From positions 1 to 56,537 of the forward strand of contig JAHQXB010000082.1 of the NCBI GenBank assembly GCA_029856435.1: DNA of 56,537 nucleotides, written 5' to 3'. Below the pieces are notes generated by a model. That model did no database searches, was not told where the DNA came from, and saw nothing but the letters and a program-made list of their open reading frames with translations. This DNA is from Candidatus Jordarchaeia archaeon. Lineage in GTDB: Archaea; Asgardarchaeota; Jordiarchaeia; Jordiarchaeales; Jordiarchaeaceae. The position numbers and the translations under genes were made by a program. Below, piece by piece: positions 1 to 56,537 of the stretch (position 1 is its first letter; each line of letters starts with the position of its first letter).

Positions 1-58
1 TTCGCGTCGTGGCGCCCAGTGGTTGTTTTGCCTCTTTGAGGGTGTATAATCGCTCCAT
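1..58 (-). mobile_element. N-terminus of IS607-family TnpA (MerR-like HTH of a serine recombinase), truncated by the window edge
   Basis: Minus strand from ATG at 58 reads MERLYTLKEAKQPLGATTR, resembling the IS607 TnpA start (MERLYTLKEAxxLLGVTTRT). Only 19 codons are visible. Confidence 0.6.
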
Positions 59-112
59 AGGCATCTTGCTGTAGTTCAGCATAATTCTAATTAAACCGCT
101 ATTTTAGAACTG

Positions 113-895
113 TTAGCATGGGCGTTTTGGAGGCAGTAATCCGAAGTACATTAGGGTGAAGGCCAAGGCTGCAAATAACCATACACTGGCTTCCAGAACT
201 GCATTGCTCAGGAGGAGCGCAAACAAATTGGATACTTGAACCATTATTGCGGAGACCGCGGCGGTTCCCAGAATCAGGCCCATTATGCGGCGTTCGTCTT
301 TTTGTTTGGAAGCGTAGTAATAGAAGGAGAGAGCAATTATCAAGAAAGCAGCCAGCCAAGTGACAAGAGTTACTAGTGAGGCAACCAAGTCCATGTTGAC
401 AGAAAGCGTTAGCTGCACTTCTTCCGCAGTTATTGAGGTAATAGAGTTAAGAATTAGCACTATTAGGAATATTATGATGAAAACGTAGATTACCACTCTC
501 TTTACCCGGATCAGTTGAGAGAAGAATAGCCAGAAAAACACCAGAATCAGAGGAACGGAGATAAAGTGTAAGCGATACATTATAAACGTTGTATCGGGAA
601 CAAAGGTGAAAAGGCTGGGTGTTGTGATGTAGAAATATGAAGCAATGGCCACGCTTAGTGTGGAGAGTCCACCAACAAAAGTTGCTATGGATAGAAGGAC
701 GAATGTTTTCTTTCCTGAAGGCTGTTTTTGAGATTTCATAAAAAGCAAAGCTGAAACCAAGAAAGCAACCAGTGATGCGAACGCTGAGAAATAAAGCTTG
801 GCATACATTCCTAAAGAGAGGCCGAAAACAGCAGATAGACGGTAAAAATTGCTAAAGAAATACGCATAAATTATAAATTGCTCCAAACTCAGCAT
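113..895 (-). CDS. Multi-pass membrane protein (about 7 TM), hypothetical
   Basis: 260-aa ORF with about 7 hydrophobic segments; true start may be ATG at 808. Confidence 0.7.
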   Translation of the reverse strand: MLSLEQFIIYAYFFSNFYRLSAVFGLSLGMYAKLYFSAFASLVAFLVSALLFMKSQKQPSGKKTFVLLSIATFVGGLSTLSVAIASYFYITTPSLFTFVPDTTFIMYRLHFISVPLILVFFWLFFSQLIRVKRVVIYVFIIIFLIVLILNSITSITAEEVQLTLSVNMDLVASLVTLVTWLAAFLIIALSFYYYASKQKDERRIMGLILGTAAVSAIMVQVSNLFALLLSNAVLEASVWLFAALAFTLMYFGLLPPKRPC

Positions 896-930
896 AAACT
901 ACACCCTTTTTCGCAAAGTGGCTATATGTG

Positions 931-968
931 ACAACTAATATTTTAGAGCACATTGGGAAATTAGTTGT
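931..968. promoter_or_regulatory. 9-bp inverted repeat, candidate operator upstream of the membrane-protein gene
   Basis: ACAACTAAT (931-939) and ATTAGTTGT (960-968), 20-nt spacer. Confidence 0.35.
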
Positions 969-1358
969 AACAGGAAATATTTATAATTTGTTAAACACAA
1001 GAAATAAGCTCCAAACGCTATAACCTCTGTCCTGATTTTTTGATGACCACCAGTCCCCAGAGAAAAATTTCAAAATTAGATCGCCTTTGGGAAAAGTAGG
1101 AATATTAAACCAAACCAGTGTTTGCTAGTTAAACATACTCCACATTTTAAACGCGGCTATAAGTATGTTGGCTTATTATGAGATAAATATACGATTCTGT
1201 AATCCTCGACCTTCATCTTTCTGTACGTGTATGTTTAAAAAGAAGAGAGGATTGGCGTAAGTTATTAAAAATTGGAGTGTTGTTTGGGCATACGTAATTG
1301 TGTTTTGTGGAAGATGGAAGGTGGGATTTGTTTCCTTTTTGAAATATGTGCTTTTTTC

Positions 1359-1928
1359 TTATCTTAGGCTTTCGAAAAACTTGTCAAACAGCCCTACAAC
1401 TGAGAAATCTCCTTTATGATACTCTCTGATTTTGGTTTTACATGTGGCCATAGAAACGCAGTTACAATATTTAGGTTCTATCTGTTTACCGTCAATTTCA
1501 CACACAGTTTTTAAAAGACCTTTACTTATGTGGGGGCAGGGAATCAGCGTTAATGATTCCAGTATGGCCCCTCCCACAATGTTATTTATATCTGTGGTAT
1601 CCGCGAAAAATTTTTCAAACAGTTCCTTTTTTTCCTCTATAACTTTGAATATAATATCTTCCACTTTTTTCAAAAGCTCAGGTTTTTCTGCCTCAGATAT
1701 CAGAATCAAATACCAGTCCTTTTTACCTGTAGAAAAAGGCTTAATATATGCATTTATATTTTTAAAGGAGATGGATTGGGGTGTCTCTCCTGTAACCTCC
1801 CCCCAGAACTTCTGGGACGCAGTGAAAATTCCCGCAATCAAATCTGGATCTGCCTCAATGGAACCAAGAGTTAGGCTTATGGGGCAAATCCCATCCGAAT
1901 TTATAATATAAATATTATGAATAATCAA
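1359..1928 (-). CDS. Longin-like domain protein with C-terminal Cys4 motif (paralog 1)
   Basis: IHNIYIINSDGI...DPDLIAGIFTASQKFWGEV pattern typical of Asgard longin-like proteins; TTG start. Confidence 0.7.
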   Translation of the reverse strand: MIIHNIYIINSDGICPISLTLGSIEADPDLIAGIFTASQKFWGEVTGETPQSISFKNINAYIKPFSTGKKDWYLILISEAEKPELLKKVEDIIFKVIEEKKELFEKFFADTTDINNIVGGAILESLTLIPCPHISKGLLKTVCEIDGKQIEPKYCNCVSMATCKTKIREYHKGDFSVVGLFDKFFESLR

Positions 1929-2330
1929 CTCTTACAACTCCGAACAAAAATATACTTCCGTTTTGTAATTTTTCATCAACGCCACAACATATAAGGATTC
2001 AGCGGAATCACCAGTTTTATCGCATATATTTAATCATACATTACTTTATAAATGTTTTATTTGGAACATGGAAGTCCCTTGGCGCAATTTGAACCAAAAT
2101 TGTGGGAGGGCTTCCCAAAGGCATATATTTTACCATTCTTTGACATCTCTATTCCTTCCCATCTACTTTCCCGTGTCACTTTTCCTGAAGTATCCCTGTT
2201 TAAACCCCTATTCTAAGAGTAATTTTCACCCAAAAGAGCTTAAAGAATATAGATACTCCCGCAGGGGAGAAAACACTTCCCAAGACAATTGAAAAAAATA
2301 ACCATGTACAAAATTGGGAACTCATTGCCA

Positions 2331-2897
2331 TCATTCACTACTATGCAAATTTAGTTGACTAGAAACTTTTTTCTCGGAGGGGCGTAATTGTTCTTTTATC
2401 TTTTCCTTGCAATCAGATATGGTTATCATATTACAGTTGTTTTTTTCAAGTCTGTTGATTTTTAATTTGCAAAAGTTTTTGAAGATTTTTGTCTGTAAAT
2501 AGGGACAACGAATTTTTCTTAATTTTTCCAAGATTTGGATTTTAATATTGACGCTGATTTCGTTTGTGTCTGCAACAAATTTTTCGAAAATCTCTTTGTT
2601 CTTCATTACCACCTCTAATATGCTTTTTTCAACTGTTCTTAGTATTTGTGGATTTTCAAATTCTAGAATAATTACAAGGTACCACTTTTTTTCTCCTGTG
2701 CTAAACTGTTTCAAGTGCGCTTTTAAGTTGTGAAAGTTTATAGACTGAGGGTCTTCGCCTGTAAGGTGGGCCCAAAATTTTTGAGAGGCTGCAAAGACTC
2801 CTGCTATTATTTGTGGATCTGTATCTATGGAGCCCAGTTTTATGCTAAGGGTACATATTCCTTCGGAGTTTATAATGTAAATGTTGTGTATTATCAA
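2331..2897 (-). CDS. Longin-like domain protein with C-terminal Cys4 motif (paralog 2)
   Basis: Aligns end to end with 1359-1928 (MIIHNIYIINS.GIC..., ASQKFW, FSTG.K.WYL); TTG start with GGGTGG upstream. Confidence 0.7.
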   Translation of the reverse strand: MIIHNIYIINSEGICTLSIKLGSIDTDPQIIAGVFAASQKFWAHLTGEDPQSINFHNLKAHLKQFSTGEKKWYLVIILEFENPQILRTVEKSILEVVMKNKEIFEKFVADTNEISVNIKIQILEKLRKIRCPYLQTKIFKNFCKLKINRLEKNNCNMITISDCKEKIKEQLRPSEKKVSSQLNLHSSE

Positions 2898-3360
2898 TGT
2901 GTTCCACCCGGTTAGTTTTTGGGTTTTAGTTTTTTCCTTTTTTGAGTATTTGAATCCAACTGAATATTAAACGATTTTTTATATTTTAATTTAATAAATT
3001 TTTATATTCATAAATTTACCATAAAAAATTTCGAATGTTTATTACTTAAAAGAATTTGTTGTAAGAGTTAAAAATATGATATTCCCATCAGAGTGTGAGC
3101 TTGAATAACACGGTGGGAAAAATGATATACATAAGAGAAAAATCAGAGAAATGGTGAAACCAGTAGAGCTTCGCTACTCTAATCTGGGAATTCAGAAATA
3201 CAGCCGGTGCTTGGCTTTCCATCCTCAGCTGGAGTATTTTCCAGATTATCCCCCTTTTAATGGAAGCGGTTTCTTTTATAATTATACAGCAGTAGGTTGT
3301 AATGGGCAGGTTAAAGAGGATTAAAAATTATTTCCCGGGCTCTTAGCTCTTTTTAGTGTT

Positions 3361-3819
3361 TTATCCAATTTTAATTTTTAGCGTTTCTAATGCTGTTGAT
3401 AAAACTACGGTGGTAATGGTGTTTAGTACACCTTTTATGGAGTATATCCTGTTTAGTATATCCTCTAGAGATGAAGTGTTTTCGGTTTTGACTTTTATGA
3501 GAATGTCGTCCTCTCCGGTAACTGTGTGGGACTCAACAATGCTATCAATCTTCATAAGTTCGTTCATGACCGAGTCGCCAGTGGCGAGCGCGTGGTTTAC
3601 CTTTATTCCAATAAAGGCGGTGACATCTTTACCCAGCTTTTTTGCATCCAGTATGGCGGTGTAACCTTTAATTATTCCCTCCTCTTCCAGTTTAGAGATT
3701 CTTTCATGAACAGAGGGAGATGCCAGCTTAACCTGGCGCGCTATTTCGGCTACACTAGTTCTTCCATCCTCTTGGAGTATATTTAGTATCTTGATATCAA
3801 CCTCATCTAGTTTAACCAA
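3361..3819 (-). CDS. Lrp/AsnC family transcriptional regulator
   Basis: LDEVDIKILNILQEDGRTSVAEIAR HTH and VTGEDD motif of the RAM domain. Confidence 0.92.
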   Translation of the reverse strand: MVKLDEVDIKILNILQEDGRTSVAEIARQVKLASPSVHERISKLEEEGIIKGYTAILDAKKLGKDVTAFIGIKVNHALATGDSVMNELMKIDSIVESHTVTGEDDILIKVKTENTSSLEDILNRIYSIKGVLNTITTVVLSTALETLKIKIG

Positions 3820-4023
3820 TTAATTACACCTCACGTTACGAGATTCAGTTTGAGTATATTTTTTTATGGCTTCTTGATTGTTTTATATTCTATTTTTGGT
3901 TTAATAAATTTTGAGTAGTCAACTTTATTTTTTGAGAATTTTTCTCCTGAAAATTTTTTATTTTTAATGAAAAAAGCTTAATAACCTTTACAATTTAAGG
4001 CTAACCATATTGGAGGAAAAAAT

Positions 4024-4950
4024 TTGAAGCTTAGCACTGCAGGCGGTTTAACCTTTGTAGTACTAACGTGGGGATCTTCATTCATATTCATTAAGTATGC
4101 TCTCAGAGACATGCCTCCCATAACATTTACTGCTTACCGCTTCCTCATAGCCTCCAGCATCCTCATGGTTTCCCTGCTGATAACTGGAAAATATAGAGAA
4201 ATCCTAAAATTTACTAGGAAGGAAACTTTTTCCATTTGCGCTCTGGGTGCTGTTAATGTGTTCTCATACTACTTTTTAGAAGTTTATGGGCTGCAGTACG
4301 TGCCTGCTGGACAAGCATCAATAATTGTGAACACAGATCCAATAATAGTTACAATACTTGCTGCAATATTCCTGAGGGAAAAAATAACAAAGAGAAAAGC
4401 GGTAGGACTTCTTTTGGGATATACGGGAGTTGTACTCGTGATTATAGCAACTAATCCCACTCTATCAGGAAGCATTTGGAACATTGTAGTGTTAGGAGCT
4501 GCATTCTCATGGGCGGTCGGGGCAATTATAGCCAAGAGAATAGCGGCGAATATAGATTCCTATCTGATGACTGCAACATCGGTGCCTTTTGGGACCATTT
4601 TGCTATTTATCACAGCATTTATCGCCGAAGGATTTGTCCCCATTACGCGCCTATCTGGTTTAGGTTGGACCTCCTTGGTCACTCTTGGAATAGTGTCTTC
4701 GGTTTTAACCTTCTTCGTCTGGTACGAGGTTCTTCACGATATAGAGGCCTCAACAGCCTGCATCGCACTACTCTTGGTGCCTATAGTAACCACAATTTTG
4801 GGAGCAATTTTTCTCTACGAATTTTACACAGAAGTAAGCATACTGGGAATGGCTTTAACCCTTGTTGGAGTTTACTTAACACAGAGCCGAACAAATAAAA
4901 AACCGCAGTTAGGAATGAGCCCGAACCTAAAAAAGGCTTCTCCCATATAA
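4024..4950 (+). CDS. DMT/EamA family transporter
   Basis: WGSSF, FLREK and two EamA repeats with about 10 TM; divergent from the Lrp gene. Confidence 0.9.
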   Translation: MKLSTAGGLTFVVLTWGSSFIFIKYALRDMPPITFTAYRFLIASSILMVSLLITGKYREILKFTRKETFSICALGAVNVFSYYFLEVYGLQYVPAGQASIIVNTDPIIVTILAAIFLREKITKRKAVGLLLGYTGVVLVIIATNPTLSGSIWNIVVLGAAFSWAVGAIIAKRIAANIDSYLMTATSVPFGTILLFITAFIAEGFVPITRLSGLGWTSLVTLGIVSSVLTFFVWYEVLHDIEASTACIALLLVPIVTTILGAIFLYEFYTEVSILGMALTLVGVYLTQSRTNKKPQLGMSPNLKKASPI

Positions 4951-5112
4951 CTTTGGCAGAAGACTAACATTATTACATATACTTGGATTTCAGAAAACTG
5001 TTACAAACGGCGTTTAACTCGGTTTTGCAACTTACTCCTAAATTTTGGGTGTATAATACGTAAATGTTAAGTATCACTAGTAAATTATGGAAATATACCA
5101 AAAGGTTTGTAG

Positions 5113-6027
5113 GTGTCTCTTTTGTGGTTTACCAAAACGTCTAAAATTGGCGAAAACGTGTATCTGGTAGATGTTAAAATGCATGGGAAACTGGGTTCCA
5201 CTTCTGTATTTGTGGTAAAAGGAGAAAAGGCAGCTATTCTTGACACGGGCTCCAACAGTACTGTTAAAAACTTGGTTGAAAGAGTACTGGACTTGGGAAT
5301 TAAGAGGGATGATATTGCTTACATAATGCCTTCCCACTGTCACTTTGACCACGCGGGAGGTGCAGCTTACTTGGAAGGTGAGTTTGTTAAAGCTAGAGTG
5401 CTGGTTTCAGATAAGGACGCCAAGCGCCTCACAACACCCGCAATAATTGAGAAACTTGTTGAAGGCGGAAGACAAACATTCGGGGATCCCACTATTGAAA
5501 TGAAACCTATAAATAATTTTGATGTGGTAAAGGAGGGTGATTTAGTCAATTTAGGTAACGGGGTGGAAATAGAAATTTTGGACACCGTAGGGCACTCTAA
5601 AGATCACATAAGTTTCTACGAATCCAAAAGCAGATTCATGTTCGTTGGAGATGCAGTCGGTATACACATGCCTCAAACCAAAACCATCACACCCACAGCT
5701 TTCCCACCAGAATTCGATTTAGAAACATTTGTTGCAACAATAAAGAAAATCGAATCTTACCAACCTGAAATTATAGGATTTGCCCACTTTGGAGCCAAAA
5801 CAGCACGTGAAGGCTACCTATCCCTAAAAGATACAGTTAAAGTGACATACAAGTGGAATAACGAAATAATTAAAGCCTACAAAGAAGAACAAGACCTAGA
5901 GAAAGTGGCTGAGTTCATTGTTCAAACATATGGAAAAGGTCTGGATGAATTTGCACCAAACCACGCAAGGGATCTTGCGCGCTCTTTAGCGCAAGGCTTT
6001 CTAACAAAATATACTAAACCTGATTAA
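5113..6027 (+). CDS. MBL-fold metallo-hydrolase
   Basis: SHCHFDHAGG, GHSKDH and GDA motifs. Confidence 0.9.
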   Translation: MSLLWFTKTSKIGENVYLVDVKMHGKLGSTSVFVVKGEKAAILDTGSNSTVKNLVERVLDLGIKRDDIAYIMPSHCHFDHAGGAAYLEGEFVKARVLVSDKDAKRLTTPAIIEKLVEGGRQTFGDPTIEMKPINNFDVVKEGDLVNLGNGVEIEILDTVGHSKDHISFYESKSRFMFVGDAVGIHMPQTKTITPTAFPPEFDLETFVATIKKIESYQPEIIGFAHFGAKTAREGYLSLKDTVKVTYKWNNEIIKAYKEEQDLEKVAEFIVQTYGKGLDEFAPNHARDLARSLAQGFLTKYTKPD

Positions 6028-6217
6028 AAAGCTTCTTACCATTATTTTACACTTTAATTTTTAATTAGTAAAGCAATAGTATTTATATTAAAATATTGAG
6101 AAAATTTAATCGTTAGTGAGAAGCCACTGGGAAACAGTGGTCATAAGTTTTAGTAGGGTGATGCGGAACAATATTCAATAAGCGAGGTAATTTATTTCTT
6201 GAGAGAGATGGTTTGAA

Positions 6218-7021
6218 TTGGAAATCATTATTCTGGGAAGTGGAGATACTGTTGGAACCCCCACATTGAATTGTAACTGTGAGTCGTGTACCTTGGCGAG
6301 GGAGCAGGGAATTCCTAACTCTCGAACTCGATTTGGAATACTTATACGTGATCCAGAAAAAGACAGAAACATATCCATAGATACCGGCCCAGACCTCAGG
6401 GCTCAGCTAATCCGTGAAGGGATAAGGAGAATCGCCGCGGTTCTCTACACCCACCACCACTATGACCACATTCTGGGATTCAGTGAGTTTTACCGTGTAC
6501 AGAATTTCATTAAAGTGTTTGGATTAAAGGAAACCCTAGACTTTGTCCTAGAAAGAATGGGCTTCAAAATAATTAACGCAAAGCGTAAAGAGATAAAACT
6601 TTACGAAACTGTCGATTATCATAATATCCAGTTTCAAGCCTTTCCCGTCTATCACCCCACCTGGAACGTTACCCATCCCGCTTCTTACATACAACCCATA
6701 GGCTACAGCTTTAACATAAATGGCAAAAAACTTGTGATTACGGGGGATACTGGAGTGAAAATCCCCGAAGAATCACTTCGACTCATAAAAAATCCAGACC
6801 TCCTTATAACTGATGCATTCATTGACAAGCCAACCCACTTTTTAGACCACCATATGACTGTAAATGAGGCCAAAGAACTAGCAAATACCTTGAATGCCAA
6901 AAAAACGGTACTAATCCACCTTGCTCACCTAAATCCTCCCCACGAAAAGCTACAAGAAAAAGTGGACCCCCTTAGAAAAAAAATCATAATTGGATACGAC
7001 TCGCTAAAATTAACAATATGA
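6218..7021 (+). CDS. MBL-fold hydrolase, PhnP-like
   Basis: LGSG..GTP..CNCESC, IDTGPDLRAQL, THHHYDH, HLAH motifs. Confidence 0.88.
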   Translation: MEIIILGSGDTVGTPTLNCNCESCTLAREQGIPNSRTRFGILIRDPEKDRNISIDTGPDLRAQLIREGIRRIAAVLYTHHHYDHILGFSEFYRVQNFIKVFGLKETLDFVLERMGFKIINAKRKEIKLYETVDYHNIQFQAFPVYHPTWNVTHPASYIQPIGYSFNINGKKLVITGDTGVKIPEESLRLIKNPDLLITDAFIDKPTHFLDHHMTVNEAKELANTLNAKKTVLIHLAHLNPPHEKLQEKVDPLRKKIIIGYDSLKLTI

Positions 7022-7080
7022 CCCCCAAGCGGTGGACCTAATGGGAGATAATGCGTACTAATTTAGTGGGGGAGAAAATT

Positions 7081-7160
7081 TTGGGGAATTTTGACGGTGC
7101 CTGTCCGTCGGATTATCACCCCTTATACCTTTGGGAGGTGAATCATTTCCTTTCCCCATA
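7081..7160 (-). other. Structured 3' UTR of the UGA-containing gene, candidate SECIS
   Basis: Minus strand: outer stem GGGGAA/UUCCCC enclosing hairpin GAU-UCACCUC/GGGGUGA-(UA)-AUC and hairpin GACGG/CCGUC; contains AUGA. Begins a few nt after the stop codon. Confidence 0.4.
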
Positions 7161-7162
7161 GT

Positions 7163-7507
7163 TTAACATCGTCCAAAGCGTATGGGTGTAAAGTTGGAGA
7201 TGAATAGTCTCTTTAAGAGAAGCCCTGAACAGTCAATGTTCGGTTTCTCCGGCAGGAAATCATAAGCGTTTTTGTGTATGTAGAGCGGTATATTAGCACC
7301 ATTCAAATTACCCTTGTTTTCAAATCCTTCAACTTCTAGGATTTCATTTTCAGGATACACATCCAACCTTATTTCCACTCGGCTACCGCCTCAAGTGTGG
7401 ACTCTATCCGCCCAAATGGCCAGGGCTGGTTTTTCTTTGCTGTTGTAAATTGTTTCCGACGCTTTGGCAATGTATTCCAGTGCCGTCTGTGTAATGGTTA
7501 TATCCAA
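7163..7507 (-). CDS. HesB-like small protein with in-frame TGA (codon 39), candidate selenoprotein
   Basis: TTG start at 7507 reads MDITITQTALEYIAKASETIYNSKEKPALAIWADRVHT-TGA(7391-7393)-GGSRVEIRLDV...RFGRC; the frame continues into the 71-aa ORF of the track. MxITIT..A..YI and xUGG resemble HesB-like proteins. Confidence 0.65.
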
Positions 7508-7549
7508 AGTAATCACTACTCCAAAGTTTCAGGTCAAGGTTTGTTCACA

Positions 7550-7563
7550 GTTGATAAATCAAC
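7550..7563. promoter_or_regulatory. Palindromic operator candidate upstream of the HesB-like gene
   Basis: GTTGAT-AA-ATCAAC lies between a TATA-like TTATATAG (minus strand, 7587-7594) and the TTG start. Confidence 0.35.
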
Positions 7564-7866
7564 GTTAACAGTACAAATAATTAGTCCTATATAATCCTTC
7601 CTCAACCTATTTTATGGATTCATTGGATTTGGCTTCCGGGTTAAAAACATCTATAGCTCATTTTCAAGTCTCAAAAAAGGACTATTTAGTCGCTAACCCA
7701 CATCGCCCAAGTCAAGGTTAGTCTCCAAATACCTATTTTCAACTGAGACTTCATTTTTTAAACGTGGAGTTAACTTAATCCTGCAGGAGTATGATTATTA
7801 CTTCTCTAAAATTGTGAAAGAAAATAGATAAAAAAATCGAACTTCGTGGAGCTGGTTATAGGATGT

Positions 7867-9135
7867 TTAGGGAAATAGGCCTCTTAACTCAATTGCTTTG
7901 GCTACCCGGCTCACTGCCAATATGTAGGCTGCCGTGCGTAAATCTACTTTCATTTTCTTATGGATTGAAGATACACTTTCGTATGCTTTAAGCATTAAAT
8001 CTCTAAGTCTCACATTAACATCCCTTTCGCTCCACAGGAAAGCCTGAAGGGACATGACCCATTCGAAGTATGAGACCACTACGCCTCCTGCGTTTGCTAG
8101 GATGTCGGGTATTACTGGTATTCCACGTTCTATTAAGATTTCGTCTGCTTTGGGTGTTGTAGGGGCATTTGCTCCTTCCACTATGATTTTTGCTTCTATG
8201 TCTCCTGCGTTTTCATGTGTTATTTGGTTTTCCATAGCCGCTGGAATTAGTACATCTACGTCCAAACTGATTAGCCGTTTATTGGCTTTTTCTAGGTCAG
8301 GGACGTATTCCAAGTTTTTCTCTTCGTACTCCGCAAATGGCTTCTTTTCTCTTACATGGCTCAATAGTTTTGGTATATCTATACCGTCGGGATTAAATAG
8401 TCCTCCTTCCACGGTTGTTACGCCGACTATCTTACATCCCTTCTCAGCTAGAAACTGAGCTGCGTAGGAACCCACTTTACCGAAGCCTTGAATGGCTACA
8501 GTGGCGCCTTTTATTGGTATGTTATAGTCTTCGAGGGCTTTTCGAGTTATGAACATTACGCCTTTACCTGTGGCGTACGCTCTTCCCTTTGTCCCTCCAA
8601 TTTCTAAGGGTTTGCCAGTTACAACACCAGGTACAGAGTAACCTGTAATCATTGAATAGGTGTCCATCATCCAAGCCATAGTTTGTTCATTAGTATATAA
8701 GTCTGGGGCGGGAATGTCTTTTTCTGGCCCAATTATTGGAAGAATCATATAAGTATATCTTCGGGTTAGTCTTTCTAGTTCTGTTTGGGACATTTCTTTG
8801 GGATTACAAACAACCCCTCCCTTAGCTCCACCGTAGGGCAAGTCTGCAACTGCGCATTTCCAAGTCATAAGGGCGGCTAGAGCCTTTACCTCGTCATAGG
8901 TCACAGAAGGGTGATATCTAACTCCACCCTTACACGGTCCACGTGCATAATTATATTGCACCCGGTAACCCTCAAAGACTTGTATACTACCATCATCCAT
9001 TCTTATAGGTATGGACACTTCAAGGGAGCGTTGGGGTTTTCTTAGAAAGTTGTGAATGTTATGATCGAGATTCATTATTTCGGCAGTTTTATCCAATTGA
9101 TGTAGAACATTTTGGAATGAGTTTTCTTCCGCCAT
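7867..9135 (-). CDS. gdhA: Glutamate dehydrogenase (Glu/Leu/Phe/Val family)
   Basis: GPCKGGVRYHP, LPYGGAKGG, DIPAPD, QGFGKVG, EGANAPTT, NAGGVVVSYFEW. Confidence 0.95.
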   Translation of the reverse strand: MAEENSFQNVLHQLDKTAEIMNLDHNIHNFLRKPQRSLEVSIPIRMDDGSIQVFEGYRVQYNYARGPCKGGVRYHPSVTYDEVKALAALMTWKCAVADLPYGGAKGGVVCNPKEMSQTELERLTRRYTYMILPIIGPEKDIPAPDLYTNEQTMAWMMDTYSMITGYSVPGVVTGKPLEIGGTKGRAYATGKGVMFITRKALEDYNIPIKGATVAIQGFGKVGSYAAQFLAEKGCKIVGVTTVEGGLFNPDGIDIPKLLSHVREKKPFAEYEEKNLEYVPDLEKANKRLISLDVDVLIPAAMENQITHENAGDIEAKIIVEGANAPTTPKADEILIERGIPVIPDILANAGGVVVSYFEWVMSLQAFLWSERDVNVRLRDLMLKAYESVSSIHKKMKVDLRTAAYILAVSRVAKAIELRGLFP

Positions 9136-9254
9136 AGGGAAACACCACCTGAAAATTTTTTCAACTATTCTTTTATCATAGTTTTTATTTAAGGATTAGT
9201 ACAATAACCCAAAAATCTGATAAAATTAATCTCTATCAACCTATTTTGTAACAT

Positions 9255-10439
9255 TTAATGTTGGCCTTTTGACTCTAGGACTTTTTGTGTTTCTCTCTGT
9301 AAATCATCCAAATTTTGGTAGAGAAGCTGTATATACTTTCTCGCTATTTTTCTTCTCTTCAATATGCCTTGATATAGGGTTTCTAGGATAGGACTTTCAA
9401 GAAGATCCGCAGCGGCTTTAAGTGCATATATTTTTTCTTTTTCCATTTCAATTGCATTACTAACAATGTTGAGTTCTGCCTTTGCCTGCACTAAACCAAA
9501 GGCCAGATCCTCAGCACTAAAATTTTCCGGAATCAATTTATCAGTTTTTAATTCGAAACGGGCAAAGGCTTCGAACTTTTTAAGAGCCATCTCCCTGTCT
9601 CCCCAAAGAGCTATTGGTATTTGCTCATTAAATTTTTCTGAATGTTCATATGCCTCTCTCCGAAAATCAAGGATTAATGTTAAATCTTTTTGTATACCTC
9701 TAATCTGCTCTAGGACTGTAATGAAGTCGTCGAGTTCGTACTCCCCTCCCGCCTTTATAGATGGACTAATGTACCCAATGCACTGGAGAAAGTTTCGGGC
9801 GAAATCGATTAGATAGTTGGCTAAGCTTATGATTTTATCCACGCTGTTTACCGATTGGTCTTTTAGTGCCTCCTCAATTGTGCAGTAGATGTTTTCCTCA
9901 GATGCCAGCCACTTTTTTAATGTTTCTTCCAACTCATTTATAAATTGTTCCGCGACTTCAGACTTTATGGTTTTTAAAATGCCAAGCAGACCTTTTACCT
10001 CGGATAGTAGGACCGAGAATAGTTCTTTTATTTTTGGATAAATGAAGGCTACAGAGTTCTCCACGTTAAACCTCAGGAAGTGTAGATCAACTTTTTCGGG
10101 TTTTACAATTTCTTCGAGTCGTACTCTCCCGCGGATAATATCATAATACTGCTGTGTCCCGAGAGAATTAATTATACTGAAGAAAAATTCAAACCAGAGG
10201 TTCAGGGCGTTTACAAGCGTGTCAAGGAATGATATGAGCTGTGATAGAGATGTGGTGGACTGTTGGATTACTTCAATAACAAGGTTCGCTTTATATTGTT
10301 TAAATTCCTTTTCTGTTTGTTTTGTGAACCCGTCGTCCACCGAGTAAAGTTCCTTAGAGTAATCTGCGATTAATCTGAAATACCTTTTTAATAGCCTTCT
10401 TAAAGATACTAGCTCTTTAGACAAGTTTGCACCCAACAA
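9255..10439 (-). CDS. Hypothetical all-helical protein
   Basis: 394-aa ORF with normal codon pattern; the C-terminus weakly resembles a ferritin-like helix pair. Confidence 0.65.
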   Translation of the reverse strand: MLGANLSKELVSLRRLLKRYFRLIADYSKELYSVDDGFTKQTEKEFKQYKANLVIEVIQQSTTSLSQLISFLDTLVNALNLWFEFFFSIINSLGTQQYYDIIRGRVRLEEIVKPEKVDLHFLRFNVENSVAFIYPKIKELFSVLLSEVKGLLGILKTIKSEVAEQFINELEETLKKWLASEENIYCTIEEALKDQSVNSVDKIISLANYLIDFARNFLQCIGYISPSIKAGGEYELDDFITVLEQIRGIQKDLTLILDFRREAYEHSEKFNEQIPIALWGDREMALKKFEAFARFELKTDKLIPENFSAEDLAFGLVQAKAELNIVSNAIEMEKEKIYALKAAADLLESPILETLYQGILKRRKIARKYIQLLYQNLDDLQRETQKVLESKGQH

Positions 10440-10553
10440 TAAGGTAGATTTTCTTGTTAATCTGTTTTCCTCAAACTAATTTCTTATTTATATTTAGAAG
10501 AAGCAATAACTTGTTTTAAATTTAAAGAATAAAAAATCGAATCCTATATCTTA

Positions 10554-10847
10554 TTATACATATATTTGATTGGGGTCTATGAATTTTCTAATTGCGGTTA
10601 CTATAGATTGGGTGCTGGGTGGGACTCCCACAAAAGTCACTAAACCATTTATCGCAATGGTGGGTACGCCCTCAACCTGATACAGTTTTGCCTTTTCGCG
10701 GCCTGTTTTTGTTTCCACATTTATTTCGTTCACTATTATGCATTCATTAAACGCTTTTTCTATTTCTTGGACGGATTCCTCAATCATTTTTCTAGCCGTA
10801 GGGCAGTAAGGACAGTTCTTAGAATAGAATAGTTCTATTATTATCAT
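10554..10847 (-). CDS. Thioredoxin/glutaredoxin-like protein
   Basis: CPYC active site, VPT cis-Pro motif, FVGVP. Confidence 0.9.
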   Translation of the reverse strand: MIIIELFYSKNCPYCPTARKMIEESVQEIEKAFNECIIVNEINVETKTGREKAKLYQVEGVPTIAINGLVTFVGVPPSTQSIVTAIRKFIDPNQIYV

Positions 10848-11040
10848 CTTATTACCTCAGTTTTACTTACGGTTCTGCACGGATATTGCACAACTAAACA
10901 AATAATTAAATCTATTTAAACTTTACTATTGTTAATACTTCTACACAACCCATCAAACTTCAAACCCCAAAAAGCGAAACAAAACAAAAACAGAACAAAA
11001 AAAGAAAACCTAGAAGTTTCCAAAAGGATGGAAAAATGTT

Positions 11041-12228
11041 TCAGAGGATCTCTCTGATTTTTGAGAGCTTAATGGCCTGTTCTATGACAAACTTTACTCT
11101 CAGGATTTCCTCCTCGGTGTTGAAATAGTGTATACTGATTCGGGAGATACTATCCTTAACCGGCCTAAAAATAACTTTCCTTATTGCAGCGAAAGGCATC
11201 AACTTTATCGCAGGGTAACCAGTAAGATCTATGGACAGTAGGCCAACCCTTTTATTAACGTCTTTTGTTCCAACAATCTTAAGATTGGGGATCTTAGTTA
11301 GCTCATCAATCGCAAAGGAAGTAAGCATCATGTTTCTTCTTCTAATGTTTTCAATACCAATTCTATTCATATAGTCTATTGCGGCGCCCAAACCAATAAA
11401 CCCCAGATAATTTAGGGAGGTAGCCTCAAACTTATAGGGGGCCAACCACCTCCTCTCTTCTGAGATGGTTTCAGTTGGTTCTGCGCCGAAGAGGAATGGT
11501 TCACCTACTATTAGTGGTTGCATTTTTTCTCCATGCTCTCTTTTAAAATATAGACAGCCCGTACCTACGGGTCCGCAGAGAGCCTTGTGCCCTGCTACAG
11601 CATAAAAGTCACATCCGAGTTTTTTCACATTCACCGGAATATATCCCGGTCCTTGGGCACCATCCAAAGCGTAGAGAATATTGTTTTCAGAAGCAATTTT
11701 TCCAATTTCCTCCGCGGGTAAAATAGTTCCTGGGTGGTAGGCAACGTGGCACATAGATATGAGTTTGGTGTGTTCTGTTATGGCCTGTTCCACATCTGCT
11801 GGGTTGACGATTCCCTCCTCGTCAGCTTCTACAGTTACGAGTTGTACTCCGAACTTTTCGACTAAAAGGTTGTATATGTAGCGGTTAGGTGGATACTCCA
11901 CACTATTGATGATTATTTCGTCTCCTTTCTTCCAATCAATATTCTGCAATGCTAGGTTGTAGCCCTCAGTAGTACTTCTAGTTAATGCAATCTCGTCTGG
12001 TGAGGCTCCCAGTATGTTTGCCAGTTTTACTCTTGTTCTCTCTTTTTTCTCCTCAAAATCAAACAAGTTTTCCCAGTTCCCTTGTCCAGTACACATACAT
12101 TCCACTAAAAAATCGCTCATAGCTTGTACAACTGGGCGAGGCAAGGGGCCATAATAACCCGTGTTAAAGTAGGCCCACTCTCTAGTTACGGGAAAATCCT
12201 CTCTAATTTTCTCAATGTCCACAATCAA
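11041..12228 (-). CDS. Aminotransferase class V fold PLP enzyme (cysteine desulfurase-like, lacking the C-terminal Cys)
   Basis: REDFP, DGAQGPG, AGHKALCGPVGTG, RISIHYFNT.EEI. Confidence 0.85.
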   Translation of the reverse strand: MIVDIEKIREDFPVTREWAYFNTGYYGPLPRPVVQAMSDFLVECMCTGQGNWENLFDFEEKKERTRVKLANILGASPDEIALTRSTTEGYNLALQNIDWKKGDEIIINSVEYPPNRYIYNLLVEKFGVQLVTVEADEEGIVNPADVEQAITEHTKLISMCHVAYHPGTILPAEEIGKIASENNILYALDGAQGPGYIPVNVKKLGCDFYAVAGHKALCGPVGTGCLYFKREHGEKMQPLIVGEPFLFGAEPTETISEERRWLAPYKFEATSLNYLGFIGLGAAIDYMNRIGIENIRRRNMMLTSFAIDELTKIPNLKIVGTKDVNKRVGLLSIDLTGYPAIKLMPFAAIRKVIFRPVKDSISRISIHYFNTEEEILRVKFVIEQAIKLSKIREIL

Positions 12229-12363
12229 TCCTCCATTTATCCAAAATAAAGGTGGTGCTGAGAGTTTTATGGAAAATAAAGTTTTGTCCTGTTAAAGAGG
12301 ATGCCTAGGAAATAAAAAGATTCTCTGATTTTATTTTAAAAAGTAAAAAAGAATCAAAAAGTT

Positions 12364-13008
12364 TTATAGTTTTAGTACCCAAATTTCGGTTTCCTTTGGT
12401 AGATTGCCTTTTGTTATTTCCACTTCTGAGGATTGGATTTCCTTCACTCTAGGCTTACCCTTAGTAAATTCCTTTATGTCGCCTAGGCCGAGTGATAATC
12501 CGGGAGTCTTGTAGTGCATGGGAATTACTATTTTTGGCTTTATTAGATCCGCTACCTCAGTGGCTCCTGTGGCGTCTATGGTGAAGACTCCGCCGATTGG
12601 AATGAAAAGTACATCGATTTCACCTATTTCCCTTATTTGGGATTCCGAGGGGACATGTCCTAGGTCGCCTAGGTGGCAAAACTTTATTCCATCCATTTCA
12701 AATGTGTAGATGACATTTTTGCCCCTTTGACTGCCTTTACTCTCATCGTGGAATACCTGTATTCCCTTTATTGGAATTCCTTTAACTGTTTTGGTGCCTG
12801 CCATCCACAGAACCTTTTCGGCGCCACCCTTACATACATCTTCGACTTTTGAGTAGTGATCGAAGTGATTATGCGAAACCAGAATAATATCCCCGGAACA
12901 TTTAGGGTTAGGTAATCCCACTGAGCCTCCGTGAGGATCCGTGATTACTGTTAGTTTGCTTCCTTTGATTTCGAATGTGGCATGGCCCCACCATTTAACC
13001 TTTACCAA
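12364..13008 (-). CDS. MBL-fold metallo-hydrolase (short Zn-dependent hydrolase)
   Basis: WWGHATF, SHNHFDH, HLGDLGH, IPMHY. Confidence 0.9.
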   Translation of the reverse strand: MVKVKWWGHATFEIKGSKLTVITDPHGGSVGLPNPKCSGDIILVSHNHFDHYSKVEDVCKGGAEKVLWMAGTKTVKGIPIKGIQVFHDESKGSQRGKNVIYTFEMDGIKFCHLGDLGHVPSESQIREIGEIDVLFIPIGGVFTIDATGATEVADLIKPKIVIPMHYKTPGLSLGLGDIKEFTKGKPRVKEIQSSEVEITKGNLPKETEIWVLKL

Positions 13009-13132
13009 TCTTCATTCCTCCTTAAGAATCTACAATACTGTTTTGGTGTGAACTTATAAAAACTATTCCCAACGTTATCTATATATCTCACTTCCCAAAC
13101 GCTTGGTTTATTTTTTTCTATTTTTGCGATAT

Positions 13133-13800
13133 TTACAAGTCGATATGAAGAATGCTAGACCTTCGCCGAATATTTTTGGGGACCTTCAAATTCTGAAGGG
13201 AGAAACGAACAGAAATTGGTGAAGGTGATGCAGATTTATTCGGTTCCATCTCCCTAGTAAGGCTCCAAATCGTGAAAGAAGCCCTATAAACACCCCTTTT
13301 TGAGGCGAAGCCGAACAATTCTACATCACCTTATATTACCATGGAAAAACTTTAGGTTTTCATCCTTTGTCTAAAGCGCTTTGGTGTATGTGTTTAGTTC
13401 TTGTATGTACTCCTCTATGGTGTGAAACCGTATACCTAAATCTTGCATTTCAGAGATCCGTATCATTTTTTTGAGCAGTCCTTCCCTTCTTTCTGGATCT
13501 TTGAGGGAGGGGGCTGCCGAGAAGCCGCAATTTCCCACACAGTCTGTTGTTACTCCTTGGGAAATTTTTCTCTTTGCCGTTGGCTCCAAAAATATGGTGA
13601 TGTCAGAGTGAGAATGAATGTCAATAAATCTAGGTGCTATAATTAACTCAGAAACATCGATGGTATCGTCGACGCCAGCCGGTTCTATTGAGGGCTTGAT
13701 TCTTGAAATCTTGTTCCCCTCTATAGGGTGGTCTAAATTGAACTAAGGATTCCCTGTGCCATTCAATATTCTTCTATTCTTTAAAAAGTATTGAGATCTT
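13133..13800 (-). pseudogene. Decayed N-acyl-D-amino-acid deacylase (amidohydrolase) pseudogene
   Basis: ILNGTGNP-TAG(13743-13745)-FNLDHPIEGNKI...IIAPRFIDIHSHSD...KISQGVTTDCVGNCGFSAAP in one frame, followed by stops and frameshifts. Confidence 0.75.
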
Positions 13801-13902
13801 TGAATACCCCCTTCCTTTTTGTTATCTTGTTGTATCTTCTGGTATTTTAACGTGATTACTATGTTGTTGAAAAGTAGGGAGAGGAAAATTGGAGGATTGA
13901 TC

Positions 13903-16900
13903 TTATTTTGTCTCGTTTATGGTAATGGTTATTTGTTCGTCTTTTAGTTTCCATTTCTTTTGGTAGCCTCTTGTTTTGCCTTTTCCCTGTTTTAGGATGG
14001 TTGCTAATGTTTCCTCCCTGATGTAATCACTGTTCTTTTCTATTTCTTGGAACATTTTTTCGCTGCACTCTATGTATACTTCGATTCTCTGCATGTAGTC
14101 TAGGTTCGTCTCTTTTCTCATAGTCTGTATTCTCCTCACTATTTCTCTAGCCAGGGCTTCTTCTGCCAATTCGGGGGTAATTGTAGTGTTGAGAAATACT
14201 TTTACGCGGCCGGCCTGCCCCATCACGTAATTCTCTTTTTCAAGAGTTTCAACTTCCACTTCTTCATTTGTTAGTTCCACTTGGTCGCCGCCGACGAACA
14301 GTGTGAGCTTGTTCCGTTCTGCTAGCTTCTGTGCGGCTTCCTTAGGATCCAGTCTCTCTAATTCTTGGACTATTTTTGGTGCGAGATTCTTAAACTTTGG
14401 CCCAATGTTTTTGTAGTTTGGTTTAAGCCTGTAGGCGACGTAATTGGAATCGCTAGTTTCATATTTGACATTTTTAACGTTAAGTTCATCCTTCAATACG
14501 TGCTCCAAGGGTTTTACATACTCTATTTTTTCCGAATCTGCCACTACTACCAGCTCCTGGAGGGGGTGTCTAAGTTTTATGTTTTTGCTAGCTCTAGCGG
14601 CGCGTCCTGCACTTGAAATTTCAATGGCTAACCCCATACTTTTCTCTAGTTCATCATCGAAGAGTTCCTCCCTAAACTCTGGAAAATCTGTCATATGTAC
14701 ACTTTCGGGCGCTGCAACGTTTCCCCTGGAGAGGTTTTGATACATGGCCTCAGATATTAGTGGTATGAATGGTGCTAGAAGTCTCACTATTTTTTCTAGG
14801 GCTTCAAAGAGGGTTTGATAGGCGGCGATTTTGTCCTCGTCCATTTCCGCCCTCCAGAATCTTCTCCTAGACCTTCTAATATACCAGTTGCTTAACTCGT
14901 CCACCACAAACTTATCAATTGCTCTGGCAGCGGTGTGAATCATATAGTTCTTCATACTTGAGTCCACAATTTTGATGACGCGGTTCAGCCTGCTTTTAAG
15001 CCACCTATCCAAAATGTTCTGTGAATCCTTCTTCTTGAACTTATCATCGTAGGGATTAAAATTGTCTATGTTGGCATTGGTCACGTAGAAGTAATAAGCG
15101 TTCCAAAGAGTGTTGAGGAAATGGTTTCTGGTTTCAATAACCATTTTTTCACTGAAGCGTTTTGGTGCCCAAGGTGGGCTGGATACGAAGAAATACCAGC
15201 GCATTGCATCCGCGCCCTCATTTCTAAATATTATATTCGGATCAACAACGTTTCCCCTAGATTTACTCATCTTGTGTCCGTGCTCGTCTAAAACGTGGCC
15301 TAAGGAAACCACATTCTGATACGCGTGGCTGTCGAAAACAGCAGTTCCCACAGCGTGCAGGCTGAAGAACCAGCCCCGGGTTTGATCAATTGCTTCTGTG
15401 ATGAATGTCACTGGAAAAGTTTTCTCAAAAAATTCTTTGTTTTCAAAGGGGTAGTGATGCTCCGCAAACGATGCGGCTCCGGAATCGTACCAGCAGTCAA
15501 TTACGTAAGGCTCCCTCTTCATGTTTGCACCGCACTCAGGGCAGGCAAATGTAATTTGGTCTACGTAGGGTCTATGGGGATCGAAATCCTTAGGTAGAGG
15601 GCCTGCATAGTCTTCCAACTCTTTGAAGCTTCCCACACAAACATAATGTTTATTATCACACTTCCATATGGGGAGCGGGGTTCCCCAAAATCGGTTACGG
15701 CTTAGAGCCCAATCCTTGCCCTCCTCAAGAAAGTTGCCGAAGCGTCCATGCTTAAGATGCCGAGGATACCAGTTTATCTTCTCATTGTTCCGGAGCAGAT
15801 TCTCCCGTAGAGCACTCAATTTAATATACCATGTTTCAATAGCATAATAGAGAAGAGGGGTATCGCAGCGCCAGCAGAAGGGATAAGCGTGTTCCAAAAC
15901 CCCCTCGCGGAAAAGTAGTCCCTTCTCTCTTAACGCTTCAATAATCTTTTTATCTGCATCCTTAACCTTCATGCCTGCAAAAGGCTTTGCCTCCTCCTTT
16001 ATGCGGCCCGCCTCGTCAACCAATTGTATTATTGCCAAATCATATTTCTTGGCAACTTCAAAGTCCTCAGCGCCAAAAGCCGGAGCCATATGTACAATAC
16101 CAGTACCCTCAGTTAGGGTGACAAAATCCGCCAAAACCACAACAAAAGCCTTCTTCTCCGGCTTAACAAAATCAAACAGTGGCCAATACTCTAAGCCTTC
16201 CAATTCTCTACCCTTAAACTCCCGAACAATCTTGTAGTCACCCTCCAGAACCATTTGGAGAGCTTTAGCTAAAATCAGCCGCTCACCCTTATGCTCCACC
16301 AAAATATAGTCATAATCTGGATGAACCGCCAAAGCCACATTAGAAAGCAATGTCCAGGGCGTAGTCGTCCAAGCCAAAAAATAAGTGTTATCCTCCCCCA
16401 ACAGCTTAAACTTGATATGAATGGAGGGATCCTTAACATCTTTGTAGCCACCTAAAGCCACTTCATGTGCGCTTAAAGGAGTACCACAACGAGGACAATA
16501 CAAGACCACATAGTAATCGCGATACAAGTTACCCTTACTCCAAATCTGCTTCAAAGACCACCAAACAGACTCAATAAAATACGGTTCGAGTGTAACATAG
16601 GGATTATCCATATCCATCCAGGTGGCCACACGCTCCGTCATCCTAACCCATTCTTTCTCGTAGCGGAAAACACTCTCCTTACACTTCTCATTAAACCTTG
16701 CAACACCGTACTCCTCGATTTCCTTCTTGCTATTCAAGCCCAGAGCCTTTTCAACCTCAAGCTCCACAGGAAGACCATGAGTGTCCCACCCCGCTCGCCG
16801 AGGGTTTACATACTCGCCCTTCATTGTCCTGTATCTCATAACTACATCTTTTACCGCTCTGGTTAGAACGTGGCCTACGTGGGGTAGCCCATTTGCAGTG

Positions 16901-17073
16901 GGCGGTCCCTCAAGGAAAACGAACCATCCCTTATTGTTTTTTTCCCGGTATTGTTGGGTTTTTTGGAATATCTTGTTTTGCTTCCAGAATTTTAGGATCT
17001 CCTCTTCGATTTTTGGATAATCAGGTGTAGTTTCAACGTCCTTATAGAGGGGCATATTTTTCACTTCCAACAC
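13903..17073 (-). CDS. ileS: Isoleucine--tRNA ligase
   Basis: GPPTANGLPHVGH, GWDTHGLPVE, WTTTPWTL, KMSKS; archaeal/eukaryote-type C-terminal extension. Confidence 0.97.
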   Translation of the reverse strand: MLEVKNMPLYKDVETTPDYPKIEEEILKFWKQNKIFQKTQQYREKNNKGWFVFLEGPPTANGLPHVGHVLTRAVKDVVMRYRTMKGEYVNPRRAGWDTHGLPVELEVEKALGLNSKKEIEEYGVARFNEKCKESVFRYEKEWVRMTERVATWMDMDNPYVTLEPYFIESVWWSLKQIWSKGNLYRDYYVVLYCPRCGTPLSAHEVALGGYKDVKDPSIHIKFKLLGEDNTYFLAWTTTPWTLLSNVALAVHPDYDYILVEHKGERLILAKALQMVLEGDYKIVREFKGRELEGLEYWPLFDFVKPEKKAFVVVLADFVTLTEGTGIVHMAPAFGAEDFEVAKKYDLAIIQLVDEAGRIKEEAKPFAGMKVKDADKKIIEALREKGLLFREGVLEHAYPFCWRCDTPLLYYAIETWYIKLSALRENLLRNNEKINWYPRHLKHGRFGNFLEEGKDWALSRNRFWGTPLPIWKCDNKHYVCVGSFKELEDYAGPLPKDFDPHRPYVDQITFACPECGANMKREPYVIDCWYDSGAASFAEHHYPFENKEFFEKTFPVTFITEAIDQTRGWFFSLHAVGTAVFDSHAYQNVVSLGHVLDEHGHKMSKSRGNVVDPNIIFRNEGADAMRWYFFVSSPPWAPKRFSEKMVIETRNHFLNTLWNAYYFYVTNANIDNFNPYDDKFKKKDSQNILDRWLKSRLNRVIKIVDSSMKNYMIHTAARAIDKFVVDELSNWYIRRSRRRFWRAEMDEDKIAAYQTLFEALEKIVRLLAPFIPLISEAMYQNLSRGNVAAPESVHMTDFPEFREELFDDELEKSMGLAIEISSAGRAARASKNIKLRHPLQELVVVADSEKIEYVKPLEHVLKDELNVKNVKYETSDSNYVAYRLKPNYKNIGPKFKNLAPKIVQELERLDPKEAAQKLAERNKLTLFVGGDQVELTNEEVEVETLEKENYVMGQAGRVKVFLNTTITPELAEEALAREIVRRIQTMRKETNLDYMQRIEVYIECSEKMFQEIEKNSDYIREETLATILKQGKGKTRGYQKKWKLKDEQITITINETK

Positions 17074-17735
17074 GATTTTTCTGTATCACTAGAAGATTGT
17101 TAAAAAATGGTTTATTCTGAAAAATTTTGTCATAATACCTTTTACAAGGAATTTTTTGGGAAGCCAGTTCCTCAGAAATAATTTTGTGCGAGTTATTAAA
17201 AGTTTTCAACGGAAGACCTAACCTTTTCACAGTTGAGAAGTAGTTTTGCCTTTTAGCTTTCAAATTTGGCGGCGATACACTTCCGTTGACCTCCATAACA
17301 GTAAGAAGAAAACAAAGAGAATATTTAAATCTTTTCTGATTAAGTCTTCTCCCCAAACTTTTGTCTACTCCATTTAGACAGGAGGCGCATACATACTGAT
17401 TAAGAGGCCATGCAAATGGCAAACTGAATATGAAAGACCACTAAGAATAGCGAATGCTACGCAGAAATTCACATATTCGAGGGTTTCCTAAAATGTTTGA
17501 AGACCCTATTTCTGTACTGTCTGGAACGTGGAAGCATACGAAGGTTTGTGTGAGGACTGTAAGCAAACGTAGTTTTCCCATTGTTCTGTAGATATTCTAA
17601 ACAACACATCGAGGGGTATAATCGTTTAGAGTTTGTGTTGGATTAGAAAACGTTAATAATTCGGGATAGCGCATTTATTTTTTGAGGGCATAGTTCCCGG
17701 TTTGGTATGTAAACTATAGGATGGTTAGCTTATAA

Positions 17736-18791
17736 TTGTGGAGGAGCCAAGACCCGATGGCACAAGAAGACCATTCAGATTCTGACCGTTTATTGAATGA
17801 GAGTAGAGAGCTGGTGCGCAGAGCCCTCCTATCAGTGGAGGAGCTAAAAGCCGTTATGGACGAACTTAATAGAAATCCAGAACTGAGCAAGATTGGGCTA
17901 GTTGTTTTTCAGCTAAGTTTTGAGACTAAAAACTTGGTGGAAGAGTTACTTAACGGATTAGATTTACCCGTTTTAGTTGAGAAGTTGAATAACGAAGAAG
18001 ATTTGGAAGTGATTAGAAAATTCTTCAGTTATCTCGGTCAAGGCTCCAAAGGGTTGTCCTCTAGCTGGGTTCCAGAATGGCTGGCCGACAACATGAACAA
18101 AGAATCCCTACTTAATAAACTCAACAACTACACTGGAAATTTTACAGACCCCGTTCTTTTTCTGGAAGCCCTAGTTTCAGTAAATAAGACAGCCGCCAGA
18201 GAACTGGCCCTAAAAATGGATTGGAGCACCATAATAGAAAAGCTGAGTACCGGAGAAGATCTATCCTCTCTAGCCCTATGTTTACGATGTCTCCTTGAAA
18301 TAGACCCCCTACTTGTGGAAGATTTCGTTAAGAAGCTTGACAGGCAAAAAATTGCCTTAGCCGTTGAGAGGGAAAAAAACACCAAAAGTTTAGAGGACAT
18401 CCTCCTGTGCGTTTTTGTGGTTAGAAGAGAGGGAGTTGCCTATGACTTCGTGTGGAGCATAATCAAAGCCGGAGTCTCAAACCTCCTCAAAAAAGACCTA
18501 AAAGATATAAAACTTTTCTTCACAAGAATCGCCGGAAACGAAATCCTACGACTCTTCCCATACAGCGGAAGCGACGACAGAGAAGAAATTCTAAGCGTAC
18601 TCCTAGAATGCATGGGCTCAGAGAATATAGCTCTAAAAGTCAACGGAGAAACAAATGAACCCCTCGTCGAATTCCTACTCAGAAAAATCGCCAAAGTAAA
18701 CCCCATTCTAGCAATGGACCTCAAAGAAAAAGTAGCCCTCAAATACCAAAAATTCCTAGAAGACGTAGTAGACTCCACAGAAACCTTCTAA
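17736..18791 (+). CDS. Hypothetical alpha-helical repeat protein
   Basis: 351-aa ORF with recurring approximately 40-aa units (D..xI.EKL..xEDL..I..xL..L..IDP.LA). Confidence 0.65.
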   Translation: MWRSQDPMAQEDHSDSDRLLNESRELVRRALLSVEELKAVMDELNRNPELSKIGLVVFQLSFETKNLVEELLNGLDLPVLVEKLNNEEDLEVIRKFFSYLGQGSKGLSSSWVPEWLADNMNKESLLNKLNNYTGNFTDPVLFLEALVSVNKTAARELALKMDWSTIIEKLSTGEDLSSLALCLRCLLEIDPLLVEDFVKKLDRQKIALAVEREKNTKSLEDILLCVFVVRREGVAYDFVWSIIKAGVSNLLKKDLKDIKLFFTRIAGNEILRLFPYSGSDDREEILSVLLECMGSENIALKVNGETNEPLVEFLLRKIAKVNPILAMDLKEKVALKYQKFLEDVVDSTETF

Positions 18792-19284
18792 AAAAGAAAC
18801 TCAAAAATATAAAACCACCCCCAAATCCTCAATAAATCATGAACCTATTGTTAACACAACATAACTATTCTTTAAACATTATCCCATTTATCTCAAGTAT
18901 TTTTGGGAAAATTTTCTTCGTCCCCGCAAAGGTTGGTTAACAATACGCTTAGATGGGAAATCCCATATCTCCCCCCACTCTTCAAACCAGTTTAAAAACT
19001 GAACAATTGGGAAATACTAACATCCCAATGCAGTCTCCGTTCTGACCCAGCATTAACCTTGCGTAATTTTGGGTCTTCCCCCCAAGTTTCATGGGGAGAC
19101 CGGTTCGCCCCGGCTATAGATTCGCAGGATCTTTGCTATGGTTTTTTGCAGTTGTGTTCCTAATAATTTATGGTTTTATCGGTGTTTATCCTCAATTTTT
19201 AATATTTCTACCCCTTAAGTGGTGAGAAAAAGTTTTGAGAAGCGCCAAAAAAGGCCCAAAAACACGAGCTTTTGCGAATCTATC

Positions 19285-19392
19285 GCCCGGGGAACGGTTG
19301 AAGCAGGCACATCTCCCTTGCTTTTGGTGGGAGGATGTTCCCAATTGCGGCCCTGCTCTCCTAGGCTTTTTCGAACTCCCCGCATTCCGGGC
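19285..19392. ncRNA. Candidate structured ncRNA
   Basis: GC-rich island with nested stems GCCCGG(19285-90)/CCGGGC(19387-92), GCAGG/CCTGC, ACATC-TCCC/GGGA-G-GATGT; overlapping ORFs look spurious. Family not recognised. Confidence 0.35.
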
Positions 19393-19691
19393 TGGGCCTG
19401 GTTGGAATTGGCTGCACGGCACATATATATGTATGGATGTTTTTTAAGGAATAATAGATTTAATGGTTTTTTCTTTAACATTAACAGCTGGAAGTTTCTC
19501 AGGTTAACAAACTTTATTCTAAATAGCGGTTTTAACATCCTCTCCCATTCAGCCATATTTCCCTCTTTGGCGATACCGACCGGCAAGAAGGTAGGCAGGT
19601 TTAATATGAAAAAGTATTAATACTTCACCTACCAAGTCAATAAAAGCAAAAAAACAATCTAAATGTACAGAAATTCAGGAGTAGGGTAACC

Positions 19692-20324
19692 ATGAGCAGA
19701 GACAATAAAATTAACGATAATATTTATGTAAGCGGCACGACCACTTTGGGAATCGTCTGTAAGGACGGAGTAATACTGGCAACAGAATCCCAAGCCACCA
19801 TGGGCAACATAGTGGCCAACATAACCGCCCCCAAAATATACAAAATAGCCCCCCGAATATCCATGACCATCTCCGGTGGCGTCGCCGATTGCCAGCAGGT
19901 AGCAAAAATAATGTCCGCAAACCTAGCCCTCAGAAAACACGAAATAGGAAGAGACGTCACCGTAAAAGCCGCAGCAAACCTCATGTCCGTACTACTATAC
20001 CAAAACCGAATCAACCCATACATAACTATGCCAGTCTTGGGAGGAGTAGACGAAACAGGCCCGCACATCTACACCCTAGACCCCTTAGGAAGCCTACTGG
20101 AAGAACCAAAATTCGGAGCAACCGGATCAGGATCCGTAATAGCCTACGGAGTACTGGAAGACGAATACAAAGACGGAATCACAGTAGAAGAAGCAAAAGA
20201 CCTAGCCATAAGAGCAGTAAAAGCAGCCAAAGCCCGGGACACAGCTTCAGGAGGCAGAATCCAAATACACAAAATAACCAAAGAGGGAGTCGAAGAAATA
20301 ATAATCGAAGACAAACAAAAATAA
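19692..20324 (+). CDS. psmB: Proteasome subunit beta
   Basis: Propeptide followed by G|TTTLG, SGGVADCQ, GSGS..AYGVLE, RDTASGG. Confidence 0.95.
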   Translation: MSRDNKINDNIYVSGTTTLGIVCKDGVILATESQATMGNIVANITAPKIYKIAPRISMTISGGVADCQQVAKIMSANLALRKHEIGRDVTVKAAANLMSVLLYQNRINPYITMPVLGGVDETGPHIYTLDPLGSLLEEPKFGATGSGSVIAYGVLEDEYKDGITVEEAKDLAIRAVKAAKARDTASGGRIQIHKITKEGVEEIIIEDKQK

Positions 20325-21547
20325 TAAAGTGAAGCTACAGGCCACTCTCCCCCCAAAGACGAGAGAAAACAAAAAATGGGTAATAAAAAACCAATGGAAC
20401 CTATCCCCCACAAAAAAGCTCTAAAACAATTAGAGGAGCCGCAGTAAAATTCCCCCCCACAGAAGCATAGAACTACACAACCTCTGGTAGGTTAGTGGAA
20501 CACAAATCATTTATACACCTTAATTTACTGTGATAGAAAAACTAGGGGTAACTTTCTAACTCACCAAAAAAGAGTCCACCTTTCTTTCTGTTTTAACAAT
20601 TAAGTCCGCTCCTTGAAAAATTAAGCGAGGTCGCTCTTAGCAAAAGAAGTCGCCCCCCTTATTGTAGCTGACACTACACAGCAGAAAAATTGGGAGCCTT
20701 TAACCCCTTAAATTGCTGATTCGTGTAATTGCAATTATTTATATCTTCTCTTTGAAAACTGAACATTTGAAAAGTAAATTTAAAAATATTATGATAAAAC
20801 GTTCATTTTTCATAATAATTAAAATAATAATTAAAACAATTTTAAAATTCGTTAAAATAAGCAAGGGAAATAAATTGAGTATGTTAAATAATGGGTCATC
20901 CCACATGGGAAAAGTGAACGTCAGGGAAGCCCTCGCGCCCATACGCCCACACCAAAACAAAAAAAGAAGACCAACAACGACAATGCAAGTGAGGGGGGAA
21001 AGCGATTAGTGAGCTTAGTGTGGACTTCGTGGCGTGAGGTTCAACTTCCCCAATATGTAATTTGTACTTTATAAATAAAAATCTTTCTGTTGATTGAGGG
21101 GAGCTTGAATTCTTGGAGCGTGAGTTCTCTCCATACTGTTTCTTTAATCTTCTTGAATCGGGGGAGGTGGTGGAGTTGTTCAGGGTTGGTTCCCTCAAAA
21201 AACTTCTTCGACTGACATACCCCCATTTAGACAAAAAGAGGCCAGTTAAACCTAACCCTCAAAAAACATAATTATTACATTGTGCCGTTTTCGGTCTTCT
21301 GTTCATTTCGCTCTGGTTTTTTGGTGTTTTTATTGTTTTCTTGTTTAAACTAGTGGTGCTTTGTGCCTTTTTTTGGCCCTTTTTTATATAGAAGCCTATA
21401 TTTTTTGAGTTATGTATGTATTAGTTGTGTGTTACTCAATTTTTTATCTCGTTTTCGGGTAGATTCCTTAACTGTAAGCTGTAGTTGCTTGTGGTTTGGA
21501 GGATTCCTTTTATGCTTGAGGAGAATTCTCATAGGTCGATTTTTGGC

Positions 21548-22069
21548 ATGGCCAGTGATAACCCCAATTCTCCGTCTTCCTCTTCCTCTACTTCTAATTC
21601 TCCGTCTGGCTCTTCAAGCGTTTCTGGTCATAGTTGGGGTTACGGTTCTGGTGTCGGTTCAAATTCGGGTAAGGGTGATGTGTTGAAGAGATTGATTGGG
21701 GGGGATATGTGTAAGAGAGCTATTTTTGATGTTTTGAGTAGTGGGAGTTGGTGTACGGTTTTTGAGTTGTGCCGTGTTGCGCGTAGTTGGGATCGGAGTG
21801 TGGGTCTGGTGCGTGTAAGCACTATTTTGACCCAGTCTCAGCAGGTTTTGGGCTCTGATTTTTTGGAGTGTAGGACGGGGCAAGATACTACAGAGTGGCG
21901 TATTAACCCCGACTTTTTGCGTACCGTTGCCGGCGTTCTTTCTGAGGTTAAAGCTGGTGAGGTTAGGTTGGATTCTAGGACCTCTGAGGGTGTGAAGGAG
22001 TATGGCGCGAAGCCTTCCGGCGGTCTCTTACGCAGCCTATTGAGCAGGGCTTCCCAGGATACGGATTAA
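21548..22069 (+). CDS. Hypothetical protein: Ser-rich disordered N-terminus plus probable winged-helix domain
   Basis: Start placed at ATG 21548; KRAIFDVLSSGSWCTVFELCRVAR...VGLVRVSTIL is wHTH-like. Confidence 0.55.
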   Translation: MASDNPNSPSSSSSTSNSPSGSSSVSGHSWGYGSGVGSNSGKGDVLKRLIGGDMCKRAIFDVLSSGSWCTVFELCRVARSWDRSVGLVRVSTILTQSQQVLGSDFLECRTGQDTTEWRINPDFLRTVAGVLSEVKAGEVRLDSRTSEGVKEYGAKPSGGLLRSLLSRASQDTD

Positions 22070-22205
22070 CATTTCTGAAATTTCTGTTTTTAATTTTCAA
22101 CTTCTTGAGTTTAGGGCCGTTTTGCCCCGGATTTTGAGCTTTTTTGGGTTAATTTTTTATGTTTTGTTTTATGTGTTTTTTATAGTTTATGGGTTGGATT
22201 TTTGC

Positions 22206-22454
22206 ATGGTCAGGATTACTGTGGATCCAGATAAGTGTAGAGGTGAGGGTGTTTGTAAGGCTGTGTGTCCAAAGGGGTCTCGAATCTATAAAATTGTGAA
22301 TTTTTGGGGCAGGAGTTTGGCTGTGGTTGTGGATGAGAGTAGTTGTTTGGGTTGTAAGATGTGTGTTTCGCGTTGCCCCTTTGATGCTATAAGAATTGAT
22401 TTTAAGAAGCCATCTCGGGTTGGGGAGGTTAAATTTAGACTCGCCGGTTTTTGA
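22206..22454 (+). CDS. Dicluster ferredoxin
   Basis: CRGEGVCKAVCP and CLGCKMCVSRCP; start placed at ATG 22206. Confidence 0.85.
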   Translation: MVRITVDPDKCRGEGVCKAVCPKGSRIYKIVNFWGRSLAVVVDESSCLGCKMCVSRCPFDAIRIDFKKPSRVGEVKFRLAGF

Positions 22455-22574
22455 TTCGTGCTTAGTGTGTGTTTTTTGGGCTTGTTTTTTCTGGTTTTTT
22501 GTGGTTTTTGTTTTGTTGGGTTAATGTTTTAAGTTTCTTTGTGGTTGTTAGTTTAGAATCCTGGGAGTGCGATT

Positions 22575-23522
22575 ATGGTTTACGATAGATATGGGAGGCC
22601 TATTAGGGATATTCGGGTTTCCCTTACCCATCGTTGCAATCTTAGGTGTATTTATTGTCATGGTGAAGGTGAGCTTGATCCTAGTGGCGAGTTGGAGGCT
22701 TATGAGATTGAGAGAATTGTGGGGGTGGCGGCGGGTGAGGGTATTAGGCGGGTGAAGTTGACTGGTGGGGAGCCCTTGCTGCGAAGGGACATTTTCGAAT
22801 TGGTGGAGAGGGTTTCCTCAGTTCCTGGAATTGAGGAAGTTTCCATGACTACTAATGCTACCCTGCTTGCAGATAAGGCCTGTGAATTGAGAGAGGTGGG
22901 GTTGAAGAGGGTGAATGTGAGTTTGGATTCCTTGGTTCCTGAGAGATATAGGGAAATTACTGGGTTTGATGAGTTGAACTCTGTACTGCGTGGGGTTGAT
23001 GAGGCTTTGGCGGCGGGGCTTAGCCCCATTAAGCTTAATATGGTTTTATTGAGGGGGTTGAATGAAAACGAGTTTTGGGATTTGGTGCGTTTTTCCAAAA
23101 GTAAGGGCGCCATTCTGCAGGTGATTGAGCTTGTGGATTTGGGAAATGAGGTATTCCAGCGTTTTCACGTGGATGTGAAGCCCTTAGAGGAAGAGTTGGG
23201 AAGCTATGCAGAAAGGGTGGTTACCCGGAGAAGTATGCAAAACAGAAAAAAGTACTTTCTGCCCGGTGGTGCAGAGGTGGAAGTTGTTAGACCAGTACAT
23301 AACAGCGATTTTTGCTCAAACTGTACCCGTATACGCCTCACAAGTGATGGTAAATTAAAACCCTGCCTTATGCGTAGCGACAACCTTATTGACATTATAG
23401 GTCCCCTCAGAAGAGGGGCGGATTCTAAAACTCTCAGGGAACTGTTTCTAAAAGCAGTTGAACTACGCGAGCCCTATTACGGAGCTAAGGGTGTGAGTCG
23501 CTTACCCAAATGTTCTCAGTGA
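22575..23522 (+). CDS. moaA: GTP 3',8-cyclase MoaA
   Basis: DRYGR, CNLRCIYC, LTGGEP, FCSNCTRIRLTSDGKLKPCL. Confidence 0.95.
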   Translation: MVYDRYGRPIRDIRVSLTHRCNLRCIYCHGEGELDPSGELEAYEIERIVGVAAGEGIRRVKLTGGEPLLRRDIFELVERVSSVPGIEEVSMTTNATLLADKACELREVGLKRVNVSLDSLVPERYREITGFDELNSVLRGVDEALAAGLSPIKLNMVLLRGLNENEFWDLVRFSKSKGAILQVIELVDLGNEVFQRFHVDVKPLEEELGSYAERVVTRRSMQNRKKYFLPGGAEVEVVRPVHNSDFCSNCTRIRLTSDGKLKPCLMRSDNLIDIIGPLRRGADSKTLRELFLKAVELREPYYGAKGVSRLPKCSQ

Positions 23523-23690
23523 TAAATATGCTCCGCCTTCAATGTTTGGCAATGGTGAATTGATTTGGTGCGGGTCTTTTCTAAATTTTTTCAGCAGGCA
23601 AATTTAGTTTTTTATTATGGGCTCATCTAATTTGCTTTCCTAATGTCGTTTTTTGGCTTATTTAAAGTGTGGGGTGTGATGGGGGGTTGG

Positions 23691-24809
23691 CTAAATGGCT
23701 TTTTTGAGTAGCTCCATTAGGTCGACTAGTTTTATTTTTGAGTCTGTGTATCTTATGGCTCTGTCGAAGTTGAATTCACAGATGGGACAGATTGTTACCA
23801 GCATTTCCGCTCCTGTGGCTTCTGCTTCTTTTATTCTTTTCTCCGCTATTTTTACTGCAACCTCTGGGTAAGCAGCCATCATTCCTCCTCCAGCTCCGCA
23901 GCACTTTGCGTCGAACCTGTTATGTTCCATCTCTACTAGTTCCAGTCCGGGTATGCTGCTTAGAATTTTGCGTGGGTCCTCTGTTACCCTCATGTGTCTA
24001 CCAAGGTGGCAGGGGTCATGATAGGTTACTATGGAATTCACGGGTTTGGTTGGTTTTATTTTTCCCTCATCTATCAGTTTTGCCACCAGCTGTGTTATGT
24101 GTTCCACTTCTATGTCGAAGTTGCTGAAGTGTTTGGGATAATCCTCGGCGAAAATCTTGTAGCATCCCGGACAGCCGGTGACTATTCTTTTTACCCCAGC
24201 TTTTCGGAAGGCCTCTATGTTCTTTTTTCCAGTTTCCGTGAAGTCTTCTAAGAAGCCGGTTGTGAGCATTAGGTTTCCACAGCAATACTCGTCATTGCCC
24301 AGGCAATTCAGTTTCAACCCAATACCTGTGAGTGTCTGGGCTGTGGTTCTCAACCAGTCTGGGAAAATGTAGGGGTAAGTGCATCCAGCGTAAAGTAGGG
24401 TATCCGCCGACTTTGAGAATGGGATATCCTTAGCCCAAATCTCCCTCTCATTTCTAGGTTTCAGGTAGGGGTTGCCGTTCCTCTTAATCCCCTCTATTAT
24501 CCTCTCATGATACTGGTCCTTGAAGCCTGCTTCCACCAGATCTGCTCTGAGAGCCTCAATGATTTCCACATTCCTTAATGCGCAACGTGAGCCACAATAG
24601 TTGCAGGTTGCACACAGGTTTACACAGTCTAGAAGCTCCTTACTGGGTTTCAAGACGCCTTCAAGCAGTCCTCTGGCTATGAGCATTTTTCCACGGCAAG
24701 AGTAGGATTCAAATCCCTTCTCCTGATATACGGGGCACTCGTTTCTACAGAATCCGCAGCGGGTGCGATTACAGGTATATATATCCTCCTCGTACTCTTC
24801 TATATGCAT
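23691..24809 (-). CDS. Fe-S oxidoreductase (GlpC/GlcF/HdrD-like, CCG domains)
   Basis: Two ferredoxin-type Cys motifs, EYCCG, YHDPCHLGR, CCGAGGG. Confidence 0.9.
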   Translation of the reverse strand: MHIEEYEEDIYTCNRTRCGFCRNECPVYQEKGFESYSCRGKMLIARGLLEGVLKPSKELLDCVNLCATCNYCGSRCALRNVEIIEALRADLVEAGFKDQYHERIIEGIKRNGNPYLKPRNEREIWAKDIPFSKSADTLLYAGCTYPYIFPDWLRTTAQTLTGIGLKLNCLGNDEYCCGNLMLTTGFLEDFTETGKKNIEAFRKAGVKRIVTGCPGCYKIFAEDYPKHFSNFDIEVEHITQLVAKLIDEGKIKPTKPVNSIVTYHDPCHLGRHMRVTEDPRKILSSIPGLELVEMEHNRFDAKCCGAGGGMMAAYPEVAVKIAEKRIKEAEATGAEMLVTICPICEFNFDRAIRYTDSKIKLVDLMELLKKAI

Positions 24810-24863
24810 TGCTACTTCACCACCTTGGGCTTTTAATTTTGATTAATTCCTCCTCGCATTATG

Positions 24864-26330
24864 CTACTTTCTTGGTGTTATCCAGCAGGATTCGAATTTT
24901 TTACCGGGGTTCATTATGTTCTGGGGGTCGAATACCTCCTTGATTTTTTTCATGTACTTCAGTGCTTTGCCGTGCTCGTATTCGTTGAAGCCTCCCAGTC
25001 GGTCTCCGTCTCCTATGTAGGTGCTCATTGTTCCTTCTAGGTCAACGGCCATTTTACTCATTTCTTCAACGTATTTGTAGAAGCGCTTCACCTCGTCGGG
25101 ATCGGTGTCGTCCACGAAGACTGCGAAGCTTATGCTGGGGCTTATGCGGTTAGGTCTCTCATTGTATACGCACATTCCCAAGACTTCCATTTCGTTTTTT
25201 TCTGCTATTTTTAGGAATTTTTGGTATGCTTCTTCTATTCTCCCTACGGGTATGCCTAGGTCTGCGGCTCCAAACTTTTTCCTTCTCTGGGAGTCGGGCC
25301 ATTTTTGTTTGAAGGGTTCGAATTTGAGCGTGTGTTTGCTTGTCCACCATCCGTCGATTATTTCCTTCTCCTTCACCTTTTGTCCCCCACATCCCTCTAG
25401 TATTTTTAGGGCGTACTCGTGTGAGAACTTTACTACTTCTTCGTCTCCATTGAATGAAACGAATAGCAATGCTTCGGCCCACTCCGGAATGTCTGGCTCT
25501 CTCTTATACTTTTCTCGGTAGGCGTGGGTGTAGAATCCCAAGCGTCTTTTACAATTTATATGCGCGCTTTCTATGCTTAGGCCTGCTTGGAGGAGCCTTT
25601 TTAGGGCGTTTATTGCTTCGGATATGGATTTGAAGACCACTGCTTCCACTTTTCTAGTTTGAGGTTTTGGGAAGACTTTTAGTGTAGCTTCTGTGACGAT
25701 TCCCAGTGTGCCTTCTGCTCCGATTAGTAGCCAGTGTAGTTTGTATCCTGAGGAGGTGCATAGTGCTTTTCGGTGTCCTACTCTCAAGATTTCTCCGGTT
25801 CCTGTTACGAGTACTGCGTTGAGGAGGTAGTCTCCCAGTTTGCCGTATTTTATTCCGAAGGTGCTGTCGTTGTCGCAGGATATGGCGGCTCCTACTGTTG
25901 AGGCGGGCTTACTCTCTGGATCGTGGGGCCACCATAGGCCGTGTTTTTCGAGTTCCTGGTTCAGGGCTAGGATGGTTATTCCCACCTGTGTGGTTACGGT
26001 TAAGTTCTCCTTGTCTATTTCCAAAATTTTGTTGAGGCCTTTGGTGTCTATGGTTATGCCGCCTTTTATTGGTGAAACGCCTCCGCCCATTCCTGTTCCT
26101 CCTGCGAAGGGGACTATTGGAATCCTGTATTTGTATGCGATTTTTACTACTTCTGCTACTTCCTCTGTGGTTGAGGGTACTACGACTAAGTCTGGTAGTT
26201 GGGCTTCTTTTGCGTTTCTGGGGGACCAGTCTCTGCTGTAGGTCATTCTGTGGAACTTCTCTGTGGAAACTTTTTCCTCTCCTATTCTTTGTGCTATTTC
26301 CTCAGCGGCCTTTTGGATTTCCAAAACCAT
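24864..26330 (-). CDS. FAD-binding oxidoreductase (GlcD / D-lactate dehydrogenase family)
   Basis: PFAGGTGMGGG, HDPES...STVGAAI, GAEGTLGIVTE, EHG, FDPQNIMNPGK. Confidence 0.9.
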   Translation of the reverse strand: MVLEIQKAAEEIAQRIGEEKVSTEKFHRMTYSRDWSPRNAKEAQLPDLVVVPSTTEEVAEVVKIAYKYRIPIVPFAGGTGMGGGVSPIKGGITIDTKGLNKILEIDKENLTVTTQVGITILALNQELEKHGLWWPHDPESKPASTVGAAISCDNDSTFGIKYGKLGDYLLNAVLVTGTGEILRVGHRKALCTSSGYKLHWLLIGAEGTLGIVTEATLKVFPKPQTRKVEAVVFKSISEAINALKRLLQAGLSIESAHINCKRRLGFYTHAYREKYKREPDIPEWAEALLFVSFNGDEEVVKFSHEYALKILEGCGGQKVKEKEIIDGWWTSKHTLKFEPFKQKWPDSQRRKKFGAADLGIPVGRIEEAYQKFLKIAEKNEMEVLGMCVYNERPNRISPSISFAVFVDDTDPDEVKRFYKYVEEMSKMAVDLEGTMSTYIGDGDRLGGFNEYEHGKALKYMKKIKEVFDPQNIMNPGKKFESCWITPRK

Positions 26331-26565
26331 TTAAATTCCCCTTTTAAGTAATCTTGATTACTCCTATGAAACAATAAATAATTTTTTATAAGTGGTGAGC
26401 GCTTCATTTTTGAAGTTTTCTATGCGCCTTAACACTTTTTAAATCAGCATATATTTATTTCCTACCCTCTTTAGGGAGTAGGGACTAAGTGTCTATTTGG
26501 CCCAAATTTCACCGCTAAGTTTTTTATAGAGTATATGATATATTTCTCATCAGATAAGAGTTGAG

Positions 26566-27138
26566 GTGGACGTGTCGCTTAAAACGAGGATTTCTAGTTT
26601 TGAATTTTTGAGTGAGGTGAACCTTTTGAGAAGTGAGTCCCTAATTAAGGATATGAACAGAATCATTCTAGAATTTAATGACACCCGACAGAAGTACGAC
26701 TCTGAGGTCGCAAGACTTTCAGAAGCATTGTCCTCTATTGTAACATCCAGTACAGATGGTGAGAAATTAAAAAACGGAGAAAAGGCACTGGACTGCATAT
26801 TTGACACCGACGAACACCTGTTCAATTTTGAAAGAATATTAACGGACTTAATTAGTTTAGAAATGGTGAAAAACCGTGTTCAAACTATGACTTCAAAGTT
26901 TATTTCCATTGTTAGGTCTCAGAGGGAGCTTCTTGGTGAGCTTCAAAAAAATATTAAAAACTACTTGAAAGTTAGCGACAACTCTGACCTGGCAGATATT
27001 GCTGAGAAGGATCTTAAAAAGAGTTCAGAATTATTTAATAAGAAGGTTTTAGAAACCAGAAAGGAAAGCGAGAACTTGTCTTCCCTACTCAGAGAGAGGT
27101 ACGAAAAAATCCGCTCAGGTCAATCCCAATATATTTAG
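26566..27138 (+). CDS. Hypothetical coiled-coil protein
   Basis: 190-aa ORF rich in heptad-like L/E/K; stop abuts the convergent operon. Confidence 0.6.
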   Translation: MDVSLKTRISSFEFLSEVNLLRSESLIKDMNRIILEFNDTRQKYDSEVARLSEALSSIVTSSTDGEKLKNGEKALDCIFDTDEHLFNFERILTDLISLEMVKNRVQTMTSKFISIVRSQRELLGELQKNIKNYLKVSDNSDLADIAEKDLKKSSELFNKKVLETRKESENLSSLLRERYEKIRSGQSQYI

Positions 27139-27139
27139 A

Positions 27140-28558
27140 TTACTCTCTTTTCTTTTCCTTCTTTTCCTTCGATTTTTCCTCCTTCCTCGTCTGCCTTTTT
27201 CCATACTCTTTAACAAGGCCTATAATGAATGCAGCCATAGGGAAGGAGAAGGCTATCGGTAATAGTAAAACTAGGACTACTTCGGGTTGGGAAACCTCAA
27301 TACTTTCGATGACACTCAAGGGTGCTCCGAACTGTTTTAGAGCTAGGAGCGCCGCGAAACATATGAAGGAGAAGAGAATCACTCCTCCAACGCGGAGCAA
27401 GGTGCCTACAATAGCTGAGCGGGTTACTTTACCGAACCCTGGAGCAGCTGCTACTGCGGTAAGCGTTTCTCTTGCTCCAGGTATCTCAGTATAAATCTTT
27501 TCCACATATGCTTGAAGCCTCCTTATGTCATGCACCGCCTCTTTTTCCACTTTTTTCTTTCTAAAAATTTTCATTTCGATAATATTTCTTAGAAAATTGA
27601 TAGCCTCTTCACTAAGTGTGGATGGAATTTTTGGGGCTTCTCTCCCCCCATCTGTAGCCAACTCCTCTGGTGCCAGAGCTATTTCTTCCACAACTTTTAG
27701 CTGCTCTTCAATCAATTTTCTTCTCTCAAGCGCCGGAGAAGTAACCTCATCCATGTAAATTACTTGAAAGCCAATCTCCACATAAAGGTAGGATATAAGC
27801 GCCGAAAAGAAAAGTGGTGAAGTTAAAAATGAGATGGCAGCTCCGGTAACTCCCCCATATAGTACCTGGATAAAGAAGGAGGTAGAGCTGAAGAATAGGG
27901 TATTACTGGGTAGCCCCATATTCACTATTTGGGTTAGGGCTGCCAGTCCCAAAGTTGACTGCAAACAAATAAATGAGGAGATAAGATATTTCATTTTTAT
28001 CTTCCAGATAAAGACAATACCAGTAATGAGGGCTACAAAAAGCAGTAGAGGAAACAGGAAATAATATACTGACCATAAAGTGGTTGTGGCTAAATCGCCC
28101 AAAACAATGGTCCAAAGGCTGGGCCAAAATAAATACTCCCATTGGAAGGAGGTTAGGAGAAGGCTCAGAGGATAGGGATAAAACCAAATTTTAGAGGTGA
28201 AGAGCTCCCCAAAGAACTCCAGTGCCCAAATGTTTTCGTAAAAGTTGGAAGACAGCTGGGCCAGCGGCGGCAGAAAAATCTGGCCGGTCATTTTATCGAG
28301 CTCCCTGACCATAATTGAAAAAATAAAATCCACTAGTCGCCAGAGATCTCCCACAAATATTCCAAAGTTATTGGGGCTCCAGACTTCAACAACTTTGTAG
28401 AGTGTGTACCAAGTGTTGGAGCTTCCATCGTAGAAGTGAACTTCTTGGAGGGCATGGGACCAAACATTCGTCAGAACCACTAGTAGGGAGCCCAAAAAAG
28501 ACAGTGCGGCCACAATTTTCAGTGACAATTTGAAACGTGTACTATCCATAAGTATCAC
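27140..28558 (-). CDS. Membrane protein, last gene of the MoxR operon
   Basis: Multiple TM segments; overlaps the DUF58 stop by 4 nt. Confidence 0.75.
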   Translation of the reverse strand: MILMDSTRFKLSLKIVAALSFLGSLLVVLTNVWSHALQEVHFYDGSSNTWYTLYKVVEVWSPNNFGIFVGDLWRLVDFIFSIMVRELDKMTGQIFLPPLAQLSSNFYENIWALEFFGELFTSKIWFYPYPLSLLLTSFQWEYLFWPSLWTIVLGDLATTTLWSVYYFLFPLLLFVALITGIVFIWKIKMKYLISSFICLQSTLGLAALTQIVNMGLPSNTLFFSSTSFFIQVLYGGVTGAAISFLTSPLFFSALISYLYVEIGFQVIYMDEVTSPALERRKLIEEQLKVVEEIALAPEELATDGGREAPKIPSTLSEEAINFLRNIIEMKIFRKKKVEKEAVHDIRRLQAYVEKIYTEIPGARETLTAVAAAPGFGKVTRSAIVGTLLRVGGVILFSFICFAALLALKQFGAPLSVIESIEVSQPEVVLVLLLPIAFSFPMAAFIIGLVKEYGKRQTRKEEKSKEKKEKKRE

Positions 28559-29877
28559 CTCAGCGCCACACCCTTCTTTTTGGCTTTAAGATACTGGCTA
28601 ACAACTGCAGGCAGAAAGTCGTCGGGTCCTACATCTATAACTTCTACATCCATTTTTACGAGCTCGTCCACCATTTTCTTCCTCTGCTCCAACAGTTCCT
28701 CAGAGATAGCCTCTGCTAAAGCTCTCTGAACCGGGGTCATCTCTCCAGGATAAGCCTCAAACCAGGGGCCGAAGGGCGAAATAACCATTAAATAGTTTTT
28801 GTTGGCGCGAGCAAGTTTACATGCCTCAATGATTTCCCCACTGGTTTCCTCAAGATCTGTGAGTAGTATAAAGAAACTCCTCTTCGGGGTACGCTTTAAA
28901 ACCCACTCCATGACCTCTCTCATACGTAGTCCGCCTTGGGGTTCCAAGTTGGCAAGAGCTTCCAAGATTTTGTAGAAGTATTCCTTTCCCAATCTTGGCT
29001 TAACATAACTGTGTACCTTGTTAGAGAAGGCCACTACCCCCACCTCATCTCTGCGCTCTAGTGCCAGCTTCGCCAGAAGGACCGCAGCTCTTATGGAGTA
29101 GTCAAGTTTTGTGTTGTCTGGAAGGCCTCCGCCCATGCTTATGCTGGTGTCCAGCAGTATTAAAATCTTGATGTTTTTCTCGGTTTCAAATTCCCTAACC
29201 ATTATTCCCCCAGTTTTTGCTGTTGCCTTCCAGTCGATTCTCCTATACTCATCCATGGGAAAATAGTTCCTTATTCCAAAGAATTCTGTTCCCATACCCT
29301 TTTGCTTAGTTTTGTGAATCCCGAATATGCGTCCCAGTGTTCTCCTTCCCCCCATAGCTTCCAATTTTCTTATGTCTTGATAGGAGGGATAAATTAAAAG
29401 CTCAGTGTAAATTTCGAATACTTTCTGCTCGAAGTGGAGGCCAAGCCTATCATGTACCACCAGTTTTACTGGTCCAATTTTATGTGTCCCTCTTCTTCGA
29501 CACTGCAAAACATAGGAGAAAACCTTTTCCTCACCCGGGTCAAGTCTGGTAGTCATTGTGCTCTTTCCCAGAACTAGGGTGAAGATCTCCGGGTAAGTGT
29601 CAAATACTTCCAGGTAGTCTATTCTCAAACTTCCCTTGTTTTTCACGGTCACTGTCACAAATACAAAGTCTTCCGAGAAAACCTTCTCTTTATCTATAGT
29701 TCTCGTTATTTCAATATTATCCAGATCCACGGCTAGCTCAAAGTAGGGCATGCTGATAACAGATCCCAGAATCAGTAAAATTCCTAGGAGCACCAAGTAG
29801 TAATTCACAGTGGAGAATCCAAATGCTAAACAAAAAACTCCGCTGACAATTACTACTCCACCCCTATTGGTAAGCAA
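28555..29877 (-). CDS. DUF58 domain protein
   Basis: GTEFFGIRNY..MDEYRRIDWKATAK, VREFE.E, LLDTSISM (vWA-like). Confidence 0.92.
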   Translation of the reverse strand: MLTNRGGVVIVSGVFCLAFGFSTVNYYLVLLGILLILGSVISMPYFELAVDLDNIEITRTIDKEKVFSEDFVFVTVTVKNKGSLRIDYLEVFDTYPEIFTLVLGKSTMTTRLDPGEEKVFSYVLQCRRRGTHKIGPVKLVVHDRLGLHFEQKVFEIYTELLIYPSYQDIRKLEAMGGRRTLGRIFGIHKTKQKGMGTEFFGIRNYFPMDEYRRIDWKATAKTGGIMVREFETEKNIKILILLDTSISMGGGLPDNTKLDYSIRAAVLLAKLALERRDEVGVVAFSNKVHSYVKPRLGKEYFYKILEALANLEPQGGLRMREVMEWVLKRTPKRSFFILLTDLEETSGEIIEACKLARANKNYLMVISPFGPWFEAYPGEMTPVQRALAEAISEELLEQRKKMVDELVKMDVEVIDVGPDDFLPAVVSQYLKAKKKGVALR

Positions 29878-29900
29878 ACCATTTGTCCCTCAAATCCCTT

Positions 29901-30899
29901 TTAGATGGGTACTTGTGTTTCGCCAATAATACTTGCAATTATTCTGTTGACTGATACTCCTTCTAGTTCCGCCTCTGGTCTCAGAATCAAACGATGGTTT
30001 AAACTCTGCTGGGCTATGGCCTTTACATCATCCGGGATGACGTATTCTCTGCCATTCAGAGCTGCTCTTGCCTTTGCGCCTTCCATCAAAACTATGGAGG
30101 CTCTGGGGCTTCCTCCCAAAAGAACCTGCGGATTTCGCCTCGTTTTTATGACGATGTCTCTTATGTACTCCATTATTTCAGGCGCTACATATACGTTACT
30201 TACCACTTTCTGCATCTTTACTAGTATGTTAGGTGAGGCCAGCGCCTTTATGTTGTCATCGCTGGCTCCCATTCTTCTTTTAAGCATTTCCACTTCTTCT
30301 TCCTCTGTGGGATAATCTACATTAAGTTTGAACAGGAATCTGTCAATCTGAGCTTCTGGCAGGGGATACGTTCCCTCCTGCTCTATGGGATTCTGTGTTG
30401 CAAGCACCATAAATGGTTTGGGAAGCGGGTGCCTCACCCCCTCTATGGTGACCTGTTTTTCCTGCATAGCTTCAAGTAGAGCGGACTGGGTTTTGGGAGG
30501 CGCCCTATTTATTTCGTCTGCCAACACAATGTTTGCAAACACTGGGCCCTCGCGGAATGAGAACTCGCTTGATTTTTGATCGAACACGTAGGTTCCCAAA
30601 ATATCCGAGGGTAGCAGGTCTGGGGTAAACTGTATCCTCTTGAACGAACAGCCAAGGGTTTGTGCAAAGGTCTTGGCCATGTAGGTTTTGGCAACGCCTG
30701 GTACACCTTCAAGTAATACGTGGCCGTCACACATTAGGGCGATGAATATGTCCTCCAGAATGTCGCTCTTTCCCACAATAAATTTATTAACTTCGCTCAT
30801 AATTTCAGAGGCTATTTTTCTCACAGCATTGACACCGCTGACTTTACGTGTCTTCTCCTCGGTTTCGGTTTCCGTCTCTTCAGACATTTCATCTAACAC
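29901..30899 (-). CDS. moxR: MoxR family AAA+ ATPase
   Basis: LEGVPGVAKT, RIQFTPDLLPSD, ADEINRAPPKTQSALLEAMQE, ATQNPIEQEGTYPLPEAQ. Confidence 0.96.
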   Translation of the reverse strand: MLDEMSEETETETEEKTRKVSGVNAVRKIASEIMSEVNKFIVGKSDILEDIFIALMCDGHVLLEGVPGVAKTYMAKTFAQTLGCSFKRIQFTPDLLPSDILGTYVFDQKSSEFSFREGPVFANIVLADEINRAPPKTQSALLEAMQEKQVTIEGVRHPLPKPFMVLATQNPIEQEGTYPLPEAQIDRFLFKLNVDYPTEEEEVEMLKRRMGASDDNIKALASPNILVKMQKVVSNVYVAPEIMEYIRDIVIKTRRNPQVLLGGSPRASIVLMEGAKARAALNGREYVIPDDVKAIAQQSLNHRLILRPEAELEGVSVNRIIASIIGETQVPI

Positions 30900-32241
30900 T
30901 CTCCAATAATCTCTGCATCTGGAAGAAAATATTCAAAAACTCATTCTTATTCATGTACAGGGTTTTTCTTTCTGCTGAAATTTCTTCACATAAATCAAAA
31001 AGCCTTCTTACCTCTTTTTCCTTTATGGTAGGATTCTTGGAGACTGCCGCTTTAACCGCCGCATCCACGCTAAAACCTTCCTTAAGGCCCAGTTGCCTCA
31101 CAAGCTCACGTTTCAAGCGGCGGTACAATAACTTAACCGCATTACCGTAAAGTTGGTACTGCGTATACCACCTCATCTTCTCGCTGAAAAACGTTTTACC
31201 CCTACGCATAAAAACTTCAGTGGGGCTAAGTGGTTCAGGCTTCTTCTCGCGGGGCAACCAGCGCCAAATACTAAAAGCTAAAAGCACAGGGTAAATGGGA
31301 GCAAGCAACCAGTTGCTCGAAGCCCAGTTAAAATATCCCATCATGTAGCCAAATATTCTGGCGTATGATGTGGCTGGAAGAGACAAATGAGTTTCATCCA
31401 CAATAATTGGATAATCAGAGCCACTTCTACCCTGAGCCAACCAATCAATTATATTACCAGCAAGAACAAGATTGTCAACTCGATTTATCATATCGTCATT
31501 AAAAATGCTTGGATCACTTACAATAACAATTCTTCCGCTGCCCACACCCATCTGACTCAAGTCGTAAGCGGCAATAACAGTCTGGGGACCAATGATATCA
31601 GGGGGGGCATCTATTGCCCTATTGTCATCCATATCAGACCAGCTCAAAATAGAGCTGGTGGCCGCCACATTTCCTGGTGGAACATTACTTAGGGTGCAGG
31701 CAAAGTTTAACAAAACCTGATTAACGCCCTGCGTAAAGGTATAGTTACCATTAAAACTAGTTATCAAGGGAGCGGTTGTCCAAGATGTTAAATTGGCGTC
31801 TGTGGGCTCATACAAGATGCGTTTTGTGAAGGTCGGCGTGGATATTCCTAGTAGGGGAAAAAGTTGTAAGAGAAGTGTTTCTGCTGTACCGAAGTCATCG
31901 GCTATCAGTAAGCCTCCGCCCCCTCTCACAAAATTAGCCAACTCGGCCACCTCAACAGGATTATAATAAATAATTGAAGGCCCAAGGATTAGGCAGGTGG
32001 AGTTGGGATATCTACTAAGAACACTTAGTGAGGATAGGAGGGGTTTAACTTCGTATCCCTTGCTGTTCATGTAAAGCCTGAACTGTTCACAGCCATTAAA
32101 CGCCGGATTATAAATTGAGAAGTCCACCCAAATGGGTGTGTTCATCGCGGTACTACTTGGAAGTAATGGTAGCAGTAGGGGGAGCCAAGCAACCACAAAA
32201 ACCACAATGTATATCGCGGTTTTAATTTTTCTCCTAGGCAA
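30889..32241 (-). CDS. DUF4350-like membrane-anchored protein
   Basis: N-terminal TM, FVRGGGGLLIADDFG, GRIVIVSDPSIF, DETH; typical MoxR operon member. Confidence 0.8.
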   Translation of the reverse strand: MPRRKIKTAIYIVVFVVAWLPLLLPLLPSSTAMNTPIWVDFSIYNPAFNGCEQFRLYMNSKGYEVKPLLSSLSVLSRYPNSTCLILGPSIIYYNPVEVAELANFVRGGGGLLIADDFGTAETLLLQLFPLLGISTPTFTKRILYEPTDANLTSWTTAPLITSFNGNYTFTQGVNQVLLNFACTLSNVPPGNVAATSSILSWSDMDDNRAIDAPPDIIGPQTVIAAYDLSQMGVGSGRIVIVSDPSIFNDDMINRVDNLVLAGNIIDWLAQGRSGSDYPIIVDETHLSLPATSYARIFGYMMGYFNWASSNWLLAPIYPVLLAFSIWRWLPREKKPEPLSPTEVFMRRGKTFFSEKMRWYTQYQLYGNAVKLLYRRLKRELVRQLGLKEGFSVDAAVKAAVSKNPTIKEKEVRRLFDLCEEISAERKTLYMNKNEFLNIFFQMQRLLESVR

Positions 32242-35200
32242 GCTTTAAACTACCTCCAGAAATAACACTATAAAGCTCTGCAAAACATTTGGCTGCCTTG
32301 TTATACTCATCCTTATCCAGAGTCTGATTACTGTACCGAGCTTTCTCAAAGGCCTGGGTGAGTCCGTTAACCAACTGCGGATTAAGGCCCTCCTTCTTTA
32401 TAACCATCAATGCAAACTCCCTTGTGGTTTCGTTGGGAGCCCTAGTAACACCCGAATACTGACTGATGACATCAATAAACATGCTATAAAGGAGCTTGAC
32501 AGCATCATTAAATTTGCCCGCGTTAACTAGGTCTTTAAGCTCAGTGAGCCTAGTCTGCAGATCCATAGGAGTAACTGTCCTCGCCTCTTCTCTAGATGCC
32601 ATTCTCCTAGCAAAATAAATCACACAGATAACACCAACAATTGCCAAAACAATTATAACAAGGAGCCAACTAGCTTGTGAACCCATCTGCAAAGCATACA
32701 ACAACATAAAAGCTAAACCTCCAAAATCGCTACTTCTCCTAACAAAAATAGTTGCATAATTAGAAGAAACATCTTCCAGAGTTAAACCAATTGTAACATT
32801 GCCCTCAGTATTACTAGCAGGATCAATATAGTAAGTATACAAAACTGTTCCCGAACTGCTAGTGACCCGAGAGCCAAGAAAAGTAGAGTTCCAACTAATA
32901 CTTATCGTCCTCCCCATTATGGGATTCCCATTAGGATCAACAGAAACACACCTTATGTCATAATTACTCCCCAGTATGCCAACACTCGGAGACTGAAAAA
33001 CCAGCTGAGCACTATTAAAAACGTGTAGCTCGGTTATACTCCAAGTGCCACTGTGAAATTCATCACCCGCATAGCTAGTATTAAGGGCAGACAAAGCATT
33101 CACAGGCAAAACTGAGAGCGCAGAACTATTCAGTGTAATATTAAACAAACCTTGGGAATCCGTAACACTGCTACTTAGGAGTATGGAACCATAATAAACA
33201 GAAACAGTTTGCCCAGAAAGAGGATTACCAAGAGCATCCCTCAACACACCAGTTATGTATGCGGACTCACTTGGCCGCACCGATCTTGACTCAACGCTCT
33301 GCTTCGCAAGCCATTCGCTTGATAAACTCTGAGAACCAACGCCCGACGAGCCAATCACTGTCCCCACATATATCTTAATTATCCTAGAAGTACTTGAAGA
33401 GTCGAAAGGTGGATTATTACTGGTAGCGTTAATAACATAGTAGTCGAGATCAAAAACGTCACCCGAAATGTATATGCTCCTGCTGAAATAACCTGAACCA
33501 TTAGTAGTTACCTGATAAGATGGACAGAGTGTCTGGTTACCTGTAAACCAAATTGTAATACTAGTATAGGGTTTCGGATTGCCATCACTGCCTAATACCC
33601 TTCCACTAACTACAATGTCAGTTCCTATGGCTGCCTCGGAAGGAGCAGACTCTATAATAATTAAACCCTCATCATAAATGTACACATTTACCCGGGAAGA
33701 ATTCACGCCAAGAATTCTATCCTGAGGGGAGCAATTAGCGAAAACTTGAACGACGCCGCTGAGTTCCCAAATAGTATTGGTAGTTGCAAAAATTCCATCT
33801 TGGCTAGTGGAGCCGGAATCAATTAATTGTATTGTACCCCCGGGTATTGAGCTATTATCCCAATAAATCGCGACATTAATGCCCTGAACTGGCGTTCCAT
33901 TATCATATTTCAAGTCGGCCGTGATACTAATTGTATCACTTTGTTTAAGTATTGTAGAATTAACTGACACGTATAGTGAGGGCCTTACGAATACCTTTAT
34001 GCCGTGTGGGTCATAGGCTGAGGTGGGTTTAGTTATGTTGAAGCCTAAATATTTTCCTGAATAGTTTGCACTGAAAATATAGTCTGTCAGGTCGAGTAAG
34101 GAGCCAGGACAGTATATTGAGAAGTTGCCATAGTTATTCGTAAAGCCGCTGGCAACTGGAGTTGATGTGCCGTTATGGTAAACTTCGATGTAGGCGTTAG
34201 GTATTCCCCTAATGGAATCATTGTTGCAATCCTGATCTGTGAGTCTCCCCTGTATTAGTACGCCGCCCTGGTTCCGAATAAGATTGTAGATGCTACCGTA
34301 GGGAGCTGTTGAGTTTGCAGACATATATTCAATGGCAGACTTTCCAGTTAGTAGTACACCGGTATAGTTTGTGGCTATTGGGTAATTAGAGATTGTTTGG
34401 TTGTATGCCTCCGCGAGGAACACTATGGGTCCTACACGAAAACTATTGTCCAGTGTGCAAGTCTGCTGGGCTAGACCGTCATTGTCCGTTATGTCATCTC
34501 CGATGGGTATTCTGTTTGTTGTTATTGGGTCGAATATGTAGAAGAAGATATTAGCACCGCTAACTGGTTCGCTGGAAGTGGCGTTGGTGAGGGTTGCGTT
34601 AATTGTGATGAGTTGTCCTCTTGATACTATTTGTGGTGTGGCGTTTAGTTCCAGTTGGTAGACACCTTGAACATTAGGGTCTGGATTGGTCCCATTTTGT
34701 GCTGGTCCGGGTGTGGGGTCGAATTGCACCCATTCGCCGCCTCCAGTGGTTGTTGGCACCCAAACTTCCGCCCAAGCATGGGCGTTTATGGCTCTGATTA
34801 TGTGCACTATTCCCAGCTGAGGATCCAGATTTACTTCTCCTCCTACGAATCCCACTACTAGCCTTGCGGATATTTGCTTTTGTCTGAGTGTCATTACAAA
34901 TGTGCTGGCGAAGTGTACACATATTCCTGTTTTGTTTTCTAGAAACCACAGTACGGGGTCTTCGCCTTGGGGTGTTCCTCCACCATTAAGCAGAATGTCT
35001 ATGGAATAGTTGAATTCTCCCCCTGTTAATCTGTTTAAAACATTCATAGCTGTTTCGTAAACGTTTGCGCCATTAGGTATACTATTTACAAAGTTTGTAA
35101 AGGTGCTATTCGTGGCCAAGTACTGGGGAACCTGCCCATAGATGCTTCTTATGTTGGGGGGTGTGTTATAGGGTAAGCCTGCGCTATTTCTAACGGCTTC

Positions 35201-35917
35201 TAAATTAAAGGGGTAACTTGCAACTGTATATTTTAGTGTTGAAAGTCCTGACCTCGCATAGTTTCCATTGAGAAGAGTGCTGTTATACTGGTCCATACTG
35301 ATGTTGAATGAGTTGAGGTCTCCCTGCAAAGTTTCTATCAGGTAATCTGAGGCGTTTATTATTGTGTAGTTTGCAAATAGTGCAGGTATCATGGTGGTAG
35401 ATGAAGCTGCGTGGGTAAAATTCATGTAGACTGTATATAGTTCCGCAGATGGAACATTACTTATTGGATTGTGTGGGTAGGACCCTGTTAGCGTTTTATT
35501 CCAGTCCATGTCATAGTGGTCGTATGCTTCCAGCCTCCAATAGCGGGTAGGATAGGTGGCATTGTCTGGATGAACCATGAACACTATCATGTTTGGGTCT
35601 ATTAGGCCATAGTTGAATAATTCCATTGGCGGAATTTCTATCGTATAGGTTATGTTGGGCAGGATTGGAGTGGTATTGAAAAGGTTGTCAAACCATTCTC
35701 TAGGTAGTTCTGGGGGAGTTATGGTAATTGTGATGGGGGTTATCCAGGGATAGTATATTTGACGTATGTTTGATACTGTGATGTAGTTTAGTCCCTGTTG
35801 TAGATAGGGGTTTTGTAAACTTAATATGAAGTATGTTCCTCCTAAGCCAAGGAGTAATAGGAGGAGTAGGGCTACTGCGATGAGGGCTTTTCTTCGGGAG
35901 ACCATGTTTCCACTCAC
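32234..35917 (-). CDS. Large transglutaminase-like cell-surface protein with Ig-like repeats and DUF4129-like C-terminus
   Basis: YWRLEAYDHY, GICVHFAS, HAWAEVW, WVQFDPTP; N/T-rich beta repeats; TM; ETTREF..FEKARYS. Confidence 0.88.
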   Translation of the reverse strand: MSGNMVSRRKALIAVALLLLLLLGLGGTYFILSLQNPYLQQGLNYITVSNIRQIYYPWITPITITITPPELPREWFDNLFNTTPILPNITYTIEIPPMELFNYGLIDPNMIVFMVHPDNATYPTRYWRLEAYDHYDMDWNKTLTGSYPHNPISNVPSAELYTVYMNFTHAASSTTMIPALFANYTIINASDYLIETLQGDLNSFNISMDQYNSTLLNGNYARSGLSTLKYTVASYPFNLEAVRNSAGLPYNTPPNIRSIYGQVPQYLATNSTFTNFVNSIPNGANVYETAMNVLNRLTGGEFNYSIDILLNGGGTPQGEDPVLWFLENKTGICVHFASTFVMTLRQKQISARLVVGFVGGEVNLDPQLGIVHIIRAINAHAWAEVWVPTTTGGGEWVQFDPTPGPAQNGTNPDPNVQGVYQLELNATPQIVSRGQLITINATLTNATSSEPVSGANIFFYIFDPITTNRIPIGDDITDNDGLAQQTCTLDNSFRVGPIVFLAEAYNQTISNYPIATNYTGVLLTGKSAIEYMSANSTAPYGSIYNLIRNQGGVLIQGRLTDQDCNNDSIRGIPNAYIEVYHNGTSTPVASGFTNNYGNFSIYCPGSLLDLTDYIFSANYSGKYLGFNITKPTSAYDPHGIKVFVRPSLYVSVNSTILKQSDTISITADLKYDNGTPVQGINVAIYWDNSSIPGGTIQLIDSGSTSQDGIFATTNTIWELSGVVQVFANCSPQDRILGVNSSRVNVYIYDEGLIIIESAPSEAAIGTDIVVSGRVLGSDGNPKPYTSITIWFTGNQTLCPSYQVTTNGSGYFSRSIYISGDVFDLDYYVINATSNNPPFDSSSTSRIIKIYVGTVIGSSGVGSQSLSSEWLAKQSVESRSVRPSESAYITGVLRDALGNPLSGQTVSVYYGSILLSSSVTDSQGLFNITLNSSALSVLPVNALSALNTSYAGDEFHSGTWSITELHVFNSAQLVFQSPSVGILGSNYDIRCVSVDPNGNPIMGRTISISWNSTFLGSRVTSSSGTVLYTYYIDPASNTEGNVTIGLTLEDVSSNYATIFVRRSSDFGGLAFMLLYALQMGSQASWLLVIIVLAIVGVICVIYFARRMASREEARTVTPMDLQTRLTELKDLVNAGKFNDAVKLLYSMFIDVISQYSGVTRAPNETTREFALMVIKKEGLNPQLVNGLTQAFEKARYSNQTLDKDEYNKAAKCFAELYSVISGGSLKLA

Positions 35918-36243
35918 GCGTAAGCTTTCCCTAGGTTGTAAAATATTGTTTTTGATGATGATAAATGTTTTGAATGTTGCAGAATTCCCGTATTTGAAGA
36001 GTTATCGGGAAAATTATTTTTTATAAAATATTTTATTATATATAAATTTTTAATTAATATAAAGAACAATTTTCTCTTCCAAATTCTAAACACAAACGAT
36101 TTCAACAAATATACTTTGTATTAGCTGGGTGAAATTTTTTTGAGAATTTGGTTTAAACTCTTAAAATGAATAGGGTAATAATTTAAGGAAATTTTGCTAC
36201 GTTTAAATGTCAAAGGTTTCCAGTTAAGTTTTATTTCCAGAGG

Positions 36244-37329
36244 ATGTTACCTATGGGCGAAATTGACATCATGTTCAGTGATGAAATGGGAAAATATGAT
36301 TTTGGTCCAGGGCATCCTTTCAGGGGCGATCGTTTTACAAATTTCATTGAGCGTTTTAGGGAAGAACTTTTAAGGGAGAGGTCGAGGTTTGAGATTGTGG
36401 AGCCTAGGTATGCCACTGACGAAGAAATATTAACAGTTCATGACCCAGACTACGTGGAATATGTTAAAAAAACAGCAGCCAGAGGTGGCTTTCTGACGCT
36501 TGATACCCCTCTCTCTCCAGGGATGCATGAACAAGCCAAACTTGTTGTGGGAGCCGCCCTAGAAGGCGCGCAGAGAGTTATGAATAGCAAAGCTTCAAAA
36601 GCTATAGTAATTGGGGGAGGGATGCACCATGCCGGGGTTGATTATGGTGGGGGATTTTGCATCTACAATGACGTTGCGATTGCTGCTAAAATGCTTCTTG
36701 AAAAGTACAAGTTGGAGAGGATACTTATTCTTGATACTGATGCCCATGCTGGCAATGGGACGGAGGATATTTTTTATGAGGAGCCTCGCGTTCTTTTCAT
36801 TTCCATCCACCAGGATCCTAGGACGCTGTATCCGGGGAAAGGTTTTGTTTGGGAGATTGGTTCGGGGGAGGGTGAAGGTTACACTGTTTGTGTGCCTCTT
36901 CCCCCCGGCTCTGGCTACAATGTTTATACTTTGGTTATGGATGAGATAGTTGTGCCCTTGGCCCGGGAGTTTAAGCCTCAAATTATATTTAGGAATGGGG
37001 GCAGTGATCCTCACTTTGCTGACACACTTACTAATCTTGGCCTTTCTATGAAGGGGTTTAATATGCTTGGTAGATATGTGCGTGAGATGTGTGAGGAACT
37101 TTGTGGGGGCAAAGAGCTGGACTTTATTGGGAGTGGATATAATCCCATAGTTTTGCCTAATGCTTGGACTTCCATAATTTTGGGTCTGGCTGGCATTGAC
37201 AGGGTTTTGCCCGAACCCATCAATCCTCCCTCTTGGCTGGACGATCCTGGACTTGTAGAGTACACTAAATCCAAGGTGGTTGGGGAGCTTAAATCAATAT
37301 TAAAGGATTACTGGGACTGTTTTAGATAA
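36244..37329 (+). CDS. Histone deacetylase family protein (class I/AcuC-like)
   Basis: GPGHPF, GGGMHHA, GFCIYND, DTDAHAGNGT, GSDPH, GSGY. Confidence 0.92.
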   Translation: MLPMGEIDIMFSDEMGKYDFGPGHPFRGDRFTNFIERFREELLRERSRFEIVEPRYATDEEILTVHDPDYVEYVKKTAARGGFLTLDTPLSPGMHEQAKLVVGAALEGAQRVMNSKASKAIVIGGGMHHAGVDYGGGFCIYNDVAIAAKMLLEKYKLERILILDTDAHAGNGTEDIFYEEPRVLFISIHQDPRTLYPGKGFVWEIGSGEGEGYTVCVPLPPGSGYNVYTLVMDEIVVPLAREFKPQIIFRNGGSDPHFADTLTNLGLSMKGFNMLGRYVREMCEELCGGKELDFIGSGYNPIVLPNAWTSIILGLAGIDRVLPEPINPPSWLDDPGLVEYTKSKVVGELKSILKDYWDCFR

Positions 37330-37383
37330 ACTTTTTAATCGATTTGATGTAATTGTTGGTTTGAGGGTTGCATTGTCTGTGTC

Positions 37384-38742
37384 GTGGGGATAGCCTTGAC
37401 TACCAGTAGGGAATTGGCGGCGGATATGCTTACAAGGTATGAGAGCAATAGAAAAAATGCCTCTCTGCGCAGCATTTTCTACAATATGATGGAGGAGGCT
37501 AATGTTGCAGATGTTGCTGTTAGGTCAAGTAGTTATGGCCTGCTTCTGGAGACTGTGAAGCGTCTAAATACCATCGACTACCTCCTTATCAGGTTTATTA
37601 AGAAGAAAAAGTATAGAGAAATGGATCCCTTTCTGCGTAATATTCTTAGAATCGCCACCTTGGAGCTGAAGTTTAACTACGAGTCTACGATTCGAGTAGA
37701 GGACATAGTTTACAAGCTTGTGGCAAATAGGCTTAATGAGGAAGATGCAAAATATGTAAAGAAGGTTCTTAAAAACGTTAAAGCCTTTAATTTTGAAGAA
37801 TCTCTAAGTAGATTAAGTCAAAATGAGCAGATAAGCATCAAATATTCCCACCCCACCTATCTGGTTAATAAGTTTGTAGATCTTTTTGGTTTCGATGAAG
37901 CAATAGAATTAATGCAGAAGAATAACCAGAAAAAGGCCATTTGGCTCAGAGTAAACACTCTAAAATTTAGCGTGGAGGAAGCGGTGGAAGCACTTGAAAA
38001 AGAGGGAATCGCGGTTACAAGGGATAAACATTTTCCGGAAGCTTTGAAACTAGTTGAGACCGAAACACCCATTCCTCTAACCCCCATATTCCGAGATAGA
38101 TACATAATTATACAGGATAAAGCCAGTATGGCTGCGGTCTACGCTTTGGACCCTAAACCGGGGGAACGTATTTTGGATGCTTGCGCCGCCCCAGGGATGA
38201 AGACTTCCTTCATTTCCCAGAAAATGGGAAACACTGGTTTAATAACTGCAGTGGATAATAATAAAGCCAGGCTTAAGAAGATGGGGGAGCTGCTTGAAAT
38301 ATCTGGGGTTAAGAATGTGGAGCTCAAGTTTGCGGATTCAAGAAAATTTTCTGAGGGGGTTTACGATAAGATTCTGGTGGATGCTCCCTGTTCTTCCAGC
38401 GGTGTGATACAATCCTCTCCTGAGATGAAGTGGAGGCTGAATCAGGAACAAGTGAATATGTACTCCTCCATTCAAAAAGACATATTAAAAAACACGCTTA
38501 AACTGTTAAAAAAAGGTGGTGTATTGGTGTTTTCAACCTGTTCCCTTTTTCCAGAGGAGGGGGAAAAAGTGGTGGATACCATAAAGGACAAGGTTACCTT
38601 TGTCAGGCCCAAAATTTTGGGGTCAGAAGGTTATGAAGGTTATGAGTTTTCTTCGAAAGTAAAAAGACTGTTTCCTCACAAACATGACACTCTAGGATTT
38701 TTCATATGTAAAATGAAACTTGGCACAATTAGAAATCCTTAA
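37384..38742 (+). CDS. RsmB/NOP2 family RNA m5C methyltransferase with NusB-like N-terminus
   Basis: IQDKAS, DACAAPGMKT, DAPCSSSG, FSTCSL. Confidence 0.93.
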   Translation: MGIALTTSRELAADMLTRYESNRKNASLRSIFYNMMEEANVADVAVRSSSYGLLLETVKRLNTIDYLLIRFIKKKKYREMDPFLRNILRIATLELKFNYESTIRVEDIVYKLVANRLNEEDAKYVKKVLKNVKAFNFEESLSRLSQNEQISIKYSHPTYLVNKFVDLFGFDEAIELMQKNNQKKAIWLRVNTLKFSVEEAVEALEKEGIAVTRDKHFPEALKLVETETPIPLTPIFRDRYIIIQDKASMAAVYALDPKPGERILDACAAPGMKTSFISQKMGNTGLITAVDNNKARLKKMGELLEISGVKNVELKFADSRKFSEGVYDKILVDAPCSSSGVIQSSPEMKWRLNQEQVNMYSSIQKDILKNTLKLLKKGGVLVFSTCSLFPEEGEKVVDTIKDKVTFVRPKILGSEGYEGYEFSSKVKRLFPHKHDTLGFFICKMKLGTIRNP

Positions 38743-38784
38743 AGTGCATTTTAAATAATTTAGTATCAAGGGTTAGCAGCATAA

Positions 38785-39501
38785 GTGGAGAAAACTAAAA
38801 TGCGTGAAAGTAAGCGATACAAATACTGTTACCATTGTGGAACAGAAATGGAAATCAGCGACAGTTACTGCCCAAGGTGCGGCGAGGAGGCTCCCAAAAC
38901 CAAATTCTGCATCATATGTGGAAAGCAACTCGCCCTCAGCACAAAGTTTTGCATAAGGTGTGGATTTGAGCAACCACTGCCCGAAGATTTGGAAGAATTG
39001 GAAGACCTAAATAATGTCAAATACCTATTTGTTAGGGACAACGCGGGTTTAGCTCTCTATGAGAAAAGCCTTCTAAAATCAAACGAGTTTAACGCCGACC
39101 TCTTGGCGGGCTTTACAACAGCAATATCCAACTTTTCAGTGGAACTGGGCAAAAAGGGCGTTCGCGGCTTAATTTTCGAGGAGGAGAAAGGAACAACATC
39201 TAGGATGCTGGCAGAGGTAGGAGAGCATGTAACTGTGGTAGCAATGATGAACTACGAATCGCGGAGCGTAAAGAAAAAGTTGAAAACATGCCTAAAAAGA
39301 ATCGAGGAAGAATGCGCAGAGTTGTTTAAAAACTGGAAAGGCAACGTCGCAGAAATGCAGGCAAAAATCGAACCAATAATAGAAGAGGTATTTAAAGTAA
39401 GCAGACTCAAAGAATTAGAAGAACAAGAAAAAAGTAGTAAAATCCAAGAACCTACTCAAACAGAAAACGAATCTCAAATAAGGGGGGCTCAGAAGGGTTA
39501 A
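38785..39501 (+). CDS. Double zinc ribbon plus longin-like domain protein
   Basis: CYHC, CPRC, CIIC, CIRC followed by YLFVRDNAGLALY...DLLAGFTTAISNFSVEL. Confidence 0.8.
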   Translation: MEKTKMRESKRYKYCYHCGTEMEISDSYCPRCGEEAPKTKFCIICGKQLALSTKFCIRCGFEQPLPEDLEELEDLNNVKYLFVRDNAGLALYEKSLLKSNEFNADLLAGFTTAISNFSVELGKKGVRGLIFEEEKGTTSRMLAEVGEHVTVVAMMNYESRSVKKKLKTCLKRIEEECAELFKNWKGNVAEMQAKIEPIIEEVFKVSRLKELEEQEKSSKIQEPTQTENESQIRGAQKG

Positions 39502-39721
39502 ATGCTACAAATGAATAACTGTAGGAAGTAGAACCTTTCCAAAGAATTCCAAATCACGGCATGGGGAAAAGACTAGCAAAAAAGAACACTTAGAATTGAA
39601 TATCGTGGACTTATGAATGCTTCTATTTCCTTTTTGTCATAACCAGATATGGGGAAGGGCTAAATGAGGATTTTTGAGGATCCACATTCCTTGTAAAAAG
39701 GAAGTAACTTATAGATCCTCT

Positions 39722-40309
39722 TTATTTGAAAAGTTCAACTTTTGCTGTTCCTATAATTGAATTCTGTTTTCCGTAGAAGGTGTGCTCTATTTTGTTGTCA
39801 ACCTTTTTTTGCTCAAAAACAACGTTTTGCCCGTCTTTCAACCAGCCTCTGTAGGCGGCTTCGTATAGTTTCAAATTACCATCTGTAGGCGGCTCAATCT
39901 TATCAATTGTTAGAGAGGAACTTATTGTGGCAATGGGAGTTAATGCTTCTTGCCATATCTCTAGATCCAAGAATTTTTTGCCACTCTCCTCGTACTTTTT
40001 TATAACCTTAGCTTTAGAGTGCACCATGTCTCCAGGCCTAACCATGCCTCTAAACTGGACATCTATACTCTTAAGCTCTCCGTCTTTGCCTAGCCAATTT
40101 ACAATGGCCTGAATCATGTAGGCCATATCTAGGAGTCCGTGGGCGATGACACCTTTTAAACCGGCCATTACTGCAACCTGCTCATTTGTATGGATAGGGT
40201 TGCCGTCACCTGATGCTTTAGCGTACTCTACCAACTGTTCTCTTTTTATTGGTCCCTTGATGTAGGGTGGTATTTCGAATCCTACCTCTATTTCCTTAAA
40301 GCTAACCAT
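39722..40309 (-). CDS. MaoC family dehydratase
   Basis: YAKASGDGNPIHT, VIAHG, FRGMVRPGD. Confidence 0.88.
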   Translation of the reverse strand: MVSFKEIEVGFEIPPYIKGPIKREQLVEYAKASGDGNPIHTNEQVAVMAGLKGVIAHGLLDMAYMIQAIVNWLGKDGELKSIDVQFRGMVRPGDMVHSKAKVIKKYEESGKKFLDLEIWQEALTPIATISSSLTIDKIEPPTDGNLKLYEAAYRGWLKDGQNVVFEQKKVDNKIEHTFYGKQNSIIGTAKVELFK

Positions 40310-40327
40310 TTTTATTCCTCCTTTTTT

Positions 40328-40807
40328 TTAAAATCCTCCAGGTCTTATTATGAACGTGGTGGTTAAATTGGATACCCGTTCATTATTTTGATTTTTAACG
40401 GGTAGATTAATCTCCAAAAACAGCATATTATTTTTTACATAAATATTTTTTATTTCAACACATAACTCTAATTTATCTCCCGGTTTTACAGGTTTCAGGA
40501 ACTCGTATTTTTGTCCACCGTGTAACAGCCTAGATAGATCTTTGATTATTCCTTCTTCCATAACTTTTTTCAAAAAATTTGGTATTGCAGAAATCCAATA
40601 AACCGAGGTAAACGGGAGGGGTGTTAATAGTTTGCTGTCATCTTCCACATGGAATTCGGGATTTGGATCATTGGTTGCTTTGGCGTACTGTCTGATTCTG
40701 TCTCCTGTTACCTCAAAAACCACGGGTTCTAATTTCATTCCAATATATTTCCCATATTTTGATTCACTCAAAACTTTCTGCCTCCAAAAAATAATTGCAC
40801 TGACCAT
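40328..40807 (-). CDS. MaoC-like hot-dog fold partner subunit
   Basis: IRQYAKATNDPNP, LLHGGQKYEFLKPVKPGD; the start may lie further downstream. Confidence 0.85.
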   Translation of the reverse strand: MVSAIIFWRQKVLSESKYGKYIGMKLEPVVFEVTGDRIRQYAKATNDPNPEFHVEDDSKLLTPLPFTSVYWISAIPNFLKKVMEEGIIKDLSRLLHGGQKYEFLKPVKPGDKLELCVEIKNIYVKNNMLFLEINLPVKNQNNERVSNLTTTFIIRPGGF

Positions 40808-41085
40808 TTTTTGTGAAGCTCTGGGTAACCTAACTTTTGTGACTGTCTACTATTTTCTTGGCTTTAAATATTAAACTTTTGTGGTAAAATATTTTCTTTA
40901 GAGATTTTTAATGGAATAGAAAGATAATTTAAATTAATTTTCAAAATAAATAATCTTTTTAATTAATATAATATAAAAATTTATTAATATTACCATTTAT
41001 CGCAGAATATAATTTATAAGAAAAGTTTAAATAAATCATCCAGATAAAAAATCATGTAATCTAGCTTCAAAGGGAGGAATCCAAA

Positions 41086-41433
41086 ATGTCTGAAATTATG
41101 ACCCACCTTAAAAAAATGGAAGAGGTAGCTGCTAAGAGTGAAGACGTAGCAGCCGAACTGGAAGGATGGGAGCGAGTCCTCCAATTCCAAGGAGAAGGTG
41201 TGAAACCCTTTTACATCACAATAAAAGATGGCAAACTCAAGGTATCAGAGGGCACGTATGACAATCCAGACTTAACTATGGAAGCAAACTATGAAACAAT
41301 GTTAGGCATGTTAACAGGCGATATTGACGCCACATCCGCCTACATGAGCGGAGACCTGAAAGTTATTGGCGCCCTTCCAGACGCAGTGAAATTTAGAACC
41401 GTAATAGAAATTATTAGAGACGAAATGGAGTGA
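41086..41433 (+). CDS. SCP2 sterol-binding domain protein
   Basis: PDLTMEA, G.IDATSAYMSGDLKVIG motif. Confidence 0.88.
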   Translation: MSEIMTHLKKMEEVAAKSEDVAAELEGWERVLQFQGEGVKPFYITIKDGKLKVSEGTYDNPDLTMEANYETMLGMLTGDIDATSAYMSGDLKVIGALPDAVKFRTVIEIIRDEME

Positions 41434-41626
41434 AGCTTTCTACCCTCTACTTTTTTGATGGTTGCCCAAAAAATAAAAGGTATAAATTATATCCCTCTAC
41501 TTCTCATTATTCAGTAGGAGACGCATTAATTTTCTCGAAAAAACCATGTCAACTCACAAAAGGTTAAAAATGTGAAAAGACAAATATTTAAAATTAATTT
41601 TAAGAGAGGTATGAAGGGTTCTAATA

Positions 41627-42031
41627 ATGTCGGATGAACTCACCCTAGCGGAGATTGTTGAGCTCAAAGAGGCAGGTATACCCTTACCAAAAAGATTTTT
41701 GGAGATAATTGGTAAACCCTACGCCATAATGATACTATCTAGGTCCAATGGTGAGATCCGCCTAATCCCTACTACCTCTCGTGAAATAGTTAAGCTCTCT
41801 GTGGAGATCGACAAACTTTCTCAGAGATTTCTTAGGGATTTAGGGTTAATTATTGTAAGAGATAAAATCGAGTTTCTCCACACTACTGGTCTCTGCCGAA
41901 AGGGAAAGCAGTGTTTCTATGAGGGTTACATCGAGAAGGATAAATTATCAGTAAAAACTGAGGATTTAAAACTACAAGTCTCAAAAATTGAGGGCGTCAC
42001 TAACGTAAGTGTTAGTGTGATAAGCTTATAG
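41627..42031 (+). CDS. Hypothetical protein, probable C-terminal ACT-like domain
   Basis: C-terminal beta-alpha-beta-beta-alpha-beta pattern ending KIEGVTNVSV. Confidence 0.6.
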   Translation: MSDELTLAEIVELKEAGIPLPKRFLEIIGKPYAIMILSRSNGEIRLIPTTSREIVKLSVEIDKLSQRFLRDLGLIIVRDKIEFLHTTGLCRKGKQCFYEGYIEKDKLSVKTEDLKLQVSKIEGVTNVSVSVISL

Positions 42032-42450
42032 ATTTACAATTTTTAATGTACTTTTATAGAAATGTCATAAAAATAGGGTAAAATTTTTGAGAATTTTTCA
42101 AAAACCACAAAATGTGGGATACGTTTACCATAAAATTTATAAGGAGAAAAGTGGTGTATTAGAATGTGCGGGGGAAAAACGAAAAGCATATAAATACAAA
42201 AAACTTAAAAATCCAACCTATTAAAGCAAAAATCCCCCCGTTCACTAAATAAATAGAAGAATAAAAAGTTAGGAAAAACCCATAAAGATTAAAAAATTGA
42301 AGCTTTATCCAAAAAAGAGTATAAAGTACCGAAGGATGAGTAAAACCCCATTTAAAGTTACTTATTGTCTATCTCCGATGCTTATGATACAAACTTACAC
42401 ACATCCTCGGTACTCTTCACTATAAACATTATAATTTGAGGTGAAAATAA

Positions 42451-43395
42451 TTGTCAAAAACCGAAGGAAATGAAGATTCATCAAACAAGGAGATTGTCCA
42501 GTGTCCCGAGTGTGGAAGCAAGAGAATTCTTAGAGACTACGCTAGAGGAGACACCATCTGTGGTGACTGTGGAATAATAATTAGCGATTTAATGATAGAC
42601 AGTGGACCAGAATGGCGGGCATTCACAGCAGAAGAAAAGAGAGACCGGAGTAGAGTTGGTTCCCCCATGACCTACAGAATGCCAGATAAGGGTCTCAGCA
42701 CCACAATCAGCAGGAGTGACAGAGACGCTTATGGCAGGAAACTCTCACCCAAAAGAAGAGCCCAGATTTACCGACTGCGAAAATGGCAGGTAAGAACCCG
42801 AGTACACAGCTCCATAGCAAGAAACCTCGCTCAAGCCATGCCCGAACTTAACCGGATTGCAAGTCAAATCGGCATTCCCAGAGACATCCGTGAAAGCGCG
42901 GCAGTAGTTTACCGAAAAGCTCTAGAAAAAGGCCTTGTAAGAGGAAGGTCCATAGAGTCAATGGTTGCAGCCGCAGTATACCTTGCATGTAGACTTCACA
43001 AAATCCCACGTCCCCTAGACGAAGTAGAAAGCGTTGCGCGAGTAAACAGGAAAGAATTAGCACACTGCGTAAGGCTCATACTCCGCGGGTTAGACCTTAA
43101 AATCCCCAGACCAACCGCCACAGACTTCATCTCAAGATTTGCAAACGAGCTAAGCATGTCAGGAGAAAGCCAGAAACGCGCATTGGAAGTTATCGAAAAA
43201 GCAAGCGAAATAGGAATAACTGGGGGAAAAGATCCCACAGGGCTAGCGGCGGCCGCCCTATACATAGCCGGAATTCTGGCGGGTGAAAGAAGGGCGCAAA
43301 GAGAAATAGCAGAAGTGGCACACGTAACTGAAGTCACCATAAGAAACAGATACAAAGAAATTGTCCGAAAATTAAAAATGGATCTTGAGGTTTAA
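42451..43395 (+). CDS. tfb: Transcription initiation factor IIB
   Basis: CPECGS..CGDCG Zn ribbon, GPEWRAF, RLRKWQ, GKDPTGLAAAALY, VTEVTIRNRYKE. Confidence 0.97.
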   Translation: MSKTEGNEDSSNKEIVQCPECGSKRILRDYARGDTICGDCGIIISDLMIDSGPEWRAFTAEEKRDRSRVGSPMTYRMPDKGLSTTISRSDRDAYGRKLSPKRRAQIYRLRKWQVRTRVHSSIARNLAQAMPELNRIASQIGIPRDIRESAAVVYRKALEKGLVRGRSIESMVAAAVYLACRLHKIPRPLDEVESVARVNRKELAHCVRLILRGLDLKIPRPTATDFISRFANELSMSGESQKRALEVIEKASEIGITGGKDPTGLAAAALYIAGILAGERRAQREIAEVAHVTEVTIRNRYKEIVRKLKMDLEV

Positions 43396-43533
43396 AACCC
43401 TCACCCAAACATTTCCTCCTTTTTCCACAATTTTGAACAGTTTAATTAGAAATCTAGTTCTAATCTGCATATTCGAACTCACACTTACCCAGTGGTAAAG
43501 TACCTATTTTTTTCTCCATTTTTCACAAAAATT

Positions 43534-44130
43534 TTACATAAAGTAGGCTCTCTTTATCAGTGTCACACTGGATGGTATCAAAGGAATAGTGCAGACGAAC
43601 ATAGAGACGGGGCCGGGCCACAGAATCGAAGCAAATGTATATACGTATACGAATTCCCTTTCTGTTATGATTTCCAGAATATAAATTCCCGTAAGGTTGA
43701 ACATAACCATACTTGTTACCATTATCAAAGTAAACAAAATAAAAAGGGACAGTATACCCAGAGCCAGATTTGGAGGGCGTCGCATTAGTGAAGCTAATTC
43801 GATTATGAAAAGAAGCATCGAGCAGGAGAGATACCCCAATATGATAAGTATTCCGGTCACATCCGTTTCGGGAAAGAGAACTGGGCTTGTAAAAGTCGCG
43901 AACCCAGACAAAATCTTGTAGGGTCCTCCGTAAAGTGGTAATCCAAGACCCAAAGGCATAACACTTACACTCCAAGGAAGATAAAGACTCAAAATAATCC
44001 CTATGGAACTAATTAGCAAAAGGGCGGCACAAGTCAAACTAGGCTTAATTAACTCCTCCTCACCTGGAATATACACCCAACGCTCAACTAAGTGCAAAAA
44101 CCACTTGTTTCCCGACACTTCGACCACCAA
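43534..44130 (-). CDS. Hypothetical membrane protein
   Basis: 198-aa ORF with about 4-5 hydrophobic segments. Confidence 0.6.
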   Translation of the reverse strand: MVVEVSGNKWFLHLVERWVYIPGEEELIKPSLTCAALLLISSIGIILSLYLPWSVSVMPLGLGLPLYGGPYKILSGFATFTSPVLFPETDVTGILIILGYLSCSMLLFIIELASLMRRPPNLALGILSLFILFTLIMVTSMVMFNLTGIYILEIITEREFVYVYTFASILWPGPVSMFVCTIPLIPSSVTLIKRAYFM

Positions 44131-44431
44131 TTAATAAATGTTTAACACCTAAAAATCCCTATGTTACAAAAGTAAATTTAAGGACATTTAGACTCAAAGT
44201 GATGGGTCTCCAAATAATGGATTAAAAACTGCGACTGGTGAATTACTAAATCTAACACAAATGATAATTATCTTAAAAACTGGGTCTCAAAAATTTCGAC
44301 CGTAATTGAATACACTAAAGACCTCCTCACAAATTGTTATCTTTCACAAATACTAACAATAACTTGATTTTTAGCTCCCTCAAAAGTTGTGCTTTTCTCG
44401 CGGCGCTTTTATAAAAAGGTTAGAGGGGTTA

Positions 44432-44812
44432 TCACTTTGCTGCTCCGCCTTCATAAATGTCAACCACTTTGTCGAATTGTTCTCCGTACTTTTTCATTAT
44501 AGTGGTTGCCCTAGTTAACACTACGCCAATTCTCTGATCAGTAAAGATAGCTAAAACCATTTTCTCGGAAACACGTATAATCAAAAGGGACCTGTCCCCA
44601 ATATTTACAGTAATGTTAGAGCCTACACCTAAGGCTGGAAGACTCGGAATAAAAACGTTTAAACGCTCCCTAATATCCGGGCTCATATCCGAAAAAATAA
44701 CATTACCACCGACAGTTATTAGAGCAAGCCCTCTAGCGGTAACCGCCCCAAGAATCCTAAACTCATCCCTAATAATGCTAACAAGCTTAGTAACTTCACT
44801 TTCTCGCGACAT
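44432..44812 (-). CDS. Roadblock/profilin-like fold protein
   Basis: Helix, GLALITVGGNVIFS, LLIIRVSEKMVLAIFT, terminal helix; 126 aa. Confidence 0.6.
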   Translation of the reverse strand: MSRESEVTKLVSIIRDEFRILGAVTARGLALITVGGNVIFSDMSPDIRERLNVFIPSLPALGVGSNITVNIGDRSLLIIRVSEKMVLAIFTDQRIGVVLTRATTIMKKYGEQFDKVVDIYEGGAAK

Positions 44813-45305
44813 AAATTCACCAAAAACAACCTATCCCATAATCTTCAAAAATTAATACTAAGATTCATAAAAGCTAATATTAAATATTATGCTTTACACA
44901 GCAACACTAAACTCTTTCAGAGAAAAACCAATAAAAGAAAAAAATACCTCAACGCGCCAAAACACCCGCACATACTATTTCCCATACAACCAACTATACT
45001 CAAATCCTAAAACAGCCGAAACACAAAACACACCCAAAAAGCGCAACCCCAAAAACAACTCCCTATCCCACTACAAGTTACCAAGATTTTTCCATTCCAC
45101 CCAAAAAAGAAACAACTTAAGGCACCCATTTCAATCCAGAGCCCAAAACAGGAGAACAAAAAACACCCCACCAATTTACTAAACATAAACCAGAAAAACA
45201 GCAAGAACAATTTCAAAGAAAAGAAACTAAAAGAGAGAATATTGTTATACACTCTTATAACTGGACAAGCACCAATCAACAGAAAAATGGAAGCAGAAGA
45301 AACAA

Positions 45306-46454
45306 TCAACGAGTCAAAATATGCACACAACTAACTGAGCCAGTATTATCACGCCCAACACCAATATTATGGGTTAAACCGACTTTTGCGTCGGCAATCT
45401 GGATTTTGCCTGCTTGGCCTCTTAGTTGTTCGAAGATTTCTGCTATTTGGGCTACTCCTGTGGCGCCTATGGGGTGTCCTTTTGCTAGAAGTCCGCCGCT
45501 GGGGTTCATGGGTTTTTCTCCGTCTAGTGCCGTTACTCCCTCTTGGATTAGTTTATGTCCTTGGCCTTTTTCGCAGAAGCCTAGGTCTTCGTAGTTGAGG
45601 ATTTCTGTGACTGAGAAGCAGTCGTGTATTTCTCCTACGTCTATGTCTTTGGGTTCTAGGCCTGCCATTTTGTAGGCTTGTCTGCTGGCTTCTTTGCTTG
45701 CTGGGAATCCTACTAGTGATTCGTCTTCTCCCAGCATCCAGCTGTCTACTGATAGTCCGCTTCCTGCAACGTAGACTGGGGTGTCGGTGTATTTTTTGGC
45801 TATTTCTGCTTTGCAGACTATGACTGCGGCGGCGCCGTCTGTTGTTGGGCAGCAGTCGAATAGTCCCAGAGGCCATGATATTATGGGTGCGTTCATTACT
45901 TGTTCTAGCGTTACTTCTTTTTTAAAGTGGGCGTGGGGGTATAGTGCTCCGTTGTGGCGGTTTTTTACGGATACTAGTGCGAAGTCCTCTTTTTTTGATC
46001 CGTAGAGGTGCATATGGCGTGTGGCTCTTAGGGCGAAGAAGGAGGGCATGGTTCTTGCTCTTCTCATCCAGATATCTTTGACTGCCGCGTATTTTATTAG
46101 TCCTCCTTTTTCGTCGTGCATTTTTTCATATCCTATTACTATTGCGGTGTCGTATATTCCTGCAGCTATCGCGAAGCATGCGTGGCGGAATGCGTCGTTG
46201 CCTGTGGCGCAGGCGTTTTCTACTCGTGATACTGGTATTTTGAATAGTCCTGTGGGGTGGGCTAGTGTTACTCCTGTGAATCTTCCTCTGAGTGTTCCCA
46301 GCCAGCCTGCCTGTATTTCTTGGGGTTGTATTCCGTTGTCTACGCTTTGAAGTGCTTTTATGTATGCTTCTTCCATCATCATGTCTGGGCTTTTGTCGTA
46401 TAGCACCCCGAAGTCTATTATTCCTGCTCCCACTACTGCTACTTTGTTTTTCAT
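45306..46454 (-). CDS. Thiolase (archaeal acetoacetyl-CoA thiolase type)
   Basis: RVENACATG, DCCPTTDGAAA, EIHDCF, GHPIGATG. Confidence 0.93.
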   Translation of the reverse strand: MKNKVAVVGAGIIDFGVLYDKSPDMMMEEAYIKALQSVDNGIQPQEIQAGWLGTLRGRFTGVTLAHPTGLFKIPVSRVENACATGNDAFRHACFAIAAGIYDTAIVIGYEKMHDEKGGLIKYAAVKDIWMRRARTMPSFFALRATRHMHLYGSKKEDFALVSVKNRHNGALYPHAHFKKEVTLEQVMNAPIISWPLGLFDCCPTTDGAAAVIVCKAEIAKKYTDTPVYVAGSGLSVDSWMLGEDESLVGFPASKEASRQAYKMAGLEPKDIDVGEIHDCFSVTEILNYEDLGFCEKGQGHKLIQEGVTALDGEKPMNPSGGLLAKGHPIGATGVAQIAEIFEQLRGQAGKIQIADAKVGLTHNIGVGRDNTGSVSCVHILTR

Positions 46455-46867
46455 TTTGGTTCTCCTCCTTTTTTTACTGGTTTTACTTTGAAGGATTGTA
46501 CGTGGTATCCGTCTTCTTGGAATATTTCTCGGTAGTCTAGTTCCACTTCCATTCCTATTTTTATTTGGTCAGGTTTGCATTCGGATACCATGGCGTATAT
46601 TCTTCCTCCGCCGTCCATTTCTACTATTGCTAGGGGTATTGGTGGTTCAAATTCTCCTGGTAGTGTGTATGCTATGGTGTAGGTTAGTATTTTGCCTCTG
46701 GGCCCTAGTGTGATTGTTTCGAATTCTGAGGGGGCCTTTTTACACTTGGGGCATACTTTTCTTTTTTCGGGGTAGCTTACGTATCCGCAGTTTTTACATT
46801 TGTAGGCTTCCATCCTGTTGTTTTGTCTATAATCTCTCCATAATGGGGGTGTTATCATATTAGACAT
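46451..46867 (-). CDS. DUF35 Zn-ribbon/OB-fold protein
   Basis: CKNCG..YP..VCPKC, OB-fold ending KIGMEVEL; overlaps the thiolase start. Confidence 0.92.
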   Translation of the reverse strand: MSNMITPPLWRDYRQNNRMEAYKCKNCGYVSYPEKRKVCPKCKKAPSEFETITLGPRGKILTYTIAYTLPGEFEPPIPLAIVEMDGGGRIYAMVSECKPDQIKIGMEVELDYREIFQEDGYHVQSFKVKPVKKGGEPK

Positions 46868-46876
46868 CTCCCAATT

Positions 46877-47923
46877 TTATTGTTCGGTTCGGAGTATTAT
46901 TTTGTTCTGCCTGAGGTGAGTGAAGTAGTCTATGTATTCTTTGTTTTCCTTGAAACTTTTAACTGGAGTTGAGTTTTTGCGCTTGTCCTGTATTTTTTTG
47001 TTTACTTTAAAGCTGAGGGCTGCGCTGGAACCGGAGCCATAGGAAATAGCTAGTATTCTTTGTCCTGGTTCCGCTTGGTCTAGAATTGCGGATAATCCTA
47101 TGAGGATGGATGCTGAGCCCGTGTCACCGAAGTTTTCCAGAGTCATGCCGGCTTTGAGCTGTTCTGGTGTGAATCCCAAGATTTTTGAGGCCTCAGATAT
47201 CAGTCTGCTTTCTTGTTGTTGGAGCACCACGTGGTTGAAGCTTTGCGCTGTGTCTCCCAGTTTTTCGAAAAGTCCCCTCGCACTTTTTACCACATGTTCC
47301 ACGTATCCATATTTTCTTATGAATCCCGTATCTCCGAATAGGGGGTATTTTGATTCAACATTTCTCCATTTATCGGCGAAGCCTGTTGTGTAGAAAAAAC
47401 TGTTCTCGTACTCGGCTATCACTCCGTTGCAGCTTATTATACAGGCAGCTGCTCCAGAACCAGCGGTATATTCAAAACTGGTTCCAGGCGCTCCCACAAG
47501 GATGTCGCTTCCTACAACCAAAATGTTTTCCAGTCTTTCTGATTTTATGGCGTCCAAGCCCGCTTGCAACGCGTCTGTACCTGCTCTGGTTGAAGCGCCA
47601 AAGTCTCTTGCTTCAGCGTTTTCCGGCAGGCCCAGAGCGTTTGCTAGGGGAGCAGCCAAAGAGGCTTCAATGTATGGGCTGGATACAGTTCCCAGATATA
47701 ATGCATTTATGTTGCTAGGTTTTATGTCTGCGTGTTTTATAGCGTTTCTACAAGCGTTGTAGGCTAGTGTCAATACGTTTTCATCAAAATAGGCTACAGC
47801 CTTTTCTCCGGAGGGCTGGGTGTCCTCTTTCCAGGCGATTGCAATTTCCTTAAGTTTTAATCTGTGTAAGGGAATGTAAACTCCGTATCCGCTTATTCCC
47901 AACAATTTTTTGTACCATCCCAC
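46877..47923 (-). CDS. HMG-CoA synthase-like protein with substituted catalytic residues
   Basis: GYGVYIP..RL, GAPGTSFEYTAGSGAAA, ISYGSG, KEYIDY; the FACKAG motif reads ASTRAG. Confidence 0.85.
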   Translation of the reverse strand: MGWYKKLLGISGYGVYIPLHRLKLKEIAIAWKEDTQPSGEKAVAYFDENVLTLAYNACRNAIKHADIKPSNINALYLGTVSSPYIEASLAAPLANALGLPENAEARDFGASTRAGTDALQAGLDAIKSERLENILVVGSDILVGAPGTSFEYTAGSGAAACIISCNGVIAEYENSFFYTTGFADKWRNVESKYPLFGDTGFIRKYGYVEHVVKSARGLFEKLGDTAQSFNHVVLQQQESRLISEASKILGFTPEQLKAGMTLENFGDTGSASILIGLSAILDQAEPGQRILAISYGSGSSAALSFKVNKKIQDKRKNSTPVKSFKENKEYIDYFTHLRQNKIILRTEQ

Positions 47924-48020
47924 GTTTTTGTGATACTAATTATCATAAGGATATCGGTTGGCTGGTTTAAAAACGCTTCTGCAATCTTCTAAAAAGGGGG
48001 GCCTTTTTGGTTTTGGTAGT

Positions 48021-48734
<714 letters not shown>

Positions 48735-48770
48735 TTATTCTGATACTATTAACTTATAGTTTTTTTGGGT

Positions 48771-49694
48771 TCAGCACTCTATTGTTGTGTTGGCGGGAAA
48801 ATGTTTTGCCACATTTTTGCCCCACTCAACCCCTAGACTGGTGGCTACTGGGTCACATTTTGTTCTCAACAAGAAAAAAATGTCCATGGGGTGTTTCACG
48901 TTATGTCCGGTCATTGTTTCAAAGTAGCCCATTCCCTTAGCTATGATCAAGTGGGAATTGTTGTAGAAGTTTAGGAAGAGCTCTGAACACTCATTTAATA
49001 TTAAACCCACGCTGTCTGTGCCTATGGTTATTACGCGGTCGGCCACCCCCATCATGTCTACTGCTTTGGCATCTTCGAGGGTGGCATCATTCAAAACTGG
49101 CTTCTCCTTAACCCCCACTGTAACGTCTGCTCCCATCTTTTTTAACTCCCTTACAAGCAGAACATCTAATGCTATTTCGCCGGCATTATCTGTTAAATAC
49201 AAAACTCTTATTCCCGGTTTAATCTTTTGGAACAATGCGGGTATGTCGTCGATGACTAGTTCCTCCTCCGCCTTCTCCATAAGTTTGGATATTTCTTCCA
49301 AGTTAAATTGGTGCCCTAAAACATCAAACTCTATTATGTTTCCAACAATTGCTGCGATGCAGGCGGTTCTAAACCTCTTATATGCATCATTTTCTTTGTC
49401 GATGATTTTTTCGAGGTCGGAGCGTAGTTCTAATGCTATTTTATTGGATTTTATCTTCTCCCTCTGGTAGGGGTCTGGGCAACCAGTTACCTTTTTTATC
49501 ACACGGTCTCTATATGTGCCCGAATAAGCTGGGACTAGGTGCATGGGGTGATTCTGCTCATTTATTATCCTGTTAATTACCTGTAATACTTCCTTCATTG
49601 CCTTTAACTGAACATCGGGGTCATTTGTTGAGTATTGTATTTCTCGGTAACCACGATTGAGAAGGCAAAGGATACAAACTGGTTTGATGTTCAT
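48771..49694 (-). CDS. DUF89/ARMT1-like damage-control phosphatase
   Basis: P.CILC, GNIIEF, DNAGEI..D, LNDAT, AKGMGYFE. Confidence 0.92.
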   Translation of the reverse strand: MNIKPVCILCLLNRGYREIQYSTNDPDVQLKAMKEVLQVINRIINEQNHPMHLVPAYSGTYRDRVIKKVTGCPDPYQREKIKSNKIALELRSDLEKIIDKENDAYKRFRTACIAAIVGNIIEFDVLGHQFNLEEISKLMEKAEEELVIDDIPALFQKIKPGIRVLYLTDNAGEIALDVLLVRELKKMGADVTVGVKEKPVLNDATLEDAKAVDMMGVADRVITIGTDSVGLILNECSELFLNFYNNSHLIIAKGMGYFETMTGHNVKHPMDIFFLLRTKCDPVATSLGVEWGKNVAKHFPANTTIEC

Positions 49695-49792
49695 TACTCT
49701 TACCTCTTTAAACTTGAAAAAATAGAGGAAGGATAGACTTCTTGGGATTAAAATTTTTATACATAGGTTTGGCTTATAAGTAAGGGGAAAAC

Positions 49793-50932
49793 TTACATCG
49801 TTTCTATTGGAAGCTTGTTTAAGACTTGGTTGCCTCCCTCCGTTATTAGTATGGTGTCTTCAATTCTTACTCCACCAAATTCGGGTATGTAAACTGCTGG
49901 TTCAAGATTTAGAATTAGTCCCTCTTTTATTTTCTCCGAATTGTTTAACGAAACTATGGGGGGTTCACGCTGCTCTAAACCTATTCCGTGCCCAATGGGA
50001 TGTATGAAGAATGGCTCATAGCCCTTTTCCTTTATCGCTCTCCTGGCAACCGCGTCTAGTTGACCTAGAGGAACATCCGGTTTGGCGTATTGCAACGCGT
50101 TATTAAGAGCTTGTTTTACGGCTTCAAATATTTCTTTGTGTTTTTTGTGGGGGCTACCTGTAAATATGGTTCTTGTGACATTTGCGCAGTATTCATTATA
50201 GGAGGCGGATACATTTATTAGAACTAATTCATTTTCTTCAATCTTTTTGTTTCCCGCGATTGCATAGGGATAAGCGGATTTGGCTCCCGATACTACCACG
50301 CTCTCTGAGTGGGCTCTCTGGGAACCTGCTCTGCGTAGGGCACTCTCCACCTCTACAGCAACTTGTATCTCTGTTGTTCCGGGGCTGATGATTTCTATTG
50401 CGGTTCTTAAACCCTTCTCGGCGATTTCTATGGCCTTCTGAATATTTTCTATTTCGGTGATGTCTTTGTACATCCGCATTTCCCAGACATTTTTGGAGAC
50501 ATCTTTGAAGCCTACCTTAGGCAATTTTTTCTTAAGACTCTCAAATGTGAGAACCGGGAGCTGGGAGAGTTCAATACCAATTACCTTCTCGCTGAGACCC
50601 TTTTCATCAATGATTGCGCTTATCGAATCAATAACGCTGTCCACCCTCTCGTTTTTATCATCTATCTTGAGAGGGAAGGGATAATAGCATCGGACATCAT
50701 TAATCCATGAACTCTCAGCCGCTCTATCCAATTCTATGCGTGAAACAGTGAGCGTAACATCATTTTCTCCTGAAAATATGACTGCGCTGGGAATATCCCA
50801 TGAATGACTACAAAACCCGGTAAGGTAGTAAATGTTTTTAGGGTTCAATAATAGTAGAGCGTCTACCTCTTCGCTCACAAGTATCCTCTTAGCCTTATCA
50901 AAACGAGTGGAGTAAACCCTCATTGTTGCCAC
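49793..50932 (-). CDS. M24 (Xaa-Pro peptidase) fold protein with atypical metal site
   Basis: Creatinase-like N-domain, HPIGHGIGL, EPAVY, GVRIED; the usual two Asp ligands read Asn. Confidence 0.85.
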   Translation of the reverse strand: MATMRVYSTRFDKAKRILVSEEVDALLLLNPKNIYYLTGFCSHSWDIPSAVIFSGENDVTLTVSRIELDRAAESSWINDVRCYYPFPLKIDDKNERVDSVIDSISAIIDEKGLSEKVIGIELSQLPVLTFESLKKKLPKVGFKDVSKNVWEMRMYKDITEIENIQKAIEIAEKGLRTAIEIISPGTTEIQVAVEVESALRRAGSQRAHSESVVVSGAKSAYPYAIAGNKKIEENELVLINVSASYNEYCANVTRTIFTGSPHKKHKEIFEAVKQALNNALQYAKPDVPLGQLDAVARRAIKEKGYEPFFIHPIGHGIGLEQREPPIVSLNNSEKIKEGLILNLEPAVYIPEFGGVRIEDTILITEGGNQVLNKLPIETM

Positions 50933-51211
50933 CGAAACACCAAGTTTATTTTTTAACCAACAGATAAACTGTAAATAACGTTCAAAAACCTTACGGCTAA
51001 TACTCGAAAATTTTCACTAAAAATGCGGTCCACCAGTAAAAATTGTGGGTAAACGCTGAGTCCAAATAACATTTTAATAAAAAAGGTTTAAAATATAATA
51101 CTACAAAAAGTAACCCGTTATAGGTGCTTGGAGTGCGACCAAAACAGTTTAGGAAATCCTAAATTTATTGTTAAAAATTTGCTAATCAATTCCATATATT
51201 CAGTTTGAATT

Positions 51212-51754
51212 TTGATGGAGGGAACCCAAATAGGCAAAACAGTGGTATTAACTGTAAAAATCTCTGAGGAATTATTGGAGGAACTGAATAAAAAGGTTGA
51301 GAGAGGTAAGCGGTCCGAATTTATTAAGGAGGCAATAATAGAAAAACTGAGGCAAACACCAAACAGTGAAGAGGCGGATTTGAAGGAGGAAATAGAACAA
51401 CTTAAATCTAGAGTTATAAAACTGGAAAGAGTAATAAAAAGGGAAGAACCAAACATCCACAATGAATTGTACAAAGAGGACCTAAAACAGCTCCTCAACC
51501 ACATTTGCAATGACGAAACAGATAGGCTGATAATCAATTACCTCGTAGAGTCTGGAGGCGTTACCACCAAAGAGCTTGAATCAGTAACCAGCCTTAAGCG
51601 GAGACAGATCCTCACCAGAATTAAAGGCATGGCGAGCAGAACAGAAGAAAAGTTTGGGAAGAGAATTATTCAGTTTAAGCGCACCAAGAACGAGGGAAAA
51701 AGACAAGCTTGGTGGATTGAACCAAACCAAGCCAAAGGTAACCAAAATATCTAA
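51212..51754 (+). CDS. Ribbon-helix-helix (CopG-like) plus winged-helix DNA-binding protein
   Basis: VLTVKISEELLEELN..GKRSEFIKEAI.EKL, short coiled coil, then wHTH-like C-terminus. Confidence 0.7.
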   Translation: MMEGTQIGKTVVLTVKISEELLEELNKKVERGKRSEFIKEAIIEKLRQTPNSEEADLKEEIEQLKSRVIKLERVIKREEPNIHNELYKEDLKQLLNHICNDETDRLIINYLVESGGVTTKELESVTSLKRRQILTRIKGMASRTEEKFGKRIIQFKRTKNEGKRQAWWIEPNQAKGNQNI

Positions 51755-51801
51755 AAATCACCAATCAAGTCATACAATACTTGGAGACGTACCGAAAACG
51801 C

Positions 51802-51923
51802 GGGCCTGTAGTCTAGTGGATAGGGCGCCGGCCTCCGGAGTTTCCAAGAAATGGAGTCAGCCGGATACCAAGGGTTCAAAAATGTATTCCCTCTGGACTA
51901 TATTGAAACTCCCTTCAGGCCCG
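51802..51923 (+). tRNA. trnR: tRNA-Arg(CCG) with two introns (37/38: 51839-51858; 59/60: 51881-51909)
   Basis: Spliced: GGGCCTG TA GTCTAGTGGATAGGGC G CCGGC CTCCGGA GCCGG ATACC AAGGG TTCAAAT CCCTT CAGGCCC G; both junctions form BHB motifs. Confidence 0.92.
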
Positions 51924-51999
51924 CTTTTCTCCAACATCTCGGGAGAATTTATAAAAACATGATTGAATGTTTTCCGTCTTGAAAATTAACTGATTAATT

Positions 52000-53922
52000 A
52001 TGGGATATTTGAAGTGGGTAGATTTTATGCTCACAGAAGTGATAGAAAAAATCGTCGATGCTACGTATGATAGCCTTACACTATTGGGAGTTAAGGATAT
52101 TCCCAAAAAAGAAATCACGTTAAGCATAAGTCAACCTCCAGATCCCAAACTGGGAAACCTTTCATCCACAATAGCCTTCCGCGTTTCGAAAAGCCTCAAA
52201 AGTAAACCAATAGAAACCGCCCAGCAGTTAGTGGAAAAGCTGAAGGCGACAAAACTGCCCCTTGTTGGAAAAATAGAAGCTGCGCCCCCCGGCTACGTTA
52301 ACTTTTACTTCGACGATTCAGAACTCACAAAAACAGTAATAGACAGAGTATTTGCGGAGGGAGAAAACTATGGCAAATTACAGTTAGGGAAGGGAGAAAA
52401 AGTCTTAGTTGAACACACTGCTGTCAACCCCACCAAACCCCTACACATTGGCCACTTAAGAAACGCTGTCTTGGGCGATGTGGTTGCAAATCTATACAGG
52501 AACTGTGGGTGGAACGTAGAAGTCCAGAACTTCATTGATGATTTGGGAAGACAGGTTGGTGTACTGGTCTGGGCCTTTCTTAACAACATACACCTAGAAG
52601 TTCCAAGAGAGAAGGACACCAAACTAGACTTTTGGTATGGACTCATATATGCAAAAGCCGCCCAACTCTTAAAAGAAAAACCGGAACTAGAAAAGGAAGT
52701 AGACGAAGTAATGCGCAGCATGGAAACGGGGAACAACGAGATTGCCGATTTCAGCAGACACCTCTCAGAAATGTGCGTTGAATCAAACCTAGAAACAACA
52801 ACCAGAGCAAACATAGGATATAACCTACTGGTCTGGGAGAGCGACATTGCAAGGTCCAAAATATGGGAGGAAACCCTCAAAAAACTAGAAAAATCCGAAA
52901 ACTTCGTATGGGAAACAGAAGGAGAATACAAAGGCTGCTTTGTGGCAAAGTTCAGCAGAATGGAAGAATTCAAAGACAAGAAAAACCCAGACAAAGTGAT
53001 AATACGCTCCACTGGAGTACCCACCTACATAGCCCACGACATAGCCTACCAACTATGGAAATTTGGAAAACTAGAAACAAAAATGAAGTACCGCCCATGG
53101 AACACCCAATTCAACAAACAAATACTATGGACCACCGCCCCCACCCTAAGCAAAGATAGCGACGAATTTGCCAAGGCAAAAAAGGTAATCAACGTAATAG
53201 GATACGAGCAAGAATACCTGCAGCAAGCCCTCAAATCCAGCATTAAACTCCTCGGCTACCAAGAGGAAGCCGAAAACTCCATTCATCTCTCCTACAAACA
53301 CGTAAAACTAGCCGGCGAAAGATTTTCAGGAAGAGAAGGTAACTGGGTAGGATACCACGCAGACGCAGTAATCAACCAAACATTCATCCGAGCATACCTA
53401 CAAGTAAGCAAAAACCTACCAGACATTCCCGAACTTGAAAAAAGAGAATTAGCCGAAATAATAGCAGTAGGAGCAGTCAGATTCTGGCTGATAAAATTCA
53501 GCACCGAACAAACCATAATATTCGACTTCGACAAAGTAACAAACTTCGACGGAGAAACAGGACCCTACATACAATACGCAGTAGTCAGAGCCCGCAGCAT
53601 ACTAGAAAAAGCCGACAAAAAGCCCACACCAAAAATAAAACCCGAAAAACTAAGCGACGAAAAAGAAAAAACCCTAATACAACACATACTCCTATTCCCA
53701 CAAACAGTAAAAACAGCAACCGAACAACTAAAACCCCACATACTAGCAGAATACACCTACCAACTCGCCCTCAAATTCAGCAAATTCTACGAATCCCAAC
53801 CAGTTCTCACCGCACAAGACGAAGAAACAAAAAAAGCCCGACTCGCCCTAGTCCACGCAACAAAACAAACACTAGAAAACGCCCTAAACATACTAGGAAT
53901 ACAAATACCCTCAAAAATGTAA
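52000..53922 (+). CDS. argS: Arginine--tRNA ligase
   Basis: EHTAVNPTKPLHIGH, DDLGRQ, FSGREG, GETGPYIQY..R..SIL; the start may be ATG 52027. Confidence 0.97.
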   Translation: MGYLKWVDFMLTEVIEKIVDATYDSLTLLGVKDIPKKEITLSISQPPDPKLGNLSSTIAFRVSKSLKSKPIETAQQLVEKLKATKLPLVGKIEAAPPGYVNFYFDDSELTKTVIDRVFAEGENYGKLQLGKGEKVLVEHTAVNPTKPLHIGHLRNAVLGDVVANLYRNCGWNVEVQNFIDDLGRQVGVLVWAFLNNIHLEVPREKDTKLDFWYGLIYAKAAQLLKEKPELEKEVDEVMRSMETGNNEIADFSRHLSEMCVESNLETTTRANIGYNLLVWESDIARSKIWEETLKKLEKSENFVWETEGEYKGCFVAKFSRMEEFKDKKNPDKVIIRSTGVPTYIAHDIAYQLWKFGKLETKMKYRPWNTQFNKQILWTTAPTLSKDSDEFAKAKKVINVIGYEQEYLQQALKSSIKLLGYQEEAENSIHLSYKHVKLAGERFSGREGNWVGYHADAVINQTFIRAYLQVSKNLPDIPELEKRELAEIIAVGAVRFWLIKFSTEQTIIFDFDKVTNFDGETGPYIQYAVVRARSILEKADKKPTPKIKPEKLSDEKEKTLIQHILLFPQTVKTATEQLKPHILAEYTYQLALKFSKFYESQPVLTAQDEETKKARLALVHATKQTLENALNILGIQIPSKM

Positions 53923-54018
53923 ACAACAAAAAAGACTCCTTCTATTTTTATGAAATTAAATATGTGGCATCCACAAAATTGAAACCAGTGCTTTTCTGGC
54001 AATTGCTAAAAGAAGCTG

Positions 54019-54166
54019 TGGCGGGGCCCACGGGATTTGAAGTCGCGAATCCACCCTGGGTAAGGATAGATTTCCCGCGATCACAGGCTCCGCAGGCATA
54101 CGCACCAGACAATTATGGTTCTGCGCCCTTTCAGGTACCCATATATCCTGACTAGGCCAGGGCCCC
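54019..54166 (-). tRNA. trnR: tRNA-Arg(GCG) with three introns (D-loop: 54130-54144; 29/30: 54098-54120; 53/54: 54042-54073), CCA encoded
   Basis: Spliced: GGGGCCC TG GCCTAGTCAGGATAGGGC G CAGGC CTGCGGA GCCTG TGATC GCGGG TTCAAAT CCCGT GGGCCCC G CCA; each intron has a 4-bp central helix and 3-nt bulges. Confidence 0.9.
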
Positions 54167-54267
54167 ACCTAGTGCTAATCGTATTAGGAAGCTGAAATAT
54201 ATTAAACTTTGTGTAAAAAATGTGGGGTTTTTAAGATAACACAAGGAAAATATGTTGATACCCCTTT

Positions 54268-54807
54268 ATGAAACTAATTGTATATTTGCGGAGCGGAAGT
54301 ATTGTTATGCTGCGAAGCCAGCTTGTGGAAAAATTGTTGGAAGACGTGGAGAGAAATAAGGGCAACTGGAGTTCTAAGGGTGTGGCGATACTAGACATTA
54401 ACAACTCCCTTATCGGTTTAAAGGGAGAAGTTCCAAAAGAGTACCTTGACTACTACACCAAGTTTCCCATATCAGAAATGCACGAGGGGGATAGCATACA
54501 CAATAGGAACAGTTTCTTAATGAGGGTAACGGAAAAAACCGCCGTAGTGGTGGTACTGAGCGACGAGCACTTCGCGAGGCTAGCAGCAATAAACCTCCGG
54601 GGAAGAATCTCTGCCCTCCACGACTTCTATCTATTAGACTTGGATGGCGGGGACAGAGAGAGGTTACTAAGGGGCAAAATTATAAAGGGACAAACCTCAA
54701 TTCTGGATGGTGTGCTGGAAAAAATAAAAACTGGAGAAGTGGCAGCAGACATAGCAATAAACGAGTGGCTGAACACCCTCATAAACAAAATAAAAGCCAC
54801 CACCTAA
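54268..54807 (+). CDS. Roadblock-like domain protein, distant paralog of 44432-44812
   Basis: GVAILDINNSLI and SFLMRVTEKTAVVVV align with GLALITVGGNVI and SLLIIRVSEKMVLAI. Confidence 0.55.
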   Translation: MKLIVYLRSGSIVMLRSQLVEKLLEDVERNKGNWSSKGVAILDINNSLIGLKGEVPKEYLDYYTKFPISEMHEGDSIHNRNSFLMRVTEKTAVVVVLSDEHFARLAAINLRGRISALHDFYLLDLDGGDRERLLRGKIIKGQTSILDGVLEKIKTGEVAADIAINEWLNTLINKIKATT

Positions 54808-54947
54808 AAACCAAAAAGTTGCACCCCAAAGCCAGTAGCATCAGACATTTTTCAATTCTCTTTTTCATCATTTCAAAAAATTTTTTAGTGAAAAAAAGCT
54901 GATAAATTCTGGGCTCCTTCTACATTTTTGTTTCAAGCGGCAGGGTA

Positions 54948-56018
54948 ATGATTATGAAGTTAGCATTGGTTTCCCATAGGGCCTTTGAAGAGATGCATGT
55001 TCCCGAGGTTACTAGACCGTGGATGGAAGCATTTGAGAATCCAAGCCGCATAAAGCTTACCCGCGAATACCTCAAAAACTCTGGTCTACTGGAGAACCCG
55101 GACCTGGAACTTTTTGAGTGCAAACCTGCCACCAGAGAAGATATACTTCGGGTGCACAGTCCTTACCTTCTTGACGTGGTCAGTGAATTATCAGGACTAG
55201 GGTACGGTGAAGTTGGTTCCTCAAGCTTTGTAGTCAAGGATACGTTTAATGCTGCCTGCTTGTCGGCTGGCGGAGCCATTCTGGCGGTGCAGCAGGTTCG
55301 CGAGGGAGAGGCGGAGACAGCCTTCGCTCTCATCCGCCCACCGGGGCATCATGCTGGAATAGGGCACTCGGAGGGAATGTGTTACTTTAATAACTGCGCT
55401 GTGGCAGTCAGGTGGCTTCAGGAAAAGGAAAAAGTTAAACGCGTCCTAATATTGGACCTTGATGCGCATGCCTGTGATGGGACGTCCCAAATATTCTATT
55501 CCGACCCCACTGTTTTCTGTTTATCCTTTCACGAGTACGGTATGGAAACAATAGAAAGAGGCTGGCTGGAGGAAATAGGCAGCGGAGAGGGGAAGGGATA
55601 CAATATTAATGTGCCACTGCCCCTGGGGACATGGGGAAAAACCTACCTCTGGGCCTTCGAACAAATCTTTCCCGAAATAATCCGAGACTATAAACCTGAG
55701 TTTTTAGTGGTTTCTTTCGGCTTTGACACACATTACAGCGACCCTGTTGGAAACATGAATCTGCAGGCAGAAGATTACGCCCAACTAACCCGAATAATCC
55801 TCCAGTTAGCAAAAGAAGTTTGCAAAGGAAAAACCACCTTCATACTGGAAGGAGGATACAGCCTCCTAGCCCTGCCCCTAAGCATCGCAGCAGTCATCTC
55901 AACAATACTGGGCACAGAAACAAAATACTATGACAAAATACCCCAACCAGAAAAAATTCCCAAAATAGTAAAAAATGTAACAGAAGAAATCCAAAACCTA
56001 AAGAAACAATACCTCTAA
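54948..56018 (+). CDS. Histone deacetylase family protein (class II-like)
   Basis: ENPSRI, RPPGHHAG, CYFNN, DLDAH, SFGFDTH, LEGGYS. Confidence 0.92.
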   Translation: MIMKLALVSHRAFEEMHVPEVTRPWMEAFENPSRIKLTREYLKNSGLLENPDLELFECKPATREDILRVHSPYLLDVVSELSGLGYGEVGSSSFVVKDTFNAACLSAGGAILAVQQVREGEAETAFALIRPPGHHAGIGHSEGMCYFNNCAVAVRWLQEKEKVKRVLILDLDAHACDGTSQIFYSDPTVFCLSFHEYGMETIERGWLEEIGSGEGKGYNINVPLPLGTWGKTYLWAFEQIFPEIIRDYKPEFLVVSFGFDTHYSDPVGNMNLQAEDYAQLTRIILQLAKEVCKGKTTFILEGGYSLLALPLSIAAVISTILGTETKYYDKIPQPEKIPKIVKNVTEEIQNLKKQYL

Positions 56019-56308
56019 AAATCGGGTGAACTGTGAACAGAGCACCTATTCCAACATATTAATGATAAAGGACATGTGCACTCTAAACAGTGATGAAAAA
56101 TGCATTATAACCTACTTTTCGCGGATTTGAATTTTTATTCTGTCTAGGTGGGGACGCAGGCTTTTCACATCTGTTTAGTGCCCTTTAGACGCCTTAATAT
56201 CCCCTTCCCATGCCACCAGTTTTGCCCTCAGATCCACCTTTCCATGCTTTGCGCGCCTGCCTCTCACCCTTCTGAGAGCCCCCTCAAAACCATTCACACC
56301 AAAAAACA

Positions 56309-56537
56309 CTAGTTCTCCCCCTGCTCTCCACTGGCCTCAACTGGCGTGAGCACTGAGATGTACTGTTCAGGGTGAGGAAGCCCCAGCTTGTCCAAGGCGA
56401 ACCTGAGAGGGGGAGGGGCGGTTCTTCCAGCAGCCAGAGCTCTTCTCCATCCCGGAGAAACAGGTGAAGAAGGGTTACCCTTCTGAAGAGCCAGAAGAGA
56501 GTGCGGGTGGTTATCTGCATCCCCTGCCTCCTGCAAA
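56309..56537 (-). mobile_element. C-terminus of a transposase (IS1634-like), frameshifted and truncated by the window edge
   Basis: GC-rich segment; one frame gives TTRTLFWLFRRVTLLHLFLRDGEELWLL and another continues PPLRFALDKLGLPHPEQY, switching in a C-rich run. Family assigned from memory of IS1634 C-termini. Confidence 0.45.

Follow-up and report, generated by a model that had tools for sequence, protein, structure and literature searches.

A tRNA-Arg(GCG) gene of a Jordarchaeia archaeon is interrupted by three BHB introns at non-canonical positions

The genome of Candidatus Jordarchaeia archaeon (assembly GCA_029856435.1) encodes a tRNA-Arg(GCG) that is split into four exons by three insertions. 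The gene spans 148 nt on the minus strand (54019-54166) of a 56,537-nt stretch of contig JAHQXB010000082.1, hereafter the window. With high confidence, we regard it as a functional single-copy Freyarchaeia/Jordarchaeia gene whose three BHB introns are cut by EndA and whose exons are joined by RtcB. The locus was proposed in an original prediction made from the letters of the DNA, which placed the gene at exactly these coordinates and left the strand unstated. It also held that removal of 15, 23 and 32 nt would leave a complete cloverleaf with CCA.

Four exons assemble into a class I tRNA

Splicing in silico, by deletion of 54144-54130 (15 nt), 54120-54098 (23 nt) and 54073-54042 (32 nt), leaves a 78-nt product that comprises a 75-nt tRNA-Arg(GCG) and the encoded CCA (54021-54019). 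ARAGORN calls this product tRNA-Arg(gcg) with a full cloverleaf and CCA, as had been claimed. It has an acceptor stem of 7 bp, a D-stem of 4 bp, and anticodon and T-stems of 5 bp each, the cloverleaf of a class I elongator tRNA. The gene begins with GGGGCCC and ends with GGGCCCC-G-CCA. The D-loop reads AGUCAGGAUA, the anticodon loop CU-GCG-GA and the T-loop UUCAAAU. U8, A14, G18 G19, A20, U33, the anticodon GCG and G37 are all in place, as are G53, U54 U55 C56, A58, C61 and G73 in the 3' half. Neither ARAGORN nor Rfam gives a match in the unspliced window, and ARAGORN makes no call on the precursor even with introns enabled (-i).

All exons and introns lie on the minus strand. Exon 1 (54145-54166) supplies the 5' strand of the acceptor stem, U8, the 5' strand of the D-stem and the D-loop to U20a, including G18 G19 A20. 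Intron 1 (54130-54144, 15 nt) follows in the D-loop. Exon 2 (54121-54129) carries A21, the 3' strand of the D-stem, G26 and positions 27-29 of the anticodon stem, and is followed by intron 2 (54098-54120, 23 nt). Exon 3 (54074-54097) contains positions 30-31, the anticodon loop, the 3' strand of the anticodon stem, the variable loop and the 5' strand of the T-stem (49-53). Intron 3 (54042-54073, 32 nt) separates it from exon 4 (54019-54041), which holds the T-loop, the 3' strands of the T- and acceptor stems, the discriminator G73 and CCA. In standard numbering the junctions are U20a|A21 in the D-loop, G29|G30 in the anticodon stem and G53|U54 at the border of T-stem and T-loop. All three positions (20a/21, 29/30 and 53/54) are non-canonical, in agreement with the original prediction.

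The gene is flanked by ORFs of 640 aa (52000-53922) and 179 aa (54268-54807). An A/T-rich, TATA-like box (54195-54210, minus strand) is read from the sequence upstream of the mature 5' end, at a distance of about 29-44 nt; it is likely an archaeal promoter. A box of this kind occurs at equal distance upstream in 10/10 orthologous loci. The pyrimidine/T-rich run directly after CCA (54008-54015, minus strand) is likely an archaeal terminator.

A palindromic element, CCTAATACGATTAGCAC (54172-54188, minus strand, -22 to -6 of the gene), sits downstream of the TATA-like box and ahead of the mature 5' end. It is nearly invariant in 9/9 same-genus orthologues, better conserved than the introns, and is not present upstream of the adjacent tRNA-Arg(CCG) gene. 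The element may act as a leader hairpin or as a site for a protein.

BHB motifs frame every insertion

BHB geometry was scored as a 4-bp central helix with a 3-nt bulge on each strand and a cut after the second bulge base. In each of the three insertions the central helix is 4/4 and the 3-nt bulges lie on opposing strands, and the helices and bulges are those that had been described for each motif.

The three motifs differ in their flanking helices. Intron 1 pairs CAGG of the exon with CCUG of the intron, has the bulges AU|A and AA|A and an inner helix of at most 2 bp (0-2 bp), and scores 4/1/2. This is a relaxed, bulge-helix-loop-like form. Intron 2 is a full, textbook hBHBh' motif (score 4/3/4) with the central helix GCGC/GCGU, an outer helix AGG/CCU (3 bp), an inner helix ACCA/UGGU (4 bp) and the bulges AG|A and AU|G. 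Intron 3 is of the HBh' type (score 4/0/10), with the central helix CGCG/CGCG, an inner helix of 9-10 bp, the bulges GG|A and AC|U, and no outer helix.

Randomly chosen sites of the window show a 4/4 central helix with a frequency of 2.3%, and one accompanied by a flanking helix of at least 2 bp with a frequency of 0.6%. A motif of the quality of intron 2 (outer helix 3 bp, inner helix 4 bp) has a frequency of 2.75e-5. A chance origin of the splice motifs is excluded.

Orthologues conserve the introns and compensate changes across them

Orthologues were recovered from each of the other five genomes in the genus, from a single sister-family genome and from six metagenome contigs. A pattern scan of metagenomes returned 47 matches, of which 41 were chance occurrences in protein genes and six were true orthologues. 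The comparative set comprises ten distinct loci including this gene, drawn from Jordarchaeia/Freyarchaeia genomes and metagenomes of two families. We refer to the present genome as G000, to the complete Freyarchaeia genome as G006, to the sister-family genome as G005 and to orthologous loci by L-numbers.

BHB-defined splicing in silico yields a 75-nt tRNA-Arg(gcg) at 10/10 distinct loci. The insertions in the D-loop and at 29/30 are kept in all nine other loci, and their lengths over the ten loci range from 10 to 15 nt and from 16 to 24 nt, respectively. The intron at 53/54 is kept in 8/9 orthologues and throughout the genus; the exception is G005. Where the sequence leaves a junction ambiguous, including the T-arm junctions of G005 and G007, exactly one option per junction gives a 4/4 central helix.

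In place of the 53/54 intron, G005 (L089:1501-1651) has a 30-nt intron at 50/51 and one of 17 nt at 58/59. A further genome, G007 (L088:1503-1672), has gained a fourth intron of 29 nt at 59/60 and has lost the encoded CCA. T-arm introns turn over at this locus, among 53/54, 50/51 plus 58/59, and 59/60. ARAGORN with introns enabled miscalls the three-intron Arg(GCG) genes of L095, L104, L110 and L115 as tRNA-Ile(gat) with a 47-nt intron. This misreading at four metagenome loci is an annotation pitfall for the lineage.

Covariation supports both the cloverleaf and the motifs. Cloverleaf pairs that span introns (21 pairs, 10 orthologues) reach 100% pairing over 208 cells, where slid partners give 21-58%. 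Changes on both sides are seen at four acceptor pairs across orthologues, and G005 compensates 28:42 and 29:41 across intron 2, from A-U/G-C to U-A/A-U. The BHB helices are 96% paired over the orthologues, compared with 22-43% in slid controls. Exon nucleotide 50 covaries with its partner in intron 3, from C-G to U-A in G006 and to U-G in L095 and L110, and a G-U pair of the intron 2 motif is replaced by G-C in G007. CAGG/CCUG of intron 1 is invariant in 10/10 loci, and the interior of this intron varies in sequence and in length (10-15 nt). Identity within the genus is 92% for exons and 76% for introns. Exon changes within the genus fall nearly all at paired stem positions and are mostly compensated, and exon 1 is either invariant or compensated among the orthologues.

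The genome has one Arg-GCG gene, and its Arg paralogues fix two intron boundaries

BLAST of the mature and precursor sequences against the genome found no second Arg-GCG gene; partial matches resolved to tRNA-Arg(CCG) and tRNA-Arg(TCG). A separate intronless copy alongside decay of this one had been named as a finding that would overturn the proposal, and the search instead returned a single locus with conserved exons. The paralogues, Arg(CCG) in the window and Arg(TCG) on contig 102, lack the insertions in the D-loop and at 29/30. The boundaries of these two introns are thus fixed independently of any splice motif.

The tRNA-Arg(CCG) gene (51802-51923, plus strand of the window) has introns of its own, 20 nt long at the canonical 37/38 position and 29 nt long at 59/60. 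In both, the central helix is 4/4 and the flanking helices are 5 bp long, and CCA is not encoded. The tRNA-Arg(TCG) gene (G000 contig C102:3353-3457, plus strand) carries a single T-loop insertion and an encoded CCA, and its D-arm and anticodon stem are uninterrupted.

Alternative readings of the locus

One could take the gene for a tRNA pseudogene in decay that has gathered insertions, and leave CGU/CGC to be read by another tRNA; its unspliced sequence indeed goes uncalled by standard finders. Decay is hard to reconcile with exons that are conserved, and stems that are compensated, over ten loci in two families, or with the conserved TATA-like box, T-run and CCA. Every insertion in all orthologues has a 4/4 central helix, this genome has no other Arg-GCG gene and the complete sister genome has only one. 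We give this reading next to no credence. It is also very doubtful that one or more insertions are retained as expanded loops in the mature RNA. The short D-loop insert would be the most plausible case, since its motif is relaxed and D-arm insertions are those most often left in the 'mature' tRNA by annotators (preprint 10.64898/2026.10.13.758758). However, CAGG/CCUG and the AA|A bulge stay at a fixed distance in 10/10 loci around an interior of 10-15 nt that varies freely, as a splice motif predicts, and G18 G19 would be buried in a helix if the D-loop were 25 nt long. The inserts at 29/30 and 53/54, if retained, would destroy the anticodon stem and the T-loop.

A third reading concerns the boundary of intron 1. 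Removal of CAGGAUAUAUGGGUA, six bases upstream, through a CCUA/UGGG helix would leave the D-loop AGUCCUGAAA; this 15-nt deletion has a 4/4 central helix in both G000 and G006, and its product passes ARAGORN. In that product, nevertheless, the universal G18 G19 and the context of A20 are missing, whereas the junction of the original prediction gives a D-loop (…GGAUA) that matches the paralogous Arg tRNAs. CCUA/UGGG is broken in G008 and G005, in contrast to the invariant CAGG/CCUG, and the published annotation of the orthologue places its 11-nt intron at the junction adopted here (PMC11291895 Suppl. Data 4). The upstream boundary is highly improbable, and we retain intron 1 at 20a/21. Shifting intron 3 upstream by nine bases likewise gives a product that ARAGORN accepts; this placement was rejected for a T-stem with two mismatches.

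The precursor would have to fold differently from the cloverleaf

The motifs of introns 2 and 3 are built from bases of the D-stem and T-stem, so the precursor must present folds alternative to the cloverleaf. The central helix of the intron 2 motif takes up G24, C25, G26 and C27 and its outer helix A21-G23, and the intron 3 motif uses C48-G51 on the T-stem side. Because the intron 2 motif and the D-stem use the same bases, they are mutually exclusive.

In modelled folding, the three BHBs do not all occur in the minimum-free-energy fold of the precursor. For this precursor the predicted fold forms the D-stem and the intron 1 and intron 3 motifs, and the intron 2 motif is missing from it; the model of the G006 precursor makes the opposite choice. 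When motifs are forced in the G000 model, any single one costs 1.7-4.8 kcal/mol and all three together about 10 kcal/mol. In eight orthologues the modelled penalties are 1-5 kcal/mol whatever the removal order, and the modelled penalty on the intron 2 motif falls to 1.0 kcal/mol, from 2.6, when intron 1 is removed. These forced-motif models give no support to an obligatory splicing order.

The original prediction noted that the 29/30 motif draws on D-arm bases and proposed that this implies refolding or ordered splicing. The use of D-arm bases holds, and so does refolding, as the motif excludes the D-stem; an obligatory order is not favoured by the models. One could go further and take the exclusivity of motif and stem (29/30 against the D-stem, 53/54 against the T-stem) as a folding checkpoint, with splicing through defined conformers and possibly intron 1 first, as its removal makes the intron 2 motif cheaper in the models. 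Such a checkpoint would keep the precursor out of the cloverleaf until EndA acts. We consider it unlikely.

The genome encodes EndA and RtcB

Two EndA paralogues are present, on contigs C104 (C104:1178-1756, 192 aa) and C64 (L002:1195-1788, 197 aa). Each has the domains PF02778 and PF01974, and they share 31% identity. The C104 protein best resembles 3P1Z_B, the catalytic alpha chain of EndA from Aeropyrum pernix (E 3e-45). In this protein the catalytic Tyr/His/Lys are retained, with the His aligned to the residue that is mutated in 3AJV_B. Its alignment with 3P1Z_B is gapless through the Crenarchaea-specific loop (...GQPLDVEKPR...), and Lys47 lies opposite K44. The C64 protein, the structural beta paralogue, has Thr at the position of the catalytic His and is without a 9-residue loop present in alpha. 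From these features the EndA of this genome is predicted to have (alpha-beta)2 architecture with the L1 loop, the broad-specificity type that accepts relaxed and ectopic motifs. Kaneta et al. 2018 (PMC5829648) report the L1 loop throughout TACK and Asgard archaea, and had mapped this EndA architecture to the Asgard group. The original prediction called for a splicing endonuclease with a broad substrate range and suggested classification of EndA as a check; the alpha and beta paralogues, and the specific loop with its Lys in alpha, are in keeping with it.

The catalytic EndA shares 96-98% identity with its counterparts in Jordarchaeia/Freyarchaeota MAGs; the one encoded by the complete Freyarchaeia chromosome CP147778.1 is 84% identical. 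These identities bear out the probable Asgard host that had been proposed from the letters.

An RtcB ligase is also encoded in the genome. The RtcB match (G000 contig C93:302-1636, minus strand) contains one in-frame TGA, which could be a selenocysteine, a short insertion or an assembly error.

We infer the following route to the mature tRNA. The minus strand would be transcribed into a precursor, about 150 nt long, that contains the three BHB-type introns. The precursor would adopt splice-competent folds alternative to the cloverleaf, which would form only after splicing. A heterotetramer-type (alpha-beta)2 EndA would cut the 3-nt bulges that flank each 4-bp central helix, and intron 1, of the relaxed helix-plus-bulge form, would need the specific-loop lysine of the catalytic subunit. 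Ligation of the four exons by RtcB would then complete the 75-nt tRNA, with CCA already in place. Among public sequencing runs, two labelled 'metatranscriptomic WGS' and one DNA run gave only long, unspliced, genomic-type contigs of relatives and no joints; in the one clear RNA-Seq run, no contig matched the tRNA-Arg(GCG) locus.

Interrupted tRNA genes are the rule in this genome

The genome assembly (3.54 Mb) is 97.8% complete, yet Rfam gives only 7 tRNA matches in it and ARAGORN 6 calls, two of which have implausibly long introns. We also ran a genome-wide survey that required an intact T-loop, CCA and an acceptor stem of 7 bp, with approximate resolution by BHB motifs plus ARAGORN. It returned 26 candidates with spans of 92-198 nt throughout, about 18 of which are plausible. 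Interrupted tRNA genes are the rule here.

Further candidates of 160-198 nt lie on the minus strand of G000 contigs at C27:3918-4079, C64:2609-2774, C115:625-790 and C176:18233-18430. To yield a cloverleaf they seem to require deletions of BHB type, two or three in number and mostly three, and one example is a candidate Phe(GAA) with deletions of 24, 31 and 28 nt; the resolution of these candidates is approximate.

These counts matter for annotation. Without intron-aware tools, a 98%-complete genome shows 6-7 tRNAs and no decoder of CGU/CGC.

Comparison with known systems

The original prediction considered three non-canonical introns notable for an Asgard genome. That judgement does not stand, as an orthologue with the same three introns has been tabulated (PMC11291895 Suppl. 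Data 4) and multi-intron genes are the norm of the lineage. In complete Atabeyarchaeia and Freyarchaeia genomes, 92-95% of tRNA genes have introns (Valentin-Alvarado et al. 2024, Nat Commun, PMC11291895). These introns are often non-canonical, and over half of the genes are multi-intron (PMC11291895). By our count from Suppl. Data 4 of that study, 12/38 tRNA genes of the complete Freyarchaeia genome have three or four introns; for this genome the same table lists only one Arg-GCG, with a two-intron Arg(CCG) about 2 kb away.

The Freyarchaeia SRVP tRNA-Arg(GCG) is tabulated at 1230205-1230066 (PMC11291895 Suppl. Data 4, row 37), with introns at 1230183-1230173, 1230163-1230141 and 1230116-1230089. 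It has three introns by both tRNAscan-SE and R2DT. Our G006 orthologue occupies C1:1230066-1230205, and its introns measure 11, 23 and 28 nt. Its coordinates are identical to those of row 37, and it is the same gene. The gene described here belongs to the same genus as the SRVP gene and shares with it the three intron positions, the 23-nt intron 2 and an Arg(CCG) with two introns about 2 kb away. It differs in intron 1 (15 versus 11 nt), in intron 3 (32 versus 28 nt), and in four acceptor pairs and one T-stem pair, all of which are compensated. For the tRNA-Arg(GCG) of Atabeyarchaeia-1 and -2, the same isoacceptor in another intron-rich Asgard class, only one intron is listed (PMC11291895 Suppl. 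Data 4).

A 2026 preprint surveyed 90 Asgard genomes (bioRxiv 10.64898/2026.10.13.758758). Freyrarchaeaceae and Jordiarchaeaceae have 2.0-2.4 insertions per tRNA gene, with up to five, and 97-98% of their genes are interrupted. Over the two studies, the interrupted share of tRNA genes in this lineage is 92-98%, at about 2.2-2.4 introns per gene. The insertions are enriched at BHB boundaries, and most genomes encode an (alpha-beta)2 EndA (10.64898/2026.10.13.758758). Our gene resembles this Jordiarchaeia/Atabeyarchaeia set, in which D-arm and T-arm positions are common and EndA is an (alpha-beta)2 enzyme; it shows no difference in kind and adds one more genome and locus.

Thermoproteales offer a more distant parallel. 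As cited in PMC11291895 from Sugahara et al. 2008, their tRNA genes have, like this one, up to three BHB introns, non-canonical positions and relaxed motifs. They depend on an (alpha-beta)2 EndA with the Crenarchaea-specific loop (PMC5829648), a dependence that is predicted here from the protein sequences. [quoted passage not shown]

The lineage phenotype, the EndA architecture and this very orthologue are thus already published, and the gene is a confirmed instance and not a new kind. It is another case of extreme tRNA-gene interruption, which bears on the spread of BHB introns and on the substrate range of Asgard EndA. To the published systems our analysis adds the covariation of the splice motifs, the turnover of T-arm introns and the conflict between the D-stem and the intron 2 motif.
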